Below, piece by piece: positions 1 to 52,476 of a stretch of 52,476 bases of DNA; within the stretch, counting starts at the first letter, position 1; each line of letters opens with the position of its first letter. The DNA comes from Candidatus Woesearchaeota archaeon. Its GTDB lineage: Archaea; Nanobdellota; Nanobdellia; SCGC-AAA011-G17; JACPIM01. The stretch covers positions 1 to 52,476 of the forward strand of contig CAYWEX010000001.1 of the NCBI GenBank assembly GCA_964457785.1, read 5' to 3'. Under the pieces are notes generated by a model. It was given only the letters and a program-made list of their open reading frames with translations, was not told the DNA's origin and made no database searches. Both the position numbers and the translations under genes were made by a program.

Positions 1-361
1 CTCTTTTTAATTCAGCTAAAGCTAATTTTAAATTTCTTTCAATAGCTGTAGAAATTCTGTACTGCCATTTTCTTAATCTGAAATATTTATTTCTACCTTT
101 ACCTGATAATTTGAAAATATCTCCTTTCTGACCTACATCTGTTCCTAATCCTCTGTCAAATTTTGTATAAGTCATAGGAGCACCAGTTCTTCTTCTGGAA
201 TCAGCTTGATCGTGATCAAATTCACGCCATTCTTGAGAGAAATCAATCATTCTTTCTTCTATTACAAGACCACAATCTTTACAGATAACTTCGCCTTTTT
301 CCTTATTAAGAATTAAGTTAATGCCTCCACAGTCTAGGCATTTTTTTACAAACTCTGGCAT
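1..361 (-). CDS. tfb: Transcription initiation factor IIB (5' part; runs off the window edge)
   Basis: Manual translation MPEFVKKCLDCGGINL...VICKDCGLVIEERMIDFSQEWREFDHDQADSRRRTGAP shows the Zn ribbon and B-reader EWRxF motif. Not in the ORF track. Confidence 0.95.
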   Translation of the reverse strand, partial: MPEFVKKCLDCGGINLILNKEKGEVICKDCGLVIEERMIDFSQEWREFDHDQADSRRRTGAPMTYTKFDRGLGTDVGQKGDIFKLSGKGRNKYFRLRKWQYRISTAIERNLKLALAELKR

Positions 362-503
362 TTTCTCCCCCGATATATTATTATGAATTTATTATAATAA
401 GCTTTATAAATAAATTACAATTCTTATATATAAAGCTTTCGGTTCATTTTGCAGTGATTTCTAAGTAGTTAAATTTAAATAAGAGTTTTTGATTAAAAAA
501 TAG

Positions 504-1457
504 ATGGAAAAAGCACCTTGGGAAATTGAAGCAGGATTAAGCAAAAGAGAATTACTTAGATTGGGTTTATATGGTTGTTTAAGCCTTTTAGCTGTGGGTT
601 TAGGAATTCCTTCTGATTATATTCCTGAAGAAAGATTATTTAATGGAACATATGGTAAAATACTAAAAAGAATTCGACCAAATGCACCTAACCAATTATA
701 TATTATAGGACAATATCATAGTTTAAATATTTTAGATGACGATTTACAAGAATTATGGGGAAAAGTTAGTGGTGAGAAGACAGATAAAAAAGTTGATAAA
801 ACTCAATTTGAAATTTATAGAATCATTGGTGGATTAATCAAAAACAGAGGGATAAATCTAGTTTTAGCAGAAGGGGCTTTTTCTGATGAAGATAATAAGT
901 GGATTAGAGATCTTATTGATTTAGTAAAAAAAGATTTTAGATCTTCTTTAATTGAAGAATTTAAAAGAGAAGGTAATGATTCTAAATTAGAATATATGTT
1001 ACGAGATGTAGAAGTTGTCAAAGAAGCTGTATGGCTTTCAGGATTTGTTTACGGAATAAATATTCAGGGAGCAGAATCTAGAATTCTTCATGAAACACAA
1101 AGAGCTGCTGCAAATTCATATATAAGACTTTCACTTCTTGGAAAAGAAGATTCACTTGAAGATTTAAATGACTATGTTAAAGAACTTAGATCAGCAGAAA
1201 TATTAAAAAATTCTCCAGAAGTAATTGAAAGAGAAATAAAAGCTGGAAGAGTAAAGAAAAGAGAAGCCATTATAACAATAGGTGCTGGTCATCTAGGTGA
1301 AATGATTAAATTTATAGAAGAAGATCATATAACTATAAAACCACCAAGAGCTGATTTAGATGAAAGGGATGAAGACCTTCATTTAAAAGGAAAAGGATAT
1401 GGAGTTACAATAATTGTCCCGAGAGAAATTCTAAAAAGAAAGATTTTAGAAAAATAA
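504..1457 (+). CDS. Hypothetical protein with an N-terminal hydrophobic segment
   Basis: 317-aa ORF with an upstream TATA-like box; no family recognised with confidence. Confidence 0.75.
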   Translation: MEKAPWEIEAGLSKRELLRLGLYGCLSLLAVGLGIPSDYIPEERLFNGTYGKILKRIRPNAPNQLYIIGQYHSLNILDDDLQELWGKVSGEKTDKKVDKTQFEIYRIIGGLIKNRGINLVLAEGAFSDEDNKWIRDLIDLVKKDFRSSLIEEFKREGNDSKLEYMLRDVEVVKEAVWLSGFVYGINIQGAESRILHETQRAAANSYIRLSLLGKEDSLEDLNDYVKELRSAEILKNSPEVIEREIKAGRVKKREAIITIGAGHLGEMIKFIEEDHITIKPPRADLDERDEDLHLKGKGYGVTIIVPREILKRKILEK

Positions 1458-1838
1458 TTATTGTTTAACTAAAACTGCGTTAATAGTGCCTTCCTGACCT
1501 GGCCTGGATGTTATTCTTGCTACACCTTTGTCAGTCTTGATTAAAGCACCTTTTGTCATAATATTACGCCTGATAAAGTTTCTATTTGCCAAGTTTTCAG
1601 TAATTGTAATTATCTTTAATTTTTCGAATTTCTTAGTTTTAGGATCATAAACATTAGCAATGTTACTAGCAAGTAATTTTTGCTTTTTATTTCCAGCCCT
1701 TGTTCTTTCTCCTTTAACTTTTCTTTCACCTAACAATGTTAAAGTGGGAGAATGTCCTTTAGACTTCAATTTCTTGGGTGAAGGCTGATATCTTCCACCT
1801 GAAACTTTTCTTCTTGATCTGAATTGAGATATTGCCAT
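1458..1838 (-). CDS. rps8e: 30S ribosomal protein S8e
   Basis: SRRKVSGGRY, RTRAGN, RRNIMTKGALI and SRPGQEGTINAVL motifs. Confidence 0.97.
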   Translation of the reverse strand: MAISQFRSRRKVSGGRYQPSPKKLKSKGHSPTLTLLGERKVKGERTRAGNKKQKLLASNIANVYDPKTKKFEKLKIITITENLANRNFIRRNIMTKGALIKTDKGVARITSRPGQEGTINAVLVKQ

Positions 1839-1882
1839 TTTGTTTTTCTTATTATTAACTATTTAAAAGCTTTTCTGAGAAA

Positions 1883-2995
1883 TTAATTAATAAATTCTAT
1901 ACCTAATTCAGACTCTATTTCTTTTCTTAATTTCTGGCTTAATTTCTTTTTAGGACCAAAAATTTGAGGAGAATTTACACCAGTTACTATCAACATAGTT
2001 CTTATTGTATTTGACAAATCTTCTGAAATTTGGGCTCCCCAGATTATTCTTGCATTTGGATCAAGCCTGGATGAAATAGTTTCAACAACTTTTCTTGCTT
2101 CTTCCAAAGTCATGTCTGGACCGCCTGCAACATTAATCAAAGCACCAACAGCACCATCAATACTTACATCTAATAAGGGATTATTAATTGCTTTCTCAAC
2201 TGCTTCAACTGCTCTGTTTTCAGAATCACTTTCACCAACACCAATTACAGCAACTCCTCCTTTACCCATAACTGTTCTTATATCAGCAAAATCTAGATTT
2301 ACTAAGCCTGTTTTTGTAACTAATTCTGCTATGCCTTTGACTGAATTAGTCAAAATTTCATCTGCTACTTTGAAAGCTGTATGCAAAGGCAAGTCAGGAG
2401 CTAGATCTAATAATTTATCATTTGGAATTACAATTAATGTATCTGCCAAAGATTCTAATTTTTCCAAACCATACAAGGCATTATCATATCTTCTCTGGCC
2501 TTCCATTACAAATGGCATTGTAACTATAGCTACTGTTAAGGCCCCCATTTTTCTTGCTACTTCTGCAACTACAGGAGCTGAACCAGAACCAGTTCCACCA
2601 CCCAAACCACAAGTAATGAAAACCATATCTGCACCTTGAATTTTTTCCTTTATTTCATGTTCAGTTTCGCGAGCAGCATCTTCACCGACTTGAGGAATAC
2701 TGCCAGCTCCCAAGCCGTGAGTTAATGTTTTTCCAATAAGAATTTTAGTGTCAGCATTTGTGTATAATAAGTCCTGGGCATCTGTATTAATTGCAATTGT
2801 TTCTATACCAGTTATACCAACTTCAGAGATTCTATTAATGGTGTTATTTCCACCCCCACCGCAACCTACAACTTTAATTTTAGCTTTTTGCTTAGAGATT
2901 AATTCTTCTAGTTCAGCATCTAAAGGATTGGGATTGCGAGGCATAGAAGACTTAATGAAACCTCTTTCTTTGACATTATTTATCATACTATCCAT
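1883..2995 (-). CDS. ftsZ: Cell division protein FtsZ
   Basis: GCGGGGNN, GLGGGTGSG and NLDFADIRTVM motifs. Confidence 0.98.
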   Translation of the reverse strand: MDSMINNVKERGFIKSSMPRNPNPLDAELEELISKQKAKIKVVGCGGGGNNTINRISEVGITGIETIAINTDAQDLLYTNADTKILIGKTLTHGLGAGSIPQVGEDAARETEHEIKEKIQGADMVFITCGLGGGTGSGSAPVVAEVARKMGALTVAIVTMPFVMEGQRRYDNALYGLEKLESLADTLIVIPNDKLLDLAPDLPLHTAFKVADEILTNSVKGIAELVTKTGLVNLDFADIRTVMGKGGVAVIGVGESDSENRAVEAVEKAINNPLLDVSIDGAVGALINVAGGPDMTLEEARKVVETISSRLDPNARIIWGAQISEDLSNTIRTMLIVTGVNSPQIFGPKKKLSQKLRKEIESELGIEFIN

Positions 2996-3039
2996 TAAAT
3001 GGCTATAGTGAGAAGGTAGTATATAACTTTTTCTGAACT

Positions 3040-3753
3040 CTATTGTTTAGGTTTTGATTTGGGCTTTTCTGCAGGTTTTTTTTCTGGCTTAATCTGCTTT
3101 TCTTCTTTTTCTTTAGATTTAAACTCTTCAAATTTTATCTCTTTTATAGCTGGAAATATTTTCATGATTTTCTTTTTTAATTCTTCTTTTAATTTTTCAT
3201 CTGAATTCATTTTTAATTCTAAAATATTCTTGTCTAGTTTTACTTCAAATTCTTTAACGACTTTTGCAACAACAGATTCTATCTTTTCTTTTTCTTCTTT
3301 TAGAATTTTTCTTACTTCAATTTCAAAGATTAAATCTTTTCCTGATAATGGATGATTAAAATCTACAATAACTCTGCCACCTGAGACAGATCTTACTGTA
3401 CCAATTAAACCATTTATATTAACATTTAATCCTGGGAATGGTCTTAAGTTTTCTTTTGTGAATATTTTTATTGGGACTAATTTCAACAAACTAGGATCTT
3501 TTTTTCCAAAGCCTTCTTCTGATTTAATCTCTATTGTGCTTTTACCTTTATCTTTTCCAATTAATTTTTCATCTAATCCTTTTATTAATTCACCTTCACC
3601 AACACAAATTGTTATTGGTTTGTAAGTAAATCTAGGATTGTAAAGATTTTTTTCTTTAGCAATTTCTTCTTTAGTCAAGTCAAAGATTTCATTAGTATCT
3701 TTTATTTTACCAATAAAATCCAATTCTACAAAATCGCCTTTTTTAATTGCCAT
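3040..3753 (-). CDS. Archaeal long FKBP-type peptidyl-prolyl isomerase (SlyD-like)
   Basis: GDFVELDFIG, FDLT and VDFNHPLSGK motifs. Start taken at MAIKK (3753). Confidence 0.93.
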   Translation of the reverse strand: MAIKKGDFVELDFIGKIKDTNEIFDLTKEEIAKEKNLYNPRFTYKPITICVGEGELIKGLDEKLIGKDKGKSTIEIKSEEGFGKKDPSLLKLVPIKIFTKENLRPFPGLNVNINGLIGTVRSVSGGRVIVDFNHPLSGKDLIFEIEVRKILKEEKEKIESVVAKVVKEFEVKLDKNILELKMNSDEKLKEELKKKIMKIFPAIKEIKFEEFKSKEKEEKQIKPEKKPAEKPKSKPKQ

Positions 3754-3843
3754 TCTGAAACGAGTTTTTCTTATTTTTATAAAGGTTTCTAGATTAATTA
3801 TATAAGGCAAAAATTTATAAATTAAGTTTTTTTGTCAAGATTA

Positions 3844-4233
3844 ATGACAACGAAACAGGTGACTGCGAGCAGCCTTAAAAAGGGAAATACAGTAGTGTTT
3901 GAAGGTAAGTGTTGCGTTATAAGAGATATTCAAACAGGCAAATCTGGAAAACATGGGCATGCCAAGTCAAGAATTGAAGCAGTTTCTATTTTAGATGACC
4001 AAAAGATAATCAAAGTCATGCCAGGTGGAGACAAAGTTGAAGTTCCGCTTATTGAAAAGAAAACAGCCCAAGTATTGTCTGTAAAGGGAAATATGGCTAA
4101 TGTCATGGATATGGAATCTTATGAAACTTTTGATCTTAAAATACCAGAAGAACTAAAAGATCAAGTTAAAGATGGAATCCAGGTAATTTATTGGATAATG
4201 TTAGATCAAAAAATTATTATGCAGATCAAGTAA
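3844..4233 (+). CDS. eif5a: Translation factor aIF5A
   Basis: Hypusine motif KSGKHGHAK. The ATG at 3844 lies about 25 nt after TTTATAAA. Confidence 0.96.
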   Translation: MTTKQVTASSLKKGNTVVFEGKCCVIRDIQTGKSGKHGHAKSRIEAVSILDDQKIIKVMPGGDKVEVPLIEKKTAQVLSVKGNMANVMDMESYETFDLKIPEELKDQVKDGIQVIYWIMLDQKIIMQIK

Positions 4234-4257
4234 GCTTTTAAGAAAAAGCTTAATCAG
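4232..4257 (+). repeat. Dispersed ~30-bp palindromic intergenic repeat (representative copy)
   Basis: AAGCTTTT-N3-5-AAAAG(C/T)TT-AANCAAAAA-like copies also at ~4473, 10425-10501 (minus strand), 12690, 16264, 29219, 38200, 47373 (two) and 48658. Confidence 0.75.
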
Positions 4258-4300
4258 ATAAGTAAAAAATTAACAAGAAGATAATTAAAAGGAAAAAACC

Positions 4301-4474
4301 ATGGTAAAATTTGCAGAAGCAACATCAAGATTGTTTAAAGGAGTTTTTGTTTGTAGAAAATGCAAGACAAAAACAAGAGCAAATGTAAATAAGATCATTA
4401 AAAGAGAAGTTGCCTGTAAAAAATGTGGCAGGAGAAGTTTCAGGCCAATTAAAGGTAAAAAAACTCAGAAGTAA
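4301..4474 (+). CDS. rpl40e: 50S ribosomal protein L40e
   Basis: Manual translation MVKFAEATSRLFKGVFVCRKCKTKTRANVNKIIKREVACKKCGRRSFRPIKGKKTQK. Missed by the ORF track. Confidence 0.92.
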   Translation: MVKFAEATSRLFKGVFVCRKCKTKTRANVNKIIKREVACKKCGRRSFRPIKGKKTQK

Positions 4475-4509
4475 ACTTTTAAAAAAAGTTTAATCAAAAA
4501 TGGATAAAC

Positions 4510-5694
4510 ATGAATGTTGATTTATTATTAGCCATACTCTTTTACTTATTTCTATTATTAATATATTATTTTAACAAAGAAAAGTTTGAAGTCAAGGGAA
4601 AAATCTTTTTTATTTGTAGAACGCAGCTTGGAATTAAATTAATGGATAAAATTGCCAAGAAATTCAAGATTATTCTGAAGCCTTTAGCATATGTAAGCAC
4701 AATTGTTGGATTTTTAGGAATGGGATTTATTCTTTATATTTTAATTAAAGGAACTTTCGCTTTAATTTTTATTCCTGATGCACAACCAGCTCTAGCCCCT
4801 GTTTTGCCAGGAGTAAAAATTGATGGATTGCCAACATTAGGATTCTGGCACTGGATTATCTCTATTTTTGTTGTTGCTGTAATTCATGAATTTTCACATG
4901 GTGTTTTTGCAAGATTATTTAACTTAAAAGTGAAAAGCTCTGGTTTTTTATTTTTCGGCCCAATTTTAGGGGCTTTTGTTGAACCTGATGAAAAAAAATT
5001 AGAAAAACTAGAAAAAAGAAAACAATTAGCAATTTTATCTGCTGGCCCTTTTTCAAATATTTTATTGGCAGCATTAATATTTTTAATAATAAGTTTTGTT
5101 TCTATTCCATTACAAGAAAGAATTCTGGATTTTGATGGATTAGAAGTAAATAAATTAATTCCCAGCTATCCTGGAGAAAAAGCAGGATTAACTGTACCAT
5201 TTGAATTAGTTTCAGTTAATGGAAAAGAAATAAAAAATGTTTCTCATTTTGTCTCAATTACAGACCAGATAAAACCAAATGAAAAAGTTATTTTGGGAAC
5301 AAATAAAGGAGAATTTGAAGTAATTACTGCTGAAAACCCAGATAATTCTTCAAGAGGATATATAGGAATAACTAACTTCAATATAAAAACAAAATTCAAG
5401 CCTGGAATTAGTGATGGATTTGGAAATTTCTTGTTATGGGTATTAAAATTAATATTTTGGTTATTTGTTGTTAATTTGGGAGTTGGACTATTTAATTTAT
5501 TACCATTAGGTCCTATTGATGGGGGAAGAATGTTTTTAGTATTGTCTTCAATTATATTTAAAGAAGAAGAAAAAGCCAAGAAATTCTGGAGCTCTGTAAG
5601 TTACTTTTTATTAATTGTAATTTTTATTAATTTACTGCCTTTTTTAATTAAATTATTAAATTTTTTAATAAAACCATTTTTATTATTGGGTTAA
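4510..5694 (+). CDS. Site-2 protease (M50) with PDZ domain
   Basis: HEFSH zinc motif, GAFVEP, AGP and NLLPLGPIDGG motifs; multiple TM segments. Confidence 0.95.
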   Translation: MNVDLLLAILFYLFLLLIYYFNKEKFEVKGKIFFICRTQLGIKLMDKIAKKFKIILKPLAYVSTIVGFLGMGFILYILIKGTFALIFIPDAQPALAPVLPGVKIDGLPTLGFWHWIISIFVVAVIHEFSHGVFARLFNLKVKSSGFLFFGPILGAFVEPDEKKLEKLEKRKQLAILSAGPFSNILLAALIFLIISFVSIPLQERILDFDGLEVNKLIPSYPGEKAGLTVPFELVSVNGKEIKNVSHFVSITDQIKPNEKVILGTNKGEFEVITAENPDNSSRGYIGITNFNIKTKFKPGISDGFGNFLLWVLKLIFWLFVVNLGVGLFNLLPLGPIDGGRMFLVLSSIIFKEEEKAKKFWSSVSYFLLIVIFINLLPFLIKLLNFLIKPFLLLG

Positions 5695-5695
5695 A

Positions 5696-6478
5696 ATGTT
5701 AGTAGATGTTCACGCACACATAGACAGGTATAGTGAAGAAGAGTTAAAAGAAGTTATAGAAAGAGCTGAAAAAGGAAATGTCAAAGCAATAATTGCACAA
5801 GGCGTAAACCATGAAAATAATTTGAGAGTTCTTGAAATTTGCAAAAAATACAAAATTGTTAAAGCAGCTCTAGGGTTATATCCCTTAAATGCACTGAATG
5901 TCAAAGTCATTGAAGGATATGATGATTATGACAGAAATACAAAATTTGATGTTGATTCTACATTAGAATTTATTAAAAAAAATAAAGATAAAATAATTGC
6001 TGTTGGCGAGATTGGAATGGATTTAAAATTTTCAACAGACAAAGAGAATCAAATTAAGAATTTTACTAAAATAATAGAATTAAGCGAGAAGATTAAAAAA
6101 CCTCTGATTGTACATTCAAGAGGAGCTGAAAAAGAATGTGTGGAAATATTAGAAACTAGTTCTAATAAAAAAGTTCATTTACATATGTTTTCCGGCAATA
6201 AAAAATTAATAAAAAAAGCTGAATCTCTTGGATATTATTTTTCTATTCCTTGTATTATAAACAAATCATCACATTTTCAGATGATGACTGAAATTGTAAA
6301 TATAAACCAATTATTGACAGAAACAGACTGTCCTTGGCTAAGCCCTTTTCCAGACAAGAAAAATGAGCCTGTTTTTGTCAAGTATACAATTGAGAAAATA
6401 GCTGAAATTAAAAAGATGGATAAAATCGAAGTTGAGAATAATATATTTATGAATTATCAGAAATTTTTTTTGAAATAA
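5696..6478 (+). CDS. tatD: TatD family DNase
   Basis: DVHAH, VGEIGMD, IVHSR and ETDCPW motifs. Confidence 0.95.
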   Translation: MLVDVHAHIDRYSEEELKEVIERAEKGNVKAIIAQGVNHENNLRVLEICKKYKIVKAALGLYPLNALNVKVIEGYDDYDRNTKFDVDSTLEFIKKNKDKIIAVGEIGMDLKFSTDKENQIKNFTKIIELSEKIKKPLIVHSRGAEKECVEILETSSNKKVHLHMFSGNKKLIKKAESLGYYFSIPCIINKSSHFQMMTEIVNINQLLTETDCPWLSPFPDKKNEPVFVKYTIEKIAEIKKMDKIEVENNIFMNYQKFFLK

Positions 6479-6754
6479 CTATTCCTTAAAGCCGTGTCTT
6501 TTAAATAATTTATCAATCTTGTCTTGAATTTCTTTGTCTAAATCAACTTTACAAGTATTTGCAAGAATTATAGCTTCTAAAATAACATCAACAATCTCCT
6601 CTTTTAGGTTATTCTCATCAAACATATCTGGACGCATTTTTTTATTAGACAATTGCCTGGCAACTTCTCCCATTTCTTCTGTCAAATGAATATAAGAATG
6701 CTCTGGTGTAATTTCATAATTCTTGGATTTTGTTCTAAGTTCAACAAATTTCAT
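6479..6754 (-). CDS. MazG-like nucleotide pyrophosphohydrolase
   Basis: LTEEMGEVA...LKEEIVDV (EExxE...ExxD). The true start may be ATA at 6784. Confidence 0.85.
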   Translation of the reverse strand: MKFVELRTKSKNYEITPEHSYIHLTEEMGEVARQLSNKKMRPDMFDENNLKEEIVDVILEAIILANTCKVDLDKEIQDKIDKLFKRHGFKE

Positions 6755-6785
6755 AATTCTTTTTTCAACTTCTTTTATGTCTATT

Positions 6786-7373
6786 TTATAATTCTATAAT
6801 TTTTCCGTATTTTCCAGGGTTTAAAATAATTGTATCTCCTAGTTTATCTTCTTTTTTTTCATTTTCATGGAGATGACCGCAAACAGCAAATTTAGGCTTG
6901 AATTTTTTAATAAATTCCCTTAATGTTTTACTTCCCCTATAACTTTGCATATTGTCTAGATAATCTAATTTTGTTCCATAAGGAGGACCGTGAGAAACAA
7001 AAACTAATTTCTCAGTTTCTTCAAATTTAAGTTTAAGCATAATTTCTTCCAATTCATTATCTATTTTTGAAAATCCGCCAGTACCAAAACCAAAAAAAAC
7101 AACGTCATTTATCTTGAATTTTTTTAAATGGATATCAACTAAGAAATCATATTTTTTACAAAGTGCCTTTAATTCTGTATAATCTTCGTGATTTCCCGGA
7201 ATAATAACCATCTTTTTATTGGTTTCTTTAAATAATTTGATTGTTTTTTCAAGGTCACCCCAGTCAATTAAGTCTCCTGCGCAAACTAAAACATCAGCTT
7301 CTTTAGATTTATTTATTACTTGTTTTATTGCTGCAGGATTTCCATGAACATCTGTAAAAACCAATAATTTCAT
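6786..7373 (-). CDS. Calcineurin-like metallophosphoesterase
   Basis: DVHG, GDL, GNHE, HGPP and GHLHE motifs. Confidence 0.93.
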   Translation of the reverse strand: MKLLVFTDVHGNPAAIKQVINKSKEADVLVCAGDLIDWGDLEKTIKLFKETNKKMVIIPGNHEDYTELKALCKKYDFLVDIHLKKFKINDVVFFGFGTGGFSKIDNELEEIMLKLKFEETEKLVFVSHGPPYGTKLDYLDNMQSYRGSKTLREFIKKFKPKFAVCGHLHENEKKEDKLGDTIILNPGKYGKIIEL

Positions 7374-7410
7374 AGAAGAATTCTAATTTATAGGATTTAT
7401 AAAGATATTT

Positions 7411-7902
7411 TTAATTTTCAGCTAATTTAACTTTAAAATAGCTTTTGTAAAAACCTTTATCTCTTGTAAGCAATATATCAGCATTATTTTGAGCGTGACT
7501 TCCTATTAAAAAATCAGCAATAATATGATTTTTCCAAAAGATTTTCTGCTTGCATTTTTTACAAAAAAAACTATTTTTCTCACCACAAGATATACAAAAA
7601 ATTTCTTTATTTTTTATGCTCTTTATATATTCATTCCAAGATTCTGCTGCAGCAATTAAATCTTTATTTGTAAAGTTTACTAGAGAAATACCAAGCTCCT
7701 TTAAGAATTGATCAAGTTTCTGTTCAGCAGAAACAGCAAATTGCTTAATAAACTGAGTTAGTAATTCAGTATATACTATTGGAGATATAATCAACGCACC
7801 AAGATCATCATATTTCTCAATTGCCTCTTTACTGCTATTGTAAAAGTCCTTGTCATTAAGCAAGATATCTAATAAAATATTTGTATCAATAGCTACACTC
7901 AT
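7411..7902 (-). CDS. VapC/PIN-domain toxin with a CxxC...CxxC insertion
   Basis: IDTNILLD, VYTEL, IADFLIG and LLTRD motifs; CISC and CKKC insert. Confidence 0.9.
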   Translation of the reverse strand: MSVAIDTNILLDILLNDKDFYNSSKEAIEKYDDLGALIISPIVYTELLTQFIKQFAVSAEQKLDQFLKELGISLVNFTNKDLIAAAESWNEYIKSIKNKEIFCISCGEKNSFFCKKCKQKIFWKNHIIADFLIGSHAQNNADILLTRDKGFYKSYFKVKLAEN

Positions 7903-8105
7903 CGCAATTCTTCCATTATTTCTTCTGTTTTACCTTGTCCTAGAAATCCCTGATATTTACTGATTATAGAATCTTTTTTTTTCTTATGTAAAATTATTTT
8001 ATTTTTCACAATATCAAAATCTATTTCATCTCCAGGACCAATTCCCAGAATTGTTCTAACTTTTTTTGGAATTGTTACTTGGGATTTTTGAGTTAGCATT
8101 GGCAT
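7899..8105 (-). CDS. AbrB/MazE/SpoVT-family antitoxin
   Basis: TQKSQVTIPKKVRTILGIGPGDEI; 4-nt overlap with the PIN gene. Confidence 0.92.
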   Translation of the reverse strand: MPMLTQKSQVTIPKKVRTILGIGPGDEIDFDIVKNKIILHKKKKDSIISKYQGFLGQGKTEEIMEELR

Positions 8106-8119
8106 GATTATATAATAAG

Positions 8120-8153
8120 GTAATACTATTTAAATATTACTAATAAAGTAATA
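8120..8153 (-). promoter_or_regulatory. Probable autoregulatory operator of the TA operon
   Basis: GTAATA, TATTAC and GTAATA half-sites (TATTAC-N7-GTAATA palindrome at 8135-8153) overlap the TATA box upstream of the antitoxin. Confidence 0.55.
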
Positions 8154-8169
8154 CAAAAAAATAAAAAAA

Positions 8170-8277
8170 TTAATCTAGGGAATCATAACCTTGCATGAAA
8201 AAATACTCTTCTGCAGAGATTTCATCATCTTCAATTAATTCTTCCCTAAATTTATCTGAATAAATGCCTTCTTTCAT
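8170..8277 (-). CDS. 35-aa acidic small protein
   Basis: MKEGIYSDKFREELIEDDEISAEEYFFMQGYDSLD, preceded by a GGGGG RBS and directly after the 61-aa ORF. Confidence 0.7.
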   Translation of the reverse strand: MKEGIYSDKFREELIEDDEISAEEYFFMQGYDSLD

Positions 8278-8285
8278 TTTTCCCC

Positions 8286-8471
8286 CTACAACTCAATAAA
8301 TCTTGCTAATTCTTTCTTTGTGTCTCTTTCTAGATCTCTATAATCATAATTCAAATTACTCTTTGCAAATTTTTCAATTAAATGCAGAATATGCATTTCA
8401 ACTAACCTTTTCTTATACTCATCCCAATTCAGATATTTTGCGTCTTTTCTCCTAAAGTTTATCAACCTCAT
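8286..8471 (-). CDS. Hypothetical 61-aa protein
   Basis: Strong GGAGGTGA RBS upstream. Confidence 0.75.
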   Translation of the reverse strand: MRLINFRRKDAKYLNWDEYKKRLVEMHILHLIEKFAKSNLNYDYRDLERDTKKELARFIEL

Positions 8472-8490
8472 CTAGATCACCTCCAATATA

Positions 8491-8574
8491 CAAGAATAAG
8501 ACGATTTTATTTATAAGCGCTAGGCCGGTCCCCGAAATGTCCAGTGAATTTGTCCAGTGAAATTTATAAAGGGG
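8491..8574 (+). repeat. 84-bp perfect inverted repeat, left copy (ORB-like boxes plus TATA)
   Basis: Exact reverse complement of 13279-13362; contains TGTCCAGTGAA twice, followed by ATTTATAAAGGGG. Confidence 0.95.
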
Positions 8575-8596
8575 AGAAGTTCTAATTAAATAGTGG

Positions 8597-9652
8597 TTAT
8601 TGTTTAGAATTAAATTCTATGATGCTTGATTTTCCTCTTCCATTATTATTTTGGGTTTCTTTTTTAATTGCCAACCCTTTTTCAACAATAACATCAATTT
8701 TTCTAGAAAATGTTTTATAAGATTTTTTTCCCCCTGACTGTCGGTAAATAGAAAATAACTCAAAACAGCTTTTACCTGAATTTTCCTTTATTAAGTTCAA
8801 AAAAGTATTTTTCTTTTTCTCAGAATTCTCAAGTTTAACATCTTTTAATTTTTCAATTGCCTTTAAAGCATGGGATTCGAGGACTACTTTGCTTGATTCA
8901 TTTTCTGCTATTAAACCTGCTTCTTTTAACAAATAAATTCCTGATCTTATGTCTGCTTTTTCATGGGCTTTTTCTGAAATTAATTTTAAAGCATTTTCAT
9001 TAAAAACATTATTTACAAATCCAAATTCAACCCTTTGCTTTAAAATGCCATGAGTCTCCTCTAAATTATATGGCTTAAATTCAAGAATCTCAGGCATTAA
9101 TCTAGATCTTATTCTATTATCCAAATCTGATAAAAAATCTAGTTCATTTGTTATTAATATTAAAGTTTTTTTATTTAAATCTTCCAAGACCAAGTACAAA
9201 ATCTGCATGTCCTGGAGTTTATCAACTTCATCTAAAATCAAAACAACTGGTTTTTTGTTTAATAATTTAGTAATTTCTTTTATTAGTTCTGCTGTATGTT
9301 TGCCTAGAATAAACCTATATTTTAATTTGTCACAAATTTCAAGAACTATCTTATAGGCTGTATCTTTTTTCCAGCAATTAATATAAATTGGAATTACTTC
9401 TTCATCCAAGCCTTTTTCTTCTAATTCTCTTAAAACAAATTTTGAAGCTGCTGTTTTTCCTATTCCAGGAGAACCAGTTACTAAAAGATTTTTTCCATTT
9501 CTTTGCTGAAATAATGGTTTAATACAATCTGCAATGTATTTTTGCTGATTTTCCCTATATTTTATTATATTTGGCAAATATTCAAAATCCAAGGCAGTTT
9601 CATCTAAGAAAAGAGATTCATTGCCTTTTAGAGTATTATCAAATAAGTTCAT
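8597..9652 (-). CDS. cdc6: Orc1/Cdc6 replication initiator
   Basis: LDFEYLP..RENQ, Walker A GSPGIGKT, YINC, Walker B LDEVD, RIRSRL and FKPY motifs. Confidence 0.95.
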   Translation of the reverse strand: MNLFDNTLKGNESLFLDETALDFEYLPNIIKYRENQQKYIADCIKPLFQQRNGKNLLVTGSPGIGKTAASKFVLRELEEKGLDEEVIPIYINCWKKDTAYKIVLEICDKLKYRFILGKHTAELIKEITKLLNKKPVVLILDEVDKLQDMQILYLVLEDLNKKTLILITNELDFLSDLDNRIRSRLMPEILEFKPYNLEETHGILKQRVEFGFVNNVFNENALKLISEKAHEKADIRSGIYLLKEAGLIAENESSKVVLESHALKAIEKLKDVKLENSEKKKNTFLNLIKENSGKSCFELFSIYRQSGGKKSYKTFSRKIDVIVEKGLAIKKETQNNNGRGKSSIIEFNSKQ

Positions 9653-9715
9653 CAAATTACTATTAGAAAATCTAGATATAAAGTTTTTTGAATAAAGGAA
9701 TATATATTTTAGATT

Positions 9716-10423
9716 TTAACCTATCGTGAAATAAATCCTTTTCCTGCCTTTGCCTTTATTATCTAATTTTAGAAAAATAATTTCACCTATTTCAGTTATA
9801 TTTTTTACATGAGTTCCGCCATCAGCTTCAATATCAATATTTTCAATTTCAACAATTCTTAATTCTTTTACATCTGGAGGAAAAGCTATTCCCAATTTCA
9901 CTATTCCAGGAATTTTCAAAGCTTCATCTTTAGGCAATAAATAATTTTTAACCAAAGCCCCTTTCTTTATTAATTCATTTGCTTTCTTTATATATCTTAT
10001 AATTCTTTCTTTAGAAATTTCATAATCCAAATCAAATCTGGTCTTGTCAACATCGATTTCATTTCCAGTAATCATTGCCTTTAATGAATCGTAAATAACA
10101 GAGTGAAGCAAATGAATTGCAGTATGCATTCTCATTAATTTATATCTTCTGGTCCAATCTATAATTCCCTTTACTTTATCGCCTTTTTTTAAGATATTTA
10201 TAGGTTCGACTGAAAGCAAAACTTTATCCTCGTTTTTTTCTGCTGAAATAACTTTTACAAGTTTATTATCAGTAGTTTTTATTTCCCCAAAATCACTTGG
10301 CTGCCCGCCACCTCTTGCATAAAAAGCAGATTGATTAAGAATTATTTTATTATCCTGAATATCTTCAATAATAGCATCAAATTCTTTTAAATAAGAATCA
10401 ATAAGTTCTAATCTTTTTGTCAT
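9716..10423 (-). CDS. alaXM: Alanyl-tRNA editing protein AlaX-M
   Basis: FYARGGGQPSD, HTAIH and DGGTHV motifs. Start taken at MTKRL because the upstream extension is a repeat element. Confidence 0.93.
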   Translation of the reverse strand: MTKRLELIDSYLKEFDAIIEDIQDNKIILNQSAFYARGGGQPSDFGEIKTTDNKLVKVISAEKNEDKVLLSVEPINILKKGDKVKGIIDWTRRYKLMRMHTAIHLLHSVIYDSLKAMITGNEIDVDKTRFDLDYEISKERIIRYIKKANELIKKGALVKNYLLPKDEALKIPGIVKLGIAFPPDVKELRIVEIENIDIEADGGTHVKNITEIGEIIFLKLDNKGKGRKRIYFTIG

Positions 10424-10498
10424 GTTTTTGATTAAACTTTTGTTCAACTCTGTTGAACTTATGTCAAAGTTAGAAACTTGTGACATTTTCTTAAAAGT

Positions 10499-10855
10499 TT
10501 AGATTTCTTCCATTCCGTCTTTTGTAATAGCCACTAGTCTTATACCTATTCCTAATTTTAACAAAGCAGACATTAAAGCCATATGCTCTTTGCCTGAACC
10601 AGAAATAAAGTTTACACCTACTTCAGTACCTGTTATCTTGTCTTTTAATTTAGTGAAAATATCTTCTCTTAATTCTTTTATTCCTTGATTTGGATTAATT
10701 ACAATAAATTCAGTTTTTTCATTTTTATTGAAATTTTCCTTACCATATTCGTTTGTGACGAGAATTACTTTATCCCAGTTATTTTCCTGGATTAACCTGT
10801 TTACATGACCCCAAGTTCCAGTTCCAGTAGACAAGCAAGCTATTAATTCTGGCAT
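10499..10855 (-). CDS. Conserved hypothetical protein, possibly a CARF-like Rossmann fold
   Basis: LSTGTGTW and VNFISGSGKEHMAL motifs. Confidence 0.7.
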   Translation of the reverse strand: MPELIACLSTGTGTWGHVNRLIQENNWDKVILVTNEYGKENFNKNEKTEFIVINPNQGIKELREDIFTKLKDKITGTEVGVNFISGSGKEHMALMSALLKLGIGIRLVAITKDGMEEI

Positions 10856-11313
10856 TCTGCTCCTGTTAAACTTGGTTGGAAAAAGACAGCTTGTTCTTCT
10901 TCTGTCATCTTGTCAAATCTTTTAGCAGCCTCTTCTAACTGTCTTATATCTTTTTCTACAATAACCATAAGATTTTTTCCTTGTGCCTGAAACCTTTCCT
11001 TAATTTTCATAAGGGCTTTTTTTTGCCTAGGATGAAGTAATTCTTGTTTTTTTCTGCCAAGTTTTAATATATCTTGGATAGACTGCTTGTTTATATCAAC
11101 AGGTTTAAGATCTGAGGATTTTAATCTTCTTAAGGCATTTACCAAAGCTTCACAACTATTCAATATTTTATTTTCTGTTGAAATACTTTCCAAAAATCCA
11201 CCCAATGCAGTTGGATAGTTTAATACAACAGTATCTGGAACATAAATTATATTTCTATCTCTATACAGTTGTCTTATAAGAAAAGAGTTGTATAAATCAT
11301 TTTGCGTTATCAT
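10843..11313 (-). CDS. Hypothetical protein (paralog of 11360-11839)
   Basis: Shares YVPDTVVLNY and FQAQGKNLMVIVEKDI-like blocks with its neighbour. Confidence 0.75.
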   Translation of the reverse strand: MITQNDLYNSFLIRQLYRDRNIIYVPDTVVLNYPTALGGFLESISTENKILNSCEALVNALRRLKSSDLKPVDINKQSIQDILKLGRKKQELLHPRQKKALMKIKERFQAQGKNLMVIVEKDIRQLEEAAKRFDKMTEEEQAVFFQPSLTGAECQN

Positions 11314-11359
11314 GTTAATTTTTGTAAAATATAAGATTTTTATTACTTTCTATTTATTT

Positions 11360-11839
11360 TTAATATTCTTTTTTTGCGATTACATCATCAACTATTTCAT
11401 CTATTTTACTATCTGTCAAGTTATCAAGAGCTGTTTTTTCTTTTTCTAAGTCTCTTTCTATTATATCCATAAGATCTCTTCCTTTGCCTTTAAACTGAAG
11501 CCAGGCTTTTCTAAGAGTTTCTTTTTTCTTTAAGTCTAATTGTGCAACTTTAGTTTGAGAAGAACTATATAATTTTCTTACTTTTCCCCCAAGATCTCGA
11601 AGAAAAGCAACTTGCTGAGCAGTTACTGAGACAAGCTTAATATTTCTTGAATTTTCTCTTTTTAACTCTAAAACCATTTGATCCATAATATCCAGAGTTT
11701 CTTGATCATCACTAAGACTTTTAAGAATGCCATCTTGGTAGTTAAAAACTACACTTCCTGGAACATGCAAGTATGTCCAATCTTCCTTTGGATGATTTAC
11801 TAAATATACGTCTATCCTGCTTGGTATTGAGTTTTTCAT
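11360..11839 (-). CDS. Hypothetical protein (paralog of 10843-11313)
   Basis: HVPGSVVFNY and FKGKGRDLMDIIERDL blocks. Confidence 0.75.
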   Translation of the reverse strand: MKNSIPSRIDVYLVNHPKEDWTYLHVPGSVVFNYQDGILKSLSDDQETLDIMDQMVLELKRENSRNIKLVSVTAQQVAFLRDLGGKVRKLYSSSQTKVAQLDLKKKETLRKAWLQFKGKGRDLMDIIERDLEKEKTALDNLTDSKIDEIVDDVIAKKEY

Positions 11840-11929
11840 ATAAATTTTACAAAATAAAAGCTTTTTATTACTTTCGTTTTTAAGATATATATGGAAAAGT
11901 ATATATCATAGTAAATATTTCATACTAAA

Positions 11930-12691
11930 ATGAGAAATAAACACTTAAGAATATTTGAATACAGCATCTTTTTTTTAATAGGGTTTTTATTGGCAGTATT
12001 TTTATTTTCTGGAACTAGTTTTCAAGGACAAGTTATCAGAGAAACTGAGGTTATAGAAAAAGAAACTCTAGTTACTAAAGCTTCTGCTAATATTGTTGCT
12101 GTATCTTCTTTAGATAACTCAGGCATCTTAGGCAAAGTTAATGTTGAAATAACAGAAGGTGATGGAAAGATATTAGTTAATACAAATCCTTTTTTAGAGC
12201 CAGATTTACAACAAAGCGCAAATATTGCTGCTATAGTTGCGCAAAAAATAGCAATTGAAAAACTAAAAAACAGGAATTTGATTTATACATTTGATGTAGG
12301 AGAAGCTAATGTATTAGGAGGACATTCTGCTGGGGCAGCAATGACTATGGCAACATTATCTGCTTTACTTGTAAAAGAATTAAAAGATGATGTTGTTATT
12401 ACAGGAACTATTAGAGAAGATGGAGTCATTGGTCCTGTTGGCGGATTAATAGAAAAAGCACAAGCAGCTTCTGAACATAATAAAAAAATATTTTTAATAC
12501 CAAAGGGACAAAGCGAGCTAACTTATTATGAAAAAGAAGTTAGAAAGAAGAAAGTTGATAGTGGAACTGTTACTAGAACTTATTATATTCCCAAAACTTT
12601 TGATTTAGTTGCATATGGAAGAGATGAATTAGGAATTGAAGTTAAAGAAGTGGAAACTATTTATGATGTTATGGATTTAATGCTCAAGTAA
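11930..12691 (+). CDS. Membrane-anchored Lon-type (S16) protease domain protein
   Basis: N-terminal TM; GHSAGAAM, TGTI and GPVGGLIEK (Ser-Lys dyad); no AAA+ domain. Confidence 0.9.
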   Translation: MRNKHLRIFEYSIFFLIGFLLAVFLFSGTSFQGQVIRETEVIEKETLVTKASANIVAVSSLDNSGILGKVNVEITEGDGKILVNTNPFLEPDLQQSANIAAIVAQKIAIEKLKNRNLIYTFDVGEANVLGGHSAGAAMTMATLSALLVKELKDDVVITGTIREDGVIGPVGGLIEKAQAASEHNKKIFLIPKGQSELTYYEKEVRKKKVDSGTVTRTYYIPKTFDLVAYGRDELGIEVKEVETIYDVMDLMLK

Positions 12692-12729
12692 AGCTTTTTT
12701 CTAAAAAGTTTTAGCAAAAAGAAAAAAAG

Positions 12730-12960
12730 ATGAGGAAGAAAATTAATTTTAAATTGAATAAAGGAGAAATATGCTTGGTTTTAGCAGGAACATTAATTGG
12801 TGGAATAATTGGTTATTCTCAGGCTCCATTAATTTATTGCATTAGAGCACCTTGCAACCAAATATATCAAATTCCTTATACAATTTATGGACTTTTAATT
12901 GGCGGAGCTTTAACTTATTTAATTGAAGTAATTCACAATAATTTTAGGCGAAGACCTTAG
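12730..12960 (+). CDS. Small 2-TM membrane protein with a CIRAPC loop
   Basis: Two hydrophobic helices; paralog of the next gene (LIGGIxGY...LTYLIEVI). Confidence 0.75.
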   Translation: MRKKINFKLNKGEICLVLAGTLIGGIIGYSQAPLIYCIRAPCNQIYQIPYTIYGLLIGGALTYLIEVIHNNFRRRP

Positions 12961-13002
12961 TAAAAAGAAATATTTATAATAAAGAGATTGTAAATTCTAA
13001 TT

Positions 13003-13236
13003 ATGTGTTTTAAATTAAGCAAGAAACAAATTATAATTTTAGTTGTGGTTTCTTTGATTGGTGGAATTTTGGGTTATTTGCATGCCTCATTTTTCTCGGG
13101 AGTTCAATGCTTAATTAAAGGAGAACAAACTATATGTCCATCAGATCCGCGATTAATTCTTATGTTTTTTTCCTTTCTAGTTTTTGGAGTTTTAACTTAT
13201 TTAATTGAAGTAATTTATAACTATCTTAGAAAATAA
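13003..13236 (+). CDS. Small 2-TM membrane protein (paralog of 12730-12960)
   Basis: LIGGILGY...LTYLIEVI; two loop cysteines. Confidence 0.75.
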   Translation: MCFKLSKKQIIILVVVSLIGGILGYLHASFFSGVQCLIKGEQTICPSDPRLILMFFSFLVFGVLTYLIEVIYNYLRK

Positions 13237-13278
13237 ATCTTTTTTCGAAAATCTTCCGGATTTTTCGGAAACTTTTCA

Positions 13279-13362
13279 CCCCTTTATAAATTTCACTGGA
13301 CAAATTCACTGGACATTTCGGGGACCGGCCTAGCGCTTATAAATAAAATCGTCTTATTCTTG
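13279..13362 (-). repeat. 84-bp perfect inverted repeat, right copy
   Basis: Exact reverse complement of 8491-8574; abuts the ATG of the LAGLIDADG gene. Confidence 0.95.
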
Positions 13363-14088
13363 ATGATGAAATATAAAACTATTAATAAAGAAGAACTGTT
13401 GTCTTATTTTTCTATAAATCAAAAAAATAAATTATTTGAATTAAATCTCTCTAAATTAACAAAACCAATTTTCATAAATTTACCGTTTATTTTAAATGAA
13501 GAAGTTTCTTCTTTAATGGGTTTAATGCCTGATGGTAGTTTAATAAAAGATCTAATGAGAGTATTTTTCACCCAGAAAAAAGATCCGCGAAAAATAGAAC
13601 TCTTTAATGATTTAATAATTAAGATATTTTCAACAAAGATTAAATTATTTAGAAAAGAAAATTCCAAAGGCAAACAAATCTATGTAAATTCAAAAACTTT
13701 GGCTTGGTTTTTGTATTATATCCTTAAACTTCCTAAATCAGATGAACAAATGAGAATACCTGGTTGGATTTTTGAATCACCAAAAAGTGTAAAAATAGCT
13801 TATCTTCAACAAGCATTCGATATGGAAGGTACAATTTTAAAAAAACTTACTGAAATAAGATTTGTAAGTGGAGATGAACTTTTCGCTAAAGACATATATA
13901 GTTTATTAAATAGTTTAGAAATAAAATCTCATCTTACATATGCCCCAAGATTTAAACAGCCTAACGGGCAATACAGAGTTTCTATTTACAGAAGAGAAAA
14001 TTTTGAGAAATTTAAGGAAATAAGTTTTAGAATTCCATTCTTAGAAAATAGATTTAATTTATTATTACAAAAATACGAAATTTTATAA
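13363..14088 (+). CDS. Free-standing LAGLIDADG-family endonuclease-like protein
   Basis: Two motifs (LMGLMPDGSL and YLQQAFDMEGTI) plus IPGWIF; no intein splicing termini. Confidence 0.85.
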   Translation: MMKYKTINKEELLSYFSINQKNKLFELNLSKLTKPIFINLPFILNEEVSSLMGLMPDGSLIKDLMRVFFTQKKDPRKIELFNDLIIKIFSTKIKLFRKENSKGKQIYVNSKTLAWFLYYILKLPKSDEQMRIPGWIFESPKSVKIAYLQQAFDMEGTILKKLTEIRFVSGDELFAKDIYSLLNSLEIKSHLTYAPRFKQPNGQYRVSIYRRENFEKFKEISFRIPFLENRFNLLLQKYEIL

Positions 14089-14126
14089 ATAGCTTTTTTG
14101 ACAGATTTAATACGTTCCTGGATCAT

Positions 14127-14283
14127 AGCGGAGTTTTGTTAAGAACTATCTTAAAAAATCGCAATAGGACAGCCAGGAGCGCATTAAGTGTTTATGCACT
14201 GAATGTCCGTCGGGCTCATAACCCGAAGGTCGGTGGAGGTAGGTTTGGATATCTATCGCCGAATTCAAATCCACTCTCCGCTA
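14127..14283 (+). tRNA. Initiator tRNA-Met(CAT) with three non-canonical introns (14134-14164, 14180-14203, 14237-14263)
   Basis: Removing the three inserts gives AGCGGAG TA GGAC AGCCAGGAGT GTCC G TCGGG CTCATAA CCCGA AGGTC GGTGG TTCAAAT CCACT CTCCGCT A. It has A1-U72 and three G-C pairs in the anticodon stem, and each junction forms a BHB-like motif. Confidence 0.93.
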
Positions 14284-15276
14284 TTTTATACTTATCTCAT
14301 TCCCTTCAATTTTAAATTTAACATCCAAGAATTTCTCAATAACTTCAATATTTGATTTAATGTGGTCTGTAATTTTGCTTGAGATAATTTTGCCTTTTTT
14401 AGCCAAAGCCATATAGATCAATAATTGGTCAGCTGTAAAATAATCGACTGTAGAATTGGCATTGATTTCTTTTGATAAATTAGCAGCACAATCTTTCCCT
14501 ATATCTTCTGCTTTAACTCCTAATTTTCCTAATGTTGTATAACCTATAAGAGTTTTTTGATATTTAGCAAAGCCAGAAATAAAACATCCAGGATCTAAGG
14601 AAGCTACATATTGCTTATTAGTTTCCAAATCATGATCAATAATGCTTGCAAATCCATCTAATAATCTTTGAGCTACTTCCTGGTCTCTCAAGCTTTGAGA
14701 AGAAACAGCAAAAGCATAAATTTTTTCTAAGTTACCTCTTTCAATTAAGTTTAATGGCTTTAATTTTTTACAAGGCATAATTTTAGCAATAATTTGTCCA
14801 CCACCTTTAGGAACAAACCCTTCTTTTTCGACATTTACTGTTACTTCTATGTTCATTAATCTTAATAATTGCAAAAAAACTGCTTTTATGTAAAAGGCAG
14901 GTGGGGCCAGCGGGTTTGAAGTACCGCCACTTATTTTTAAAGTTGATTTTTCTTTAGCAAATAATAAAGAAGGAAGTAATGTCTGCAGAACTAAAGTTGT
15001 TGAACCAGCAGTACCAATATCAAATGCATAATTTCCAGGAATAACTTTCGACGGCTTAAATTCCAATTCTTTTGAATGAATAGCATTTCCCTTAACCTGA
15101 GCACTACAAATTTTTGCTGCAGCATTAACAGCTGTCAAATGCTGATTTTGCAAACCTGGTTTTTCTCTTTTACCTCTTATATTATTAAATTTGAATGGTT
15201 TTTGGGTTAAAACTGACAAACTTAAGCTTGTACGAAGAGTTTGCCCTCCGGAATTTGCGCCATCTATCACTATCAT
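14281..15276 (-). CDS. rtcA: RNA 3'-terminal phosphate cyclase
   Basis: GGQTLRT, REKPGLQNQH, GTAGS, GGT, PKGGG, ADQL and TDH motifs. Confidence 0.95.
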   Translation of the reverse strand: MIVIDGANSGGQTLRTSLSLSVLTQKPFKFNNIRGKREKPGLQNQHLTAVNAAAKICSAQVKGNAIHSKELEFKPSKVIPGNYAFDIGTAGSTTLVLQTLLPSLLFAKEKSTLKISGGTSNPLAPPAFYIKAVFLQLLRLMNIEVTVNVEKEGFVPKGGGQIIAKIMPCKKLKPLNLIERGNLEKIYAFAVSSQSLRDQEVAQRLLDGFASIIDHDLETNKQYVASLDPGCFISGFAKYQKTLIGYTTLGKLGVKAEDIGKDCAANLSKEINANSTVDYFTADQLLIYMALAKKGKIISSKITDHIKSNIEVIEKFLDVKFKIEGNEISIK

Positions 15277-15310
15277 ATATATACCAAAACACTCCTATTT
15301 AAAAAATGAT

Positions 15311-16222
15311 TTAATTTCCTATGTATTTTGAGAATAGGCTTTTTGCTTCTTTTTCGTCTTTAGCCTTGATTAAAGCCTTATTCTTGAATAAAGATATAGG
15401 CAGATTTTCCTTTTTTAACCTATTATTTACTTTGTCAAAATCAAAATTTCCCTTGATTAAGTAATTCGAACTGCCGCAGAATTTAACTATTTCTTTTGAT
15501 TTTTTACCTTCCAAGTAATCAAATATTTGGTTAGAACAAACAGAACAATCTCTGCTTTTATTTATTTTTATTTTAATTAATTCATTAATTTTTAAATTAA
15601 AGTAAATTAAATCTTTTTCATGTTCCTGATTTAACAATATCTTAATAGCTTCATTAACTTGCAGGCTTGAGATTAAATGTGTAGTTGAATTTAGAACACC
15701 AAAAGTTTCACAAGTTTCCAAACCTTGAATTTCCTTGAAAATGCAATTAAAGCAAGTTTCTTCAGGAATTATATTAAACAAATATCCTTCATTTCCAATT
15801 GCTGAGGCATAAATAAAAGGAATTTTATTTTTTACTGAAAATTCATTTATTAAAAATCTAGTTTCTAAATTGTCAGTGCAATCTAAAATTAAATCAGATT
15901 TAAATAAGTTAATATTTTCATTATCTAAATTGTCAAAATAAGATATGATTTCTGTTTCTGTATTTAGTTTATTTAATTTTTCTTTTATTACTCTGGCTTT
16001 GCTTTTTCCAACATCTTCTTCTGTATACAAAGATTGTCTCTGCAAATTATGCAGTTCTATACTATCTCTGTCAATTAAAATTAATTTTTTTATTCCTGCT
16101 CTTGCTAATAATTCTGCTGAAACAGAACCAACAGCACCAAGACCAATTATTGAAACTGTTTTTCTTGATAATAATTTTTGATTGGCTTTTCCTAACAATC
16201 TTTCCTGCCTTATATATCGCAT
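15311..16222 (-). CDS. ThiF/MoeB/UbaA (E1-like) adenylyltransferase
   Basis: RYIRQ, GLGAVG, DRD..ELHNLQRQ, DCTDN and CxxC pairs. Confidence 0.93.
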   Translation of the reverse strand: MRYIRQERLLGKANQKLLSRKTVSIIGLGAVGSVSAELLARAGIKKLILIDRDSIELHNLQRQSLYTEEDVGKSKARVIKEKLNKLNTETEIISYFDNLDNENINLFKSDLILDCTDNLETRFLINEFSVKNKIPFIYASAIGNEGYLFNIIPEETCFNCIFKEIQGLETCETFGVLNSTTHLISSLQVNEAIKILLNQEHEKDLIYFNLKINELIKIKINKSRDCSVCSNQIFDYLEGKKSKEIVKFCGSSNYLIKGNFDFDKVNNRLKKENLPISLFKNKALIKAKDEKEAKSLFSKYIGN

Positions 16223-16478
16223 AGAAAATATATTTTCCAGTGTATTTTTAAACTTTTTGAGAAGGCTTTTTTCTAAAAAGCTTAAGCAAAAAACTGAGAA
16301 TTTATTTTGATAGTATAAGGCGAGAGAAGGTAATTTTTAGAAAAGTATAATTCTACTTCAAAGTTACTAAGTAATCTTTATATAATATCTTAATTTAATA
16401 AAAATATTTCATTATATCTGATTAAAAAGATAATTATTTATATATAAAAATCATTTTAAGAGAAGGGGTGATAATAGA

Positions 16479-19400
16479 GTGAGTTTAACTGAGAAGAATC
16501 TTTCTGAAATAGAGTTTGAAAAAATAGCTAATGATGATTTAGAATTAATGTTCAATCACAAAAGCAAAGTCACCAAGATTGTTCCTCCAGATTATATCAA
16601 AAACTATAAACAGTTATTGTTCTATTTAAGAGATTTATTAAACCAAGGAAAACTGCCAATGCATCCAAGCAACAACTACTTGGGTGAGAATAAATTAGCA
16701 CATGACATTTACAAAAGCAAATATTATCTAAAAAATTTAAAAGATGAATTAATAGAGAAAAAACCCGAGGAAACTTTTGCACGACTGGCTGCTTTCTTGG
16801 CTGCTGTTGAAACAACAAAAGAAAAACAGGAAGAATGTGCAGTAAAATTCTATAAAGATTTAGTTGAAGGACATTTCCTGCCTGGTGGAAGAGTAATAGC
16901 TGGAGCTGGAGATTTATACAGGCTAAAAACTTTAGGAAATTGTTTTGTTTCTATGATTGAAGACGATAATATAGAAAGCATATACAAAGCAGCATATGAA
17001 TGTGCTAGAACCTATTCATATGGCGGTGGAATTGGTGTAGACATGTCAAGCTTAAGACCTAGAGAAGCTTTAGTTCATAATGCAGCAAATCATTCTACAG
17101 GAGCAGTTTCTTTTATGGAAATTTATTCTTTAACTACTGGATTAATTGGACAGAGCGGGAGAAGAGGAGCTTTAATGCTCACTTTAGATGTAAAACATCC
17201 AGACATTTTCCATTTTGTGGATGTAAAAAGAATTCCCAACTGGGTAACAAGACAAATTACAGACCAATGCAAATGGTCTAATTTATTCAATGAAAGACAA
17301 TTGCATGAAATAGAAAGACAAGTTAGAGAGAATACACAAGTAAGATTTGCAAACATAAGCATGAAAGTTACTGATGAATTCATGAGTGCTGTAGAAGAAC
17401 AAACGAAATTTGGAAAAAATAAATTACTTGTCTACAAAAGATTTAAACAAGATGAACCTGAGGAAACAAGACAAGGATATATTCATTACTCATTTGGTAT
17501 TCCTTCAAAAGATTTAGAAAACTATGAATTTTTAGAAAAATTTGATTCTGTTTATGAATTAAATAATTTCTTATTAACTCAAAAAAAAGAAATAAATGAA
17601 GAAGACTTAAAAAATACAAGTTTGAGAAATATTTTTGGAGACTTTATATTAAAGTCAGATAGTTATGATCTAGCAATACATTATTCTGGAGACTTTTTAT
17701 TATATTTTAATTCTGACCAGACAAAAGAAGTAAAGAAATTAGTCAAGGCAAAAGAATTATGGGATAAATTTGTTGCTTCTAATTACAAGACAGCTGAACC
17801 AGGATTAATTTTCTGGAGCAGAATGGTAAAATACAGCCCTTCAAATTACGTTGGAAGACCTATAATAACAACTAATCCCTGCATAACTGGCGATTCTTTA
17901 GTTTCTACTGATAAAGGTTTAGAAAGAATAGAAGATTTAGCTGGAAAAGAAGTTGAGATAGCAACTGACAACAGAGTTCCTATTGAAGTTTTGAACAATA
18001 AAGGCGAATTAATGTTAATGGAACAAAAAGATGGAATTACTTTTAATAGATCCCCCAGAGTCTGGTGTTCTGGAATAAAACCAACTTACAGGCTTAAAAC
18101 TAAAAAAGGCTACGAAATTACAGCAACAGCAGACCACAAAATTATGACTAATAATGGTTTTAAGGAATTATCAAGACTAATAAAAGAAGATAAAATTCTT
18201 ATCCAGAAAGGAGAAGGTAAATTTAATACAAATTACGATCTTAATTTTGATATTAATGTTGAACCTAAAAATGGCCACTTTTATCCATTTAATTTTCCAA
18301 CACAATGGTCTAAAGAATTAGGACAAATTTTAGGGTGGACAGTTGGAGACGGATTTGTTGTTGATGATAAATTAGAAATGGTATTTGCTAATGATGAATT
18401 AGAAATTATGAATAAATTCAAAATATTTATGGACAAAGTTTATGGTGAGAGAGAAGGATCAATAGTAGACAAAGATTCAACAAAGCATTTACTTTATAAC
18501 AGCATTTTTGTAGCTGAATTTATGAGAAAATTGGGAATAAAAAGCGTAGATGCTGAATTTAAAACTGTTCCGCAAGCTATTTTTACTGCACCAAAAGAAG
18601 CAGTTATTGGTTTTTTACAAGGATTATTTTCTGCAGACGGCACCATAGGTATAGATGAAGAAAAAGGAAATCGATATATAAGATTAACTTCAAAATCTAA
18701 AGAATTATTAAAGGAGGTTCAAAAGATTTTATTAAATCTTGGAATGATTTCAACAATATATGATAGAGAAAGAGATCCAGAAGTAAAATTCTTTTATTTT
18801 ACAGCTAAAGGGGAATATAGAGAATATGAATGTGACGGCAAATTATGGGAATTACAATTAAGCAAGAAAAGTGCACGAAAGTTTTTAGAAGAAATAGGCT
18901 TTTTAGGAACTAAACATCAAGAAAAAACTAAAATATTTTTAAGCCACAGGCAATACAAAGACAATTTTTTTGACAATTTAGTTTCAATAGAGTATGATGG
19001 AGTAAGAGAAATTTACGATTTATCTGAACCGCATACACATTCTTTTATTGCAAACGGAATTGTAATCCATAATTGCGGCGAAATAAATTTAGAGGATGGC
19101 GGGGCGTGCAATTTATCAGCGATGAATTTGTCAAGATTTGTTGATGAAGGTTATACTGAGAATGCCAAAATTAACTGGGAATTATTAAAAGAAAGTGTTA
19201 CTAATGTTACAAGATTTTTAGACAATACAATTACATGGAATATGTTCATGAATCCTTTGGAGAAACAAAGAATAGCAACTTCTGAAACAAGAAGACTTGG
19301 ACTGGGAGTGATGGGGATTGCTGATATGCTAAATCAATTGAGTATTGGATATGATTCTGATGAAGGTTTAGAATTAATTGGAAAGGTAATGAAATTTATT

Positions 19401-20330
19401 GCAAATACTGCTTACAAAGCTTCATCTTATTTAGCTTTGGAAAAGGAGCCATCTCCTTTATTTAATTATGAAGCTTATTCAAAATGCCCATTTTTCCAAG
19501 AATCTATTGACCAAGATGTAAAAGATTTAATAAGAAAAAATGGATTGAGAAATATTGCTATCTTAACTATTGCTCCAACAGGAACAATATCGAATGTTGT
19601 TCTAGGATTTAAAAATAAAGAAAAATATTATGTTGGTGTAAGTTCTGGAGTAGAACCTATTTTTGCTTTATATTATCAAAGAAGATCTGAGACTTTAAAC
19701 AAAGAAGAAAGCTCTAAATTTTATAATGTATTTCATCCAACTATACAGGCTTATTTAGATTTAAAAAACTTGAATGAAAAAGCACAAGATATAACTAATT
19801 TAGAAGAATTAAGGAAAGTATTGCCTACAAGTTTTTTTAGAACATCTCATTTTATCAAAGCAGATAAAAGAGTTGAAATTCAGGGAATCTGCCAGAAATA
19901 TATTGACCACAGCATTTCAAGCACAGTGAATTTGCCTGAAAGCATCAAACCTGATATGGTTTCAGATATTTATTTTGATGCATGGAAAAAAGGATTAAAA
20001 GGAATTACAATATACAGAGATGGATCCAGATATCCTATTTTAAGTGTTGCCCAAGAACAAACAGAATTCCAAGAAATTAAGAAGAAAACATTTAAAGTTT
20101 ATACTAACAGCGAAGAGCTTTTATTAAAAGGAGATGAGGTATTTGTTTTAGAAAATGGAACATTAAGCACTGCTTACCATTCTATAAAAGAAAATCATCC
20201 AGTAAAAATAGAAGAAATTAATTTTGATACTGGAGAAACTGTTATTTCTAATTTTATAGAAAAAAGTACAGATAAAAATACCTGTGAAATTAAAATAGAA
20301 GACGGCAAAGTAATAAAGACTTGTGAATAA
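16479..20330 (+). CDS. nrdJ: Class II (AdoCbl-dependent) ribonucleotide reductase with intein; no ATP cone
   Basis: PGGR, LGNCFV, GRRGA, NP[intein]CGE, ACNL, APTGT, KGITIYRDGSR and a C-terminal Cys pair; GGGGTGA RBS. Confidence 0.95.
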   Translation: MSLTEKNLSEIEFEKIANDDLELMFNHKSKVTKIVPPDYIKNYKQLLFYLRDLLNQGKLPMHPSNNYLGENKLAHDIYKSKYYLKNLKDELIEKKPEETFARLAAFLAAVETTKEKQEECAVKFYKDLVEGHFLPGGRVIAGAGDLYRLKTLGNCFVSMIEDDNIESIYKAAYECARTYSYGGGIGVDMSSLRPREALVHNAANHSTGAVSFMEIYSLTTGLIGQSGRRGALMLTLDVKHPDIFHFVDVKRIPNWVTRQITDQCKWSNLFNERQLHEIERQVRENTQVRFANISMKVTDEFMSAVEEQTKFGKNKLLVYKRFKQDEPEETRQGYIHYSFGIPSKDLENYEFLEKFDSVYELNNFLLTQKKEINEEDLKNTSLRNIFGDFILKSDSYDLAIHYSGDFLLYFNSDQTKEVKKLVKAKELWDKFVASNYKTAEPGLIFWSRMVKYSPSNYVGRPIITTNPCITGDSLVSTDKGLERIEDLAGKEVEIATDNRVPIEVLNNKGELMLMEQKDGITFNRSPRVWCSGIKPTYRLKTKKGYEITATADHKIMTNNGFKELSRLIKEDKILIQKGEGKFNTNYDLNFDINVEPKNGHFYPFNFPTQWSKELGQILGWTVGDGFVVDDKLEMVFANDELEIMNKFKIFMDKVYGEREGSIVDKDSTKHLLYNSIFVAEFMRKLGIKSVDAEFKTVPQAIFTAPKEAVIGFLQGLFSADGTIGIDEEKGNRYIRLTSKSKELLKEVQKILLNLGMISTIYDRERDPEVKFFYFTAKGEYREYECDGKLWELQLSKKSARKFLEEIGFLGTKHQEKTKIFLSHRQYKDNFFDNLVSIEYDGVREIYDLSEPHTHSFIANGIVIHNCGEINLEDGGACNLSAMNLSRFVDEGYTENAKINWELLKESVTNVTRFLDNTITWNMFMNPLEKQRIATSETRRLGLGVMGIADMLNQLSIGYDSDEGLELIGKVMKFIANTAYKASSYLALEKEPSPLFNYEAYSKCPFFQESIDQDVKDLIRKNGLRNIAILTIAPTGTISNVVLGFKNKEKYYVGVSSGVEPIFALYYQRRSETLNKEESSKFYNVFHPTIQAYLDLKNLNEKAQDITNLEELRKVLPTSFFRTSHFIKADKRVEIQGICQKYIDHSISSTVNLPESIKPDMVSDIYFDAWKKGLKGITIYRDGSRYPILSVAQEQTEFQEIKKKTFKVYTNSEELLLKGDEVFVLENGTLSTAYHSIKENHPVKIEEINFDTGETVISNFIEKSTDKNTCEIKIEDGKVIKTCE
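17880..19073 (+). mobile_element. Intein with LAGLIDADG homing endonuclease (398 aa) at the NP|CGE active site
   Basis: Starts CITGDSLV; block B TADHKI; GWTVGDG and GLFSADG motifs; ends IVIHN before the extein Cys. Confidence 0.95.
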
Positions 20331-20410
20331 GAACCTTGATGCTTATAATCTCCTGAAATTTTGCGAGAAAACAGAAATATTTTAAACTAATTCTTTTTTA
20401 ATTTTCAGTT

Positions 20411-21094
20411 ATGAAAGTACTACATACTGGGCGAGTTATTGAAGTAGAACCTTTTTCTTCAGATTATTTAAATGAGGCTTTAGGAGTTTGTAAACTTAGA
20501 AAACATAGGGCGCTTACAATGCCTGAAATTGTTGATATTAAAATAGAAAATCCTTTTAATACTGATTTGTGGCGAGATTTATATATCAGCACTAGCATGA
20601 AAGCTATTGGGCTTAGCAGGCAAGGCAAAAAAAGAATAGTTTACTCTCATTTGAAAGATAATTATTTTTCAAGTCCAGGCAATATTCTGGAAGCAATTGA
20701 CAAGGGATTAAAAAAAGGTGCAGGAATAATACTTAATTTAGATTTTTACAGACTGATTGAGTTAGATGGATTAACTGATGAAAAAGGAAACAGGTTAGTA
20801 TGGGTTTTAGATTATGATAATAGGAGAGGAGTGCCTAAATCTTTTACTATTGAAGATGCTTTAGATGATCCTGAAACAATTCCTTTTTTAGGTGGGGGAG
20901 AGAGAGCTATTCATTACTTACAAATGCATGGAGAAATGTATGACAATAAAATTTTGTTAGACCACAGCAATGAGTTTAATGGTGAAAATATAGGCTGGTT
21001 GCTTTATTTGGGGAATTTTTTGATAAAGGGACTATATGGAAATTATCCTTTGAATTCCAGCGGGAATTTTTTAGGAACTCCTGAAGAAAATTAA
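20411..21094 (+). CDS. Hypothetical protein
   Basis: 227-aa ORF with upstream TATA; no family recognised. Confidence 0.75.
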   Translation: MKVLHTGRVIEVEPFSSDYLNEALGVCKLRKHRALTMPEIVDIKIENPFNTDLWRDLYISTSMKAIGLSRQGKKRIVYSHLKDNYFSSPGNILEAIDKGLKKGAGIILNLDFYRLIELDGLTDEKGNRLVWVLDYDNRRGVPKSFTIEDALDDPETIPFLGGGERAIHYLQMHGEMYDNKILLDHSNEFNGENIGWLLYLGNFLIKGLYGNYPLNSSGNFLGTPEEN

Positions 21095-21097
21095 TTT

Positions 21098-21628
21098 TTA
21101 AGCATTACCATAACTACCAGCTACTGGGCTGCATGTTGTATCCATATTTGTTAATATTTTTGAGCATCTAGCTTCAAATTCATTACGATTATAACGACAT
21201 CTATCATATTTTTCATTTACTGAAGTGTAACAAGGATTATAAGTCGATTCAGTACCAACTACAGCTAAACACTGCTGATATTCATAATCTGCTTGATTTG
21301 TACAAATACTATATTCTGTTTGGGCATTTGTCATACAGTCATCGTATTTTTTTCTTTCTGCAGCTCTGCATTCTTCTTCATTCGAAGTTGGAGTCGGTTC
21401 TGCTGTTGATGATGATGTGTCTGTTGCTGGTGTTGGTTCTGCTGTTGATGATGATGTGTCTGTTGCTGGTGTTGGTTCTGCTGTTGATGATGATGTAGTT
21501 GGTGTATCATAAGTTCCTGTATCGTAGGTTTGGAAACCTGCTAAATGCTTTCCAGATAAATTTGAAAATAATAAAAAAGAAAATAGAATTGTGATTGTCA
21601 ATAGAACTAATACTTCCTCTTTTTGCAT
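21098..21628 (-). CDS. Secreted or membrane-anchored protein with Ser/Thr repeats and a Cys-rich C-terminus
   Basis: N-terminal TM, TSSSTAEPTPATD repeats, and cysteines spaced roughly every 11 aa. Confidence 0.75.
   Translation of the reverse strand: MQKEEVLVLLTITILFSFLLFSNLSGKHLAGFQTYDTGTYDTPTTSSSTAEPTPATDTSSSTAEPTPATDTSSSTAEPTPTSNEEECRAAERKKYDDCMTNAQTEYSICTNQADYEYQQCLAVVGTESTYNPCYTSVNEKYDRCRYNRNEFEARCSKILTNMDTTCSPVAGSYGNA
21396..21496. repeat. 39-bp coding tandem repeat (~2.6 copies)
   Basis: GGTTCTGCTGTTGATGATGATGTGTCTGTTGCTGGTGTT repeated. Confidence 0.9.
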
Positions 21629-21721
21629 ATAAACTGATAGAACTTTTCTTTTTAAAAACTTTATTACTATCATTAGAAACTCTTATAAATGTATTTGGAG
21701 TAAGTAGCTTTTTGGGGGAAT

Positions 21722-23752
21722 ATGGTTACAAAAGTCAGGAAACGAGATGGAAGAATAGTTCTTTTTAACAAAGACAAGATAGTTGATGCCATATTCAAGG
21801 CTATGAGTTCTGTCAATAAAGTTGACCAGGAATTAGCTGAAAAACTAGCAAATTTAATAGAAGAAGAACTTGAAAATAAGTTCAATAAGAAAGACACTCC
21901 ACATGTTGAGGATATACAGGATTTAATAGAAAAAGCTTTGATAACAGAAGGATTGGCTGAAGTTGCCAAATCTTTTATTTTATATAGATATAAAAGAACT
22001 GTGATAAGGGAAGCCAAGGAATCCTTAATCGGTAAAATAGATGATTCTGACTTAAGCATAACATCATTAAAAATTGCTGAAGCAAAGTATTTGCTAAAAG
22101 ATGAAAACGGCAATATTATAGAAACTCCAAACCAGATGTTCCAAAGAGCTGCAAAATGTATGGCTAATGTTGAAAAAAAATACAACAAAGACGAGCAATA
22201 TACTAAAGATTTAGAGAAGAAATTTTTTGAAATAATTTCCAATTTAGAGTTTTTACCATCTGGAAGAATTTTGGCTCATGCTGGAACTGATTCAACTTCT
22301 TTATCAAGTTCAATTGTTATTCCAATTGAAGACAGCCTGGAAGATATTTTTACTTCTTTATTGCATGCAGTCACTTTACAGAAAAAAACAGTTGGAACTG
22401 GATTTAATTTTTCCAAAATAAGGCCGAGAGGAAGTAGAACTTCTGAAAATTATGGAAAAGCTGTCGGGCCTGTTTCTTTTATGCATATTTTCAACAGCGC
22501 GAGCGAATTAATAAAATGCAGAGGAAACAGAAAAAGTGCCAATATGGCTATTTTAAGGTGTGATCATCCCAACATAATTGATTTTATTGGGGCTAAAGAA
22601 AACCAGAATTACTTGAATAATTTCAATATTTCAGTTGGACTTACTGATAAATTTTTGGAAGCGGTAAGAAAAAATGATGATTATGAATTAATAGATCCTT
22701 CTACAGAAAAATCTGTTTCTAAATTAAATGCAAGAAAAATATTTGACATGATTATTTCCACTGCATGGAAAAATGGAGAGCCTGGTTTAATATTTTTAGA
22801 CAATATTAATAGAAAAAATCCAACTCCAGAATTGGGAAAATTAGAAATTACAAGCAGCTGCGCTGAAATGGCTTTATATCCTTATGAAGGGGCTTTTTTA
22901 GGATCGATAAATCTGGAGAAATTTGTCAGAGAGAATGAAATAAATTATGAAAAACTAAAAGAAACAATCAAGTTAGCTGTAAGATTTTTAGACAATGCTG
23001 TTGATGTTTCTAATTATTCAATAGAAAAAGTAAATGAGATAACAAAGTCTAACAGAAAAATAGGACTAGGGATAATGGGTTTTGCAGATTTATTATATGA
23101 AATGCAAGTACCTTATAACTCTGAAAGAGCCTTGGAAATTGCTGAGGAATTAATCAAGTTTGTACAAAAAACAGCAAGAGAAGAATCTGAAAATATAGGA
23201 ATAGAAAAAGGAAATTTTCCAAATTACAAGAAAAGTATTTTTTACAAGAAAACACCAATGAGAAATGCGACTGTCACAGCAATTGCTCCTTCTGGAAGTA
23301 TAAGCATTTTAGCTGAAACAAGCAACAGCATTGAACCTAATTTTGCTATTGGTTACATGAGAAATGTTCTAGGAAATACGCAAATCATGTTTGTAAACAA
23401 GCACTTTGAGAAAATAGCAAAAGAAAAAGGATTTTATTCACCTTCATTAATAAAAACTATTGTTGAACAAGGATCATTGAACGGTATTGAAGAAATTCCA
23501 GAAAAAATAAAAAGGATATTTGTTGTTTCACATCAGATTACACCTGAATGGCATGTCAAGATGCAAGCAATATTTCAAAAACATATTGACAATGCAATTT
23601 CAAAAACAATTAATTTCCCTTTTACAGCAACTCTACAAGATGTAGAAAAGGGATATTTTAAAGCTCATGAATTGGGATGCAAGGGAATTACAATATACAG
23701 AGATGGAAGCAGGATTGAGCAGGTTATAAATTTAAAAGAACCTAACAAATAA
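21722..23752 (+). CDS. NrdJ-like protein with N-terminal ATP cone and a degenerate active site
   Basis: VRKRDGR...VEDIQD ATP cone and an NrdJ core, but LSSSI, TSSCAE and EGAFL replace LSxCF, TNPCGE and xxCNL; no C-terminal Cys pair. Confidence 0.9.
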   Translation: MVTKVRKRDGRIVLFNKDKIVDAIFKAMSSVNKVDQELAEKLANLIEEELENKFNKKDTPHVEDIQDLIEKALITEGLAEVAKSFILYRYKRTVIREAKESLIGKIDDSDLSITSLKIAEAKYLLKDENGNIIETPNQMFQRAAKCMANVEKKYNKDEQYTKDLEKKFFEIISNLEFLPSGRILAHAGTDSTSLSSSIVIPIEDSLEDIFTSLLHAVTLQKKTVGTGFNFSKIRPRGSRTSENYGKAVGPVSFMHIFNSASELIKCRGNRKSANMAILRCDHPNIIDFIGAKENQNYLNNFNISVGLTDKFLEAVRKNDDYELIDPSTEKSVSKLNARKIFDMIISTAWKNGEPGLIFLDNINRKNPTPELGKLEITSSCAEMALYPYEGAFLGSINLEKFVRENEINYEKLKETIKLAVRFLDNAVDVSNYSIEKVNEITKSNRKIGLGIMGFADLLYEMQVPYNSERALEIAEELIKFVQKTAREESENIGIEKGNFPNYKKSIFYKKTPMRNATVTAIAPSGSISILAETSNSIEPNFAIGYMRNVLGNTQIMFVNKHFEKIAKEKGFYSPSLIKTIVEQGSLNGIEEIPEKIKRIFVVSHQITPEWHVKMQAIFQKHIDNAISKTINFPFTATLQDVEKGYFKAHELGCKGITIYRDGSRIEQVINLKEPNK

Positions 23753-23811
23753 GCTTTTCTTTACAAAAGAAAACCTTGGAAAAGAAATAATTAAGTTTGT
23801 GAAAATAAAGA

Positions 23812-24438
23812 ATGACAGCAGGAGATAAATTAGGACTTGTACATGTTTATACTGGAGATGGCAAAGGCAAGACTTCTGCTGCAATGGGATTATCTTTGAG
23901 AGCCATTGGCCAGGGATTAAAGGTTTTTATTATACAATTTATGAAGGGCGGGGCTTATACTGGAGAATACATTAGTGCTAAAAATTTTCTGCCTAATAAT
24001 GAATTTCTGCAATATGGAAGAGGATGCATTAAGGAAAAAAAACAACTTAAATTAATTGGTTTTGATCAAGGAGTACATTATTTTGATCATGTAAGAGAAG
24101 ATATTGAATGTGGGCCGTGCAGATATTGTTTTTTGAATGATGAAGAGCAAAGAAGATTTGTAAGATTAGCATTTGACAAGGCAAAAGAAGTAACTTCTAA
24201 AGATGAATACAGCTTAGTTGTTTTAGACGAAATTAATGTAGCTGTAAAATATGGGTTTGTTGATGTAAATGAATTAATTGAGTTGATTAAAAATAAAAAT
24301 AAAACTACTGAATTAATTATTACTGGAAGAGATGTACATCCAAAAATAGTTGAAATGGCTGATTTGGTAACTGAAATGAAACTAGTAAAACATTATTATG
24401 AAAAAGGAGTTTCAGCAAGAAGAGGGATAGAATATTGA
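23812..24438 (+). CDS. cobO: Cob(I)alamin adenosyltransferase (CobO/CobA/BtuR type)
   Basis: VYTGDGKGKTSAA, IQFMKG, VLDEI, IITGR, ADLVTEM and RRGIEY motifs. Confidence 0.95.
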   Translation: MTAGDKLGLVHVYTGDGKGKTSAAMGLSLRAIGQGLKVFIIQFMKGGAYTGEYISAKNFLPNNEFLQYGRGCIKEKKQLKLIGFDQGVHYFDHVREDIECGPCRYCFLNDEEQRRFVRLAFDKAKEVTSKDEYSLVVLDEINVAVKYGFVDVNELIELIKNKNKTTELIITGRDVHPKIVEMADLVTEMKLVKHYYEKGVSARRGIEY

Positions 24439-24476
24439 ACAAAAGATTTATATATTAACTATTTAGTAGTAAAACT

Positions 24477-24890
24477 ATGAAATTTAACAAATTAGCTAAA
24501 ATAGTTTATTTGGCAGGAGCTCTTAGTTTATCTGGATGTTCTTTAAATCAAAGCCCAAAACCCTATGTAAAGTTACCTCAGACTATAACTATTTCTCCAG
24601 ATACTAATATTTGTTTTGATATAGTTGATGAGAGCAGAGAAAGAGATATTGTTTCTTGTGAAGCTTATTTAATAGAAAAAAGAACTGGTATAGAAACTAA
24701 ACTATATTTAAGTGCTTCAGCTATAGATTTAGAATTAAGTGGTGTTGCTTTAGCTCATTGGGAAGTTACTGATCAATATAATCAAATTCCAAGGGGAGAT
24801 TGTACATTTATTCTTGAAATGAGAGACAAGAAAGGAAAAAGAGGAGAATATAAATTACCAGTTGTTATTAAAGAAGAAAATAAGAAATAA
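24477..24890 (+). CDS. Putative lipoprotein
   Basis: Signal peptide with LSGC lipobox; shares a domain with the next gene. Confidence 0.75.
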   Translation: MKFNKLAKIVYLAGALSLSGCSLNQSPKPYVKLPQTITISPDTNICFDIVDESRERDIVSCEAYLIEKRTGIETKLYLSASAIDLELSGVALAHWEVTDQYNQIPRGDCTFILEMRDKKGKRGEYKLPVVIKEENKK

Positions 24891-24928
24891 ATTTAAATAA
24901 GATATAACCTAGTGTTATTTGAATAAAA

Positions 24929-26356
24929 GTGGTGAAATTTGACAAGAATACTAGAGTTTTATTGTTTGGATTTATTATATTATTAATTTCTGGAATTAGC
25001 TTTAGTTTGTTTAATTTTACTATAACTGGTAAACAAGGCGAGGATTTATCTGAATTAAATAATCCAAAGGGTAACGGATATTTGTACTTTAAATATTTCC
25101 CTGAAAGAAATGAAGAAGATAGGATAGAGGGGCCTTTTGAATTTAAAGAAAATGATGGTTTTTCTCCAGTTATTAATATAGAATTAAATATTGAAAATAT
25201 AAAAACTAAAATAAAAAATTATTTTAATGAAATAAGAAATCAAGATATTTCTCCACAACCAAGTATAGACTTGCCAGACAAACTGTTTACTTTATCTCTA
25301 AGCCCTGAAGAAAATATTGAATTTACTATAATTGATGATAGTAGGGAAAGAGATATTAAAAAATCAGAATTAGTTTTAAAAAAAGAAGACAAGGAAGATA
25401 TTAAATTAAATACTAAATTTGAAAAAACTGATTTAGAAATTTCTGGATTTACAAAGGTTTTTTGGAATTCAATAGAAGATTATAAAATAATTCAAGAAGA
25501 TGGTTTTGGAAAATATGAACTCTCTCTAATATTGACTGATAAAACAGGTCAGAAAGGAGAGAAAAATATTCCAATTGATCTGAAGGATGGAAAGAGAGAA
25601 AGAGTTGAAACACCTGATCCCGAAGGAGATAAAGGTCAAAAAGTTGGAATTGAAGTCAGAGAAGATATACCAAACCCACCACCTTTTGTTGAGGATGATA
25701 AAGATAAACCCACAATAAAAAAGGATGGGTGTAAGATGACATTAAAATTCGCGGGTAAAGTAGATGAAAAATTAAAAACACAGAAAGGAACAAACAAGGA
25801 TGAATTAGGAGAATATCTTTATCCTTATGGAAAAAGTTATTTTCTGAAGTATTTTTTTGAAATTCATGCGAATGCAGATCCAAAAGAATATTTAGAGGGA
25901 CAATGGAGCCAGAGCTTTACTTTTTATGAATATTATGATGATGGTTATGAGAAAAGAGGACAAAAAGAAACTGGATCAGGCTTTAATAAAAAAGACTATC
26001 ATCCAGAAGATTTTACATCTGATCATTATCATCAAAAGAAGACAGACTTATTGGGAACTTTTATAAAAGAATATAAAGAAGCAGAAAAAGTAATTCACTG
26101 GACAGGATATGGAGAAGAAAAAATAGATCCTGAAATGATAAACTTAAATAAAGATATTAAGTTCATTAGCGCTGTTTGGAAAGAAGATTATAGTGATTAC
26201 TGTTTTTGTGAATTTGATTTAAGTTTATCTGCTAAAAATGAAAAACCAGATAAATTTAGCAATTACAAAAAAGCTGGAACAAAGGCTAGTCCAGATTGGA
26301 AAATAAAAACCAGTATTGAGTATATTAAGGGAGTTAAATGCGATACTGGATCTTAA
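24929..26356 (+). CDS. Membrane-anchored hypothetical protein
   Basis: N-terminal TM; contains the IxDxSRERDI...DLExSG...W domain also seen in 24477-24890. Confidence 0.75.
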   Translation: MVKFDKNTRVLLFGFIILLISGISFSLFNFTITGKQGEDLSELNNPKGNGYLYFKYFPERNEEDRIEGPFEFKENDGFSPVINIELNIENIKTKIKNYFNEIRNQDISPQPSIDLPDKLFTLSLSPEENIEFTIIDDSRERDIKKSELVLKKEDKEDIKLNTKFEKTDLEISGFTKVFWNSIEDYKIIQEDGFGKYELSLILTDKTGQKGEKNIPIDLKDGKRERVETPDPEGDKGQKVGIEVREDIPNPPPFVEDDKDKPTIKKDGCKMTLKFAGKVDEKLKTQKGTNKDELGEYLYPYGKSYFLKYFFEIHANADPKEYLEGQWSQSFTFYEYYDDGYEKRGQKETGSGFNKKDYHPEDFTSDHYHQKKTDLLGTFIKEYKEAEKVIHWTGYGEEKIDPEMINLNKDIKFISAVWKEDYSDYCFCEFDLSLSAKNEKPDKFSNYKKAGTKASPDWKIKTSIEYIKGVKCDTGS

Positions 26357-26462
26357 CTATCTAAAAAGTCTTAATTTAATTATTTTTTATTACTATACTA
26401 AATTAGCTAAAAATTTATATATAAAAACAGAGATAAGATTTTTGAATGGGGGTGAATTAGTT

Positions 26463-28073
26463 TTGTTTCAAGCTCTTTACAAAGGATCCAGGTTAATTTA
26501 TGGAAATCCTGAAAGCAATATAGGCATTGTAACTTTATGGAGCAAGCCAAAAGAACTTGCTTCTAGAATTGACAATACCAAATTTTGTGTAATGGGTCCT
26601 TTATACAGTTCTGAAAGAGGACTGGATTTATTAATAAGAAATTTACTGGCTAACCCGCAAATTTCTGTTCTTTTATTAACTGGGGTGGATTTTTCCAAAT
26701 CAGGAATTGTTTTAAAAGATTTTTTTGAAAAAGGTTTTTTCAAAGGCAAGACAGACACAACTGAAAAACCCTGCTGGAGAATAAACAGCCAATATGAAGG
26801 ATATATTGATTTAGATATTCCAGAAGAAAATTTGAATTTAATTAGAGAAAGTGTCTTATTTGTTAAAGTTCCTGATTTAACTAATTTTGATTTTTCTACT
26901 TTACTTATGCCTGAGAAAAAAAGAGAGAAGATGATTTTTGTTAAGAAAGAAGAAGAAGTTAAAAAATATGTAGGAGAGTATATTGGATATGTAGTAAGAG
27001 GAAGAACAGTTGCAGAAGCATGGCTTAAAGTTTTAGATACTATCTTAAAATTTGGAAAAGAATCTGGAACACATTATGATGACATGCAAAAAGAAATTGT
27101 AAATTTAATGTCTATTATATCTGATGAAGATCCAAATAATTTGAATGTGCCTGATTTTTTTCCTTCTGATAAGCAGCATGTAAATGAATATATTCCGAGA
27201 ATGACAAGAGATTTACCTGGAGGAACTACAAAAAATGAGTATACTTATGGAAGCAGAATGAGAAGTTGGTTTGGAATAGACCAGGTAAAAGGAGCTATAG
27301 AAAAATTAACTAGAGAACCTGTTTCAAGAGCTGTTGTGATAAGTTTGTGGGATACTGTAAAAGATTTAACATTAGGAGGAAGTCCGTGCTTGAATCATAT
27401 ATGGATGAGAATAAATGACAATAAATTATTTATGACATGTATCTTCAGAAGCCATGATATGTTTGAAGGATATCCTGAAAATGCTTTAGCTTTAAGATGT
27501 TTACAAGAAGAAATAAGAAAACAAGTTGAAGAGGGATTAAAGGCTAAAGGAGAAAATACTGAATTAAAATTAGGCAATTTAGTTATTTTATCACAGTCAG
27601 CACATATTTATGATGATTCATGGGAAAGGTGCCAGAAAATTGTTGAAATGTACTTGCCCAGATATTCTGGTTTATTATCTGAATTTGATCCAAGAGGAAA
27701 TTTAATTATTAATATAGAAGATGAAGAAATTATTGTTGAACATACGTCAGCTACAAAAGAAACTTTAGGAATCTATAAAGCAAAATCTGCTGAGCAGATG
27801 AGGGATTTATTAGTGAAAGAAAACATAATTTCATTAGTTCCACATGCTTTAGATATTGGACTAGAATTAATGAAGGCGGAAATAGCAATTAAATTAAACT
27901 TACATTATTTACAGGACAATAAACTTGAATTAAAACCAATTATAGTTGAAGAAAAACCCAAAGAAGAGGCAAAACCTATTGTTGAAAATGCTATAAGCAG
28001 AGAAGATAAAAATTTATTAAAGGCAAGCAAAGATCAATTAACTAACATACTAAATAATTTGAAAACAAGATAA
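26463..28073 (+). CDS. thyA: Thymidylate synthase fusion (MtrA-like N-domain, ThyA, DUF4346-like C-domain)
   Basis: YTYGSR, SRAV, PCL, RSHD..N and SAHIY motifs; N-terminal IVTLWS...NLLANPQI; C-terminal DPRGN...HALDIGLELMKAE. TTG start at 26463 follows a GGGGGTGA RBS. Confidence 0.88.
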   Translation: MFQALYKGSRLIYGNPESNIGIVTLWSKPKELASRIDNTKFCVMGPLYSSERGLDLLIRNLLANPQISVLLLTGVDFSKSGIVLKDFFEKGFFKGKTDTTEKPCWRINSQYEGYIDLDIPEENLNLIRESVLFVKVPDLTNFDFSTLLMPEKKREKMIFVKKEEEVKKYVGEYIGYVVRGRTVAEAWLKVLDTILKFGKESGTHYDDMQKEIVNLMSIISDEDPNNLNVPDFFPSDKQHVNEYIPRMTRDLPGGTTKNEYTYGSRMRSWFGIDQVKGAIEKLTREPVSRAVVISLWDTVKDLTLGGSPCLNHIWMRINDNKLFMTCIFRSHDMFEGYPENALALRCLQEEIRKQVEEGLKAKGENTELKLGNLVILSQSAHIYDDSWERCQKIVEMYLPRYSGLLSEFDPRGNLIINIEDEEIIVEHTSATKETLGIYKAKSAEQMRDLLVKENIISLVPHALDIGLELMKAEIAIKLNLHYLQDNKLELKPIIVEEKPKEEAKPIVENAISREDKNLLKASKDQLTNILNNLKTR

Positions 28074-28636
28074 TGGCTGTATTAAGTGACAGAGACATAA
28101 AAAAGAGAATTACTGAAGGATCTTTAGTAATTGATGGAGCAGATGTAAATAACATTACATTAGCTTCTGTAGATCTAAAATTAGGAAACAAATTCAAGAT
28201 TTTTAAGACTACTCAAGTAACACACATAGACACAAGAGACAGCATTCCAGCTGACATGATGGAAACTCTGGAAAAGAAAGATTCTGAACCATTTATCCTA
28301 CATCCTGGAGAATTTGTATTGGGCTCAACTAAAGAATATGTAAAAATTCCAGATGATTTAGTAGGAAGATTAGACGGAAGAAGTTCTTTAGGAAGATTAG
28401 GAGTTGTTATTCATTCAACTGCTGGAAGCGTTGATCCAGGTTTTGAAGGGTTTTTAACTTTGGAAATTGCAAATATATCAAAAGTTCCTGTAAGCTTATG
28501 GCCAGGAACAAGAGTATGCAGATTAACTTTTGACACATTAACTTCACCTTCAGAAACTCCCTACAACAAAAGAAAAGAATCAAAATATAATAAACAGCAG
28601 GAGCCTTTAGCTAGCAGGATTTTTCTGGATAAATGA
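28073..28636 (+). CDS. dcd: dCTP deaminase
   Basis: LSDRDI, ASVDLKL, GRSSLGRLG and TAGSVDPGFEG motifs. Confidence 0.96.
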   Translation: MAVLSDRDIKKRITEGSLVIDGADVNNITLASVDLKLGNKFKIFKTTQVTHIDTRDSIPADMMETLEKKDSEPFILHPGEFVLGSTKEYVKIPDDLVGRLDGRSSLGRLGVVIHSTAGSVDPGFEGFLTLEIANISKVPVSLWPGTRVCRLTFDTLTSPSETPYNKRKESKYNKQQEPLASRIFLDK

Positions 28637-29220
28637 CAAGAATACATATTGATATTGATGATACAATTGCTGACACTACTTCTACTTTTTTGCAGTATAT
28701 GGAGCATAAATATAAATTTAAAGTTAATAAAGAAAAATTAAATGAACATGCTTATAATAAAATAATCTGCGAGTTAATGAAAAAAGAAAAGGATTATTTC
28801 AGGGAATTTGAAAAAAGCAATTTCCACAGCAAGATACTGCCTATAAAAAATTCACAAAAAGTAATTGCTAATTTAGCTAAAAAGAATGAGTTAATTTTAA
28901 TTTCAGGAAGAGATTTTACCAGATTAGAAGGCACAAAAAAATGGATTAATGAATTTTTCCCAAATTGTTTTTTAGAGATACATTTAGTAAATCAATATCC
29001 AAGACAAGGAGAAGAAAAGGGCCCAAGTAAAATTGAACTCAGCAGGAAACTTAATTGTAGCTCTGTAATTGATGATGACCCCAGTACTGCAACTTCTTTG
29101 GCTGAAACAGGAGTTAAAGTGTTATTATTTGACCAACCTTGGAATAAAACAGCTTATTTAAATGGAAATATAAAGAGATTTAATAATTGGCAGGATGTAA
29201 ATACTCTTTTAAACAAATAA
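28633..29220 (+). CDS. HAD-family 5'(3')-deoxyribonucleotidase-like protein
   Basis: DIDDT, ISGR, K, IDDD and QPWN motifs. Confidence 0.87.
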   Translation: MTRIHIDIDDTIADTTSTFLQYMEHKYKFKVNKEKLNEHAYNKIICELMKKEKDYFREFEKSNFHSKILPIKNSQKVIANLAKKNELILISGRDFTRLEGTKKWINEFFPNCFLEIHLVNQYPRQGEEKGPSKIELSRKLNCSSVIDDDPSTATSLAETGVKVLLFDQPWNKTAYLNGNIKRFNNWQDVNTLLNK

Positions 29221-29251
29221 ACCCTTTTAAGAAAAGCGTTTGCGGAAAAAT

Positions 29252-29851
29252 ATGGAACTGCTTAAAGTTTATGAACAGAAAAAGGAAACAATAAAGCAAC
29301 GACTCAATGATTTCAAGAAAATTGACAAAGATGAAGACTTGTTTTATGAATTATGCTTTTGTATTTTGACCCCCCAAAGCAAGGCTAAACTATGCTGGAA
29401 AGCAATTGAAGATTTGAAGAAAAATGATTTTTTAAATAAAGAGATTAATCCATTAACTTTTTTACTGGGAAGAACAAGATTCCAAAACAATAAAACAAAA
29501 TACTTGATTGAAGCCAAAGGAAAATATAAAGAAATTATTGAAAATTTAAGAAAATTGAATGCTTATGAAATGAGAGAGTGGCTGATTGAAAATATTAAGG
29601 GAATTTCATACAAAGAATCGGGACATTTCTTAAGAAATATTGGAAGAAGAGATTTAGCAATATTAGATAGACATATTTTAAAAAACTTATATGAACAAAA
29701 AGTAATAGAAGAAATACCAAAAACATTGACTAAAAAGAAGTATTTAGAAATAGAGAACAAGTTTAAAGATTTTTCAAATAAATTAAATATACCAATGGAT
29801 GAGCTTGATTTATTATTCTGGAGCAAGGAAGAAGGATCTGTATTTAAATGA
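29252..29851 (+). CDS. ogg: 8-oxoguanine DNA glycosylase/AP lyase (Ogg2-type)
   Basis: ELCFCILT, KGISYKESGHFLRNIG, AILDRHI and ELDLLFW motifs. Confidence 0.93.
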   Translation: MELLKVYEQKKETIKQRLNDFKKIDKDEDLFYELCFCILTPQSKAKLCWKAIEDLKKNDFLNKEINPLTFLLGRTRFQNNKTKYLIEAKGKYKEIIENLRKLNAYEMREWLIENIKGISYKESGHFLRNIGRRDLAILDRHILKNLYEQKVIEEIPKTLTKKKYLEIENKFKDFSNKLNIPMDELDLLFWSKEEGSVFK

Positions 29852-30450
29852 GTAAAATTCTAAGGCAATTAAAAGAACTTGAAAAATTAGGGTCTAATAT
29901 TAGACTGGCTGCCGAAGAATGGGACCAACCCTGGAAGATTTTAATATCAACTATTATGTCTGCCAGAACAAGGGATGAAGTTACAATTCCAGTTGCTGAG
30001 AAATTATTTAATAACTATGATACAATTGAAAAATTAGCTAAAGCAAAACTAGCCGATATTTCTAAAATAATAAAACCAGTTAATTTTTACAGAAATAAAT
30101 CTAAAAATGTTTTAAACTGCGCTAAAGTTTTAAATGAAAAGTATAGAGGAGAAGTTCCTCTAACTATAGAAGAACTAATTGAATTACCAGGAGTAGGAAG
30201 GAAGACTGCAAATGTATTTTTATCTGAAGTTGGAAAACCTGGTTTGGGAATAGACACCCACGCTCACTATATTTCAAATTTTCTTGGATGGTCAACAAAT
30301 AAGAATCCAGATAAAGTAGAAGAGGATTTAAAGACTTTATTTCCTAAAGAATACTGGATAAAAGTAAATCCTATTTTAGTAAGATTTGGGAAAACATATA
30401 CAAGCAGGAAACAAAAGAATGAATTATTAGAAAAGATAAAATTAATATAG
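29848..30450 (+). CDS. nth: Endonuclease III-family glycosylase lacking the 4Fe-4S motif
   Basis: IMSARTRD, LPGVGRKTAN and IDTH motifs; no C-terminal Cys cluster. Confidence 0.9.
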   Translation: MSKILRQLKELEKLGSNIRLAAEEWDQPWKILISTIMSARTRDEVTIPVAEKLFNNYDTIEKLAKAKLADISKIIKPVNFYRNKSKNVLNCAKVLNEKYRGEVPLTIEELIELPGVGRKTANVFLSEVGKPGLGIDTHAHYISNFLGWSTNKNPDKVEEDLKTLFPKEYWIKVNPILVRFGKTYTSRKQKNELLEKIKLI

Positions 30451-30480
30451 GTTAAACTTATAAAATTTTTAGATGTTGAA

Positions 30481-30828
30481 ATGAAAATTAACGAAATTAA
30501 CTTAAGATGGTATAAAGAAATAAAAACAGAATTAAAAACTTTGAAATTTGTTGTTGCCGAAAAAAATATAAATGTCGAGGTAGAGCTAAATGACATTTTA
30601 GAAGGGATATATCGTGCTTACAAAAATATATCTGAACTTAACTTTTATTCTGCTTGGGGTTGTTTAGATGGTGCTTTGTTACTTTTAGAACAAATGCTTG
30701 AAGGAAAGGGATCATATGCTTTCAAAAGCTTAACTAAACAACAATTTACAAACTTATCAAAACTAGTTAAAGAAGGAAGAGTTTTTCAGCAAGGTCTTCA
30801 TGACATATGTGAATTTGGAAAAATTTAA
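30481..30828 (+). CDS. Hypothetical protein
   Basis: ORF with upstream TTTATAAA. Confidence 0.65.
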   Translation: MKINEINLRWYKEIKTELKTLKFVVAEKNINVEVELNDILEGIYRAYKNISELNFYSAWGCLDGALLLLEQMLEGKGSYAFKSLTKQQFTNLSKLVKEGRVFQQGLHDICEFGKI

Positions 30829-30843
30829 ATAAAATTATATAAT

Positions 30844-31284
30844 ATGAAAATTGATTTTGAAGATCTTATTAGAAAAGCCAGAAAAGAAGGAACTAATAGA
30901 TTTTCAACTGGAATTTTAGTTGTAAAAAATAAAAAAGTCCTTATGTTATTAAGGAAAGAAGATGACTTTTTACCAAATGTTTATGAACTTCCAGGCGGTA
31001 AAGTTGAAAAGGATGAGTCTTTACCTGAAGCTATTAAAAGAGAATTATTTGAAGAAACAAGTTTAGAAATTAAGAAAATTATCAAGTTTTTAGGTTATTT
31101 TGAATATGAATCTGAAGATAAAAGCAAAACAAGGCAATTTAATTTTTCAGTTACTGTAAAAAAGTTTGACAAAATAATACATCCCGAGCATCAAAATTTT
31201 AAATTTGTAGAATTAAAAGATCTCGATAAAATTTCAATGACTGCAGAAATGAAGAAAATTGTTAAAGAATATCTTGAAAATTGA
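30844..31284 (+). CDS. NUDIX hydrolase
   Basis: Nudix box GGKVEKDESLPEAIKRELFEETSL. Confidence 0.93.
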   Translation: MKIDFEDLIRKARKEGTNRFSTGILVVKNKKVLMLLRKEDDFLPNVYELPGGKVEKDESLPEAIKRELFEETSLEIKKIIKFLGYFEYESEDKSKTRQFNFSVTVKKFDKIIHPEHQNFKFVELKDLDKISMTAEMKKIVKEYLEN

Positions 31285-31285
31285 T

Positions 31286-31732
31286 TTATTTAATAGCCTT
31301 AAAATATTCCTTGACTCTTTCCAGGATTGATTTTAAATAAAACTGCTCTATTCTTTCTTCAAAAGTACTTATCAATGTTTCAAATTCTGTAATCCTATAA
31401 GCGTTTTTTACTTTTTCAACCAAGAACAAACCTCTTAATCTTCTTAACTGCCTTCTGATATTTGAAGAAGCTATTCCTTTTAACTGCAGCTTTTCTTTTT
31501 TTCTGAATTTAATTACCTCTTCTTTAATCTGCTCTGAATCCAGTTCCTTGTCTTTATTTTGCAACAAAACATGAAGAATGTCAACAACAACATCTCTTGA
31601 ATCACCTGGTTGTAATAAACCAATGGACAGGCATATTTTTCTTGTTAATTCTCTTTGATCTAAGTTTACAGGCTTTTCATATTTTCTTAGTGTTATTTCA
31701 GATAATGGAGTATCTCTTGAAATTGTTTTCAT
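31286..31732 (-). CDS. Putative winged-helix transcriptional regulator
   Basis: SIGLLQPGDSRD and SSNIRRQLRRLRGLFLVEK...YRI. Confidence 0.7.
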   Translation of the reverse strand: MKTISRDTPLSEITLRKYEKPVNLDQRELTRKICLSIGLLQPGDSRDVVVDILHVLLQNKDKELDSEQIKEEVIKFRKKEKLQLKGIASSNIRRQLRRLRGLFLVEKVKNAYRITEFETLISTFEERIEQFYLKSILERVKEYFKAIK

Positions 31733-31832
31733 CTTTAGTTAAATAAAATGAATTTTGTTTAAATATTTTCGCTTTTGCTACTTGGCTTTTGTTAAAAATG
31801 TTTATATAGCTGATTAATTAGAAAAGATTAGA

Positions 31833-32564
31833 ATGAGTTTAGAAAAAGAGGATGGTATAAAAAGGAAACTAATATTATTAGTTTTAATTATTTTATTTAT
31901 TTTAGTTTTTGGCACTGTTGGCTTTTCTTTGACTGAAAATACTACTTTTGGCGATGGTTTTTTTAAAACAGTTGAGGTTATATCTTTTTTATATGAAGGA
32001 GAAACTCATGGCAGTGCAAAAATTGTAAAATTGTTTCTCGCTTTATTTGGAGTAATACTATTTTGGATGGCATTATGGGAAACTTTTGATATTTTAATGG
32101 AGAGCAAATTAGTCAATTTTAATTTTCAGGAGGCTAGAATCATGAATAAAATTAAAAAATTAAAAAATCATTATATCATATGCGGCGGGGGGAGAGTTGG
32201 GCATCATTTAGGAAATCTTCTTCAACAACAAAAAAAATCCTATGTAATAATAGAAAAAGACGAATTTAACATTAATCAATTAAGAAAAAAAGGACATTTA
32301 GTTTATGAAGGTGATTCTTTGGAAGAAGAAACTTTAGAAGAAGCTGGTATTAGAAAGGCAAAATGTTTAATGTCAGTACTGCCTGAATCTGAAAAAAATA
32401 TAATGATAATTTTAACTGCGAAGGAACTTAACAAGAAATTAAAGATATTTGCAAGATCACACAAAGAAGAATACATTAAGAAGATGAAGAAAGCTGGAGC
32501 TGATTTTGTAGTTACCCCAGAAATATCCTGTGCTGAAGAATTATCTAAATTAGCCAAAACTTAA
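31833..32564 (+). CDS. Potassium channel-like protein with TrkA-N (RCK) domain
   Basis: Two TM helices, then HYIICGGGRVG, GDS and AGADFVV; no canonical GYG filter seen. Confidence 0.88.
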   Translation: MSLEKEDGIKRKLILLVLIILFILVFGTVGFSLTENTTFGDGFFKTVEVISFLYEGETHGSAKIVKLFLALFGVILFWMALWETFDILMESKLVNFNFQEARIMNKIKKLKNHYIICGGGRVGHHLGNLLQQQKKSYVIIEKDEFNINQLRKKGHLVYEGDSLEEETLEEAGIRKAKCLMSVLPESEKNIMIILTAKELNKKLKIFARSHKEEYIKKMKKAGADFVVTPEISCAEELSKLAKT

Positions 32565-32589
32565 AATTAGATTAAAAAAAAGAATAAGA

Positions 32590-32931
32590 TTAAAATTTAA
32601 CAAGAGAGATATCTATTGTGCTTACTCTTACATCTCTGCCATCTTTATTTTTGAATCCTTCACTGTCAATTTTTATGTTGTTGACTTTTATTTGTCCTTC
32701 TAAAAATCTCTTCACTGCGACTTCTGCTACGTCCACTGCTCTTGTTATGAACTTGCCTCTTGCTTTGATTAGAACTTCACCTGCTCCCTGTGTTGTAAAC
32801 TGCATAACCACTCCAGTTACATAATTCATGAATGGCTTGGCTCCTATGAAAACCGTATGGTCATCTTGTCTGTCGTGTCTTTCGTGTGTCTCATGTTCTT
32901 GATGTTCTTCTTGTTCTTGATTTTCTGTCAT
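32590..32931 (-). CDS. albA: DNA/RNA-binding protein Alba
   Basis: VFIGAKPFMNYV, IKARGKFITRAVDVAE and VSTIDI motifs; acidic, His-rich N-terminal extension. Confidence 0.96.
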   Translation of the reverse strand: MTENQEQEEHQEHETHERHDRQDDHTVFIGAKPFMNYVTGVVMQFTTQGAGEVLIKARGKFITRAVDVAEVAVKRFLEGQIKVNNIKIDSEGFKNKDGRDVRVSTIDISLVKF

Positions 32932-32941
32932 TTTTATCCCC

Positions 32942-33142
32942 CTAAGTATTTTCTAATCTCTCTTGTTTTACTAACCTTGTCAAATAGCCTGCAATCACAT
33001 TTCTAAGCTTTTTAGATTCTGTCTTAATTAAATCAGCTAAAACTAGTTTGTTTTCATTAAAATCTTCCTTAAATAAAGGTTTATGATTTTTATAGAGCTT
33101 TTTAGTAAGATTTTTTACCATTGCTGTTTTTATTCTTCCCAT
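32942..33142 (-). CDS. rps17e: 30S ribosomal protein S17e
   Basis: MGRIKT...DFNENK...SKKLRNVIAGYLT; start at 33142. Confidence 0.96.
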   Translation of the reverse strand: MGRIKTAMVKNLTKKLYKNHKPLFKEDFNENKLVLADLIKTESKKLRNVIAGYLTRLVKQERLENT

Positions 33143-33236
33143 GGAGAAAACCTTTATTTTAGCAGGTTTATAAATGTTATGGGTTTGTTTTGTTTTCATA
33201 AAATTTATATAACATATAAGTATTTCTTTATTTAAA

Positions 33237-33698
33237 TTGGGTAAGAAAATTAATAAGAATTCACCTAAAGAAGCAATTTTAATAATTTCTTTAATTATTG
33301 CTTTTTTGGTCGGCTTATTTAGTTTAATTTATTATACTACTCCACATGGAGAAAAAATAACAATAGAAAAATATTATAATTTAAAAACTGAATGTATAAA
33401 TCCTTATTATTGTCATATAAATTTATCATTTATTTTAGAGGATGGATTAAAAGAAAATATTTCAGGAATACAAATCAAATCTAAAGAAGATGTTCTTTGT
33501 GGAAGAGCGACAAAAACAATTAATCCAAATGTATACCTGAATAATAAAAAAGTGTATTTTTCTTGTTCTAATAATTTTATTTCAAATAGTATTCTTCTAA
33601 AAGTTAAAGAGCCTTTACCAAAAGAAAATAAAATTCAAATTTATTATTCTATTGAAAAAACATTTAATGATATTGAATTGAAAGTTTACAAGAATTAA
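33237..33698 (+). CDS. Hypothetical membrane-anchored protein
   Basis: N-terminal TM helix. Confidence 0.6.
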   Translation: MGKKINKNSPKEAILIISLIIAFLVGLFSLIYYTTPHGEKITIEKYYNLKTECINPYYCHINLSFILEDGLKENISGIQIKSKEDVLCGRATKTINPNVYLNNKKVYFSCSNNFISNSILLKVKEPLPKENKIQIYYSIEKTFNDIELKVYKN

Positions 33699-34777
33699 GA
33701 ATTTTTTAAGATATAAATTAATCTTTCAACAATATTGCCTTTTATGCTATATTTTATGGGCATTTTAACAGAATCCACTGGAGAATAAATTTCAAAACCA
33801 ATTTCTTTCACCATATTTTCAAAATCCAAAGTTGTTCTACCTTTAGTTGTCTTATATAAAGGAACTGGAAAAACTATAAAATGATTTTTCTTTACTATTT
33901 TTTTTAATTTTACCAACAAATTATAATATATATCTTCAATATTTTTTATTATTTTTTCAACTTCCTTAAAATCAGGAATTCTCTTGAAAAAAGGACCGAA
34001 ATAAGGCTCTGTAGCAACTGCATCTATATTTTGTATAATCTTATCTATTTCCTTATTATCAAGATTATGAATTTTAAAATTTGATTTTAATCTGTATTTA
34101 TTTTTAATCCACTCCAAGTTTTTTATTGCTCCTTCAACACTACTTTTATCAGTATCTGTACCTAGGACATTAATTCCCATTAACATAGCTTCCTGCAAAA
34201 CAGAACCTGCACCTACAAAAGGATCTACCAAGGTTTCATTTTCCTTTATCTGAGATAAATTTACAAGAATCTTGCTTAATCTTAAAGAAGTTACTTTTAA
34301 TTTATCAAAATAAGGCCTTGCTTCATCTCTTTCCTTAAATTCAGAAGGATTAGAATTTATTATTACTTTAGCTAGTTTATTTTTAAAAACAAATAATTCA
34401 AGATCTAATTTCCTAGATTCTTTTGGTGAAAATACTGCTTTTCTTGGTTTTTTCTGAATTGCCTTAACTCTTTCTGTTTTAAATAATTCATATAGCTGGC
34501 TTATTAATCTAATATCATTGTACAAGATTACCAAACCAAAAATAATTTTGTTTTTTTCTATTTTTATTTTATTAATATCAAAAAATTCAGCTATTTTTAC
34601 TATGCCACCAAGTTCTTTAATTGCTTGTTTATAATCAAAACTTTCTATCTGCACTTCGGCAAATAAGTCTGTTACTTTAATTAACCTATAGTTCAGGTCT
34701 TTTCTCATTAAATAAGAAATTAATTCTACTAATGACAAGTTCTTGTCTCTGCCGAAAATAAACAAATAAGTATTCAT
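33695..34777 (-). CDS. SAM-dependent RNA methyltransferase (Trm11/TrmG10-like)
   Basis: LVDPFVGAGSVLQEA and ATEPYFG motifs. Confidence 0.85.
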   Translation of the reverse strand: MNTYLFIFGRDKNLSLVELISYLMRKDLNYRLIKVTDLFAEVQIESFDYKQAIKELGGIVKIAEFFDINKIKIEKNKIIFGLVILYNDIRLISQLYELFKTERVKAIQKKPRKAVFSPKESRKLDLELFVFKNKLAKVIINSNPSEFKERDEARPYFDKLKVTSLRLSKILVNLSQIKENETLVDPFVGAGSVLQEAMLMGINVLGTDTDKSSVEGAIKNLEWIKNKYRLKSNFKIHNLDNKEIDKIIQNIDAVATEPYFGPFFKRIPDFKEVEKIIKNIEDIYYNLLVKLKKIVKKNHFIVFPVPLYKTTKGRTTLDFENMVKEIGFEIYSPVDSVKMPIKYSIKGNIVERLIYILKNS

Positions 34778-34808
34778 AACCAGAATTAAAAAAGTATATT
34801 TTATAAAA

Positions 34809-35690
34809 CTATTCTAAGGGTTTAAATGTTAAATAGCCCTTGAGATTTTCATTAATATATTTTTCTGCTTTTTTGCTTAATTTTCCCCTGCTTAATAATA
34901 TGACTGGCATTTTCTTTAAATTTCCATTATTAAAAGCATAAATAACATCTTTTTCACTTATGCTTTTTTTATCAGCTGCTTTTATTAAATAAGTTAACTC
35001 TCCCAAAGAAGAGGGTAATTTTGAAATTAAATTCAGTTCTTTATTTTTTCTCACTATTTCTTCCTGCAATACTGAAACTTTATTTTTATTTAGAAAATTG
35101 TAAACATGTTCAAAGAATTTGCTTTTTTCAACTGGCTTTTTTGTCTTAACTACAGTTTCTTTTTCAGAAACTTCTACTTTATTTTCAACAATTACTTTTT
35201 CCTGTACCTGAATAATCTCTGGTTTTTTTTGCTCTATTTGTTCAGGTTGTTTAAAGAAATCTTTTACTATTTGTGCAGATTCCTGCTCTGAAACTAAATG
35301 CCATCTCCACGCTTTAATATTATTGTTATTAATGTTTACAAAAAAAGGAAAAGAGAAATCTTTAATCTGGCTTAAAGCAAATCTTATAGATGGTTCCTGC
35401 TGATCATCTAATAAGACTTTATTATCTTTTAATAAATTAAATGCTTCTTTTTCTTTTCCAGGCAAATGCTCATATAAAATTGCTAATCTTTCTTCCTGCC
35501 CATTCACATAATATACAGGACTTCCGCCCACTTTAGCATGACTTATTTTTATTAATTTATTAGCTATTAATTCAGATAAAATTGCACCAGCAAACATTGT
35601 ATTAGTATTAAGCCTTTTAGCTATTTGAATTGGCAATACTGGGCCAGAGGCTTTTACAAAATCTAAAGCAATATCCCTGTTATCAAACAT
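34809..35690 (-). CDS. Conserved hypothetical protein with an N-terminal wHTH-like region
   Basis: GPVLPIQIAK...FAGAILSEL...VGGSPVYY. Confidence 0.75.
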   Translation of the reverse strand: MFDNRDIALDFVKASGPVLPIQIAKRLNTNTMFAGAILSELIANKLIKISHAKVGGSPVYYVNGQEERLAILYEHLPGKEKEAFNLLKDNKVLLDDQQEPSIRFALSQIKDFSFPFFVNINNNNIKAWRWHLVSEQESAQIVKDFFKQPEQIEQKKPEIIQVQEKVIVENKVEVSEKETVVKTKKPVEKSKFFEHVYNFLNKNKVSVLQEEIVRKNKELNLISKLPSSLGELTYLIKAADKKSISEKDVIYAFNNGNLKKMPVILLSRGKLSKKAEKYINENLKGYLTFKPLE

Positions 35691-35728
35691 ATAATTTAGA
35701 ATTAACAACAGATATTTAATATTTTAGC

Positions 35729-36361
35729 TTATTTAGCTTGTATTTTATTTAAGATTTCTTCTTTTACTTTTTCTACTGGTTTTTCACCATTAACCTCAAT
35801 TAAAATCCCTTTTTCCTGGTAATATTTAACAATAGGATTTACAGTATCATAGAATATCTTTAATCTTTGTTTTAGGATTTCTGAATTATCATCTTCTCTT
35901 TTTATAAGCTTTTTATGGCATTCATCACAATATCCTTGTTTTTTTGGCTGTTTTCCTAAACCATAAACAATATTGCAGTTATTACACTGATATCTGTTTT
36001 CAAATCTCTTAAGAATTTCTTTTTCAAAAGAATAAATATAAACAACTTTGTCTATTTTTGTTATTTTATCCAATGATTTAGCCTGATTTAAATTTCTTGG
36101 AAATCCGTCTAAAATAAAACCTAATTTACAATCTGGTTTTTTTAACCTTTCTTTAACTAAATTAATTACAATATCGTCTGGAACTAACTCTCCTTTACTC
36201 CAATATTTATCCCTGGCTTCTATACCTAATTTATTTCCTTCATCTGCTAATTGCCTAAACATATTTCCTGTTGAGATATGCCTAATACCAACAATTTCAG
36301 AAATTAATTCTGCCTGAGTTCCTTTTCCTGATCCTGGAGGGCCTAAAAAAACAAGTTTCAT
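35729..36361 (-). CDS. adk: Adenylate kinase (bacterial type, Zn lid)
   Basis: GPPGSGKGTQA, GELVPD, LDGFPR, CxxC..CxxC and REDD motifs. Confidence 0.93.
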   Translation of the reverse strand: MKLVFLGPPGSGKGTQAELISEIVGIRHISTGNMFRQLADEGNKLGIEARDKYWSKGELVPDDIVINLVKERLKKPDCKLGFILDGFPRNLNQAKSLDKITKIDKVVYIYSFEKEILKRFENRYQCNNCNIVYGLGKQPKKQGYCDECHKKLIKREDDNSEILKQRLKIFYDTVNPIVKYYQEKGILIEVNGEKPVEKVKEEILNKIQAK

Positions 36362-36399
36362 CAGCTTAAATTTAATTTTTTTATTTTATATAATTTTTG

Positions 36400-37035
36400 T
36401 TATAGAGTCCATGCTCCAAGAATTATTCTTACATCATCAGCAACTGTTTTGTAAGACTGATGACCTTCAATTTTCCTTAACAATCCCCTAGATTCATAGA
36501 ATCTAATTAGGGGCTGTGTTTTTTCTCTGTAAACCTGCAATCTTGTCTTAATAGATTCGGGATTATCATCAACTCTTCTAGATAATGATTTACTACAATT
36601 ATCACAAATATGCGGTTGTTTTGGAGATAAATCCCTGCCATAAGTTATTTTACAATCATCACAATTTTCTCTGTGAGCTAATCTATCAATTATTTCTTTA
36701 TCAGGAACTTCAAATAAAAGAACGTGGTTTAATTTAGTTATTTCCTCTAGTCTTTCTGCTTGAATCAAAGTTCTTGGAAATCCGTCTAAAATAAAACCTA
36801 ATTTACAATCTGGTTTTTCCAATCTTCTTTTTACTACTTTTATTGTAATATCATCTGGCACTAAATTACCAAGATCAAAATATTCTTTTAATTTAACTCC
36901 TAAAGGATCTTGTTCTTTAGCCATTTGCCTAAACATGTCGCCAGTTGCAATTGGGGGCACTTTTAAATATTCAACTATAAGCTTGGCTTGCAAACCCTTT
37001 CCTGCTCCAGGAGCACCTAAAAGAACTATCTTCAT
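36400..37035 (-). CDS. adk: Adenylate kinase paralog / nucleoside monophosphate kinase
   Basis: GAPGAGKGLQA, TGDMFR, LDGFPR, CxxC..CxxC and RVDD motifs. Confidence 0.88.
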   Translation of the reverse strand: MKIVLLGAPGAGKGLQAKLIVEYLKVPPIATGDMFRQMAKEQDPLGVKLKEYFDLGNLVPDDITIKVVKRRLEKPDCKLGFILDGFPRTLIQAERLEEITKLNHVLLFEVPDKEIIDRLAHRENCDDCKITYGRDLSPKQPHICDNCSKSLSRRVDDNPESIKTRLQVYREKTQPLIRFYESRGLLRKIEGHQSYKTVADDVRIILGAWTL

Positions 37036-37121
37036 AGATTAGTAAATGGTGAATTATTCTTATATTAATTATTATAACTGATAATAAGGTTTATAAAATA
37101 TCTAAAAATCATTTTTTATAT

Positions 37122-37220
37122 GCCTCCGTAGCTTAGTAGCTATAGCGGCGGTTTTGTAAATTTTGAATATTCAAAATCCAAATGAACCGCAGGTCAAGGG
37201 TGCAACTCCCTTCGGAGGCT
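37122..37220 (+). tRNA. tRNA-Thr(TGT) with a canonical 37/38 intron (37159-37184)
   Basis: GCCTCCG/CGGAGGC acceptor stem, GCGGT/ACCGC anticodon stem, and a BHB with a TTTG/CAAA helix. Confidence 0.92.
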
Positions 37221-37290
37221 TATTTTCTTAATAACATAAAATTAATATAGTAAATTTGGTAGAGAATATAAAAAAGAAAAAGGTGATAAA

Positions 37291-38085
37291 ATGAACAAAT
37301 CTTTAGAACCTGATGTAAGACAAGAACATCAAAGAATGTTATTAAGATATAGTATAGATAGAAAATCTTCCCGAACAATTCAAAATGACAGAACAACAGA
37401 TGGCATAGGAATTTATGGAGAATTTGTTGTTCCAAAAAGAGATTCTCATGGTCCTTTTCTTTATGTAAAAAATATAGTAAATGATAATTATGAAGTTTCA
37501 TTTAATGGGAATGGATTTTTACCAATATCAATAGTAACTCTTAAAGTGCCTAGTGAGAAAGAAGTTCCTGATGAGAATGGTCAAAATATCTGGATAGGAT
37601 CTTTTAAAGCAAATCTTTTAACAAAAATTCAAAAAGCAGAAGCTAAGCTTGATTCAGATTTCAAAAGAGATTATTTAGGCATTCGAGAACCAGCACTTAA
37701 AAAAGCAGAAAAACCAGTACAAGAAAAATCTGGCTGGTTTAAATCGCTTGTTGGAATTGTAAAAAAAGAAGAACCAAAGCAAGAAAGTAAAAAACAGACC
37801 CAAACAGAAGAACCTGGAGATCATGAAGAATTTATTCAATTACTTGAGAGACAACCGCCACAAGTAAAAGATCTTTATCAAAAAGAAAGAAGAAATTTAA
37901 GCGATTTATTTGGCTTGCTTAGTGTCATAGAAGAAGAAATTTGGGTGGATTTAGGTGGAGAATGGGTAGTTTCTGCTGACAGAAAATCTTTTTGCGCCAA
38001 AGACAAAAACAAGTATTTCTTTGGAGAATCTTCTGAATTTTTTGCCAATAGAGTACTTGGTGTTCATTATAGACCTAGGCAATAA
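37291..38085 (+). CDS. Hypothetical protein
   Basis: 264-aa ORF with AGGTGA RBS, lying between two tRNA genes. Confidence 0.75.
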   Translation: MNKSLEPDVRQEHQRMLLRYSIDRKSSRTIQNDRTTDGIGIYGEFVVPKRDSHGPFLYVKNIVNDNYEVSFNGNGFLPISIVTLKVPSEKEVPDENGQNIWIGSFKANLLTKIQKAEAKLDSDFKRDYLGIREPALKKAEKPVQEKSGWFKSLVGIVKKEEPKQESKKQTQTEEPGDHEEFIQLLERQPPQVKDLYQKERRNLSDLFGLLSVIEEEIWVDLGGEWVVSADRKSFCAKDKNKYFFGESSEFFANRVLGVHYRPRQ

Positions 38086-38123
38086 AAAGAAATTTAAAGC
38101 TAATTTTTAATGTTTTTTTATAC

Positions 38124-38195
38124 GGGCCTGTGGTCTATCGGTATGACGAATCCTTGACGTGGATTAGGTAGTCGGTTCAATTCCGGCCAGGCCCA
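38124..38195 (+). tRNA. tRNA-Val(GAC)
   Basis: GGGCCTG/CAGGCCC acceptor stem, AATCC TTGACGT GGATT anticodon arm, GGTTCAA T-loop. Confidence 0.95.
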
Positions 38196-38235
38196 GTTTA
38201 ACCATTTTTGAAAAAAGCTTAACCAAAAAATAAAA

Positions 38236-38391
38236 TTAATTTGTCGGAACTGGCCCAAGATATCCGAGCAGATACAACAAAATCAAAAGAACAATAATTA
38301 AACTTAATGCAATATTATCCTTTTTCTTATAAAAAGAATAAATTATTGAAACACATACCAGAAGTATACCAACTAATTCTAATCCAGGCAT
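38236..38391 (-). CDS. 51-aa 2-TM small protein
   Basis: MPGLELVGILLVCVSIIYSFYKKKDNIALSLIIVLLILLYLLGYLGPVPTN; GGTGG RBS; starts 1 nt after the upstream stop. Confidence 0.65.
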   Translation of the reverse strand: MPGLELVGILLVCVSIIYSFYKKKDNIALSLIIVLLILLYLLGYLGPVPTN

Positions 38392-38392
38392 T

Positions 38393-38548
38393 TTATCCAC
38401 CACCAGCAGCTATTAAAACAGAACCGATACCAATAAGTACAGTTCCTAAAAGCTGTTTTTGATATGCAAGAAATATAAAACCAACTGCGCCAATTATGGC
38501 ACCTAAAATTCTTAAGGCAAATAAATTAATTTTTCCTAATTTATCCAT
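38393..38548 (-). CDS. 51-aa Gly-rich 2-TM small protein
   Basis: MDKLGKINLFALRILGAIIGAVGFIFLAYQKQLLGTVLIGIGSVLIAAGGG. Confidence 0.65.
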   Translation of the reverse strand: MDKLGKINLFALRILGAIIGAVGFIFLAYQKQLLGTVLIGIGSVLIAAGGG

Positions 38549-38661
38549 TTGATATTTAATTATATATCTGTCTTTTTATACTTTTCCTTCAGCAAAACAT
38601 TTATATATCTCCAAATAACTTATATTACTAAGTTTTATTATATTAATTATATAACTTAGAA

Positions 38662-38790
38662 ATGGGAAGAGTAAACATAGAGATTGATCCGGAAGTGCAC
38701 AAGAAACTAAAAGTAGTATGTGCTATGGAAGAAAAAACCATACAGAAGATAATTAATGATTTATTAAAAGAAAAACTGAAGAAAAAATGA
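38662..38790 (+). CDS. Ribbon-helix-helix DNA-binding protein (42 aa)
   Basis: MGRVNIEIDPEVHKKLKVVCAMEEKTIQKIINDLLKEKLKKK; ATGA overlap with the next gene; AACTTA-N6-TAAGTT palindrome upstream (38617-38634). Confidence 0.8.
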   Translation: MGRVNIEIDPEVHKKLKVVCAMEEKTIQKIINDLLKEKLKKK

Positions 38791-40736
38791 GAAAAAGGGG
38801 GCAGGTTACATTTTTTGTAATAGTTGGTTTAGTAGCACTAAGCACGATTTTACTTGGTTATTATACCAAAGATTATGTTGTTAAAAATATACTAAAAAAA
38901 GATTTTGAAGAAAATATCATAGTCCCAGAAAAAATCAAGCCAATACAAAACTTCGTTATTTCTTGCCTAAAAGAGTCTGGGAAAAGAGGTGTAGAAATAG
39001 TTGGGCAGCAGGGCGGGTATGTTAATATCCCTAGAGATCCATATGGTTTAAGCGAATTAAACCTTGTCTCTAATGCCCTAACTATTTTTCGTGATAATAA
39101 AGTTGCTTACTGGTTTTATGAACAACCGAATAAAATACAATTTAGACAAGTTCCAACAAAAAAAGAAATGGAGAAACAAATTTCAGCTTATGTAGAAGAT
39201 AATGTGCTTGACTGCCTGGGTAATTTCAAGGATTTTACAGAATATGAAATTAAACAAGGTGAAATAAAAGCAAATACTATTTTGAACAGCAATGAAGCTA
39301 CATTTTCTTTGGATTTTCCCATTGGGATTAAAGTAAAAGATTTTGAATTTGAAATTAACAAATTTTCAAGTAAAATTAACTCTCCTCTGCTTGAATTATA
39401 TGAAAAAGCCAAAAAAATATTTGATAATTTAGATAATGAAAATATATTGGAGTATAAAACAAAAACAATGTTGATTGCTTATGAAGAAATACCATTTTCA
39501 GGTTCTACAAATGACTGTGTTGCTCCTGTATGGATTGTTGACAAAGTCAGAGAGGATTTAAAGAAAATTGTTTCAACAAACATACAAGCATTAAAAGTAA
39601 GAGGAACTAATTACAGATTAAGCAGCCAGGAAAACAGTTATTTTGTTTTAGAGCCAGATTTAGATGACCCTTTACTAGATGTAAATTTTTTGTATTCTGA
39701 AAGCTGGCCTTTAGATTTAGATGTAAATCCAAGAGAAGGAAATTTATTGAAAGGGCAGTCAGTCACATCAAAATTAGGTCCTCTAAGAGGTTTAGCTGAA
39801 TCATTTGTCTGCCAAAGCACTTACCACTTTATTTACGACATAAAGTATCCTGTTTTGGTAATTTTAAATAAAGATGATTTTATTTTCCAGTTTGGAACTC
39901 AGGTAATAATAGACAATAATGAGCCAAGAAAAAGCGAGATTATTGGAAAATCTTTTGAAGGTTTTGACAATAGAATTTGTGATGCAAGAAAACAAGAATT
40001 AACTGTATTTACAAAAGACTTTAATGAAAAACCATTAGATGAAGTAACGATAGAATACAAGTGCATTGGTCTTTTATGCAGTATTGGAAAAACAAGCTTG
40101 AATAGTTTAAATGATGCTATTTTAATAGAAAATTACCCTCAGTGTTTGAATGGTGCTTTAATTGGAACTAAAGAAGGGTATCATACTTCAAAAGAAATTG
40201 TTTCGACTTTAGAGAAAAGTACAACTACTTTATTTTTAGAACCTTACAAAGAATTAGATGTTGAAGTTTCTGTTGAAAGGGCTGGAAGCGGAAATTTAGA
40301 TAAAAGCGAGGAAGTGCAAATACAGATTTCAAATGAAGAAAAAGATCATTATGAAACTATTTTATATCCTACACAGAAAAAATTAAAATTAATTACTGGA
40401 GACTACAAAGCAATTATCTATGTTATATCTGATTTTCCAGAAGGGCTTGACTTAAGAGAACAAAAAATAGAGACTTGCTTTAATGCTCCTAAAAAAGGAG
40501 TCTCCGGAGCTTTGTTCCAGCAAACTGAAAAGAAATGTGTCAAGACAACTATTCCTGGAACTACAGTTGACAAGGTTATTTCTGGATATTCAGAAGTTGA
40601 ATTTTCTGTTTCAGAATCTGACTTGCAAAGAAAAAAGATTGTAGTTCATGCTCCTTATGCTGGCAAACCAACTAGTTTGTCAGGATTAAGCAAGGCATTT
40701 GAAAAGAAAAATGTACAAAAACCAGAATTCAAGTAA
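38787..40736 (+). CDS. Large exported protein with a class III (type IV pilin-like) signal peptide
   Basis: MRKRG|QVTFFVIVGLV N-terminus; Cys-containing beta-rich body. Confidence 0.8.
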   Translation: MRKRGQVTFFVIVGLVALSTILLGYYTKDYVVKNILKKDFEENIIVPEKIKPIQNFVISCLKESGKRGVEIVGQQGGYVNIPRDPYGLSELNLVSNALTIFRDNKVAYWFYEQPNKIQFRQVPTKKEMEKQISAYVEDNVLDCLGNFKDFTEYEIKQGEIKANTILNSNEATFSLDFPIGIKVKDFEFEINKFSSKINSPLLELYEKAKKIFDNLDNENILEYKTKTMLIAYEEIPFSGSTNDCVAPVWIVDKVREDLKKIVSTNIQALKVRGTNYRLSSQENSYFVLEPDLDDPLLDVNFLYSESWPLDLDVNPREGNLLKGQSVTSKLGPLRGLAESFVCQSTYHFIYDIKYPVLVILNKDDFIFQFGTQVIIDNNEPRKSEIIGKSFEGFDNRICDARKQELTVFTKDFNEKPLDEVTIEYKCIGLLCSIGKTSLNSLNDAILIENYPQCLNGALIGTKEGYHTSKEIVSTLEKSTTTLFLEPYKELDVEVSVERAGSGNLDKSEEVQIQISNEEKDHYETILYPTQKKLKLITGDYKAIIYVISDFPEGLDLREQKIETCFNAPKKGVSGALFQQTEKKCVKTTIPGTTVDKVISGYSEVEFSVSESDLQRKKIVVHAPYAGKPTSLSGLSKAFEKKNVQKPEFK

Positions 40737-43700
40737 AAGAGTAATTGGACTAATGCTGATAATTTTAGTAATTAGCATGCCATTTACACTTGCAGAAACA
40801 GTGAAGAAAACAGTTGGCAAGGAAGAAACAGACGGATTTTTGTCTGCTACTGTTCCTGAAAATGAAGAAGATATTACAGATGAAGGACAGCTTTCTGATA
40901 TTAATATAATTGTAAACAGATATGAGCCAAGAGTATTAACTTCAAATTTACTTGAAGAACAAAATGTTCCAATTTATGCTTATTTATCTGCAACACCAAC
41001 TGAATCTACTACACTGCCAAGAATACAAAAAGTAACTATAACAGAAGTCAAAGGAAATAGAAGCTCGCAAGCTGGTGTAAGGCATATTGAACCAAAAGTC
41101 TGGAGCTGGGCTGACATAGGATCTATTGTATTAAGATTAAGAAAAATAGAAAAAGAACACAAAGTTCCTGACAAGATTACTGTTGAATTAAAGGCAAGAA
41201 TAGAATATGAAGCTGATGTAACTTCAAATTTATTAGGCGGAGTGCAGACAAAAATAATGAAAGAAACTCCATTAACTTCTTTGCAAGATGTTATATTTGA
41301 TCCTGAAGCAGATATATTTAATGGAAAGGGACATGTTGCTGTAAGAAGTGTATTAACTAACAGCGCTATGTTCAGGATTTATGACAGCGAAGGAAAATTC
41401 ATTACTGAAGTTCCAGCTTATTTAGGAAAAGATTCTGCTCCAGTCAGCTTAGAAAGAGGAAGCACTCAACCTGAAGACCAAGTCAGAATAAGGCTGAATA
41501 AAATTATTGATGAAACTGAAAATTCTGCTAATGTAATTATTGACGGATTAAATCATACATTAATTAGAGGAACAAGAATTCTAGACTGGAAAGTTGATAG
41601 AATTATTATAAAGTGTCCAAGCAAAATAGAAGTAGTGGATGATAAAAATGATGACGAATCTTTTAGCACAACAGAGAAAGAAGTGAAAATACCACAACAA
41701 ACTTGTTCAGAAACTTCTAAAATAAAATATATTAAATTAATAAGAGAAACTGGAGAAGAAGTAATATTAGTTGAAGGTGAATTTAAAGAACTGCAAGGTA
41801 TTTATGATGGGACAAATATAAATGATAAAAATTTTGATTTAGATATAAAAACATCTGAAACCTATGTTGAAAAAATAAAAAACGGATTTACTAAAATACA
41901 GAGAGACTGGGGAACTGAGTTTAAAGTTGAGGCTATAAAAGGAGCAAGAAGAGCAAGAGCTTTATTTAGAGTTGGTGGAGAAAGAGAACCAATAGAAGTT
42001 GAAATTGGCAAAGAAATAACTAAAGGCAATGCTGATTGTAATGATGAGTTAAAGAACAGAAATATTTGTAAAGTAGAAAATATTTTGCCTGGAAGAGTTG
42101 TTATAAGCCATCCTGATATTGATTTAAGTACAAAAAAATGTAAGCTTACAACGACAATTTTGGCATTAAGAAATTTAGACAGAAGATATTTATCTGAGGA
42201 AGTTCTTCTGCCTGTTGAATCTGAAACAGACACATTAAGTTCAAGTTTCTGCGACAAGACTATTGTTTTGGATGGAATAGAAACTTCAAAAGCTGTTGAA
42301 TTTACTCTGCTTTCTGGATTTACAAAAGGAATTACTGAAACTACATTTACTTTGGATATACCAATTGAAAAGAGAGCAATAAAATTATCTCCAAGAAGTT
42401 TAGATAAAAAAATAAATTCAACACAGGAATTAATTGACAAATTATCAAAGACTATTGAGAAATTAGAGAAAGTTGTTGAAACATGGACAAAAATATGCCT
42501 GGCTACAACTGCTTTGTTTACAATATGGAATTTTGTAACTGGATGGGCCAGCGGTACAGGAGAAAAAGAAGAAGAGATTCTAACTCAGGATAAAATTTTT
42601 GAGAAAAATAAAGATAAGTTTAAGGAAGGTGACGGACAAAAATGTACAAAAGAGAATGGATTTAGAAAATTAAAAGGATTTTATTCGACTAGTTCAACTA
42701 AAAGTTCAACTAAAAAAATAGATGAGAGGTTTGCAACAGATGAAGAAGTGGATGAATCTAGAAAAGAAGTATTTTTACAAATAAATGAAAAAGAAAAAAC
42801 AATAGATTATTATTTTATTGAAGATGGAGGCAAATGTAAAAGACATTATGCCTATACTATATTTAATGAAAATGATGTTGAATATACTTACAATCCTTTA
42901 TCTGGAGATGTTGAACCTGTTGCACCATTAAAAGCTGAAGATTATCAGTTTATCAAGATATTAAAAGACAAAGAAAACAGGAATGTTGTTATTATCCCAG
43001 TAAACAATGCGAACCAATTAAAAAGAACTTCTGTAATAATCCAGAGACAGTATGATGAATGGCAGAAAACTTATGGGGAAGCAACAAGATCATTTTACTT
43101 TGCTTATTATGAAGGGGACAGAGTAGAAGTATGGAAAGGTGTAGGAAAAATAGATTTAACTGCTGAACCAAGAGAAAATAATGATGCTCCAATACAAACT
43201 TACACCAAAGGAAGCGACAGAACACAAGTTTATCAGGAATTTGAAAGAAGATTTATACAACCAGTTGGAACTGCGCAAAAAAGAGGAGATTCTAAAGTAA
43301 ATATATTTGGAGAAGAATATAAATTAGATACTTCGAAAAAAATAAGAGGAGATTCTATTAAATGCGAGGAAGTTTTAGGGCCAACACAGTGCAAGTTAAT
43401 GTATAATGCATGCGATCCTGTAATGTGCCCTGCTTCTAGATGCAACTTAGGCGGAAGATATGATGTTCCTGATGACAATGTAATAAAATCAGGATTAATA
43501 GGATCTATAGTTTTATGCGCTCCTAATTTTATAGCAACAGGAGGAGAGGTAGTTGTGCCTATCTGCTTGTCTGGAATTTTAGCTTCTATGAAAAACATAA
43601 GATCATATTTACAAGCTTACAAACAATGCTTGATTACTGCAAAAGCAGATGACAAGGCAGTTGGAATTTGCGACAAGATAAGATCAATATTCATGTGCGA

Positions 43701-45795
43701 GATAATATGGAAAGAAGCCATGACTATCTTGAATTTGAAAGGTGGATTGTTAAATATATTTACCAGAAACATAGGCGGTGGAGACATAAATGAAATGTCC
43801 AGCTTTGGAAAGAGTGTCAAGAATTTAAAAAATACAGTTGATTTTTTCACAAACAGTTATGCCACTACAATATTTGCGTCTTATCAAGGAAAAACTACAG
43901 AAGAGATTGGGTCAGAAGTCTGCAAGTCAGCAATTGGCGGGGCATTCCCAAATTTAGGTGAATTTGTAAATGAGATTTCTCAACCAGAAGACCCCCCTCA
44001 ATTTACAGCCTATTTTGAGGAACATGAATACAGCCCTACACAGAAAGAGTCCAGATATAATGTATTTTATCACATTTATGCTGGAACTCCAAGAGGGACT
44101 TCTGCCCAACCCCTTAATTATTATATATTTTTAAGAAAACAAGGATTAAGAGATTTCCCAGTTGCAAGAGGAGTTTTGAAATCTGGAGAATTTTCAGATG
44201 AAAGCAAAGATTTCAGAGGTCCTGAAGGATATCAGGAAATCTGCATAAGCATGAATGGTGCTGCACAATGCGGATTTGGAAAAGTAGTTTCAAGCAGCTT
44301 TGGAATAAACCAAATAGCAAATAAATATCTTGCTGAAAATTTAGCAAGCAAAATAGAGAAAGCTGAAGATTGTGTTCCTTCTCAGAAGAGCGGGTTGGCA
44401 AATTTTGGCGCTGGATATATACCAACTGCTTCTGTTGAAAGAAGATGCTCGTATACAAATCCTTATTCTGGATTAGGCAAGGCAAAAGAAAAAGAATGGT
44501 ATGATATTGGAAGCTGTGGTGCTGACCAAAAAGGAAAAACTTTAGGACGATGCTGGGAACATGCCAACTTAGAAAGATATCCAAGTATACAAGCACAAGT
44601 ATTTGAAGATAGCTGTACAGAAAATCAAAATGCCCAATTATGTGAAGTTGACCAAAAATGCCATGGTGGAGTTTTGAGAGAATTTGAAATCAAAGCACAA
44701 ACTCCTATTCTCACTTCAGGAAAAACAGATTTAGGAGTAAGAGAATGCTGCTCTGGCGAATGCAAACCAATTTATGATCTTAGTAATGCTATTGAAAGTG
44801 CATTAAAAGAATTTGGAGAGAAAGAAGAATTAGCAAGAGAAGCATACAAGAAAATAAGATTTGAATTTGACGGATTTAACAATTTAGATTCTGAATTTAC
44901 AGGATTAGGTGAAGATGAATCGAAATATAAAAATGAATATCATCATTTTATGGCTTTAATATTAACACAAAGAAAGTTATACAAGGCTGCACTGGATCAA
45001 ATAGATATAATAAAATGCGAAACTGCTAGAGATAAATGCTTAGCAATAGTCGCATTAGAAGAATTAATTAAATTTTATAACGGTGATGCAGAAACTAATA
45101 TTAATTCCAATGGTATAACTGCTGATAATTTAGATAATAAAAAGGAAGAGATTAGAGGATATATAGAAAAGAAAACTCCAAAAGAAAAAACAGGTGCATC
45201 AACAGATGCCAAGAGAATAACACACGCATCACAGCTTTCTGAATTACAGGATAAAGGGAGAGGTATTATCAAAACTAAAAGTTCAGTAATAACCATACAA
45301 AGAGATAATGATAAATTTTGTTTATTAAATAATGAGACTTTAGTGGAATGTGATGAATTTGATGAATTTATAGAAAAATACAAGAATGTGATTAAAGATG
45401 ATAGGCAAGCAATAAATCAACTTATAGAACGACCAGAAAATATTCTCCCCACAGAAAATGAAAAATTCTCTTCTGAAATTACTTACTTTTTTTACCCAGA
45501 TGCAACTAGTGTCGAAATCTTGAAATTGATTTATAGCGATAAGAAAGGATGGAAAATTGATGACGAAGATTATATTAATGAATTAGGAGATAATGAAATT
45601 GCTGTATTCCGAAATTTCTTTGGTCTAATTTCTGATCTAAAAGAAAAAGATTTCTTAACTGGAACGAGAGAAATATTTACTCGGGGTGTGATTGATGGCT
45701 CAAAATCCAAAATCTATTATACTAAAAATTCAAATACTGTTGCAGTGAATAGTTTAGAAGATTTACAAAATAATGCTAAAGGTAATCTCGAATGA
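40711..45795 (+). CDS. Very large (~1700 aa) Cys-rich exported/surface protein
   Basis: Signal peptide, internal coiled coil plus hydrophobic segment, and a Cys-rich NACDPVMCPASRC block. Confidence 0.8.
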   Translation: MYKNQNSSKRVIGLMLIILVISMPFTLAETVKKTVGKEETDGFLSATVPENEEDITDEGQLSDINIIVNRYEPRVLTSNLLEEQNVPIYAYLSATPTESTTLPRIQKVTITEVKGNRSSQAGVRHIEPKVWSWADIGSIVLRLRKIEKEHKVPDKITVELKARIEYEADVTSNLLGGVQTKIMKETPLTSLQDVIFDPEADIFNGKGHVAVRSVLTNSAMFRIYDSEGKFITEVPAYLGKDSAPVSLERGSTQPEDQVRIRLNKIIDETENSANVIIDGLNHTLIRGTRILDWKVDRIIIKCPSKIEVVDDKNDDESFSTTEKEVKIPQQTCSETSKIKYIKLIRETGEEVILVEGEFKELQGIYDGTNINDKNFDLDIKTSETYVEKIKNGFTKIQRDWGTEFKVEAIKGARRARALFRVGGEREPIEVEIGKEITKGNADCNDELKNRNICKVENILPGRVVISHPDIDLSTKKCKLTTTILALRNLDRRYLSEEVLLPVESETDTLSSSFCDKTIVLDGIETSKAVEFTLLSGFTKGITETTFTLDIPIEKRAIKLSPRSLDKKINSTQELIDKLSKTIEKLEKVVETWTKICLATTALFTIWNFVTGWASGTGEKEEEILTQDKIFEKNKDKFKEGDGQKCTKENGFRKLKGFYSTSSTKSSTKKIDERFATDEEVDESRKEVFLQINEKEKTIDYYFIEDGGKCKRHYAYTIFNENDVEYTYNPLSGDVEPVAPLKAEDYQFIKILKDKENRNVVIIPVNNANQLKRTSVIIQRQYDEWQKTYGEATRSFYFAYYEGDRVEVWKGVGKIDLTAEPRENNDAPIQTYTKGSDRTQVYQEFERRFIQPVGTAQKRGDSKVNIFGEEYKLDTSKKIRGDSIKCEEVLGPTQCKLMYNACDPVMCPASRCNLGGRYDVPDDNVIKSGLIGSIVLCAPNFIATGGEVVVPICLSGILASMKNIRSYLQAYKQCLITAKADDKAVGICDKIRSIFMCEIIWKEAMTILNLKGGLLNIFTRNIGGGDINEMSSFGKSVKNLKNTVDFFTNSYATTIFASYQGKTTEEIGSEVCKSAIGGAFPNLGEFVNEISQPEDPPQFTAYFEEHEYSPTQKESRYNVFYHIYAGTPRGTSAQPLNYYIFLRKQGLRDFPVARGVLKSGEFSDESKDFRGPEGYQEICISMNGAAQCGFGKVVSSSFGINQIANKYLAENLASKIEKAEDCVPSQKSGLANFGAGYIPTASVERRCSYTNPYSGLGKAKEKEWYDIGSCGADQKGKTLGRCWEHANLERYPSIQAQVFEDSCTENQNAQLCEVDQKCHGGVLREFEIKAQTPILTSGKTDLGVRECCSGECKPIYDLSNAIESALKEFGEKEELAREAYKKIRFEFDGFNNLDSEFTGLGEDESKYKNEYHHFMALILTQRKLYKAALDQIDIIKCETARDKCLAIVALEELIKFYNGDAETNINSNGITADNLDNKKEEIRGYIEKKTPKEKTGASTDAKRITHASQLSELQDKGRGIIKTKSSVITIQRDNDKFCLLNNETLVECDEFDEFIEKYKNVIKDDRQAINQLIERPENILPTENEKFSSEITYFFYPDATSVEILKLIYSDKKGWKIDDEDYINELGDNEIAVFRNFFGLISDLKEKDFLTGTREIFTRGVIDGSKSKIYYTKNSNTVAVNSLEDLQNNAKGNLE

Positions 45796-46571
45796 AATCT
45801 AATTTTAAACATTTATCAATATTGACTTTAATAGATTTTATAGCTTTAGCATTGTTTTTTTATTTTACTAGATATGTGATTCAGACTGTAAGAGATTATT
45901 ATCAGATTATACAGAATTTAACTCCGCAAATAGATCAGTTTGGAGTAGTTTTACAGCAGAATTCATCTTTATTTGACATGAATGCCCTTGCTGGAAATTT
46001 AGAAGTTATTTCAAGCATGTCAAACAAAATATTCTTATTATTTTTATTATTAGCGTTAGCTTCTTTTTTAATTTACAATATATCGCAGTCAATAAACTGG
46101 AATTTAAGCTTGAATGAATTTAAATTTAAAAATTACAAGAAATACTTAAAGAGATTTACTATTATCAGCATACCAAGTTTTATAATTTTAATTTACTTAG
46201 GATTTAAATTAATTGTATTATTAAGAACTTTTATTCTTGATTTTTGGTTTGAGAACTACTTCAATACAAAAGAATTTTTTATTATCTTATTATTAAGTTT
46301 AATATCATTAAAGATTATTTATTTAAAATTTGAGCTTTATAAATTAATAAATAACCATTCATTAAAAGACTCAATTTACTTATTAAGGAAAAAAGTATGG
46401 AAAAACTGGATTGGATTTGGATTATTTTTAATTACTGCCTTTATTTCTGTTTTACTATTTATTTTAATTTTAAGAATTAACCCTGTATCATTAATAGCTA
46501 TTGTAATAGCTTCCTTAACTGCATTAATAATATTTAATATCTTCAGAATTTATTTTGCATCAAGAAGTTAA
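45792..46571 (+). CDS. Multi-pass membrane protein
   Basis: About six hydrophobic helices; ATGA overlap with the upstream gene. Confidence 0.8.
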   Translation: MKSNFKHLSILTLIDFIALALFFYFTRYVIQTVRDYYQIIQNLTPQIDQFGVVLQQNSSLFDMNALAGNLEVISSMSNKIFLLFLLLALASFLIYNISQSINWNLSLNEFKFKNYKKYLKRFTIISIPSFIILIYLGFKLIVLLRTFILDFWFENYFNTKEFFIILLLSLISLKIIYLKFELYKLINNHSLKDSIYLLRKKVWKNWIGFGLFLITAFISVLLFILILRINPVSLIAIVIASLTALIIFNIFRIYFASRS

Positions 46572-46682
46572 ATAATAATCCTCTTCTTATAATCGTTTAA
46601 TTTTGCAACTATAATGTGATCATATAAAATCAATTACTTTTTATATATTTAATATATACTTAATAATCGTAATCTACCGAAA

Positions 46683-47063
46683 ATGGAATTAAAACATCTT
46701 ACTGCCAAAGGAAACGGAGAATCAGACTATGATTATATAAATGATATACTCTTTTTTAAAATTAAAGACAGAGAATATCATAAATCAATAGAATTTGAAG
46801 ATATTATTCTAGACATAGATAAAGAAGGTTTTATTACAGGAATTCAGATTTTTGATGCTTCTAGCATATTTAAATTAAGCAAGGAAGCTGTCAAAGAAAT
46901 AAAGAAATGGTTTTTTGAAATTAAAGTTGAAAACAATATAATAAATATACAGCTTATGTTTAAAACAATGATCAGAAATAAAATAATTGAGAGAGGACAA
47001 AATATAGTCAGAAAATCCCCCTCATTATTAAAAGATTCAGAAATATCTGCAGAAATTGATTAA
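46683..47063 (+). CDS. DUF2283-like protein (putative antitoxin)
   Basis: DYDYINDILF...IILDIDKEGFITGIQIFDAS. Confidence 0.8.
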   Translation: MELKHLTAKGNGESDYDYINDILFFKIKDREYHKSIEFEDIILDIDKEGFITGIQIFDASSIFKLSKEAVKEIKKWFFEIKVENNIINIQLMFKTMIRNKIIERGQNIVRKSPSLLKDSEISAEID

Positions 47064-47188
47064 TTCAAATTCTGATGTATTTGGATATACTATTTTTGTT
47101 TATTTGTAATTGATGAAATTATTTTTGTATTTTTATCTATGCAAATTTTAGTCATAATTATAGTATGCTCTAAAAATATTTAAAGTAT

Positions 47189-47329
47189 TGCAGGGGCAAG
47201 GATTTGAACCTTGGTAGGCACTGAGCCACTAGGTTTCTTCTATCGAATTAACCTAAGCAAAGCCGATTCCTTAGCATAGCCGATTACTAGGATAATCTCT
47301 AGCCCGTTTGACCGCTCCGGCACCCCTGC
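47189..47329 (-). tRNA. tRNA-Leu, most likely TAG, with two introns (30/31: 47259-47298; 37/38: 47235-47251)
   Basis: GCAGGGG/CCCCTGC acceptor stem, long variable arm, GGTTCAAAT T-loop. Splicing restores CTAGG CTTAGGA CCTAG; junctions are BHB-like. Confidence 0.85.
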
Positions 47330-47439
47330 ATAGAGAAAATAAGAATTTAACAGATTTAAAAGTTTAACCATTTAAACCTTTTTGAAAAAAAGCTTTACCA
47401 AAAACTAATTTAAGAAAAGTTTAATCAAAAACTGTATAA

Positions 47440-47652
47440 TTATTTTTGTCTTTTTGATCTTGTTGCCTTGTTTAATCTTTTGAAAAAGGATTTTTTCTGC
47501 CAAGAATAAGATCTTATTTTTGCTGAATTACCATAACCACAATTGCTACAAATAGACTTTTTCTTATGATAGGAAGATCTGCCGCATCTCCTACATCTAT
47601 AATGCTGCTTGTGCAGTCCTTTTTTTCCTTTAGAAGGAGTTCCTTTTGTCAT
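47440..47652 (-). CDS. rpl37e: 50S ribosomal protein L37e
   Basis: [10 protein letters not shown]...CRRCG...CSNCGYG. Confidence 0.96.
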
Positions 47653-47665
47653 TTTAGCTCAACAT

Positions 47666-47890
47666 TTATTCAGGAGTAATTAGAATTATTGTGTCTCCTC
47701 GTAAAAAAGCAGTCCCTATTTTTCTTTTTATTTGTCCATCAACACGTTCTTCAACATCTTCTAGAACAATATTAATATGAATGTCAAAAGCCTTTAACTT
47801 GCCTATTAACTGCTTGCCGTTTTTTAATTCAACCATTATTTTTTTACCACGAGCGTTGTTTAAAGCGTCTAATGGTCTATCTGATTCCAT
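47666..47890 (-). CDS. Sm-like archaeal protein (Lsm/SmAP1)
   Basis: RPLDAL, GKLKAFDIHINIVL and LRGDTI motifs; conserved position upstream of rpl37e. Confidence 0.95.
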   Translation of the reverse strand: MESDRPLDALNNARGKKIMVELKNGKQLIGKLKAFDIHINIVLEDVEERVDGQIKRKIGTAFLRGDTIILITPE

Positions 47891-48033
47891 GTAAATAACC
47901 CCCAAGGATTTTATAATTTTGGTTGAAACATAGTATATAAAGCTTGTGTTTATTGATCTTTTAAGGCTTAAATTAACAAGTTAATAAGTTAGAAAAAGTT
48001 TATAAAGATATTTTTATCTGATCAAATTAAAAA

Positions 48034-48204
48034 ATGTTAAATAGATTAAAAGAAAACCTAATTGAATATAGGAGAGTTTTCACAGTTACTCACAAACCAA
48101 GCATGGAAGAATTTAAAGGTATAATTAAAATATCAAGTATTGGTATTGCAATTATAGGGGTGCTTGGATTTATAGTCCATGTTATTTGGAATTTAGTTAC
48201 ATAA
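48034..48204 (+). CDS. secE: Protein translocase subunit SecE/Sec61-gamma
   Basis: MLNRLKENLIEYRRVFTVTHKPSMEEFKGIIKISSIGIAIIGVLGFIV; directly upstream of spt5. Missed by the ORF track. Confidence 0.93.
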   Translation: MLNRLKENLIEYRRVFTVTHKPSMEEFKGIIKISSIGIAIIGVLGFIVHVIWNLVT

Positions 48205-48205
48205 A

Positions 48206-48658
48206 ATGCCAATATACGCTTTGAGAACAACAGCAAACAGGGAAGACCAAGTTTTGGATTTTGTAGCCAGTAATGTGCAAAAAAAAGGGCTTAATGTTTT
48301 TTGTGTTATCAGACCTCATGGATTAAGAGGATATATATTTATTGAAGGAGAAAACAGAGAAATTGCAGAAGAAAGCTTCCATGGAGTTCCTTATGCACGA
48401 GGATTATTACCAAATGAAATACAATATCCTGAAATTGAAAAAATGTTAGAGCAAGTTAAAACTGTTGTTAATATTCAAAAGAATGATGTTGTTGAAATTA
48501 TCTCAGGACCTTTTGCAAGAGAAAAAGCAAAAGTTACAAGAATTAATCAGCAGAAAGAAGAAGTAGTAGTTGAATTATTAGAAGCTGCTGTTCCGATCCC
48601 TATAACTGTAAAATTAGACTCTGTTAAAGTTATAAGAAGAGACGATAAAGACGAGTGA
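48206..48658 (+). CDS. spt5: Transcription elongation factor Spt5/NusG
   Basis: NGN domain (GYIFIE) and KOW domain (VEIISGPF). Confidence 0.96.
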   Translation: MPIYALRTTANREDQVLDFVASNVQKKGLNVFCVIRPHGLRGYIFIEGENREIAEESFHGVPYARGLLPNEIQYPEIEKMLEQVKTVVNIQKNDVVEIISGPFAREKAKVTRINQQKEEVVVELLEAAVPIPITVKLDSVKVIRRDDKDE

Positions 48659-48755
48659 GCCTTTTTAGAAAAAAGCTTTTACGGAAAAATTAGAACCAAG
48701 GTTCTTATCAAATCCTAAAGAAATAATTTAGTGAAAATAAAAATGAGGAAATTAA

Positions 48756-49529
48756 ATGAGTGATAAAATAGCAATTATTACTGGCGGTTCTAGTGGCATT
48801 GGCAAATGTTTAGCTAAAGAATTATTACGAGATGGCTATAAAGTTCTAATCATAGGAAAAACAAAAGCCAAAGTGTTAAGCGCTTTAGATGAACTTAGAA
48901 AAATATCCAATAACTGTTCTGGTTTTGTCTGCGATATAACTGATGAAAAAAGAGTAAAATATCTTGTAAATGAAATAGCTAAAGAAAATCATAAAATTGA
49001 CTTACTAGTTAATAATGCCGGCTTTTCTTATTATAAAGAATTTGCAGAATTAAGCGAGGAAGAAATTAAAGAAATTGTTAATACTAATTTATTGGGCACT
49101 ATGTATTTCTGCAAATTTGTGATACCCTTTATGGAAAAACAAGGACATGGTCATATAGTGAATGTTGCTTCTGTTGCAGGCAGAATAGGGTTTCCTAAAT
49201 TAAGTGTTTATTGTGCCGCCAAGTTTGGTGTTGTTGGATTTTCTGAGAGCTTATATTATGAAATGAAGAAGAAAAATATTAATGTTACTTTAGTATGTCC
49301 TGGGGCTGTTGACACTGATTTTTACAGAGATGAAAGTTTTAAGAGATTTCCGCATACTGAAAGACATAAGAAAGTAATGAGCCCTGAATATGTTGCCAAG
49401 GAAATAAAGAAAGCAATTGATGAAAAAAGATTTGAGGTAATATTACCTAAATTATTCAAGTTTAAAATAATTTTTAAGGATGTTTTAAAGAGATTTGCTA
49501 TGTGGTATGTTTCCAGACTGCCAAGATAA
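48756..49529 (+). CDS. Short-chain dehydrogenase/reductase
   Basis: TGGSSGIG, NNAG and YCAAK motifs. Confidence 0.95.
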   Translation: MSDKIAIITGGSSGIGKCLAKELLRDGYKVLIIGKTKAKVLSALDELRKISNNCSGFVCDITDEKRVKYLVNEIAKENHKIDLLVNNAGFSYYKEFAELSEEEIKEIVNTNLLGTMYFCKFVIPFMEKQGHGHIVNVASVAGRIGFPKLSVYCAAKFGVVGFSESLYYEMKKKNINVTLVCPGAVDTDFYRDESFKRFPHTERHKKVMSPEYVAKEIKKAIDEKRFEVILPKLFKFKIIFKDVLKRFAMWYVSRLPR

Positions 49530-49578
49530 GGCTATAAAACATAAGTTTTAAATACGACTATTTTGTTAAAAAGCTAAA

Positions 49579-50319
49579 ATGCCTAAAGAAAAAATGGATT
49601 TGATTGTAGAGGGTGGAAAAGCAACAACCACGCCCCAATTAGCCCAGAAATTAGGACCTTTAAAGATAAATATTTCTGAGGTTATCAAGAAGATTAATGA
49701 TAAGACCAGCAATTTTTCAGGCATTAAGGTTCCATTGAAATTAACTATTGATACTGATACTAAAAATGTTGATATTGCTGTTGGAACACCTCCTGTTTCT
49801 GAATTGATCAAGAATGAATTAAAATTAGAAAAAGGATCTGGAGTTCCTAACAAAGATATTAAAGGCAATATTGCTATTGAACAAGTAATTAAAATAGCTG
49901 ATATGAAAAAAGATTCTATGTATATTACAAACTTAAAATCTGCTGTAAAAAATGTGATAGGATCCTGCAATTCTTTAGGCGTTTATGTTGAAAGTGAGCC
50001 TGCTAAATTCTTTATTAAAAAAATAGACCAAGGTAATTTTGACAGTGAAATAAAAGAAATGAAAAAAGAGCCTAGTGATGAAAAATTAATTGTTTTAAAA
50101 AATAAATTAAAAGAAGTTCAAGAAAACTACCAGAGAGAATTAGAGAGACTTAAAGCTGAAGAAGAAAAAGCTAAAGCACTTGCTGAGGCAGCTGCAGCAG
50201 CTGCTGGCACAACTCCTGGAGCTCCTGCTGCTGAAGGCGAAGCTAAAGAGAAGAAGGAAGAAGTAAAAGCAGCTGAACCAAAGAAAGAAGCAGCCAAAGA
50301 AGAACCAAAGAAAAAATAG
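49579..50319 (+). CDS. rpl11: 50S ribosomal protein L11 with a long C-terminal extension
   Basis: VEGGKAT..LGP, VGTPPVSELI and GSCNSLGV motifs; about 85 extra aa (coiled coil plus Ala/Glu/Lys tail). Confidence 0.93.
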   Translation: MPKEKMDLIVEGGKATTTPQLAQKLGPLKINISEVIKKINDKTSNFSGIKVPLKLTIDTDTKNVDIAVGTPPVSELIKNELKLEKGSGVPNKDIKGNIAIEQVIKIADMKKDSMYITNLKSAVKNVIGSCNSLGVYVESEPAKFFIKKIDQGNFDSEIKEMKKEPSDEKLIVLKNKLKEVQENYQRELERLKAEEEKAKALAEAAAAAAGTTPGAPAAEGEAKEKKEEVKAAEPKKEAAKEEPKKK

Positions 50320-50364
50320 GGATTGCATCTTTATCAACCTGCAAAAAATAACCAGAAATAAGGT

Positions 50365-52107
50365 TTACAATCCACGAATATAAGCTGATCTTCTTCTTTT
50401 ATAATAAACTAAAAAAGCTATCATTAAAAACAAAAATAAAGAGGCTTCGCCAAAAAGCACAAGATTTTGAGTGAGTTTTGATTTTTTGGATATTCCTAAT
50501 TTTTTTGGATCTAATAAAACAATATCATTACAGCCATTAATAGCCTGATCAATTAATTTCTGAGCTTCATTAAAATTTTCCTGCCTTAAGAATCCTTCTG
50601 CTTTTGAAATAATTTCATTTAATTGGGAACAAGCTGTATTTTCAGCAAACAAGTCTTTTGCATAGTTTAATCTTGGAATAACCACTGATTTATTAGAGGC
50701 TCCGAATTCTATTGCATTTAAATAAATTGTAGTCGCGTCTTTTATTAAAGGAGAAGCTACTTCTGCATTTATTATTATTTGAATTGCCTGCTTTTCCTGG
50801 TCTAAATTAGTTTCTACTTCTAAATTTATGATTTCCTCTTTATTTTGAGCCAAAGTTGGGAAAAAAACTTTATCAAGAGAAGTTTTAACTTTTGAATCTG
50901 AAGCAGCAACATTTAGTCTAATGCCCTGCAATAATTCTGAACCAGTGTTTTTCAGATTTATTGGAATTATTACTTTGTCCTTGAGGAAGATATCTTTATT
51001 TGTTGGAGCTATTATACCAATTGCAGCATTTTTTCTCGTAATACCGCCGCCTACTTCTTCTATAGTAGCTGGCTCTGAAACATCCTGAACTGATAAAGTT
51101 ACGTTATTTGAGTTTTTTGTTAGATTTGAATCATTTGCCACGAATACAACATACTCAGTTCCAAACCAATCAGCTGGCTGTGAAAAACTTACAACATCTC
51201 CAGCAAAAGAAACTACTATTGCTTTTGTTCCTATTGATTTATATCTTAAAGTATCTCCTTCTATGTCTGAAAAAAAAGAAGATAAATTAAAGGCGCTATT
51301 TAAAGAAAAGTCTTCTGACCATGATTGAGAAGAAATTGTTCCTGTAAAATTAGGAGCTGAATTATTTAAAATAGACTGTGAACTTGAATTATACCAAAGA
51401 CTCCAGTTATCTCCGTCAAAAACTCTTGCTGAAAAAATCCAAGTATTCCCTGTTGTTAAATTCAAATAATTTATTTCTGAGAAATTTTTAAAAGCAGTTA
51501 TTTCTACACTGTTATTATACCACCTTGTTTCGTTTATAGAATTAGCATCATTATCTGGATCAAAATAATTATGCTGGCCTGTCAAGTTACCAGTTGATTT
51601 ATTTGCATAATGGCTGTTAGTCAGATTAATATCAGTAATTACTGGAAGCCTGTTTATAAAAAAAGTTAAATTGCTTGTGTAATTACAATTGCTAGAATTG
51701 TCACAAGCTTCTGCAGCCCACAAATAACGTCCACGACCCTGAGAAATATTAATAGTAATTATTGTAATATTATTTGCCAAAGCAACAGATGCATTTGTGA
51801 AATTTCTCTGATATGTTCCTGTCCAATTACCAAATATTGAAACATTTGAAACATTAGCAATATCATCCCCAACAGTAAGATTAAATGTTAATCTAGTATA
51901 AGAAATATTAGAATTATTGACTGGAGAATTTACTGTTATGTTTGGCCTTACAGTATCTGTCACTGTATATTGGAATATTGAAAAGCCAGTTATTGATGGA
52001 TCAAAATAAAAGAAAGTTAAAGAGAAAAGAAGCACAGCTAATATAAAGTATACGTGGGTGAAAAACTTATGATATTTTTGTATTTTATCTTGCCTCTTTT
52101 TTCTCAT
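50365..52107 (-). CDS. Cell-surface glycoprotein-like protein with Ig-like domains and a C-terminal TM anchor
   Basis: N-terminal TM with ITGF, many NxS/T sequons, beta-sandwich repeats, C-terminal TM followed by KRRR. Confidence 0.8.
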   Translation of the reverse strand: MRKKRQDKIQKYHKFFTHVYFILAVLLFSLTFFYFDPSITGFSIFQYTVTDTVRPNITVNSPVNNSNISYTRLTFNLTVGDDIANVSNVSIFGNWTGTYQRNFTNASVALANNITIITINISQGRGRYLWAAEACDNSSNCNYTSNLTFFINRLPVITDINLTNSHYANKSTGNLTGQHNYFDPDNDANSINETRWYNNSVEITAFKNFSEINYLNLTTGNTWIFSARVFDGDNWSLWYNSSSQSILNNSAPNFTGTISSQSWSEDFSLNSAFNLSSFFSDIEGDTLRYKSIGTKAIVVSFAGDVVSFSQPADWFGTEYVVFVANDSNLTKNSNNVTLSVQDVSEPATIEEVGGGITRKNAAIGIIAPTNKDIFLKDKVIIPINLKNTGSELLQGIRLNVAASDSKVKTSLDKVFFPTLAQNKEEIINLEVETNLDQEKQAIQIIINAEVASPLIKDATTIYLNAIEFGASNKSVVIPRLNYAKDLFAENTACSQLNEIISKAEGFLRQENFNEAQKLIDQAINGCNDIVLLDPKKLGISKKSKLTQNLVLFGEASLFLFLMIAFLVYYKRRRSAYIRGL

Positions 52108-52339
52108 TAGATACACCTTTTTTTACAGTATTTTGATAAACAGTCCAAATGTTTCTTTCGTCTCTATTTAATAAAATAGAAATTTCGTGAAAATTAAATG
52201 ATTTTTCTTCTTTAAGAAATTTTACCAGAGATTCAAAAATTGTTAAATTATTTTGAAAAATTGAAAGTTTTAGATTTAGATTATGATGAAGTTCAAGAAA
52301 CCATTTATCTTTATCTTTTAGGTTTTTAGGTTTTTTCAC
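52085..52339 (-). CDS. Small helix-turn-helix protein
   Basis: FNFHEISILLNRDERNIWTVY (sigma-region-4-like HTH). Confidence 0.7.
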   Translation of the reverse strand: MKKPKNLKDKDKWFLELHHNLNLKLSIFQNNLTIFESLVKFLKEEKSFNFHEISILLNRDERNIWTVYQNTVKKGVSNEKKEAR

Positions 52340-52346
52340 ATCTTTT

Positions 52347-52469
52347 TACATATTTTATATGTATTTAAAGTTACTTAAATTACTTTTATACATATATTGT
52401 ATGTATCTTTTACATATATTTTGTGTTTTTTGTTTCCTTCTATATCTTTTAATACATATAGTTTATGTA
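52347..52469. promoter_or_regulatory. Four copies of a TACATA-N5-TATGTA palindromic operator
   Basis: Copies at 52347-52363, 52389-52405, 52411-52427 (degenerate) and 52453-52469. Confidence 0.7.
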
Positions 52470-52476
52470 TTTAGCA

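Follow-up and report, generated by a model that had tools for sequence, protein, structure and literature searches.

An initiator tRNA-Met gene with three predicted BHB introns in a Candidatus Woesearchaeota genome, from an order in which this gene is often interrupted

Background

Can an interval that standard gene finders pass over, and in which the parts of a tRNA are held apart by three stretches of additional sequence, be the initiator tRNA-Met (iMet) gene of an archaeon? This question is raised by positions 14127–14283 (+) of the window, which is the whole stretch of 52,476 nucleotides of Candidatus Woesearchaeota DNA that was analysed. A first-pass annotation, made from the letters alone, had read the interval as an iMet gene split by three non-canonical introns. 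Its spliced product, its orthologues in related genomes of the same order, and the splicing enzymes encoded in its own genome are described here. The interval can be regarded with high confidence as a functional initiator tRNA-Met gene of four exons and three BHB introns, with their removal by splicing being a prediction from these features.

Results

The sequence of the gene reads as four exons and three inserts, all on the forward strand. Exon 1 (14127–14133, 7 nt) holds tRNA positions 1–7, which make up the 5' strand of the acceptor stem; exon 2 (14165–14179, 15 nt) holds positions 8–20a; exon 3 (14204–14236, 33 nt) holds positions 21–53; and exon 4 (14264–14283, 20 nt) holds positions 54–73, with the CCA end not being encoded. 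Between these are intron 1 of 31 nt at site 7/8 (14134–14164), intron 2 of 24 nt at site 20a/21 (14180–14203), and intron 3 of 27 nt at site 53/54 (14237–14263). The boundaries are those of a spliced alignment, together with covariation in 15 orthologues for intron 1, 17 orthologous introns for intron 2, and 37 distinct orthologous introns for intron 3. The same lengths and sites had been proposed at first pass and were returned unchanged by the spliced-alignment script. As had also been proposed, the canonical 37/38 site is uninterrupted, the anticodon arm with its CAT being whole within exon 3.

Joining of the exons generates a 75-nt product that ARAGORN identifies as tRNA-Met(cat) with a complete cloverleaf, having an acceptor stem of 7 bp, a D stem of 4 bp, an anticodon stem of 5 bp and a T stem of 5 bp. 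The identical cloverleaf is given by RNAfold on the joined exons, at -30.1 kcal/mol. All 21 of the 21 stem pairs are intact in the spliced product, as are the conserved loop bases. Archaeal and eukaryal initiators are marked by A1:U72 and by three consecutive G:C pairs in the anticodon stem. Both marks are present here, the second as G29–G31 paired with C39–C41, so that the expected textbook initiator, with its GGG/CCC anticodon stem, does remain once the inserts are removed. The pair A1:U72 is also named as an initiator feature in the available portion of PMC8450103.

The window comes from a small-genome DPANN archaeon of the Woesearchaeota type, and the assembly to which it belongs is 802 kb in 19 contigs and is 86% complete. 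Window DNA was found in three DNA runs from one groundwater metagenome study. A 281-nt contig from another of the sequencing runs in that study corresponds to 14022–14302 with zero differences, therefore the gene is not an artefact of one assembly.

The unspliced gene was missed by ARAGORN on the window and by the intron mode of ARAGORN on the whole genome. It was likewise missed by the Rfam tRNA model at the gathering threshold, at E-values up to 10 in a search of the region, and at E-values up to 1 in a search of the genome. The prediction that standard scanners would overlook this gene therefore holds for ARAGORN, with intron mode on or off, and for the Rfam model. A permissive Rfam search of 13900–14500 returned three matches, all with E above 4 and at chance level, one of which reflects the hairpin of intron 3.

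A search for another iMet gene, which had been put forward as a check, covered the 802-kb assembly (86% complete) and found neither an anticodon arm nor a 3' exon of iMet type beyond those of the window. Two other CAT tRNA candidates are present in the genome, neither of which is initiator-like. One of these, at C13:13375–13451, is without A1:U72 and without the three G:C pairs and is elongator-like or Ile2-like; the other is a poorly parsed locus. Only 18 Rfam tRNA matches in the whole genome are above threshold, and seven of the 18 span 99–174 nt. In this genome, tRNA genes that are interrupted and hidden are therefore usual rather than exceptional. RNase P RNA (RF00373) had no match in the 86% complete genome at E-values up to 0.01; DPANN RNAs are divergent.

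Each of the three inserts has the geometry of a BHB. With a stroke marking the predicted cut, the 5' and 3' strings are GCGG AG/T and TCGC AA/T for intron 1 (4 of 4 central pairs), CAGG AG/C and ACTG AA/T for intron 2 (3 of 4 central pairs, with one G.A mismatch), and CGGT GG/A and GCCG AA/T for intron 3 (4 of 4 central pairs). The helix and bulge strings given in the first-pass annotation are exact for all three inserts and were reproduced by the spliced-alignment script. In the central helix, exon bases -6 to -3 pair with intron bases n-5 to n-2. Both bulges are of 3 nt and are placed symmetrically, the cut is predicted after the second base of each, and the boundaries of the mature sequence match this register. 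The TCGC in the 3' part of intron 1 pairs with acceptor positions 2–5, and the inner hairpin of this intron is of about 9 bp. The inner hairpin of intron 2 is formed by GCAT/ATGC, and intron 3 closes an inner hairpin too.

The outer exon-exon helix (h) is absent by eye from all three motifs, in which 0–2 contiguous pairs are found. The bases in the outer-helix positions are A1/A9 for intron 1 and U47/U55 for intron 3, while for intron 2 there are only C16–G22 and G15–U23. All three motifs are therefore of the relaxed HBh' type, rather than the strict hBHBh' type. The boundary of intron 1 is ambiguous by one base, with the 7/8 site having 4 of 4 pairs and the 8/9 site 1 of 4, and both generating an identical product. 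In the orthologues, the 7/8 boundary can be placed without ambiguity for 11 of the 15 introns. The 157-nt precursor is more stable than shuffled sequences (z = -3.0). In its minimum-energy fold the anticodon arm is preserved, as are the hairpins of introns 1 and 3, and there is no textbook BHB for introns 1 and 2.

The predicted BHB geometry is supported by covariation among the orthologous introns of the order. In a MAFFT alignment of 15 sequences of the 7/8 intron, the H and h' pairs are formed in 87.6% of cells, compared with 32–46% when slid. There are six pairs in which both partners have changed, and none of 500 shuffles reaches any of five measures, although these sequences are related and the shuffle count is to be taken as support, not as a probability. 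In anchored counts, inner-helix pairing is 93% at 7/8, 90% at 20a/21 (17 introns) and 97% at 53/54 (37 distinct introns), compared with 14–51% when slid. Of the 53/54 introns, 16 have G-C and 18 have U-A as the third central pair, therefore an exon base that also belongs to the T stem co-varies with its partner in the intron.

A search pattern made up of exon 1 and exon 2 with a gap between them gave matches in 19 out of 240 genomes, and the reversed pattern gave none. Four of the 19 matches (L097, L098, L105 and L106) are chance occurrences and not iMet genes. The remaining 15, plus G216, bring the iMet genes with a true 7/8 intron to 16 of the 240 genomes, in six families. In G216 the acceptor sequence is different, with A as exon base 4 and a compensating U as its partner in the intron. 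The 7/8 introns of these genomes share recognisable sequence. This is one old homologous intron, retained in some genomes and lost from others, rather than a peculiarity of this one. The first-pass view of the 7/8 site as unusual stands as far as its rarity is concerned (16 out of 240 genomes), while the site is not singular, having a homologous intron in six families. In the accessible part of the literature, to which older intron catalogues do not belong, neither a 7/8 intron nor an iMet gene from Woesearchaeota was found described, and novelty of the site is not claimed.

Other iMet genes of the order were obtained through pattern searches of related genomes followed by spliced alignment. 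A total of 135 genes from 134 genomes were parsed and 111 of these (82%) are interrupted, in a mixed sample where 114 genes come from a search requiring uninterrupted positions 54–73, 11 from a search aimed at 7/8 introns, and 10 from other searches, and which leaves out about 40 listed and 36 unlisted candidate places. All 135 spliced products are 75-nt tRNA-Met(cat) according to ARAGORN. Three of 80 retrieved regions (L107, L127 and L185) are pattern matches that are not iMet genes, and the L163 and L169 regions are cut by contig ends.

Across the 135 genes there are 24 with no intron, 39 with one, 25 with two, 24 with three, 16 with four, four with five, two with six and one with seven, such that 23 genes have 4–7 introns. 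In the 114-gene subset the corresponding numbers for none to five introns are 21, 32, 24, 21, 15 and 1. The introns are at sites 4/5, 7/8, 9/10, 12/13, 15/16, 20a/21, 28/29, 29/30, 37/38, 43/44, 44/45, 53/54, 59/60 and 64/65, plus a few singletons. This makes about 15 sites across the order, from 19 site labels of which several are one-base registration variants (e.g. 42/43 and 16/17). Site 4/5, which is within the acceptor stem, is occupied in five survey genes and in G119. The iMet genes of G158 and G119 have seven introns each. Of the relatives in the same genus, G001 has introns at 20a/21, 37/38 and 44/45, and G002 has introns at 7/8, 28/29, 37/38 and 43/44. The same trio as in the window (7/8, 20a/21 and 53/54) is found in G183, from a different family.

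The central helix has 4 of 4 pairs in 198 out of 264 introns and 3 of 4 in another 54, so that 252 have at least 3 pairs. When in register, 193 of 259 introns pair at 4 of 4; a slide of the 3' strand over 1–4 nt brings this number down to 0–16. With partners shuffled among the introns, 23 of the 259 reach this level on average and 38 at most, against the 193 observed. The spliced aligner gives a small bonus for BHB pairing, and introns with boundaries fixed by the mature sequence alone served as a control. Among these 193 introns, 149 have 4 of 4 pairs and 29 have 3 of 4 (178 out of 193 with at least 3). Where there are two or fewer pairs, 11 out of 12 introns reach at least 3 after a 1-nt shift that preserves a valid tRNA. 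Because the same gene and the same register of inserts recur in relatives, and the slid controls are far lower, the gene is not a chance occurrence.

A single EndA gene is present in the genome, on contig C13, where its ORF is at 1474–2064 (-) of the L014 region. It encodes about 170–196 aa with one copy each of PF02778 and PF01974, and its TIGR00324 score is 120.7 bits (cut-off 59.6). No second EndA subunit was found in the genome at E-values up to 10 or using phmmer against all ORFs. A PF02778 candidate at 48611–48697 (E 0.024), in a 150-aa ORF followed by TGA, was rejected as a chance match and is Spt5/NusG-like by eye. Exactly one EndA gene, with an open frame of 190–230 aa, is present in each of five relatives (G001, G002, G003, G005 and G008), four of which are 96–98% complete. 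Among proteins of known structure, it is best matched by the catalytic subunit in entry 3iey (E 1e-36) and by 1a79_A (E 2e-31), a 171-residue chain of the homotetrameric EndA of M. jannaschii. There is a single one-residue gap in the phmmer alignment to 1a79_A, therefore no inserted specificity loop of a known kind is evident in the sequence. Before the catalytic His, the protein is 6 residues shorter than 3iey_A. A Lys/Glu-rich N-terminal tail of 10–30 aa is present in five of six family members and absent in G005, yet the G005 iMet gene carries 7/8 and 29/30 introns.

Classification of the EndA, which had been suggested as a check on the gene, thus gives a single one-unit gene, with each domain once and no paralogue, that appears to be alpha4-like. 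The accompanying claim that multi-intron tRNA genes need an endonuclease of relaxed specificity applies here in part: the motifs are relaxed, while the enzyme is of neither classical relaxed type, being one-unit and alpha4-like in this genome and in the five relatives. In papers up to 2014, as far as their available portions go, alpha4 EndA is restricted to strict hBHBh' motifs (PMC3239211, PMC4090602). An RtcB gene is present on contig C3, and the gene for RNase Z adjoins endA.

By eye, a BRE/TATA-like promoter element is located at 14076–14091 (+), where a purine-rich CGAAA is followed by a TTTTATAAATA box, 36–51 nt upstream of the mature 5' end. In G002 the same promoter-like element was seen by eye at the same distance, and other relatives have A/T-rich TTTAAAAA-type boxes about 35 nt upstream of iMet. 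A T run (14284–14287, +) comes right after the discriminator base. Archaeal transcription terminates at oligo-T, and this run is the likely transcription stop.

On the opposite strand, 14281–15276 (-) encodes RtcA, the RNA 3'-terminal phosphate cyclase (Pfam RTC E 1.5e-79; TIGR03399 340 bits, cut-off 250). It is convergent with the tRNA gene and overlaps it by 3 nt, as originally noted, the stop codon of the ORF coinciding with the three 3'-terminal bases of the tRNA. The suggested link between RtcA and splicing, through the cyclic phosphate ends that RtcA makes, is weak. Cleavage by EndA produces ends with a 2',3'-cyclic phosphate, and such ends are joined by RtcB, for which there is a gene here; RtcA is therefore not needed. 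The neighbourhood nevertheless recurs, with rtcA within the same approximately 3-kb locus as iMet, to either side, in 12 out of 60 loci from relatives.

Upstream is a free-standing LAGLIDADG-type ORF of 242 aa (13360–14088, +; Pfam LAGLIDADG_3 E 3.6e-10), which ends 38 nt before the tRNA and is not part of it. Close homologues were found in seven of the 240 genomes of the order, with one copy containing stop codons. All seven are directly beside iMet, either upstream or downstream and in either orientation, and the neighbouring iMet gene carries the 7/8 intron in five cases and is without it in two. Both LAGLIDADG motifs (D58–G59 and E156–G157), each with its conserved acidic residue, are invariant in six homologues, and in G002 iMet is flanked syntenically by the ORF and rtcA. 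The patchy distribution of the homologues, their constant position beside iMet and the invariance of both motifs suggest that the ORF encodes a putative free-standing homing endonuclease tied to the iMet locus.

Discussion

The organisation of the gene, the tRNA obtained on joining the exons, the BHB geometry of the inserts, the covariation and the enzyme genes are shown by the sequences, and are consistent with the following pathway. Transcription would be initiated at the BRE/TATA-like element at 14076–14091 and end at the T run that follows 14283. Pairing in the precursor would join the four exon bases ending two before each 5' splice site to the four intron bases ending two before the 3' site, forming a 4-bp central helix with a 3-nt bulge on each side that is continued by the intron hairpin, in the HBh' form. 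The single EndA from contig C13 would cut after the second base of each bulge and the RtcB from contig C3 would ligate the exons. The ends would then be trimmed, possibly with involvement of the RNase Z whose gene adjoins endA, and CCA would be added. Because the central helix at 7/8 uses acceptor bases 2–5, the acceptor stem cannot form before intron 1 is removed. It is probable that splicing precedes maturation of the 5' and 3' ends, or alternates with it.

Other explanations of the locus can be weighed against this. It could be decaying or non-functional, with a working iMet gene in the unassembled 14% of the genome; an assembly in 19 contigs that is 86% complete would allow this, and the imperfect central helix of intron 2 may be a sign of it. 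A decayed locus is, however, at odds with the 21 stem pairs and conserved loop bases retained in the spliced product, and with the promoter-like box and T run that flank the gene. The G001 and G002 genomes, of the same genus and 96–98% complete, carry only an interrupted iMet gene, in the syntenic place, and in the order as a whole 111 of 135 iMet genes are interrupted yet yield perfect products. Decay is therefore most unlikely. The idea that assembly or binning has put iMet fragments of several organisms into a chimeric contig draws on the several related Woesearchaeota iMet genes in the metagenome, other versions of which are seen at loose contig ends. It is scarcely credible, given the identity of the separate-run contig over 14022–14302, the occurrence of the same three sites in G183 from another family, and the synteny of the flanking LAGLIDADG ORF and rtcA in G002.

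It is also very unlikely that at least one of the inserts is not a substrate for EndA, being removed by another activity, cut at the 8/9 site, or leaving extra bases in the tRNA. The missing outer helix in all three motifs, the alpha4-like character of the only EndA, and the one-base ambiguity of the window's own 7/8 boundary could be taken in this way. However, in 11 of the 15 7/8 introns from orthologues it is the mature sequence that fixes the register of a 4-bp helix and 3-nt bulges, at least 3 pairs are present in 178 of the 193 introns with unambiguous boundaries, and the covariation follows the BHB model. Self-splicing introns are much longer than 24–31 nt, which makes the inserts far too short to be of this kind. 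A functional iMet gene with three BHB introns that would be cut by EndA is thus the reading that is retained.

The gene in the window belongs to a known class, the multi-intron archaeal tRNA genes, and is from an unusually intron-rich lineage. Across the order, 82% of the iMet genes in the mixed sample are interrupted and introns number up to seven per gene. These values exceed those given in the available portions of published reviews, and within the accessible literature this order-wide pattern was not found described. An indispensable initiator tRNA is here invisible to two standard finders, ARAGORN and Rfam, and such hidden genes affect the annotation of DPANN genomes and statements about their 'missing' tRNAs. 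The findings also bear on how a single-unit, alpha4-like EndA handles relaxed motifs at many positions, one of which occupies the acceptor strand. For this the window offers a short, defined substrate with three sites, for which the cognate EndA gene has been identified. With 0–7 introns at about 15 sites in one gene of one order, there is in addition a bearing on the arrival and turnover of non-canonical tRNA introns. Introns at a given site are clearly homologous and iMet in this order is favourable for the reconstruction of intron gains and losses.

A link between the LAGLIDADG ORF and the spread of the introns is speculation. The endonuclease may target uninterrupted iMet DNA, in or next to the gene, and the BHB introns, that at 7/8 first among them, may persist and spread through breaking of this target; this is rather improbable as matters stand. 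If true, it would amount to an equivalent, in archaea and with protein-spliced introns, of 'collaborative homing', which in phages involves free-standing homing endonuclease genes next to intron-bearing targets. It would also offer a concrete route by which non-canonical tRNA introns arrive, with a reason for selection to favour it, and help to explain how seven introns, and eight exons with the shortest at 5 nt, come to be found with a plain alpha4-like EndA. As in collaborative homing, there is an intact LAGLIDADG gene of patchy distribution that is always beside the same conserved target and varies in orientation. The neighbours here are BHB introns rather than group I introns, however, and two of the seven neighbouring iMet genes are without the 7/8 intron.

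In the available portions of reviews and method papers, archaeal tRNA genes have a maximum of three introns each, and non-canonical introns are tied to (alpha-beta)2 or epsilon2 EndA (PMC3239211, PMC4033280, PMC4390854, PMC8450103). The Thermoproteales, such as Pyrobaculum, are described in parts of this literature as having up to three short, protein-spliced introns per gene at non-canonical sites, where the BHB motifs are relaxed and introns are often gained and lost (PMC4033280, PMC4390854, PMC8450103), all of which resembles the situation here. These are Crenarchaeota, however, with a heterotetrameric EndA of alpha and beta subunits, whereas this is a DPANN archaeon with one single-unit EndA, and orthologues of its iMet gene exceed three introns. 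ARMAN-2 (Candidatus Micrarchaeum) is likewise DPANN and has many non-canonical introns, including those at 53/54 and 59/60, according to the portion of PMC3239211 that is available. Both of these sites are occupied in the present order as well. Its EndA is a three-unit epsilon2 enzyme of about 390 aa, in contrast to the approximately 170–196 aa with one N and one C domain found here.

The combination of a one-unit EndA with relaxed motifs is the DPANN situation described by Kaneta et al. in 2018 (PMC5829648). In the main-text portions of that paper, an alpha4-type EndA with an extra loop (L3) is reported from DPANN archaea including Pacearchaeota and Woesearchaeota, this enzyme type is linked with a marked rise in disrupted tRNA genes, and incomplete tRNA sets are taken to point to undetected disrupted genes; individual iMet genes are not named in those portions. 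The EndA here is likewise alpha4-like and this iMet gene is such a hidden disrupted gene, although no insertion equivalent to L3 was identified in the phmmer alignment against the 171-residue homotetramer chain. A preprint of October 2026, as far as its available part goes, reports up to five intervening sequences per tRNA gene in Asgard archaea, many of them missed by tRNAscan-SE. The superphylum and the type of EndA differ from that case, and the present observations follow one gene across 240 genomes of one order, in which it has up to seven introns.

Genes and open reading frames around the initiator tRNA gene

A free-standing LAGLIDADG open reading frame (13360–14088, forward strand) has its 3' end 38 nt upstream of the initiator tRNA-Met gene. 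Close homologues of this frame (identity 40–83%) were found in only 7 of the 240 genomes of the order (loci in relatives L268, L269, L270, L271, L272, and L273), and in every case the homologue directly adjoins the initiator gene, on a side and in an orientation that vary. One of the homologues contains stop codons; both LAGLIDADG motifs are invariant across six. The gene for the RNA 3'-terminal phosphate cyclase, rtcA (14281–15276, reverse strand), is likewise a recurrent neighbour, being located within about 1.5 kb of the initiator gene in 12 of 60 such loci from relatives, in several families and on either side of the gene. Read by eye, a 1283 aa open reading frame (16479–20330, forward strand) looks like a candidate ribonucleotide reductase that carries an intein, the central portion of which resembles an endonuclease.

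tRNA genes and processing enzymes in the genome

Only 18 tRNA matches exceed the Rfam threshold in the whole 802 kb genome, and 7 of these are 99–174 nt in length. Among the 18 is a 99 nt match at 37122–37220, identified by ARAGORN as a tRNA-Thr with a 26 nt intron. Multi-intron genes probably hide much of the tRNA set of this genome. Two tRNA-processing enzymes adjoin on another contig (C13:19346–22606, locus L014), where the splicing endonuclease gene endA (1474–2136 of the locus, reverse strand) and an RNase Z gene (2036–3004, forward strand; TIGR02651, 340 bits) run divergently and overlap. The promoter-like box upstream of the initiator gene implies a 5' leader on its precursor, yet the archaeal RNase P RNA (RF00373) had no match at E values up to 0.01 in this 86% complete assembly.

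Variation of the initiator tRNA gene within the order

Position 21 of the D-loop, usually A, is U in the initiator throughout the order. Position 33 of the anticodon loop, where U is near-universal, is C in several relatives (CCCATAA; loci L007, L008, L013, L049, L060, L061, and L101). An additional intron site, 4/5, falls within the acceptor stem, in its 5' strand (L125, L132, L144, L159, L177, and L272); its central helix extends into the 5' leader, with four of four pairs formed in all five cases surveyed.

Orthologous initiator genes of relatives contain 5, 6, and 7 introns of the bulge-helix-bulge type (L090, L272, L093, and L103, from genomes G158, G119, G014, and G218, respectively, and L088, L089, L099, and L273). 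Their shortest exons are 5 nt, and in silico splicing of each gene generates a valid 75 nt tRNA-Met(cat). Reviews and method papers (PMC3239211, PMC4033280, PMC4390854, and PMC8450103) give a maximum of three introns per archaeal tRNA gene, and a 2026 preprint reports up to five in Asgard archaea; against both figures, the counts found here reach higher.

What the first reader, a model, noticed from the sequence alone, without database searches (positions are those of the whole stretch)
16479..23752. Complementary pair of class II RNRs: a catalytic enzyme without an ATP cone and an ATP-cone pseudo-reductase
Seen: NrdJ-1 keeps all catalytic residues (GNCF, NPCGE, ACNL, C-terminal Cys pair) but has no ATP cone. 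NrdJ-2 (21722-23752) is an intact 676-aa ORF with an ATP cone. In it the first redox Cys is Ser (LSSSI, about residue 197), the Asn is Ser (TSSCAE), the second redox Cys is Ala (EGAFL, about 391), RRGA is RKSA, and the Cys tail is absent. The thiyl-radical Cys (about 380), the Glu and the C-terminal KGITIYRDGSR motif are retained. Known: ribonucleotide reduction needs the redox Cys pair (E. coli C225/C462) and the N437/C439/E441 loop; inactive R1 homologs exist in betaherpesviruses. Inference: NrdJ-2 is either a regulatory subunit supplying ATP/dATP control in trans in a heteromeric class II RNR, or a B12 thiyl-radical enzyme doing non-reductive chemistry. The loss is focused on the active site and the frame is intact, which argues for selection rather than decay.
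Basis: partly seen in the sequence, partly recalled or inferred. Interest (0 to 1): 0.85.

Follow-up and report, generated by a model that had tools for sequence, protein, structure and literature searches.

The report
Conserved dead B12 reductase paralog beside live one
A tiny groundwater archaeon keeps, next to its working vitamin-B12 ribonucleotide reductase, a second full-length copy that has lost the residues needed to make DNA building blocks but is still strongly preserved by selection, so it probably serves as a nucleotide-sensing partner or has another B12-linked job.

Summary
NrdJ-2 (21722-23752) is an intact 676-aa class II RNR homolog with an ATP cone. It lacks both redox cysteines (S197, A391), the loop Asn (S378) and any C-terminal Cys tail, but keeps the thiyl Cys (C380) and Glu (E382). 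NrdJ-1 (16479-20330) has every catalytic motif and no cone.

NrdJ-2 is not decaying. dN/dS is 0.05-0.12, equal to NrdJ-1 and CobA, and one ortholog hosts an intein.

It belongs to a wider set of tail-less, cone-bearing NrdJ paralogs ("B") in related DPANN archaea. All 23 genomes examined also hold a second NrdJ ("A"). A lies directly upstream in 15. Catalytic residues were lost repeatedly inside B: Asn is kept in 4 of 36 rows and Cys1 in 14 of 36, yet the thiyl Cys is kept in 36 of 36.

The apparent PNSP-to-PSGR "loss" is the published NTP-type phosphate-loop motif, and NrdJ-1 carries the same type.

Best reading (about 0.45): a non-catalytic, nucleotide-sensing partner of the catalytic enzyme. 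A complex prediction gave only weak support. The invariant thiyl Cys is unexplained and keeps a B12-radical or cofactor-handling role open. I found no published description.

The parts
16479..17879 (+). NrdJ-1 N-extein (aa 1-467). No ATP cone. Holds PGGR, the NTP-type apical loop (aa 135-138), GNCF (first redox Cys, C155) and loop 2 GQSGRRGALM. Ends ...TTNP.
   Evidence: motif meaning from Loderer 2021 passages
17880..19073 (+). LAGLIDADG intein in NrdJ-1 (aa 468-865, 398 aa). It begins CITGDSLV and ends VIHN, just before the extein thiyl Cys.
   Evidence: Pfam LAGLIDADG_3 and Intein_splicing; boundaries; orthologs in G011 and G013 lack it and are 885/881-aa proteins
19074..20330 (+). NrdJ-1 C-extein. 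Holds CGE (thiyl Cys and Glu), GGACNL (second redox Cys), KGITIYRDGSR, and the C-terminal C-x12-C tail (CEIKIEDGKVIKTCE).
20411..21673 (.). Variable spacer between the two nrdJ genes. It holds a 227-aa ORF (+, 20411-21094, no family) and a 191-aa low-complexity ORF (-, 21098-21673). The spacer is not conserved: G011 has a Fic gene here, G013 a PIN gene, and G012 has no gene.
21722..23752 (+). NrdJ-2 ('B' type), 676 aa. ATP cone 21731-22000; PSGR loop 22256-22267; S197 (Cys1 position) 22310-22312; finger loop TSSCAE 22850-22867 with thiyl C380; A391 (Cys2 position) 22892-22894. No Cys tail.
23812..24438 (+). CobA/BtuR-type ATP:corrinoid adenosyltransferase, 59 bp downstream of NrdJ-2. This position is conserved in G010-G013 and in other families.
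   Evidence: Pfam PF02572, 195.7 bits; TIGR00708, 170.3 bits against cut-off 167.75; synteny

Best explanation
NrdJ-2 can no longer reduce ribonucleotides, but it is maintained as a functional protein. It is most likely a non-catalytic, nucleotide-sensing partner (alpha-prime) of the catalytic NrdJ-1.

Shown:
- It is an RNR-fold protein with an ATP cone.
- It lacks the redox Cys pair, the loop Asn and the electron-shuttling Cys tail.
- It is under purifying selection as strong as that on NrdJ-1.
- It belongs to a larger set of tail-less, cone-bearing NrdJ paralogs in related DPANN archaea. In every genome examined these sit with, and usually right behind, a catalytically complete NrdJ.

Inferred:
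- NrdJ-2 pairs with NrdJ-1 through the usual RNR dimer interface (or a higher oligomer).
- It binds ATP/dATP in its cone and nucleotides in its retained effector site and NTP-type phosphate pocket, and so tunes the activity or specificity of the single live active site.
- NrdJ-1 supplies catalysis and the thioredoxin-facing tail.
- CobA downstream makes the adenosylcobalamin cofactor.
For: 1. Dead as a reductase. S197, S378 and A391 replace Cys1, Asn and Cys2 in the alignment to T. maritima NrdJ, and there is no tail. No substitute Cys is conserved.

2. Selection.
- Nei-Gojobori dN/dS for NrdJ-2 is 0.052-0.120 over 6 pairs of 4 genomes. NrdJ-1 gives 0.051-0.081 and CobA 0.035-0.104.
- The G012 ortholog hosts a 307-aa HNH intein with intact C...HN|C ends.
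- Remodelled pocket positions are invariant in 12 of 20 cases within the clade, against 355 of 676 positions overall. They are neither drifting nor unusually fixed.

3. What is kept. Of 212 columns that are at least 95% conserved in 95 canonical NrdJs, 132 are unchanged in all 10 clade members. Across 35 B-type rows, cone columns are the best kept (mean 0.90). The worst kept are the loop 1 region (0.58), the finger loop (0.63) and loop 2 (0.66).

4. Co-occurrence. In the window's family (16 genomes), the NrdJ-1 type (at least 73% identity) and the NrdJ-2 type (at least 72%) are found in the same 5 genomes and in no other.

5. The same architecture occurs elsewhere.
- All 23 B-bearing genomes examined have a second NrdJ match. 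Its catalytic motifs were verified in 14.
- A lies upstream on the same strand within 2.5 kb in 15. It is not adjacent in 5, and contig ends hide the answer in 3.
- A lacks a cone in 14 of the 17 cases where its N-terminus was seen.
- All B rows have a cone and no tail Cys.

6. Repeated loss. In 36 B rows against 62 other rows: Cys1 is kept in 14 vs 61, Asn in 4 vs 59, Glu in 24 vs 61 and Cys2 in 19 vs 62.

7. Precedent, from passages of Loderer 2017. Tail-less NrdJd copies occur only in genomes that also have a tailed copy. A mix of an active-site mutant and a tail mutant regains activity, so NrdJ subunits cooperate in trans.

8. Complex prediction of NrdJ-1 aa 41-467 with NrdJ-2 aa 105-676.
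- ipSAE was 0.32 (runs 0.32, 0.35, 0.31). The best of 3 controls was 0.00. The verdict was 'weak support'.
- That mark was reached by 58 of 80 solved complexes and 2 of 110 mismatched pairs. At 0.60 or under, only 7 of the 80 solved complexes reached it, as did both of the mismatched pairs that passed.
- The runs share at least 61% of contacts, and partner pLDDT is at least 84.
- RNR homodimers are solved, so the pass may be memory of them.
Against: - B pairs with different kinds of A. The A is a long (~885 aa) PGGR type here and in G350 and G244, and a short type in families f28 and f52. One conserved heterodimer interface is therefore less obvious.
- In 4 of 7 f52 genomes no A lies within about 7 kb of B.
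- In one genus (G219, G222, G223), A has its own ATP cone, tail and full active site. 'Cone in trans' therefore cannot be B's universal role.
- Cone-less single NrdJs are common in the same order, so a cone-less enzyme does not need B.
- The thiyl Cys is kept in 36 of 36 B rows, and the beta-J/C-terminal motifs are kept (0.86). A mere scaffold would not need these.
- The loop 1 region, which by my recollection helps form the effector site serving the neighbouring subunit, is the least conserved part of B.
- 'B never occurs without A' is partly trivial, since a cell with a dead RNR needs a live one.
- The complex test used half of NrdJ-1's barrel because of the 1000-residue limit, and it could not be compared with homodimers.
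- There are no binding or expression data.
Confidence: 0.45

Rival explanations
1. NrdJ-2 works on its own as an adenosylcobalamin-binding protein that still uses the finger-loop Cys. It could be a thiyl-radical enzyme with non-reductive chemistry on a nucleoside triphosphate. It could instead be a cofactor-handling protein that holds or presents (adenosyl)cobalamin between CobA and NrdJ-1.
For: - The thiyl Cys is kept in 36 of 36 B rows, while Asn (4), Cys1 (14), Cys2 (19) and Glu (24) are lost repeatedly.
- The C-terminal ISKTIN...KGITIYRDGS region is well kept (0.86). Its beta-J strand lines the adenosyl pocket, according to a passage of Burnim 2022.
- Both phosphate loops are kept: the NTP-type PSGR apical loop and APSGSIS.
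- CobA lies directly downstream of B in 12 genomes of several families.
Against: - Apart from the Cys, no catalytic constellation is shared among B lineages. The finger loop reads SSCAE here, SPCAE in f28, DPCGD in f52, DSCAS in G350 and GPCAD in P0039. The Cys1 position is S, D, I or T. This is the pattern of a relaxed site rather than a new active site.
- f52 B genes have no CobA neighbour in 0 of 7 cases.
- Canonical single NrdJs also sit next to CobA in 7 of 11 published-genome loci seen. The neighbourhood is therefore inherited, not specific to B.
- AdoCbl binding was not testable here.
Confidence: 0.25
2. NrdJ-2 is a free-standing nucleotide sensor or regulator. It forms a homodimer or oligomer, using the ATP cone and the old effector and substrate sites to read NTP/dNTP levels, and it acts on something other than NrdJ-1.
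For: - The cone is the best conserved part of B.
- B persists with different A types and sometimes far from A.
- A passage of Burnim 2022 (Protein Sci) says class II cones seem to be under selection for a cryptic function.
Against: - A lies directly upstream of B in 15 of the 20 genomes where the flanks could be read.
- NrdJ-1 type and NrdJ-2 type co-occur perfectly within family f1 (5 of 16 genomes).
- No DNA-binding or other output domain is present in the protein.
Confidence: 0.15
3. NrdJ-2 is still a ribonucleotide reductase that uses an unconventional reductant or active-site chemistry.
For: - The thiyl Cys, the Glu and the phosphate loops are kept.
- Class III RNRs show that reductant systems vary (section 2.5 of Burnim 2022, Protein Sci).
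- Some B members (G211, G212) keep every active-site residue and lack only the tail.
Against: - Both bottom-face Cys and the Asn are absent in NrdJ-2, and no replacement Cys is conserved.
- By recollection (papers not seen here), the E. coli C225, C462 and N437 variants are inactive or self-destructive.
- The residues at these positions differ between B lineages.
Confidence: 0.05
4. NrdJ-2 is a relic of the resident RNR, on its way to being lost after NrdJ-1 took over.
For: - B keeps the ancestral position next to CobA and the ancestral cone.
- Catalytic residues were lost stepwise: the tail first, then Asn, then the cysteines.
Against: - dN/dS is 0.05-0.12 at dS of at least 1, equal to the essential neighbours.
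- Frames are intact in all B genes seen.
- B-type genes persist across several families and at least two orders, with identities down to about 45%.
- The f28 B pair G222/G218 has dN/dS 0.048.
Confidence: 0.03

Closest known systems
Dimeric class II RNR (NrdJ) of Thermotoga maritima (PDB 1xje, 1xjk and others) and the ATP-cone NrdJs of other archaea
   Same: Same fold and domain order: cone, all-alpha domain, ten-stranded barrel. E is 2e-113 to 1xjk, and identity is about 50% to archaeal NrdJs. The thiyl Cys, Glu, APxGSIS, ISKTIN and KGITIYRDGS are kept.
   Different: Cys1, Asn and Cys2 are replaced, loop 2 is altered (KQGGxRRG -> KCRGNRKS), and there is no C-terminal Cys tail or zinc-ribbon. 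The apical phosphate loop is PSGR instead of PNSP.
Second, tail-less NrdJd copies in Frankia and some Alphaproteobacteria, and subunit cross-talk in NrdJd (Loderer et al. 2017, PMC5704485; passages seen)
   Same: A tail-less NrdJ is found only together with a tailed one. Experiments show that one NrdJ subunit's tail can serve another subunit's active site.
   Different: In the passages I read, those copies are not described as lacking active-site residues. The paper's supplementary tables could not be opened. Here the tail-less copy has also lost catalysis, always bears an ATP cone, and is archaeal.
ATP cone supplied by a different subunit: cone fused to NrdB in some class I RNRs (Rozman Grinberg et al. 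2018, PMC5794259; only the search listing and the start of the abstract were seen)
   Same: Overall-activity control sits on a polypeptide other than the cone-less catalytic one.
   Different: There the carrier is the radical-generating beta subunit of class I. Here it would be a dead paralog of the catalytic subunit of class II. Regulation by NrdJ-2 is inferred, not shown.
Catalytically inactive R1 homologs of betaherpesviruses
   Same: A full-length RNR large-subunit fold is retained after loss of catalytic residues and is kept for another function.
   Different: Those are viral class I homologs with functions in host interaction. There is no ATP-cone logic and no paired live paralog in an operon.
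Genomes with several nrdJ genes of different phosphate specificity (Loderer et al. 2021, PMC8365446; abstract and passages seen)
   Same: Two nrdJ genes occur in one genome, and the apical loop motif can be read as NDP (PNSP) or NTP (P-A/S/G-G-R) type.
   Different: That paper reports that 69% of multi-nrdJ genomes combine the two types, and it treats the copies as enzymes. Here both copies carry the NTP-type motif and one copy is dead.

Membership tests
Class II RNR (NrdJ), as a sequence/fold family | Homology to the RNR barrel and N-terminal all-alpha domain, with NrdJ-specific models scoring above their cut-offs | tested here: met
   NrdJ-2: PF02867 396.2 bits and PF00317 69.5 bits. TIGR02504 scores 619.5 against cut-off 399.95, but NF006417 scores 773.5 against cut-off 961, which is below. 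E is 2e-113 to 1xjk.
Class II RNR (NrdJ), as a working reductase | [quoted passage not shown] | tested here: not met
   The positions are S197 and A391 in the alignment. Cys1 is Ser in all 11 clade members. Cys2 is Ala in 6 and Cys in 5.
Class II RNR (NrdJ), as a working reductase | Finger-loop motif N-P-C-x-E | tested here: not met
   The motif reads S-S-C-A-E, so Cys and Glu are present and Asn is absent. NPCxE is found in 3,175 of 3,347 class II sequences, according to Burnim 2022 (Protein Sci) section 2.5.
Class II RNR (NrdJ), as a working reductase | C-terminal Cys pair or Cys-rich domain that re-reduces the active site | tested here: not met
   The protein ends 12 residues after YRDGSR with no Cys. 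Loderer 2017 passages say the domain is present in 70% of NrdJs.
Class II RNR (NrdJ), as a working reductase | Binds adenosylcobalamin and forms the thiyl radical | not testable with these tools
   Only indirect evidence exists: C380 and the beta-J motif are kept, and CobA is adjacent.
Class II RNR (NrdJ), as a working reductase: NrdJ-1 | All of the above motifs | tested here: met
   C155, NP|CGE (after intein removal), C877 in GGACNL, and the C1269/C1282 tail are present. TIGR02504 scores 480 against cut-off 399.95. Activity itself was not tested.
ATP-cone domain | Match to the Pfam ATP-cone model above the gathering score | tested here: met
   NrdJ-2 aa 4-93 score 81.5 bits against 25.8. NrdJ-1 has none. 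Nucleotide binding itself was not tested.
NTP- versus NDP-type NrdJ (Loderer 2021) | Apical phosphate loop: P-(A/S/G)-G-R means NTP type, P-N-S-P means NDP type | tested here: met
   NrdJ-2 has PSGR (aa 179-182) and NrdJ-1 has PGGR (aa 135-138). The meaning of the motifs comes from passages of PMC8365446.
NF005401 'ribonucleotide reductase-like protein' (NCBIfam subfamily) | Score above the model's cut-off | tested here: not met
   NrdJ-2 scores 243.8 bits against a cut-off of 906.
Heteromeric RNR with a non-catalytic alpha-prime subunit (proposed, no known family) | Physical association of NrdJ-1 and NrdJ-2 | tested here: inconclusive
   The complex prediction gave ipSAE 0.32 against a best control of 0.00, 'weak support', possibly from memory of solved homodimers.

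The most novel reading that the evidence does not exclude
DPANN archaea have evolved, possibly more than once, an asymmetric class II RNR. In it a catalytically dead, ATP-cone-bearing paralog (alpha-prime) is an obligate partner of a live, often cone-less NrdJ. The dead protomer's former active site (thiyl Cys and NTP-type phosphate pocket kept) and its cone act as nucleotide or cofactor sensing sites. This would be the first pseudo-subunit architecture in class II RNRs and a new route to allosteric control.
Probability: 0.4. Interest if true: 0.85.

Novelty: new variant of a known kind. Interest (0 to 1): 0.72.

Why it matters
RNR is the only de novo route to DNA precursors, and its allostery is a textbook system. 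Class II enzymes are regarded as self-contained homodimers or monomers, and the role of their ATP cones is still unclear.

A conserved, selected, catalytically dead NrdJ paralog would be a natural experiment in dividing catalysis and regulation between paralogs. It always carries the cone, keeps the radical Cys and rides with a live NrdJ.

It also warns annotators. These genes are labelled 'vitamin B12-dependent ribonucleotide reductase' in public records (names), and they pass one equivalog model's cut-off. Metabolic reconstructions of DPANN genomes may therefore count a reductase that is not one.

The proteins are small and soluble-looking. The proposed functions are directly testable with standard RNR assays.

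Tried and rejected
- Decay was rejected by dN/dS and intact frames.
- Alternative active-site cysteines were rejected.
- My early reading that NSPT -> SGRI (aa 180-183) was a lost substrate-binding motif was rejected after reading Loderer 2021. It is the NTP-type loop, and the catalytic NrdJ-1 has it too.
- A class III RNR as a hidden second system: no PF13597 match in the own genome, which is 86% complete, so absence is not proven.
- Single origin of all B-type proteins is undecided.
  - Tree 1 (73 rows, trait columns included) gave one clade with SH-aLRT 98.
  - Tree 2 (98 rows, cone and trait columns removed, short search) split them into a 20-row clade (96), a 12-row clade (89) and four loose rows.
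  - The AU test did not reject one clade: p-AU 0.927, and the constrained tree was 93.67 log-likelihood units better than the short free search.
  - The group was named after seeing tree 1.
  - Thirteen of the 15 protein-id rows in the 36-row B group were chosen because their motifs looked odd, so the counts are partly circular. Two of those 15 are identical to genome-derived rows.
- Concordance of phosphate-loop type between A and B holds in f1, f28 and f52 but fails in G350 (A PGGR, B PNSP). It is not used as evidence.
- Expression: no RNA holder was listed. Four DNA runs of one groundwater study hold the stretch, and one may be its source.
- G403's tail-less protein has a canonical active site and no second NrdJ within 7 kb. 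I dropped it from the B set, although it was among the 35 rows.
- Rows from the genomes flagged as unpublished (G439 and G565, loci L097 and L098, both ordinary tailed NrdJs next to CobA) were seen. G510, G499 and G533 appear only as table rows.
- Literature: searches found no description of a cone-bearing NrdJ lacking the redox cysteines. This covers only the held library, and supplementary files (for example the tables of Loderer 2017 and 2021) were closed and may list such genes.

Full report
**The locus.** The window is about 30% G+C. It lies in an 802-kb, 19-contig genome that is 86% complete. Close protein relatives are labelled Nanoarchaeota or Woesearchaeota by their depositors. Four plus-strand genes matter here:
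- NrdJ-1 (16479-20330).
- NrdJ-2 (21722-23752).
- A CobA-type corrinoid adenosyltransferase (23812-24438).
- Further on, a thymidylate-synthase-like fusion (26316-28073).

These two are the only RNR barrels in the genome. No class III enzyme was found, with the completeness caveat.

**Checking the observation.** The alignment of NrdJ-2 to T. maritima NrdJ puts Ser at the first redox Cys (S197). It puts S-S-C-A-E where the enzyme has N-P-C-G-E, and Ala-Phe where it has Cys-Asn (A391, F392). Loop 2 reads KCRGNRKSA instead of KQGSRRRGA, and the chain ends without a Cys tail. The ATP cone is strong (81.5 bits).

NrdJ-1 has all the motifs but is interrupted by a 398-aa LAGLIDADG intein between NP and CGE.

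**Is it decaying?** No.
- Orthologs at 72-91% identity exist in four other genomes of the family.
- Pairwise dN/dS is 0.05-0.12 with dS of at least 1.05. This is indistinguishable from NrdJ-1 (0.05-0.08) and CobA (0.035-0.10). dS is near saturation for the more distant pairs, so those ratios are rough.
- One ortholog (G012, P0005) carries a 307-aa HNH intein with intact splice-junction residues after residue 279.
- Of 212 columns at least 95% conserved in 95 canonical relatives, 132 are unchanged in all ten clade members.
- The changes cluster at Cys1, loop 1 and loop 2, the finger loop and Cys2.
- Within the clade, these remodelled positions are as invariant as the average position: 12 of 20, against 355 of 676.

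**A wider family.**
- Among the 120 best hits of the word-indexed search there is a gap from 74% to 54% identity.
- Several more distant hits also have degenerate sites and no tail.
- Genome searches in the order (240 genomes), and then in a 401-genome sample drawn from the same phylum, found the same kind of protein in other families.
- I call it B: ATP cone present, no Cys after the beta-J motif.

The state of the active site in B varies by lineage:

| Lineage | Genomes | Cys1 | Finger loop | Cys2 |
|---|---|---|---|---|
| Family f28 | 9 | kept | SPCAE or NPCAE | kept |
| Family f52 | 7 | Ser or Ile | DPCGD | Gly or Ser |
| G244 | 1 | Ser | DPCGD | Val |
| G350 | 1 | Thr | DSCAS | Val |

Counts over 36 B rows and 62 other rows:

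| Residue | Kept in B (of 36) | Kept in others (of 62) |
|---|---|---|
| Cys1 | 14 | 61 |
| Asn | 4 | 59 |
| Glu | 24 | 61 |
| Cys2 | 19 | 62 |
| Thiyl Cys | 36 | 61 |

Caveat: I named the group after seeing the first tree. Thirteen of the 15 protein-id rows were picked for odd motifs, and two of the 15 duplicate genome-derived rows.

Whether B arose once is open.
- One tree gave a single clade (98).
- A second tree, without the trait columns, gave two supported clades plus loose rows.
- An AU test did not reject a single clade (p 0.927).

If the origins are separate, the parallel outcome (keep the cone, lose the tail, then lose catalytic residues) is the more striking result.

**The partner.**
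- All 23 B-bearing genomes examined have a second NrdJ match (A). I verified full catalytic motifs in 14 of them.
- A lies upstream of B on the same strand within 2.5 kb in 15 genomes: G000, G011, G012, G013, G218, G219, G221, G222, G223, G225, G270, G324, G396, G350 and G244.
- It is not adjacent in 5: G212 (about 7 kb away), G318, G309, G441 and G284.
- Contig ends hide the answer in 3: G010, G211 and G216.
- In the window's own family, the NrdJ-1 type and the NrdJ-2 type occur in the same 5 of 16 genomes and nowhere else.
- A lacks a cone in 14 of the 17 cases where its N-terminus was seen. The three exceptions (G219, G222, G223) have cone, tail and full site.

NrdJ-1 itself belongs to a populous 'long' NrdJ type.
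- Its 16 closest relatives (at least 73% identity) have no cone.
- Many relatives at 60-68% identity do have one.

CobA follows B in 12 genomes. It also follows ordinary single NrdJs in 7 of 11 published-genome loci seen. B therefore looks like the old resident gene and A like the later addition or duplicate.

In f28 an NrdR gene (zinc ribbon plus ATP cone) precedes the pair. The spacer between A and B in the window's genus is variable: it holds Fic, PIN, unknown ORFs, or nothing.

**What the literature adds.**
- Loderer 2017 (passages):
  - The Cys-rich C-terminal domain is needed for turnover with a physiological-type reductant.
  - Tail-less NrdJd copies occur only alongside a tailed copy.
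  - A tail mutant and an active-site mutant complement each other in mixtures.
  - NrdJ subunits can therefore share functions.
- Loderer 2021 (abstract and passages):
  - The apical phosphate loop decides substrate phosphorylation level. PNSP marks NDP reducers and P-(A/S/G)-G-R marks NTP reducers.
  - NrdJ-2 has PSGR and NrdJ-1 has PGGR.
  - What looked like another loss in NrdJ-2 is thus a well-formed NTP-type pocket.
  - The pairing of loop types is not universal: G350 has A with PGGR and B with PNSP.
- Burnim 2022 (section 2.5 and passages):
  - NPCxE occurs in 3,175 of 3,347 class II sequences.
  - Class II cones seem to be under selection for a cryptic function.
  - The exceptions to NPCxE are not discussed in what I read.

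I found no paper describing these proteins. Supplements were closed.

**Mechanism.** The best-supported reading is that NrdJ-2 is a non-catalytic partner of NrdJ-1. NrdJ-1 does the chemistry and carries the electron-shuttling tail. NrdJ-2 contributes the cone and nucleotide-binding sites.

By my recollection of the T. maritima structures (not checked here), D141, K158 and R171 bind the specificity effector. Their counterparts D204, K221 and R234 are present in NrdJ-2 in the alignment.

The single complex prediction allowed used NrdJ-1's N-extein (aa 41-467) and cone-less NrdJ-2. It gave ipSAE 0.32 against 0.00 for three controls, which the tool calls weak support and which may reflect memory of solved RNR homodimers.

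Against this reading:
- B's partners are of different types.
- Adjacency is incomplete in f52.
- One genus has self-sufficient A proteins.
- Cone-less single NrdJs are common.
- The thiyl Cys is invariant.

The last point, with the kept beta-J motif and the CobA neighbour, keeps alive a B12-linked role: a radical enzyme, or a cofactor-handling protein. However, the rest of the pocket differs too much between B lineages to look like a conserved new active site.

My odds:

| Reading | Probability |
|---|---|
| Partner or regulatory subunit | 0.45 |
| B12-radical or cofactor-handling protein acting alone | 0.25 |
| Free-standing nucleotide sensor | 0.15 |
| Unconventional reductase | 0.05 |
| Relic | 0.03 |

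The remainder is unassigned.

**Verdict.** This is a real, conserved feature and is not ordinary annotation noise. It is a new variant of a known kind: a catalytically dead RNR large-subunit homolog, with regulation possibly supplied in trans. Its function is unproven, but the tests are straightforward.

Noticed in passing
window 17880-19073: NrdJ-1 carries a 398-aa LAGLIDADG intein exactly before the thiyl Cys (NP|C). Orthologs in G011 and G013 lack it. Relatives P0271-P0273 and P0279 have it.
   Followed up: yes
G012 contig 8 (L058 4178-7198, minus strand; protein P0005): The ortholog of the dead NrdJ-2 hosts a 307-aa HNH-type intein after residue 279 (AILR|CDHPN). An intein is thus maintained in a pseudo-enzyme.
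   Followed up: partly
window 13360-14088 (+): A free-standing 242-aa ORF has a LAGLIDADG_3 domain (40.4 bits). It may be a homing endonuclease without an intein, lying about 2.4 kb upstream of nrdJ-1.
   Followed up: partly
G000 contig 2, L006 1462-1737 (-): A stand-alone 91-aa ATP-cone protein (39.3 bits) with no zinc ribbon or enzyme domain. It is the only other ATP cone in the genome.
   Followed up: partly
window 26316-28073 (+): A 585-aa protein combines an MtrA-like N-terminus (below the Pfam cut-off), a thymidylate-synthase core and a pterin-binding DUF4346 domain. In G012 and G013 its ortholog directly follows CobA, making a dNTP-synthesis cluster.
   Followed up: no
window 24477-24890 and 24929-26356 (+): Two neighbouring putative secreted or lipoproteins share a similar stretch (…DxSRERDI…) and look like paralogs. 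They are absent between CobA and the thymidylate-synthase-like gene in G012 and G013.
   Followed up: no
proteins P0121 (1600 aa) and P0122 (1351 aa): Each is a head-to-tail fusion of two complete NrdJ bodies, both with catalytic motifs. Only the second half carries the Cys-rich tail. These may be natural fused 'heterodimers' or merged gene calls.
   Followed up: partly
L059 3406-3870 (G222) and the equivalent ORFs in G219, G221, G223, G225: An NrdR-type repressor (Zn_ribbon_NrdR plus ATP cone) sits directly upstream of the nrdJ pair in these archaeal genomes. Pfam was run only on the G222 copy.
   Followed up: partly
proteins (e.g. P0313, P0317, P0324, P0325, P0330): Many 'long'-type NrdJ relatives of NrdJ-1 end after a ...PDGxLTTVYH motif with no Cys tail at all. 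Their active sites and partners were not examined.
   Followed up: no
L056 5272-6084 (G011) and L057 6295-6705 (G013): The gap between the two nrdJ genes holds a Fic-domain gene in G011 and a PIN-domain gene in G013. This points to repeated insertion of small accessory genes at this spot.
   Followed up: partly
L124 7123-9219 (G403): A cone-bearing NrdJ has a fully canonical active site but no Cys tail. It is followed by CobA, with no second NrdJ within 7 kb and only one strong match in the genome. It may be a tail-less enzyme working alone.
   Followed up: partly

Follow-up and report, generated by a model that had tools for sequence, protein, structure and literature searches.

The question raised by a leucine tRNA gene of a Candidatus Woesearchaeota archaeon is whether one archaeal transcript can be spliced in two mutually exclusive ways to give two isoacceptors. 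The gene carries two adjacent mini-exons with different leucine anticodons, AAG and TAG, each preceded by a 3' splice strand of its own, and we refer to it as the double gene. It lies on contig CAYWEX010000001.1 of assembly GCA_964457785.1 (here G000), and the window is the whole stretch of that contig that was analyzed, positions 1 to 52,476. A sequence-only reading had offered two explanations for the arrangement: either one gene yields two isoacceptors, or it is a snapshot of intron growth by exon duplication. We put the probability that this gene encodes both tRNA-Leu(AAG) and tRNA-Leu(UAG), and that both are made, at about one half.

A leucine tRNA gene with two anticodon mini-exons

The G000 assembly comprises 802 kb in 19 contigs, with a G+C content of 29% and an estimated completeness of 86%; the eight runs listed for window positions 46700-47800 are all of groundwater DNA, from three studies, with no RNA run among them. 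The double gene is a class II tRNA-Leu gene of 141 nt on the minus strand (47189-47329), extending from G1 to the discriminator A73. Its 7-bp acceptor arms were recovered by a repeat finder as the inverted repeat 47323-47329/47190-47196, its T arm is normal, and in its tRNA body it is identical or nearly so to two other leucine tRNA genes of G000, Leu(CAA) and Leu(TAA). Genes for an Sm-like (LSM) protein and for ribosomal protein L37e lie upstream on the same strand. The motif TTTAAAT (47354-47360, minus strand), 25-31 nt upstream of G1, is likely to be an archaeal TATA box, judging by its position and sequence.

A script parse divided the minus strand of the gene into pieces of 31 (5' exon), 23, 7 (AAG unit), 10, 7 (TAG unit), 17 and 46 nt (3' exon). 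The 5' exon (47299-47329), which supplies tRNA positions 1-30, ends in six bases that form the 5' strand of the first splice motif, the central-helix GGCT at 47301-47304 and then the bulge AG. The proximal first intron of 23 nt (47276-47298) contains the bulge base A, the hairpin GATTAT/GTAATC, a GGCT at 47278-47281 and the bulge AT. It is followed by the proximal mini-exon GCTAAGG (47269-47275), running from G31 to G37 with the anticodon AAG; by a 10-nt spacer, AATCGGCTTT (47259-47268), which is the distal 3' splice strand (ATC, GGCT and the bulge TT); and by the distal mini-exon GCTTAGG (47252-47258) with the anticodon TAG, both mini-exons being defined by the parse and by in silico splicing. 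The last intron of 17 nt (47235-47251) ends in the central-helix strand GAAG (47237-47240) and the bulge AA, and provides a 3' splice site at 37/38 that is common to both routes. The 3' exon (47189-47234) consists of A38, the stem strand CCTAG, the long variable arm, the T arm, the acceptor strand and A73; the Leu(CAA) gene (contig C10) has exactly this sequence as its 3' part.

The sequence-only reading had described a 17-nt tandem with 15 of 17 positions identical, introns at 30/31 and 37/38, two 3' splice strands for the first intron, and the removal of either 40 + 17 or 23 + 34 nt, and this anatomy is right. The repeat finder places the adjacent copies at 47252-47268 and 47269-47285, 88% identical (15/17) and 17 nt apart from start to start, the minus-strand letters are as originally written, and the piece sizes make the arithmetic of both routes correct. 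In each copy a 3' splice strand is joined to an anticodon mini-exon of 7 nt, and on the minus strand AAG precedes TAG. A tandem of this type is present in one of the 24 G000 tRNA genes tested. It is neither a chance repeat nor an assembly artefact, because the same arrangement occurs in independent assemblies (G001, G002, G003, G008 and G140) and at 31 metagenome loci. All of the pieces lie within one 141-nt gene, between a single acceptor pair, and not at the separate loci joined in trans that characterize split tRNAs.

In silico removal of either intron pair produced a regular class II tRNA, called by ARAGORN as tRNA-Leu(tag) or tRNA-Leu(aag), so that both spliced products read as leucine tRNAs as had been claimed. 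The unspliced gene elicited no ARAGORN call, ARAGORN in default mode made no call at 47189-47329, and Rfam gave no match there at either the gathering or the E-value threshold. The intron mode of ARAGORN mis-called the double gene as Thr(agt) with a 64-nt intron. Standard tRNA finders thus miss or mis-call double genes, and the tRNA sets of genomes that contain them will be under-annotated.

The enzymes for bulge-helix-bulge (BHB) splicing are both encoded by G000: there is one EndA open reading frame of 220 amino acids on contig C13, with N-terminal and catalytic domains, and an RtcB ligase match on contig C3 at an E-value of 9.5e-164. Many G000 tRNA genes have one to three introns, in an inventory of about 31 genes that is incomplete. 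A search with the 5' and 3' body of the double gene found three leucine loci, namely the double gene itself, Leu(CAA) on contig C10, which has one intron in the D loop and one of 12 nt at 37/38, and Leu(TAA) at C3:45516-45675, with a D-loop intron, a 14-nt 30/31 intron, a 7-nt mini-exon and a 17-nt 37/38 intron. A loop-and-stem scan recovered the anticodons TAA, CAA, AAG and TAG, and no credible Leu(GAG) or Leu(CAG) in this 86% complete assembly. The absence of a Leu(GAG) gene, which had been suggested as the circumstance that would make an AAG product useful for CTT and CTC codons, therefore holds for both searches. Among the CTN codons of 269 long open reading frames, CTT is the commonest at 11.9 per 1000 codons, followed by CTA (7.7), CTG (4.8) and CTC (1.4).

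Several other features of G000 tRNA genes were encountered. The last intron of the Leu(TAA) gene contains an exact GCTTAGG, conserved in G001 and G003, which could pair with the exon sequence CTTAAG; the gene was considered as a second double gene and rejected, because the flanks of this GCTTAGG leave splice strands no room. An intron-less tRNA at C4:53886-53961 (56 bits) has the loop TTAACGC, with a Val-like AAC anticodon, and the discriminator G; it has no counterpart in 15 genomes of the family, and was therefore rejected as support for the use of A34. The window also encodes, on the plus strand, a tRNA-Thr(TGT) with a 26-nt intron (37122-37220) and an intron-less tRNA-Val(GAC) (38124-38195). 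A 174-nt tRNA gene at C12:13766-13939, read as Gly(GCC), is interrupted by two long introns, and an exact tandem repeat of 12 nt lies in one of them. A palindromic element of about 30 nt (AAACTTTT..AAAAGTTTAATCAAAA, or a GCTT variant) occurs at 44 places in the 802-kb genome, including 47417-47430 (plus strand) of the window; one copy lies between the L37e gene and the double gene, and at least eight are inside tRNA-gene introns, mostly D-loop introns. The element may represent a small mobile sequence or serve as a signal for transcription.

The double gene and leucine tRNAs with A34 among relatives

The double arrangement is found in the three other species of the genus (G001, G002 and G003), in another genus of the family (G008) and in a member of another family (G140, whose assembly is 78% complete). 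The AAG and TAG anticodons are present only inside the double gene in the six species genomes G000-G003, G008 and G140; the sister genera represented by G012, G013 and G009 encode AAG and TAG as separate genes. Open reading frames beside the TAG gene of G012 match G000 47467-47655 and 47672-47902, which adjoin the double gene; by position, the double gene therefore corresponds to the TAG gene. G132 was considered as a genome with a double gene in addition to separate AAG and TAG genes, and rejected: its double gene is probably mis-binned, because it sits on a 3.4-kb contig and has a body unlike that of the genome's own leucine tRNA genes.

A metagenome scan yielded the 31 double-gene loci mentioned above. 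In all, 38 loci were parsed, 36 with a full central region and two (L088 and L094) cut by contig ends; the 36 central regions collapse to 24 distinct variants in three groups. The metagenome scan required both units to be intact, so that their invariance in this set is circular and cannot be used to gauge unit conservation. A scan of species genomes in which the first intron was left free gave 13 loci: six double genes with GCTAAGG intact and seven single-unit genes with a simple hairpin intron, with no decayed AAG unit among the 13. With the window added, GCTAAGG is intact in seven of the seven double genes of this unbiased set, which come from two clades. The orthologous loci have thus kept both units. 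The proposed snapshot of intron growth does not fit an arrangement conserved across two genera of the family and another family, and in 24 variants.

Seven of the double genes from metagenomes (L086, L095, L098, L103, L105, L107 and L109) have a further insertion in the T loop, directly after GGTTCGAA or GGTTCAAA, that appears to be an intron. In the single-unit Leu(TAG) genes L015/L116 (G004) and L075 (G012), the 37/38 intron starts with ACCATG or ACCAT, the 3' anticodon-stem strand of the Leu(AAG) genes of the family; this hints at past recombination or duplication between Leu(TAG) and Leu(AAG) genes. G219 has CTAAGG in its first intron, with neither a proximal splice strand nor G31. The leucine tRNA genes found in G006, a 94% complete genome, are TAA, TAG and CAA only, so TAG alone may suffice for the CTN codons there.

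ANN anticodons have been stated to be missing from archaea (PMC8007984, PMC6000648), and the sequence-only reading had likewise considered A34 tRNAs essentially absent from archaea and TAG the default product. This is not so in the present lineage. A pattern combining the Leu(AAG) loop with the leucine variable arm matched 64 of 240 genomes of the order, mostly as stand-alone genes, and the reversed-pattern control matched none of the 240. The anticodon stem is fully complementary in 28 of 30 fetched AAG loci, and many of the loci have no intron in the anticodon arm. The corresponding GAG pattern matched three of the 240 genomes, at least one of them spuriously, none of the 107 high-quality genomes and none of the 16 in the family. 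Both counts are lower bounds, as the AAG gene of G014, with a 51-nt intron, was missed. Stand-alone Leu(AAG) genes are thus present in relatives, and G040 and G012 each encode AAG and TAG separately. With A34 tRNA-Leu common in the lineage, a supposed absence of A34 tRNAs gives no reason to treat TAG as the default. A similar situation is described for ARMAN-4 and ARMAN-5, where Leu(AAG) is present and the G34 version absent (PMC3239211); as in the order studied here, A34 takes the place of G34 for CTY codons. The AAG gene described in ARMAN-4 and -5 is stand-alone, in contrast to the single gene that holds both AAG and TAG here. The cytidine-deaminase families PF00383 and PF14437 were not found in any of six genomes (G000, G001, G002, G003, G008 and G040), whereas controls were found in 12 of 14 reference genomes, and the A34 of Leu(AAG) is therefore probably unmodified.

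Alternative partners of the shared splice strand

Splice motifs were judged by the 3-4-3 BHB rule (PMC3239211). In the window, the first-intron motif is complete with either partner: all four central pairs form, two as G-U, and the outer helix measures 6 bp with the proximal and 4 bp with the distal strand. Across the 24 variants the shared 5' strand matches the proximal strand at 7.00 of 7 scored pairs in every case; its match to the distal strand averages 6.58 of 7, with 7/7 in 14 variants and 6/7 in 10. Cuts are placed after the second base of the bulge, a placement supported by the register control, in which shifted registers gave 0.3-4.7 of 7 first-intron pairs.

At the 37/38 site only relaxed motifs are formed. 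In the window the central helix has three of four pairs with the TAG unit and two of four with the AAG unit, and the outer helix has 2 bp in register for TAG and 5 bp, one base out of register, for AAG. It is therefore true of the window, as had been suggested, that the second BHB is the poorer one on the AAG route. The last-intron strand varies. GAAG (nine variants, including the window) and TAAG (six variants) fit the TAG unit better, whereas GTAG (six variants) and TTAG (three variants) fit the AAG unit better.

Covariation was scored on a MAFFT alignment of the 24 variants. The structure of the AAG route is 92.1% paired, with four pairs changed on both sides (slid controls, 19-49%), and that of the TAG route is 86.0% paired, with two pairs changed on both sides (slid controls, 29-47%); these compensatory changes represent only two or three independent events, and kinship of the sequences inflates such counts. 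In the proximal hairpin the compensatory changes are at alignment pairs 12:26 and 14:24. Position 12 belongs to the shared strand, is A in 14 variants and G in the other 10, and covaries with its partner in the proximal strand as well as with that in the distal strand. Between the spacer that follows the AAG unit and the middle of the last intron there is a further helix, A2, which encloses the TAG unit; in the window it pairs the ATCGG of the spacer (47259-47268) with TCGAT at 47242-47246. A2 uses bases of the distal splice strand, shares its 3' partner with the outer helix of the TAG route, and is conserved, with AU/CG and GC/AU exchanges. Such a helix is required by an AAG-route intron and would be without a role if the TAG product alone were made.

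For most group I and group II variants the two folds of the first step are closely balanced, differing by no more than about 3 kcal/mol: forcing the proximal versus the distal motif gives differences of -2.8 to +3.7 kcal/mol, with -0.2 for the window. In group III the proximal fold is favored by 4.7-10.1 kcal/mol. In minimum-energy folds of the second-step intermediates, the AAG central helix forms in eight of 24 variants, all from group III and not including the window, and the TAG central helix forms in nine of 24, mostly from group I. In the window, the AAG route is therefore weakest at its second motif. Folding of the whole precursor to minimum energy (z-score, -2.27) did not give a BHB fold.

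One isoacceptor or two

We present a model in which competing BHB folds select one of two mutually exclusive 7-nt exons. The primary transcript would fold in two ways around the shared 5' splice strand (GGCT, the bulge AGA with its cut after AG, then GAT...). In the first state the shared strand would pair with the proximal strand (GTAATC-GGCT-AT, cut before the G), ATCGG of the spacer would pair with TCGAT in the middle of the last intron so that the TAG unit is looped out, and removal of 23 + 34 nt would give tRNA-Leu(AAG). In the second state it would pair with the distal strand (ATC-GGCT-TT, again cut before the G), and removal of 40 + 17 nt would give tRNA-Leu(UAG). The single EndA of the genome would make the cuts and RtcB would join the ends. 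The AAG product would read the common CTT codon, probably with an unmodified A34, and the UAG product would read CTA and CTG. The double gene would have supplanted a pair of separate genes, one for AAG and one for TAG, in this genus and one sister genus, and the balance between the two folds would set the ratio of AAG to UAG. We give this mechanism, including the replacement of two genes by one, the same even odds as the production of both tRNAs. Production of two tRNAs is favored because AAG is a real isoacceptor in the order, and because of the complementary gene distribution, the synteny, the covariation, helix A2 and the usage of CTT. Of what the sequence-only reading had proposed as one gene with two isoacceptors, the supporting circumstances have stood up, with no Leu(GAG) gene found, both units kept in orthologues and stand-alone AAG genes in relatives; that both cuts are made in cells is what we infer from them.

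That only tRNA-Leu(UAG) is made, the readings to this effect being taken together, strikes us as possible but somewhat improbable. The strongest of them, which we regard as unlikely, holds that the 17-nt duplication left the AAG unit and its splice strand behind as intron sequence, tolerated or rarely used, with U34 reading all four CTN codons. It would accommodate the better fit of the window's last-intron strand to the TAG unit (3/4 versus 2/4 pairs), the canonical register of the TAG-route outer helix, the failure to find an AAG gene in G006 and perhaps also in G004 and G010, the intronic CTAAGG that G219 keeps without splice signals, and the small number of compensatory events. However, a leftover would not be expected to keep a perfect proximal motif in 24 of 24 variants, with compensatory changes, and selection should act against a decoy whose stability equals or exceeds that of the real site. 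All seven unbiased genes also have an intact 7-nt unit, with no decayed copy among 13 loci, helix A2 would have no role, and the separate AAG gene has been lost exactly in the lineages that have the double gene.

A stepwise order of events, again with tRNA-Leu(UAG) as the only product, is decidedly improbable. The 23-nt hairpin intron would be removed first, the AAG unit and spacer (17 nt) second, as another short intron at 30/31, and the last intron later. Short introns without an outer helix do exist in G000, such as the 12-nt intron of Leu(CAA), and the distal GGCT could still pair with the exon GGCT after the first cut. Yet the distal ATC (ACC in group III) covaries with bases that would be gone after the first step (pair 12:43), and the invariance of the AAG unit and helix A2 would be left unexplained.

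That the proximal CTAAG owes its conservation to structural pairing with the exon CTTAG, and not to a role as an exon, is very improbable. The two pentamers are reverse complements and so fully complementary, G219 has CTAAGG without splice signals, and a similar complementarity of exon and intron exists in the Leu(TAA) gene. However, a helix between the two units would cross the motif of the distal first intron as a pseudoknot, and so would be no help to the TAG route; pairing between the units was rejected as the cause of conservation for this reason. The AAG unit pairs elsewhere in constrained folds, and the conserved G31 and G37, the proximal GGCT-AT strand and the compensated hairpin would not be explained. 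A gene with AAG as its only or main product and the TAG unit as part of a long 37/38 intron is scarcely credible, although group III favors the proximal fold by about 5-10 kcal/mol and has a last-intron strand (GTAG/TTAG) that fits the AAG unit better, because CTA and CTG (12.5 codons per 1000) would be left without another reader in these genomes and because conservation extends to the distal splice strand and to the outer helix of the TAG route, which is in register.

Insect Dscam pre-mRNA has one shared docking strand that pairs with one of several alternative strands, and a single exon is kept. These mutually exclusive exons resemble the double gene in the use of a shared strand with alternative partners, but they are products of the spliceosome, in protein-coding genes of eukaryotes. 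Within the archaea, including the DPANN, multiple introns, mini-exons and relaxed splice motifs are known (PMC3239211, PMC4033280, PMC5829648). The multi-intron pre-tRNAs described from the Thermoproteales and ARMAN-2 resemble the double gene in having introns at the non-canonical 30/31 site and at 37/38, with strict or relaxed 3-4-3 motifs, and ARMAN-2, like the archaeon studied here, is a DPANN host with many disrupted tRNA genes (PMC3239211, PMC4033280, PMC5829648). As those pre-tRNAs are described, they contain very short internal exons and are cut by EndA at BHB motifs, and each exon is used once, giving one product, whereas the double gene has the 7-nt exon and its 3' splice strand twice, with different anticodons.

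In function, the closest parallel is provided by split and tri-split tRNAs, among which synonymous tRNAs share pieces (PMC4033280). In Nanoarchaeum equitans and Caldivirga maquilingensis, as described there, shared pieces are combined with alternative anticodon pieces to give synonymous tRNAs, as proposed here; two 5' halves have one 3' Glu half in common, and the exchange of pieces is "like a jigsaw puzzle" (PMC4033280). Those pieces are described as separate genes joined in trans through leader pairing, whereas the double gene would act in cis, through competing folds of one 141-nt transcript. Alternative cis-splicing of a tRNA gene into two isoacceptors was not reported in the full-text literature searched, which lies largely outside the subscription journals.

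Should both tRNAs be made, the double gene would provide the first known example of a tRNA gene that yields two isoacceptors by alternative cis-splicing, and a clear example of alternative splicing carried out by the protein-only machinery of archaea. It would bear on the origin of tRNA introns and mini-exons, through duplication of an exon together with its splice strand, on the economy of tRNA genes in reduced genomes, and on the evolution of split tRNAs with shared pieces. Against the textbook statement that ANN anticodons are absent from archaea, A34 tRNA-Leu is the normal reader of CTY codons across many genomes of this order, with no recognizable A34 deaminase, and the A34 tRNA-Leu of the order is natural material for studying decoding by unmodified A34.
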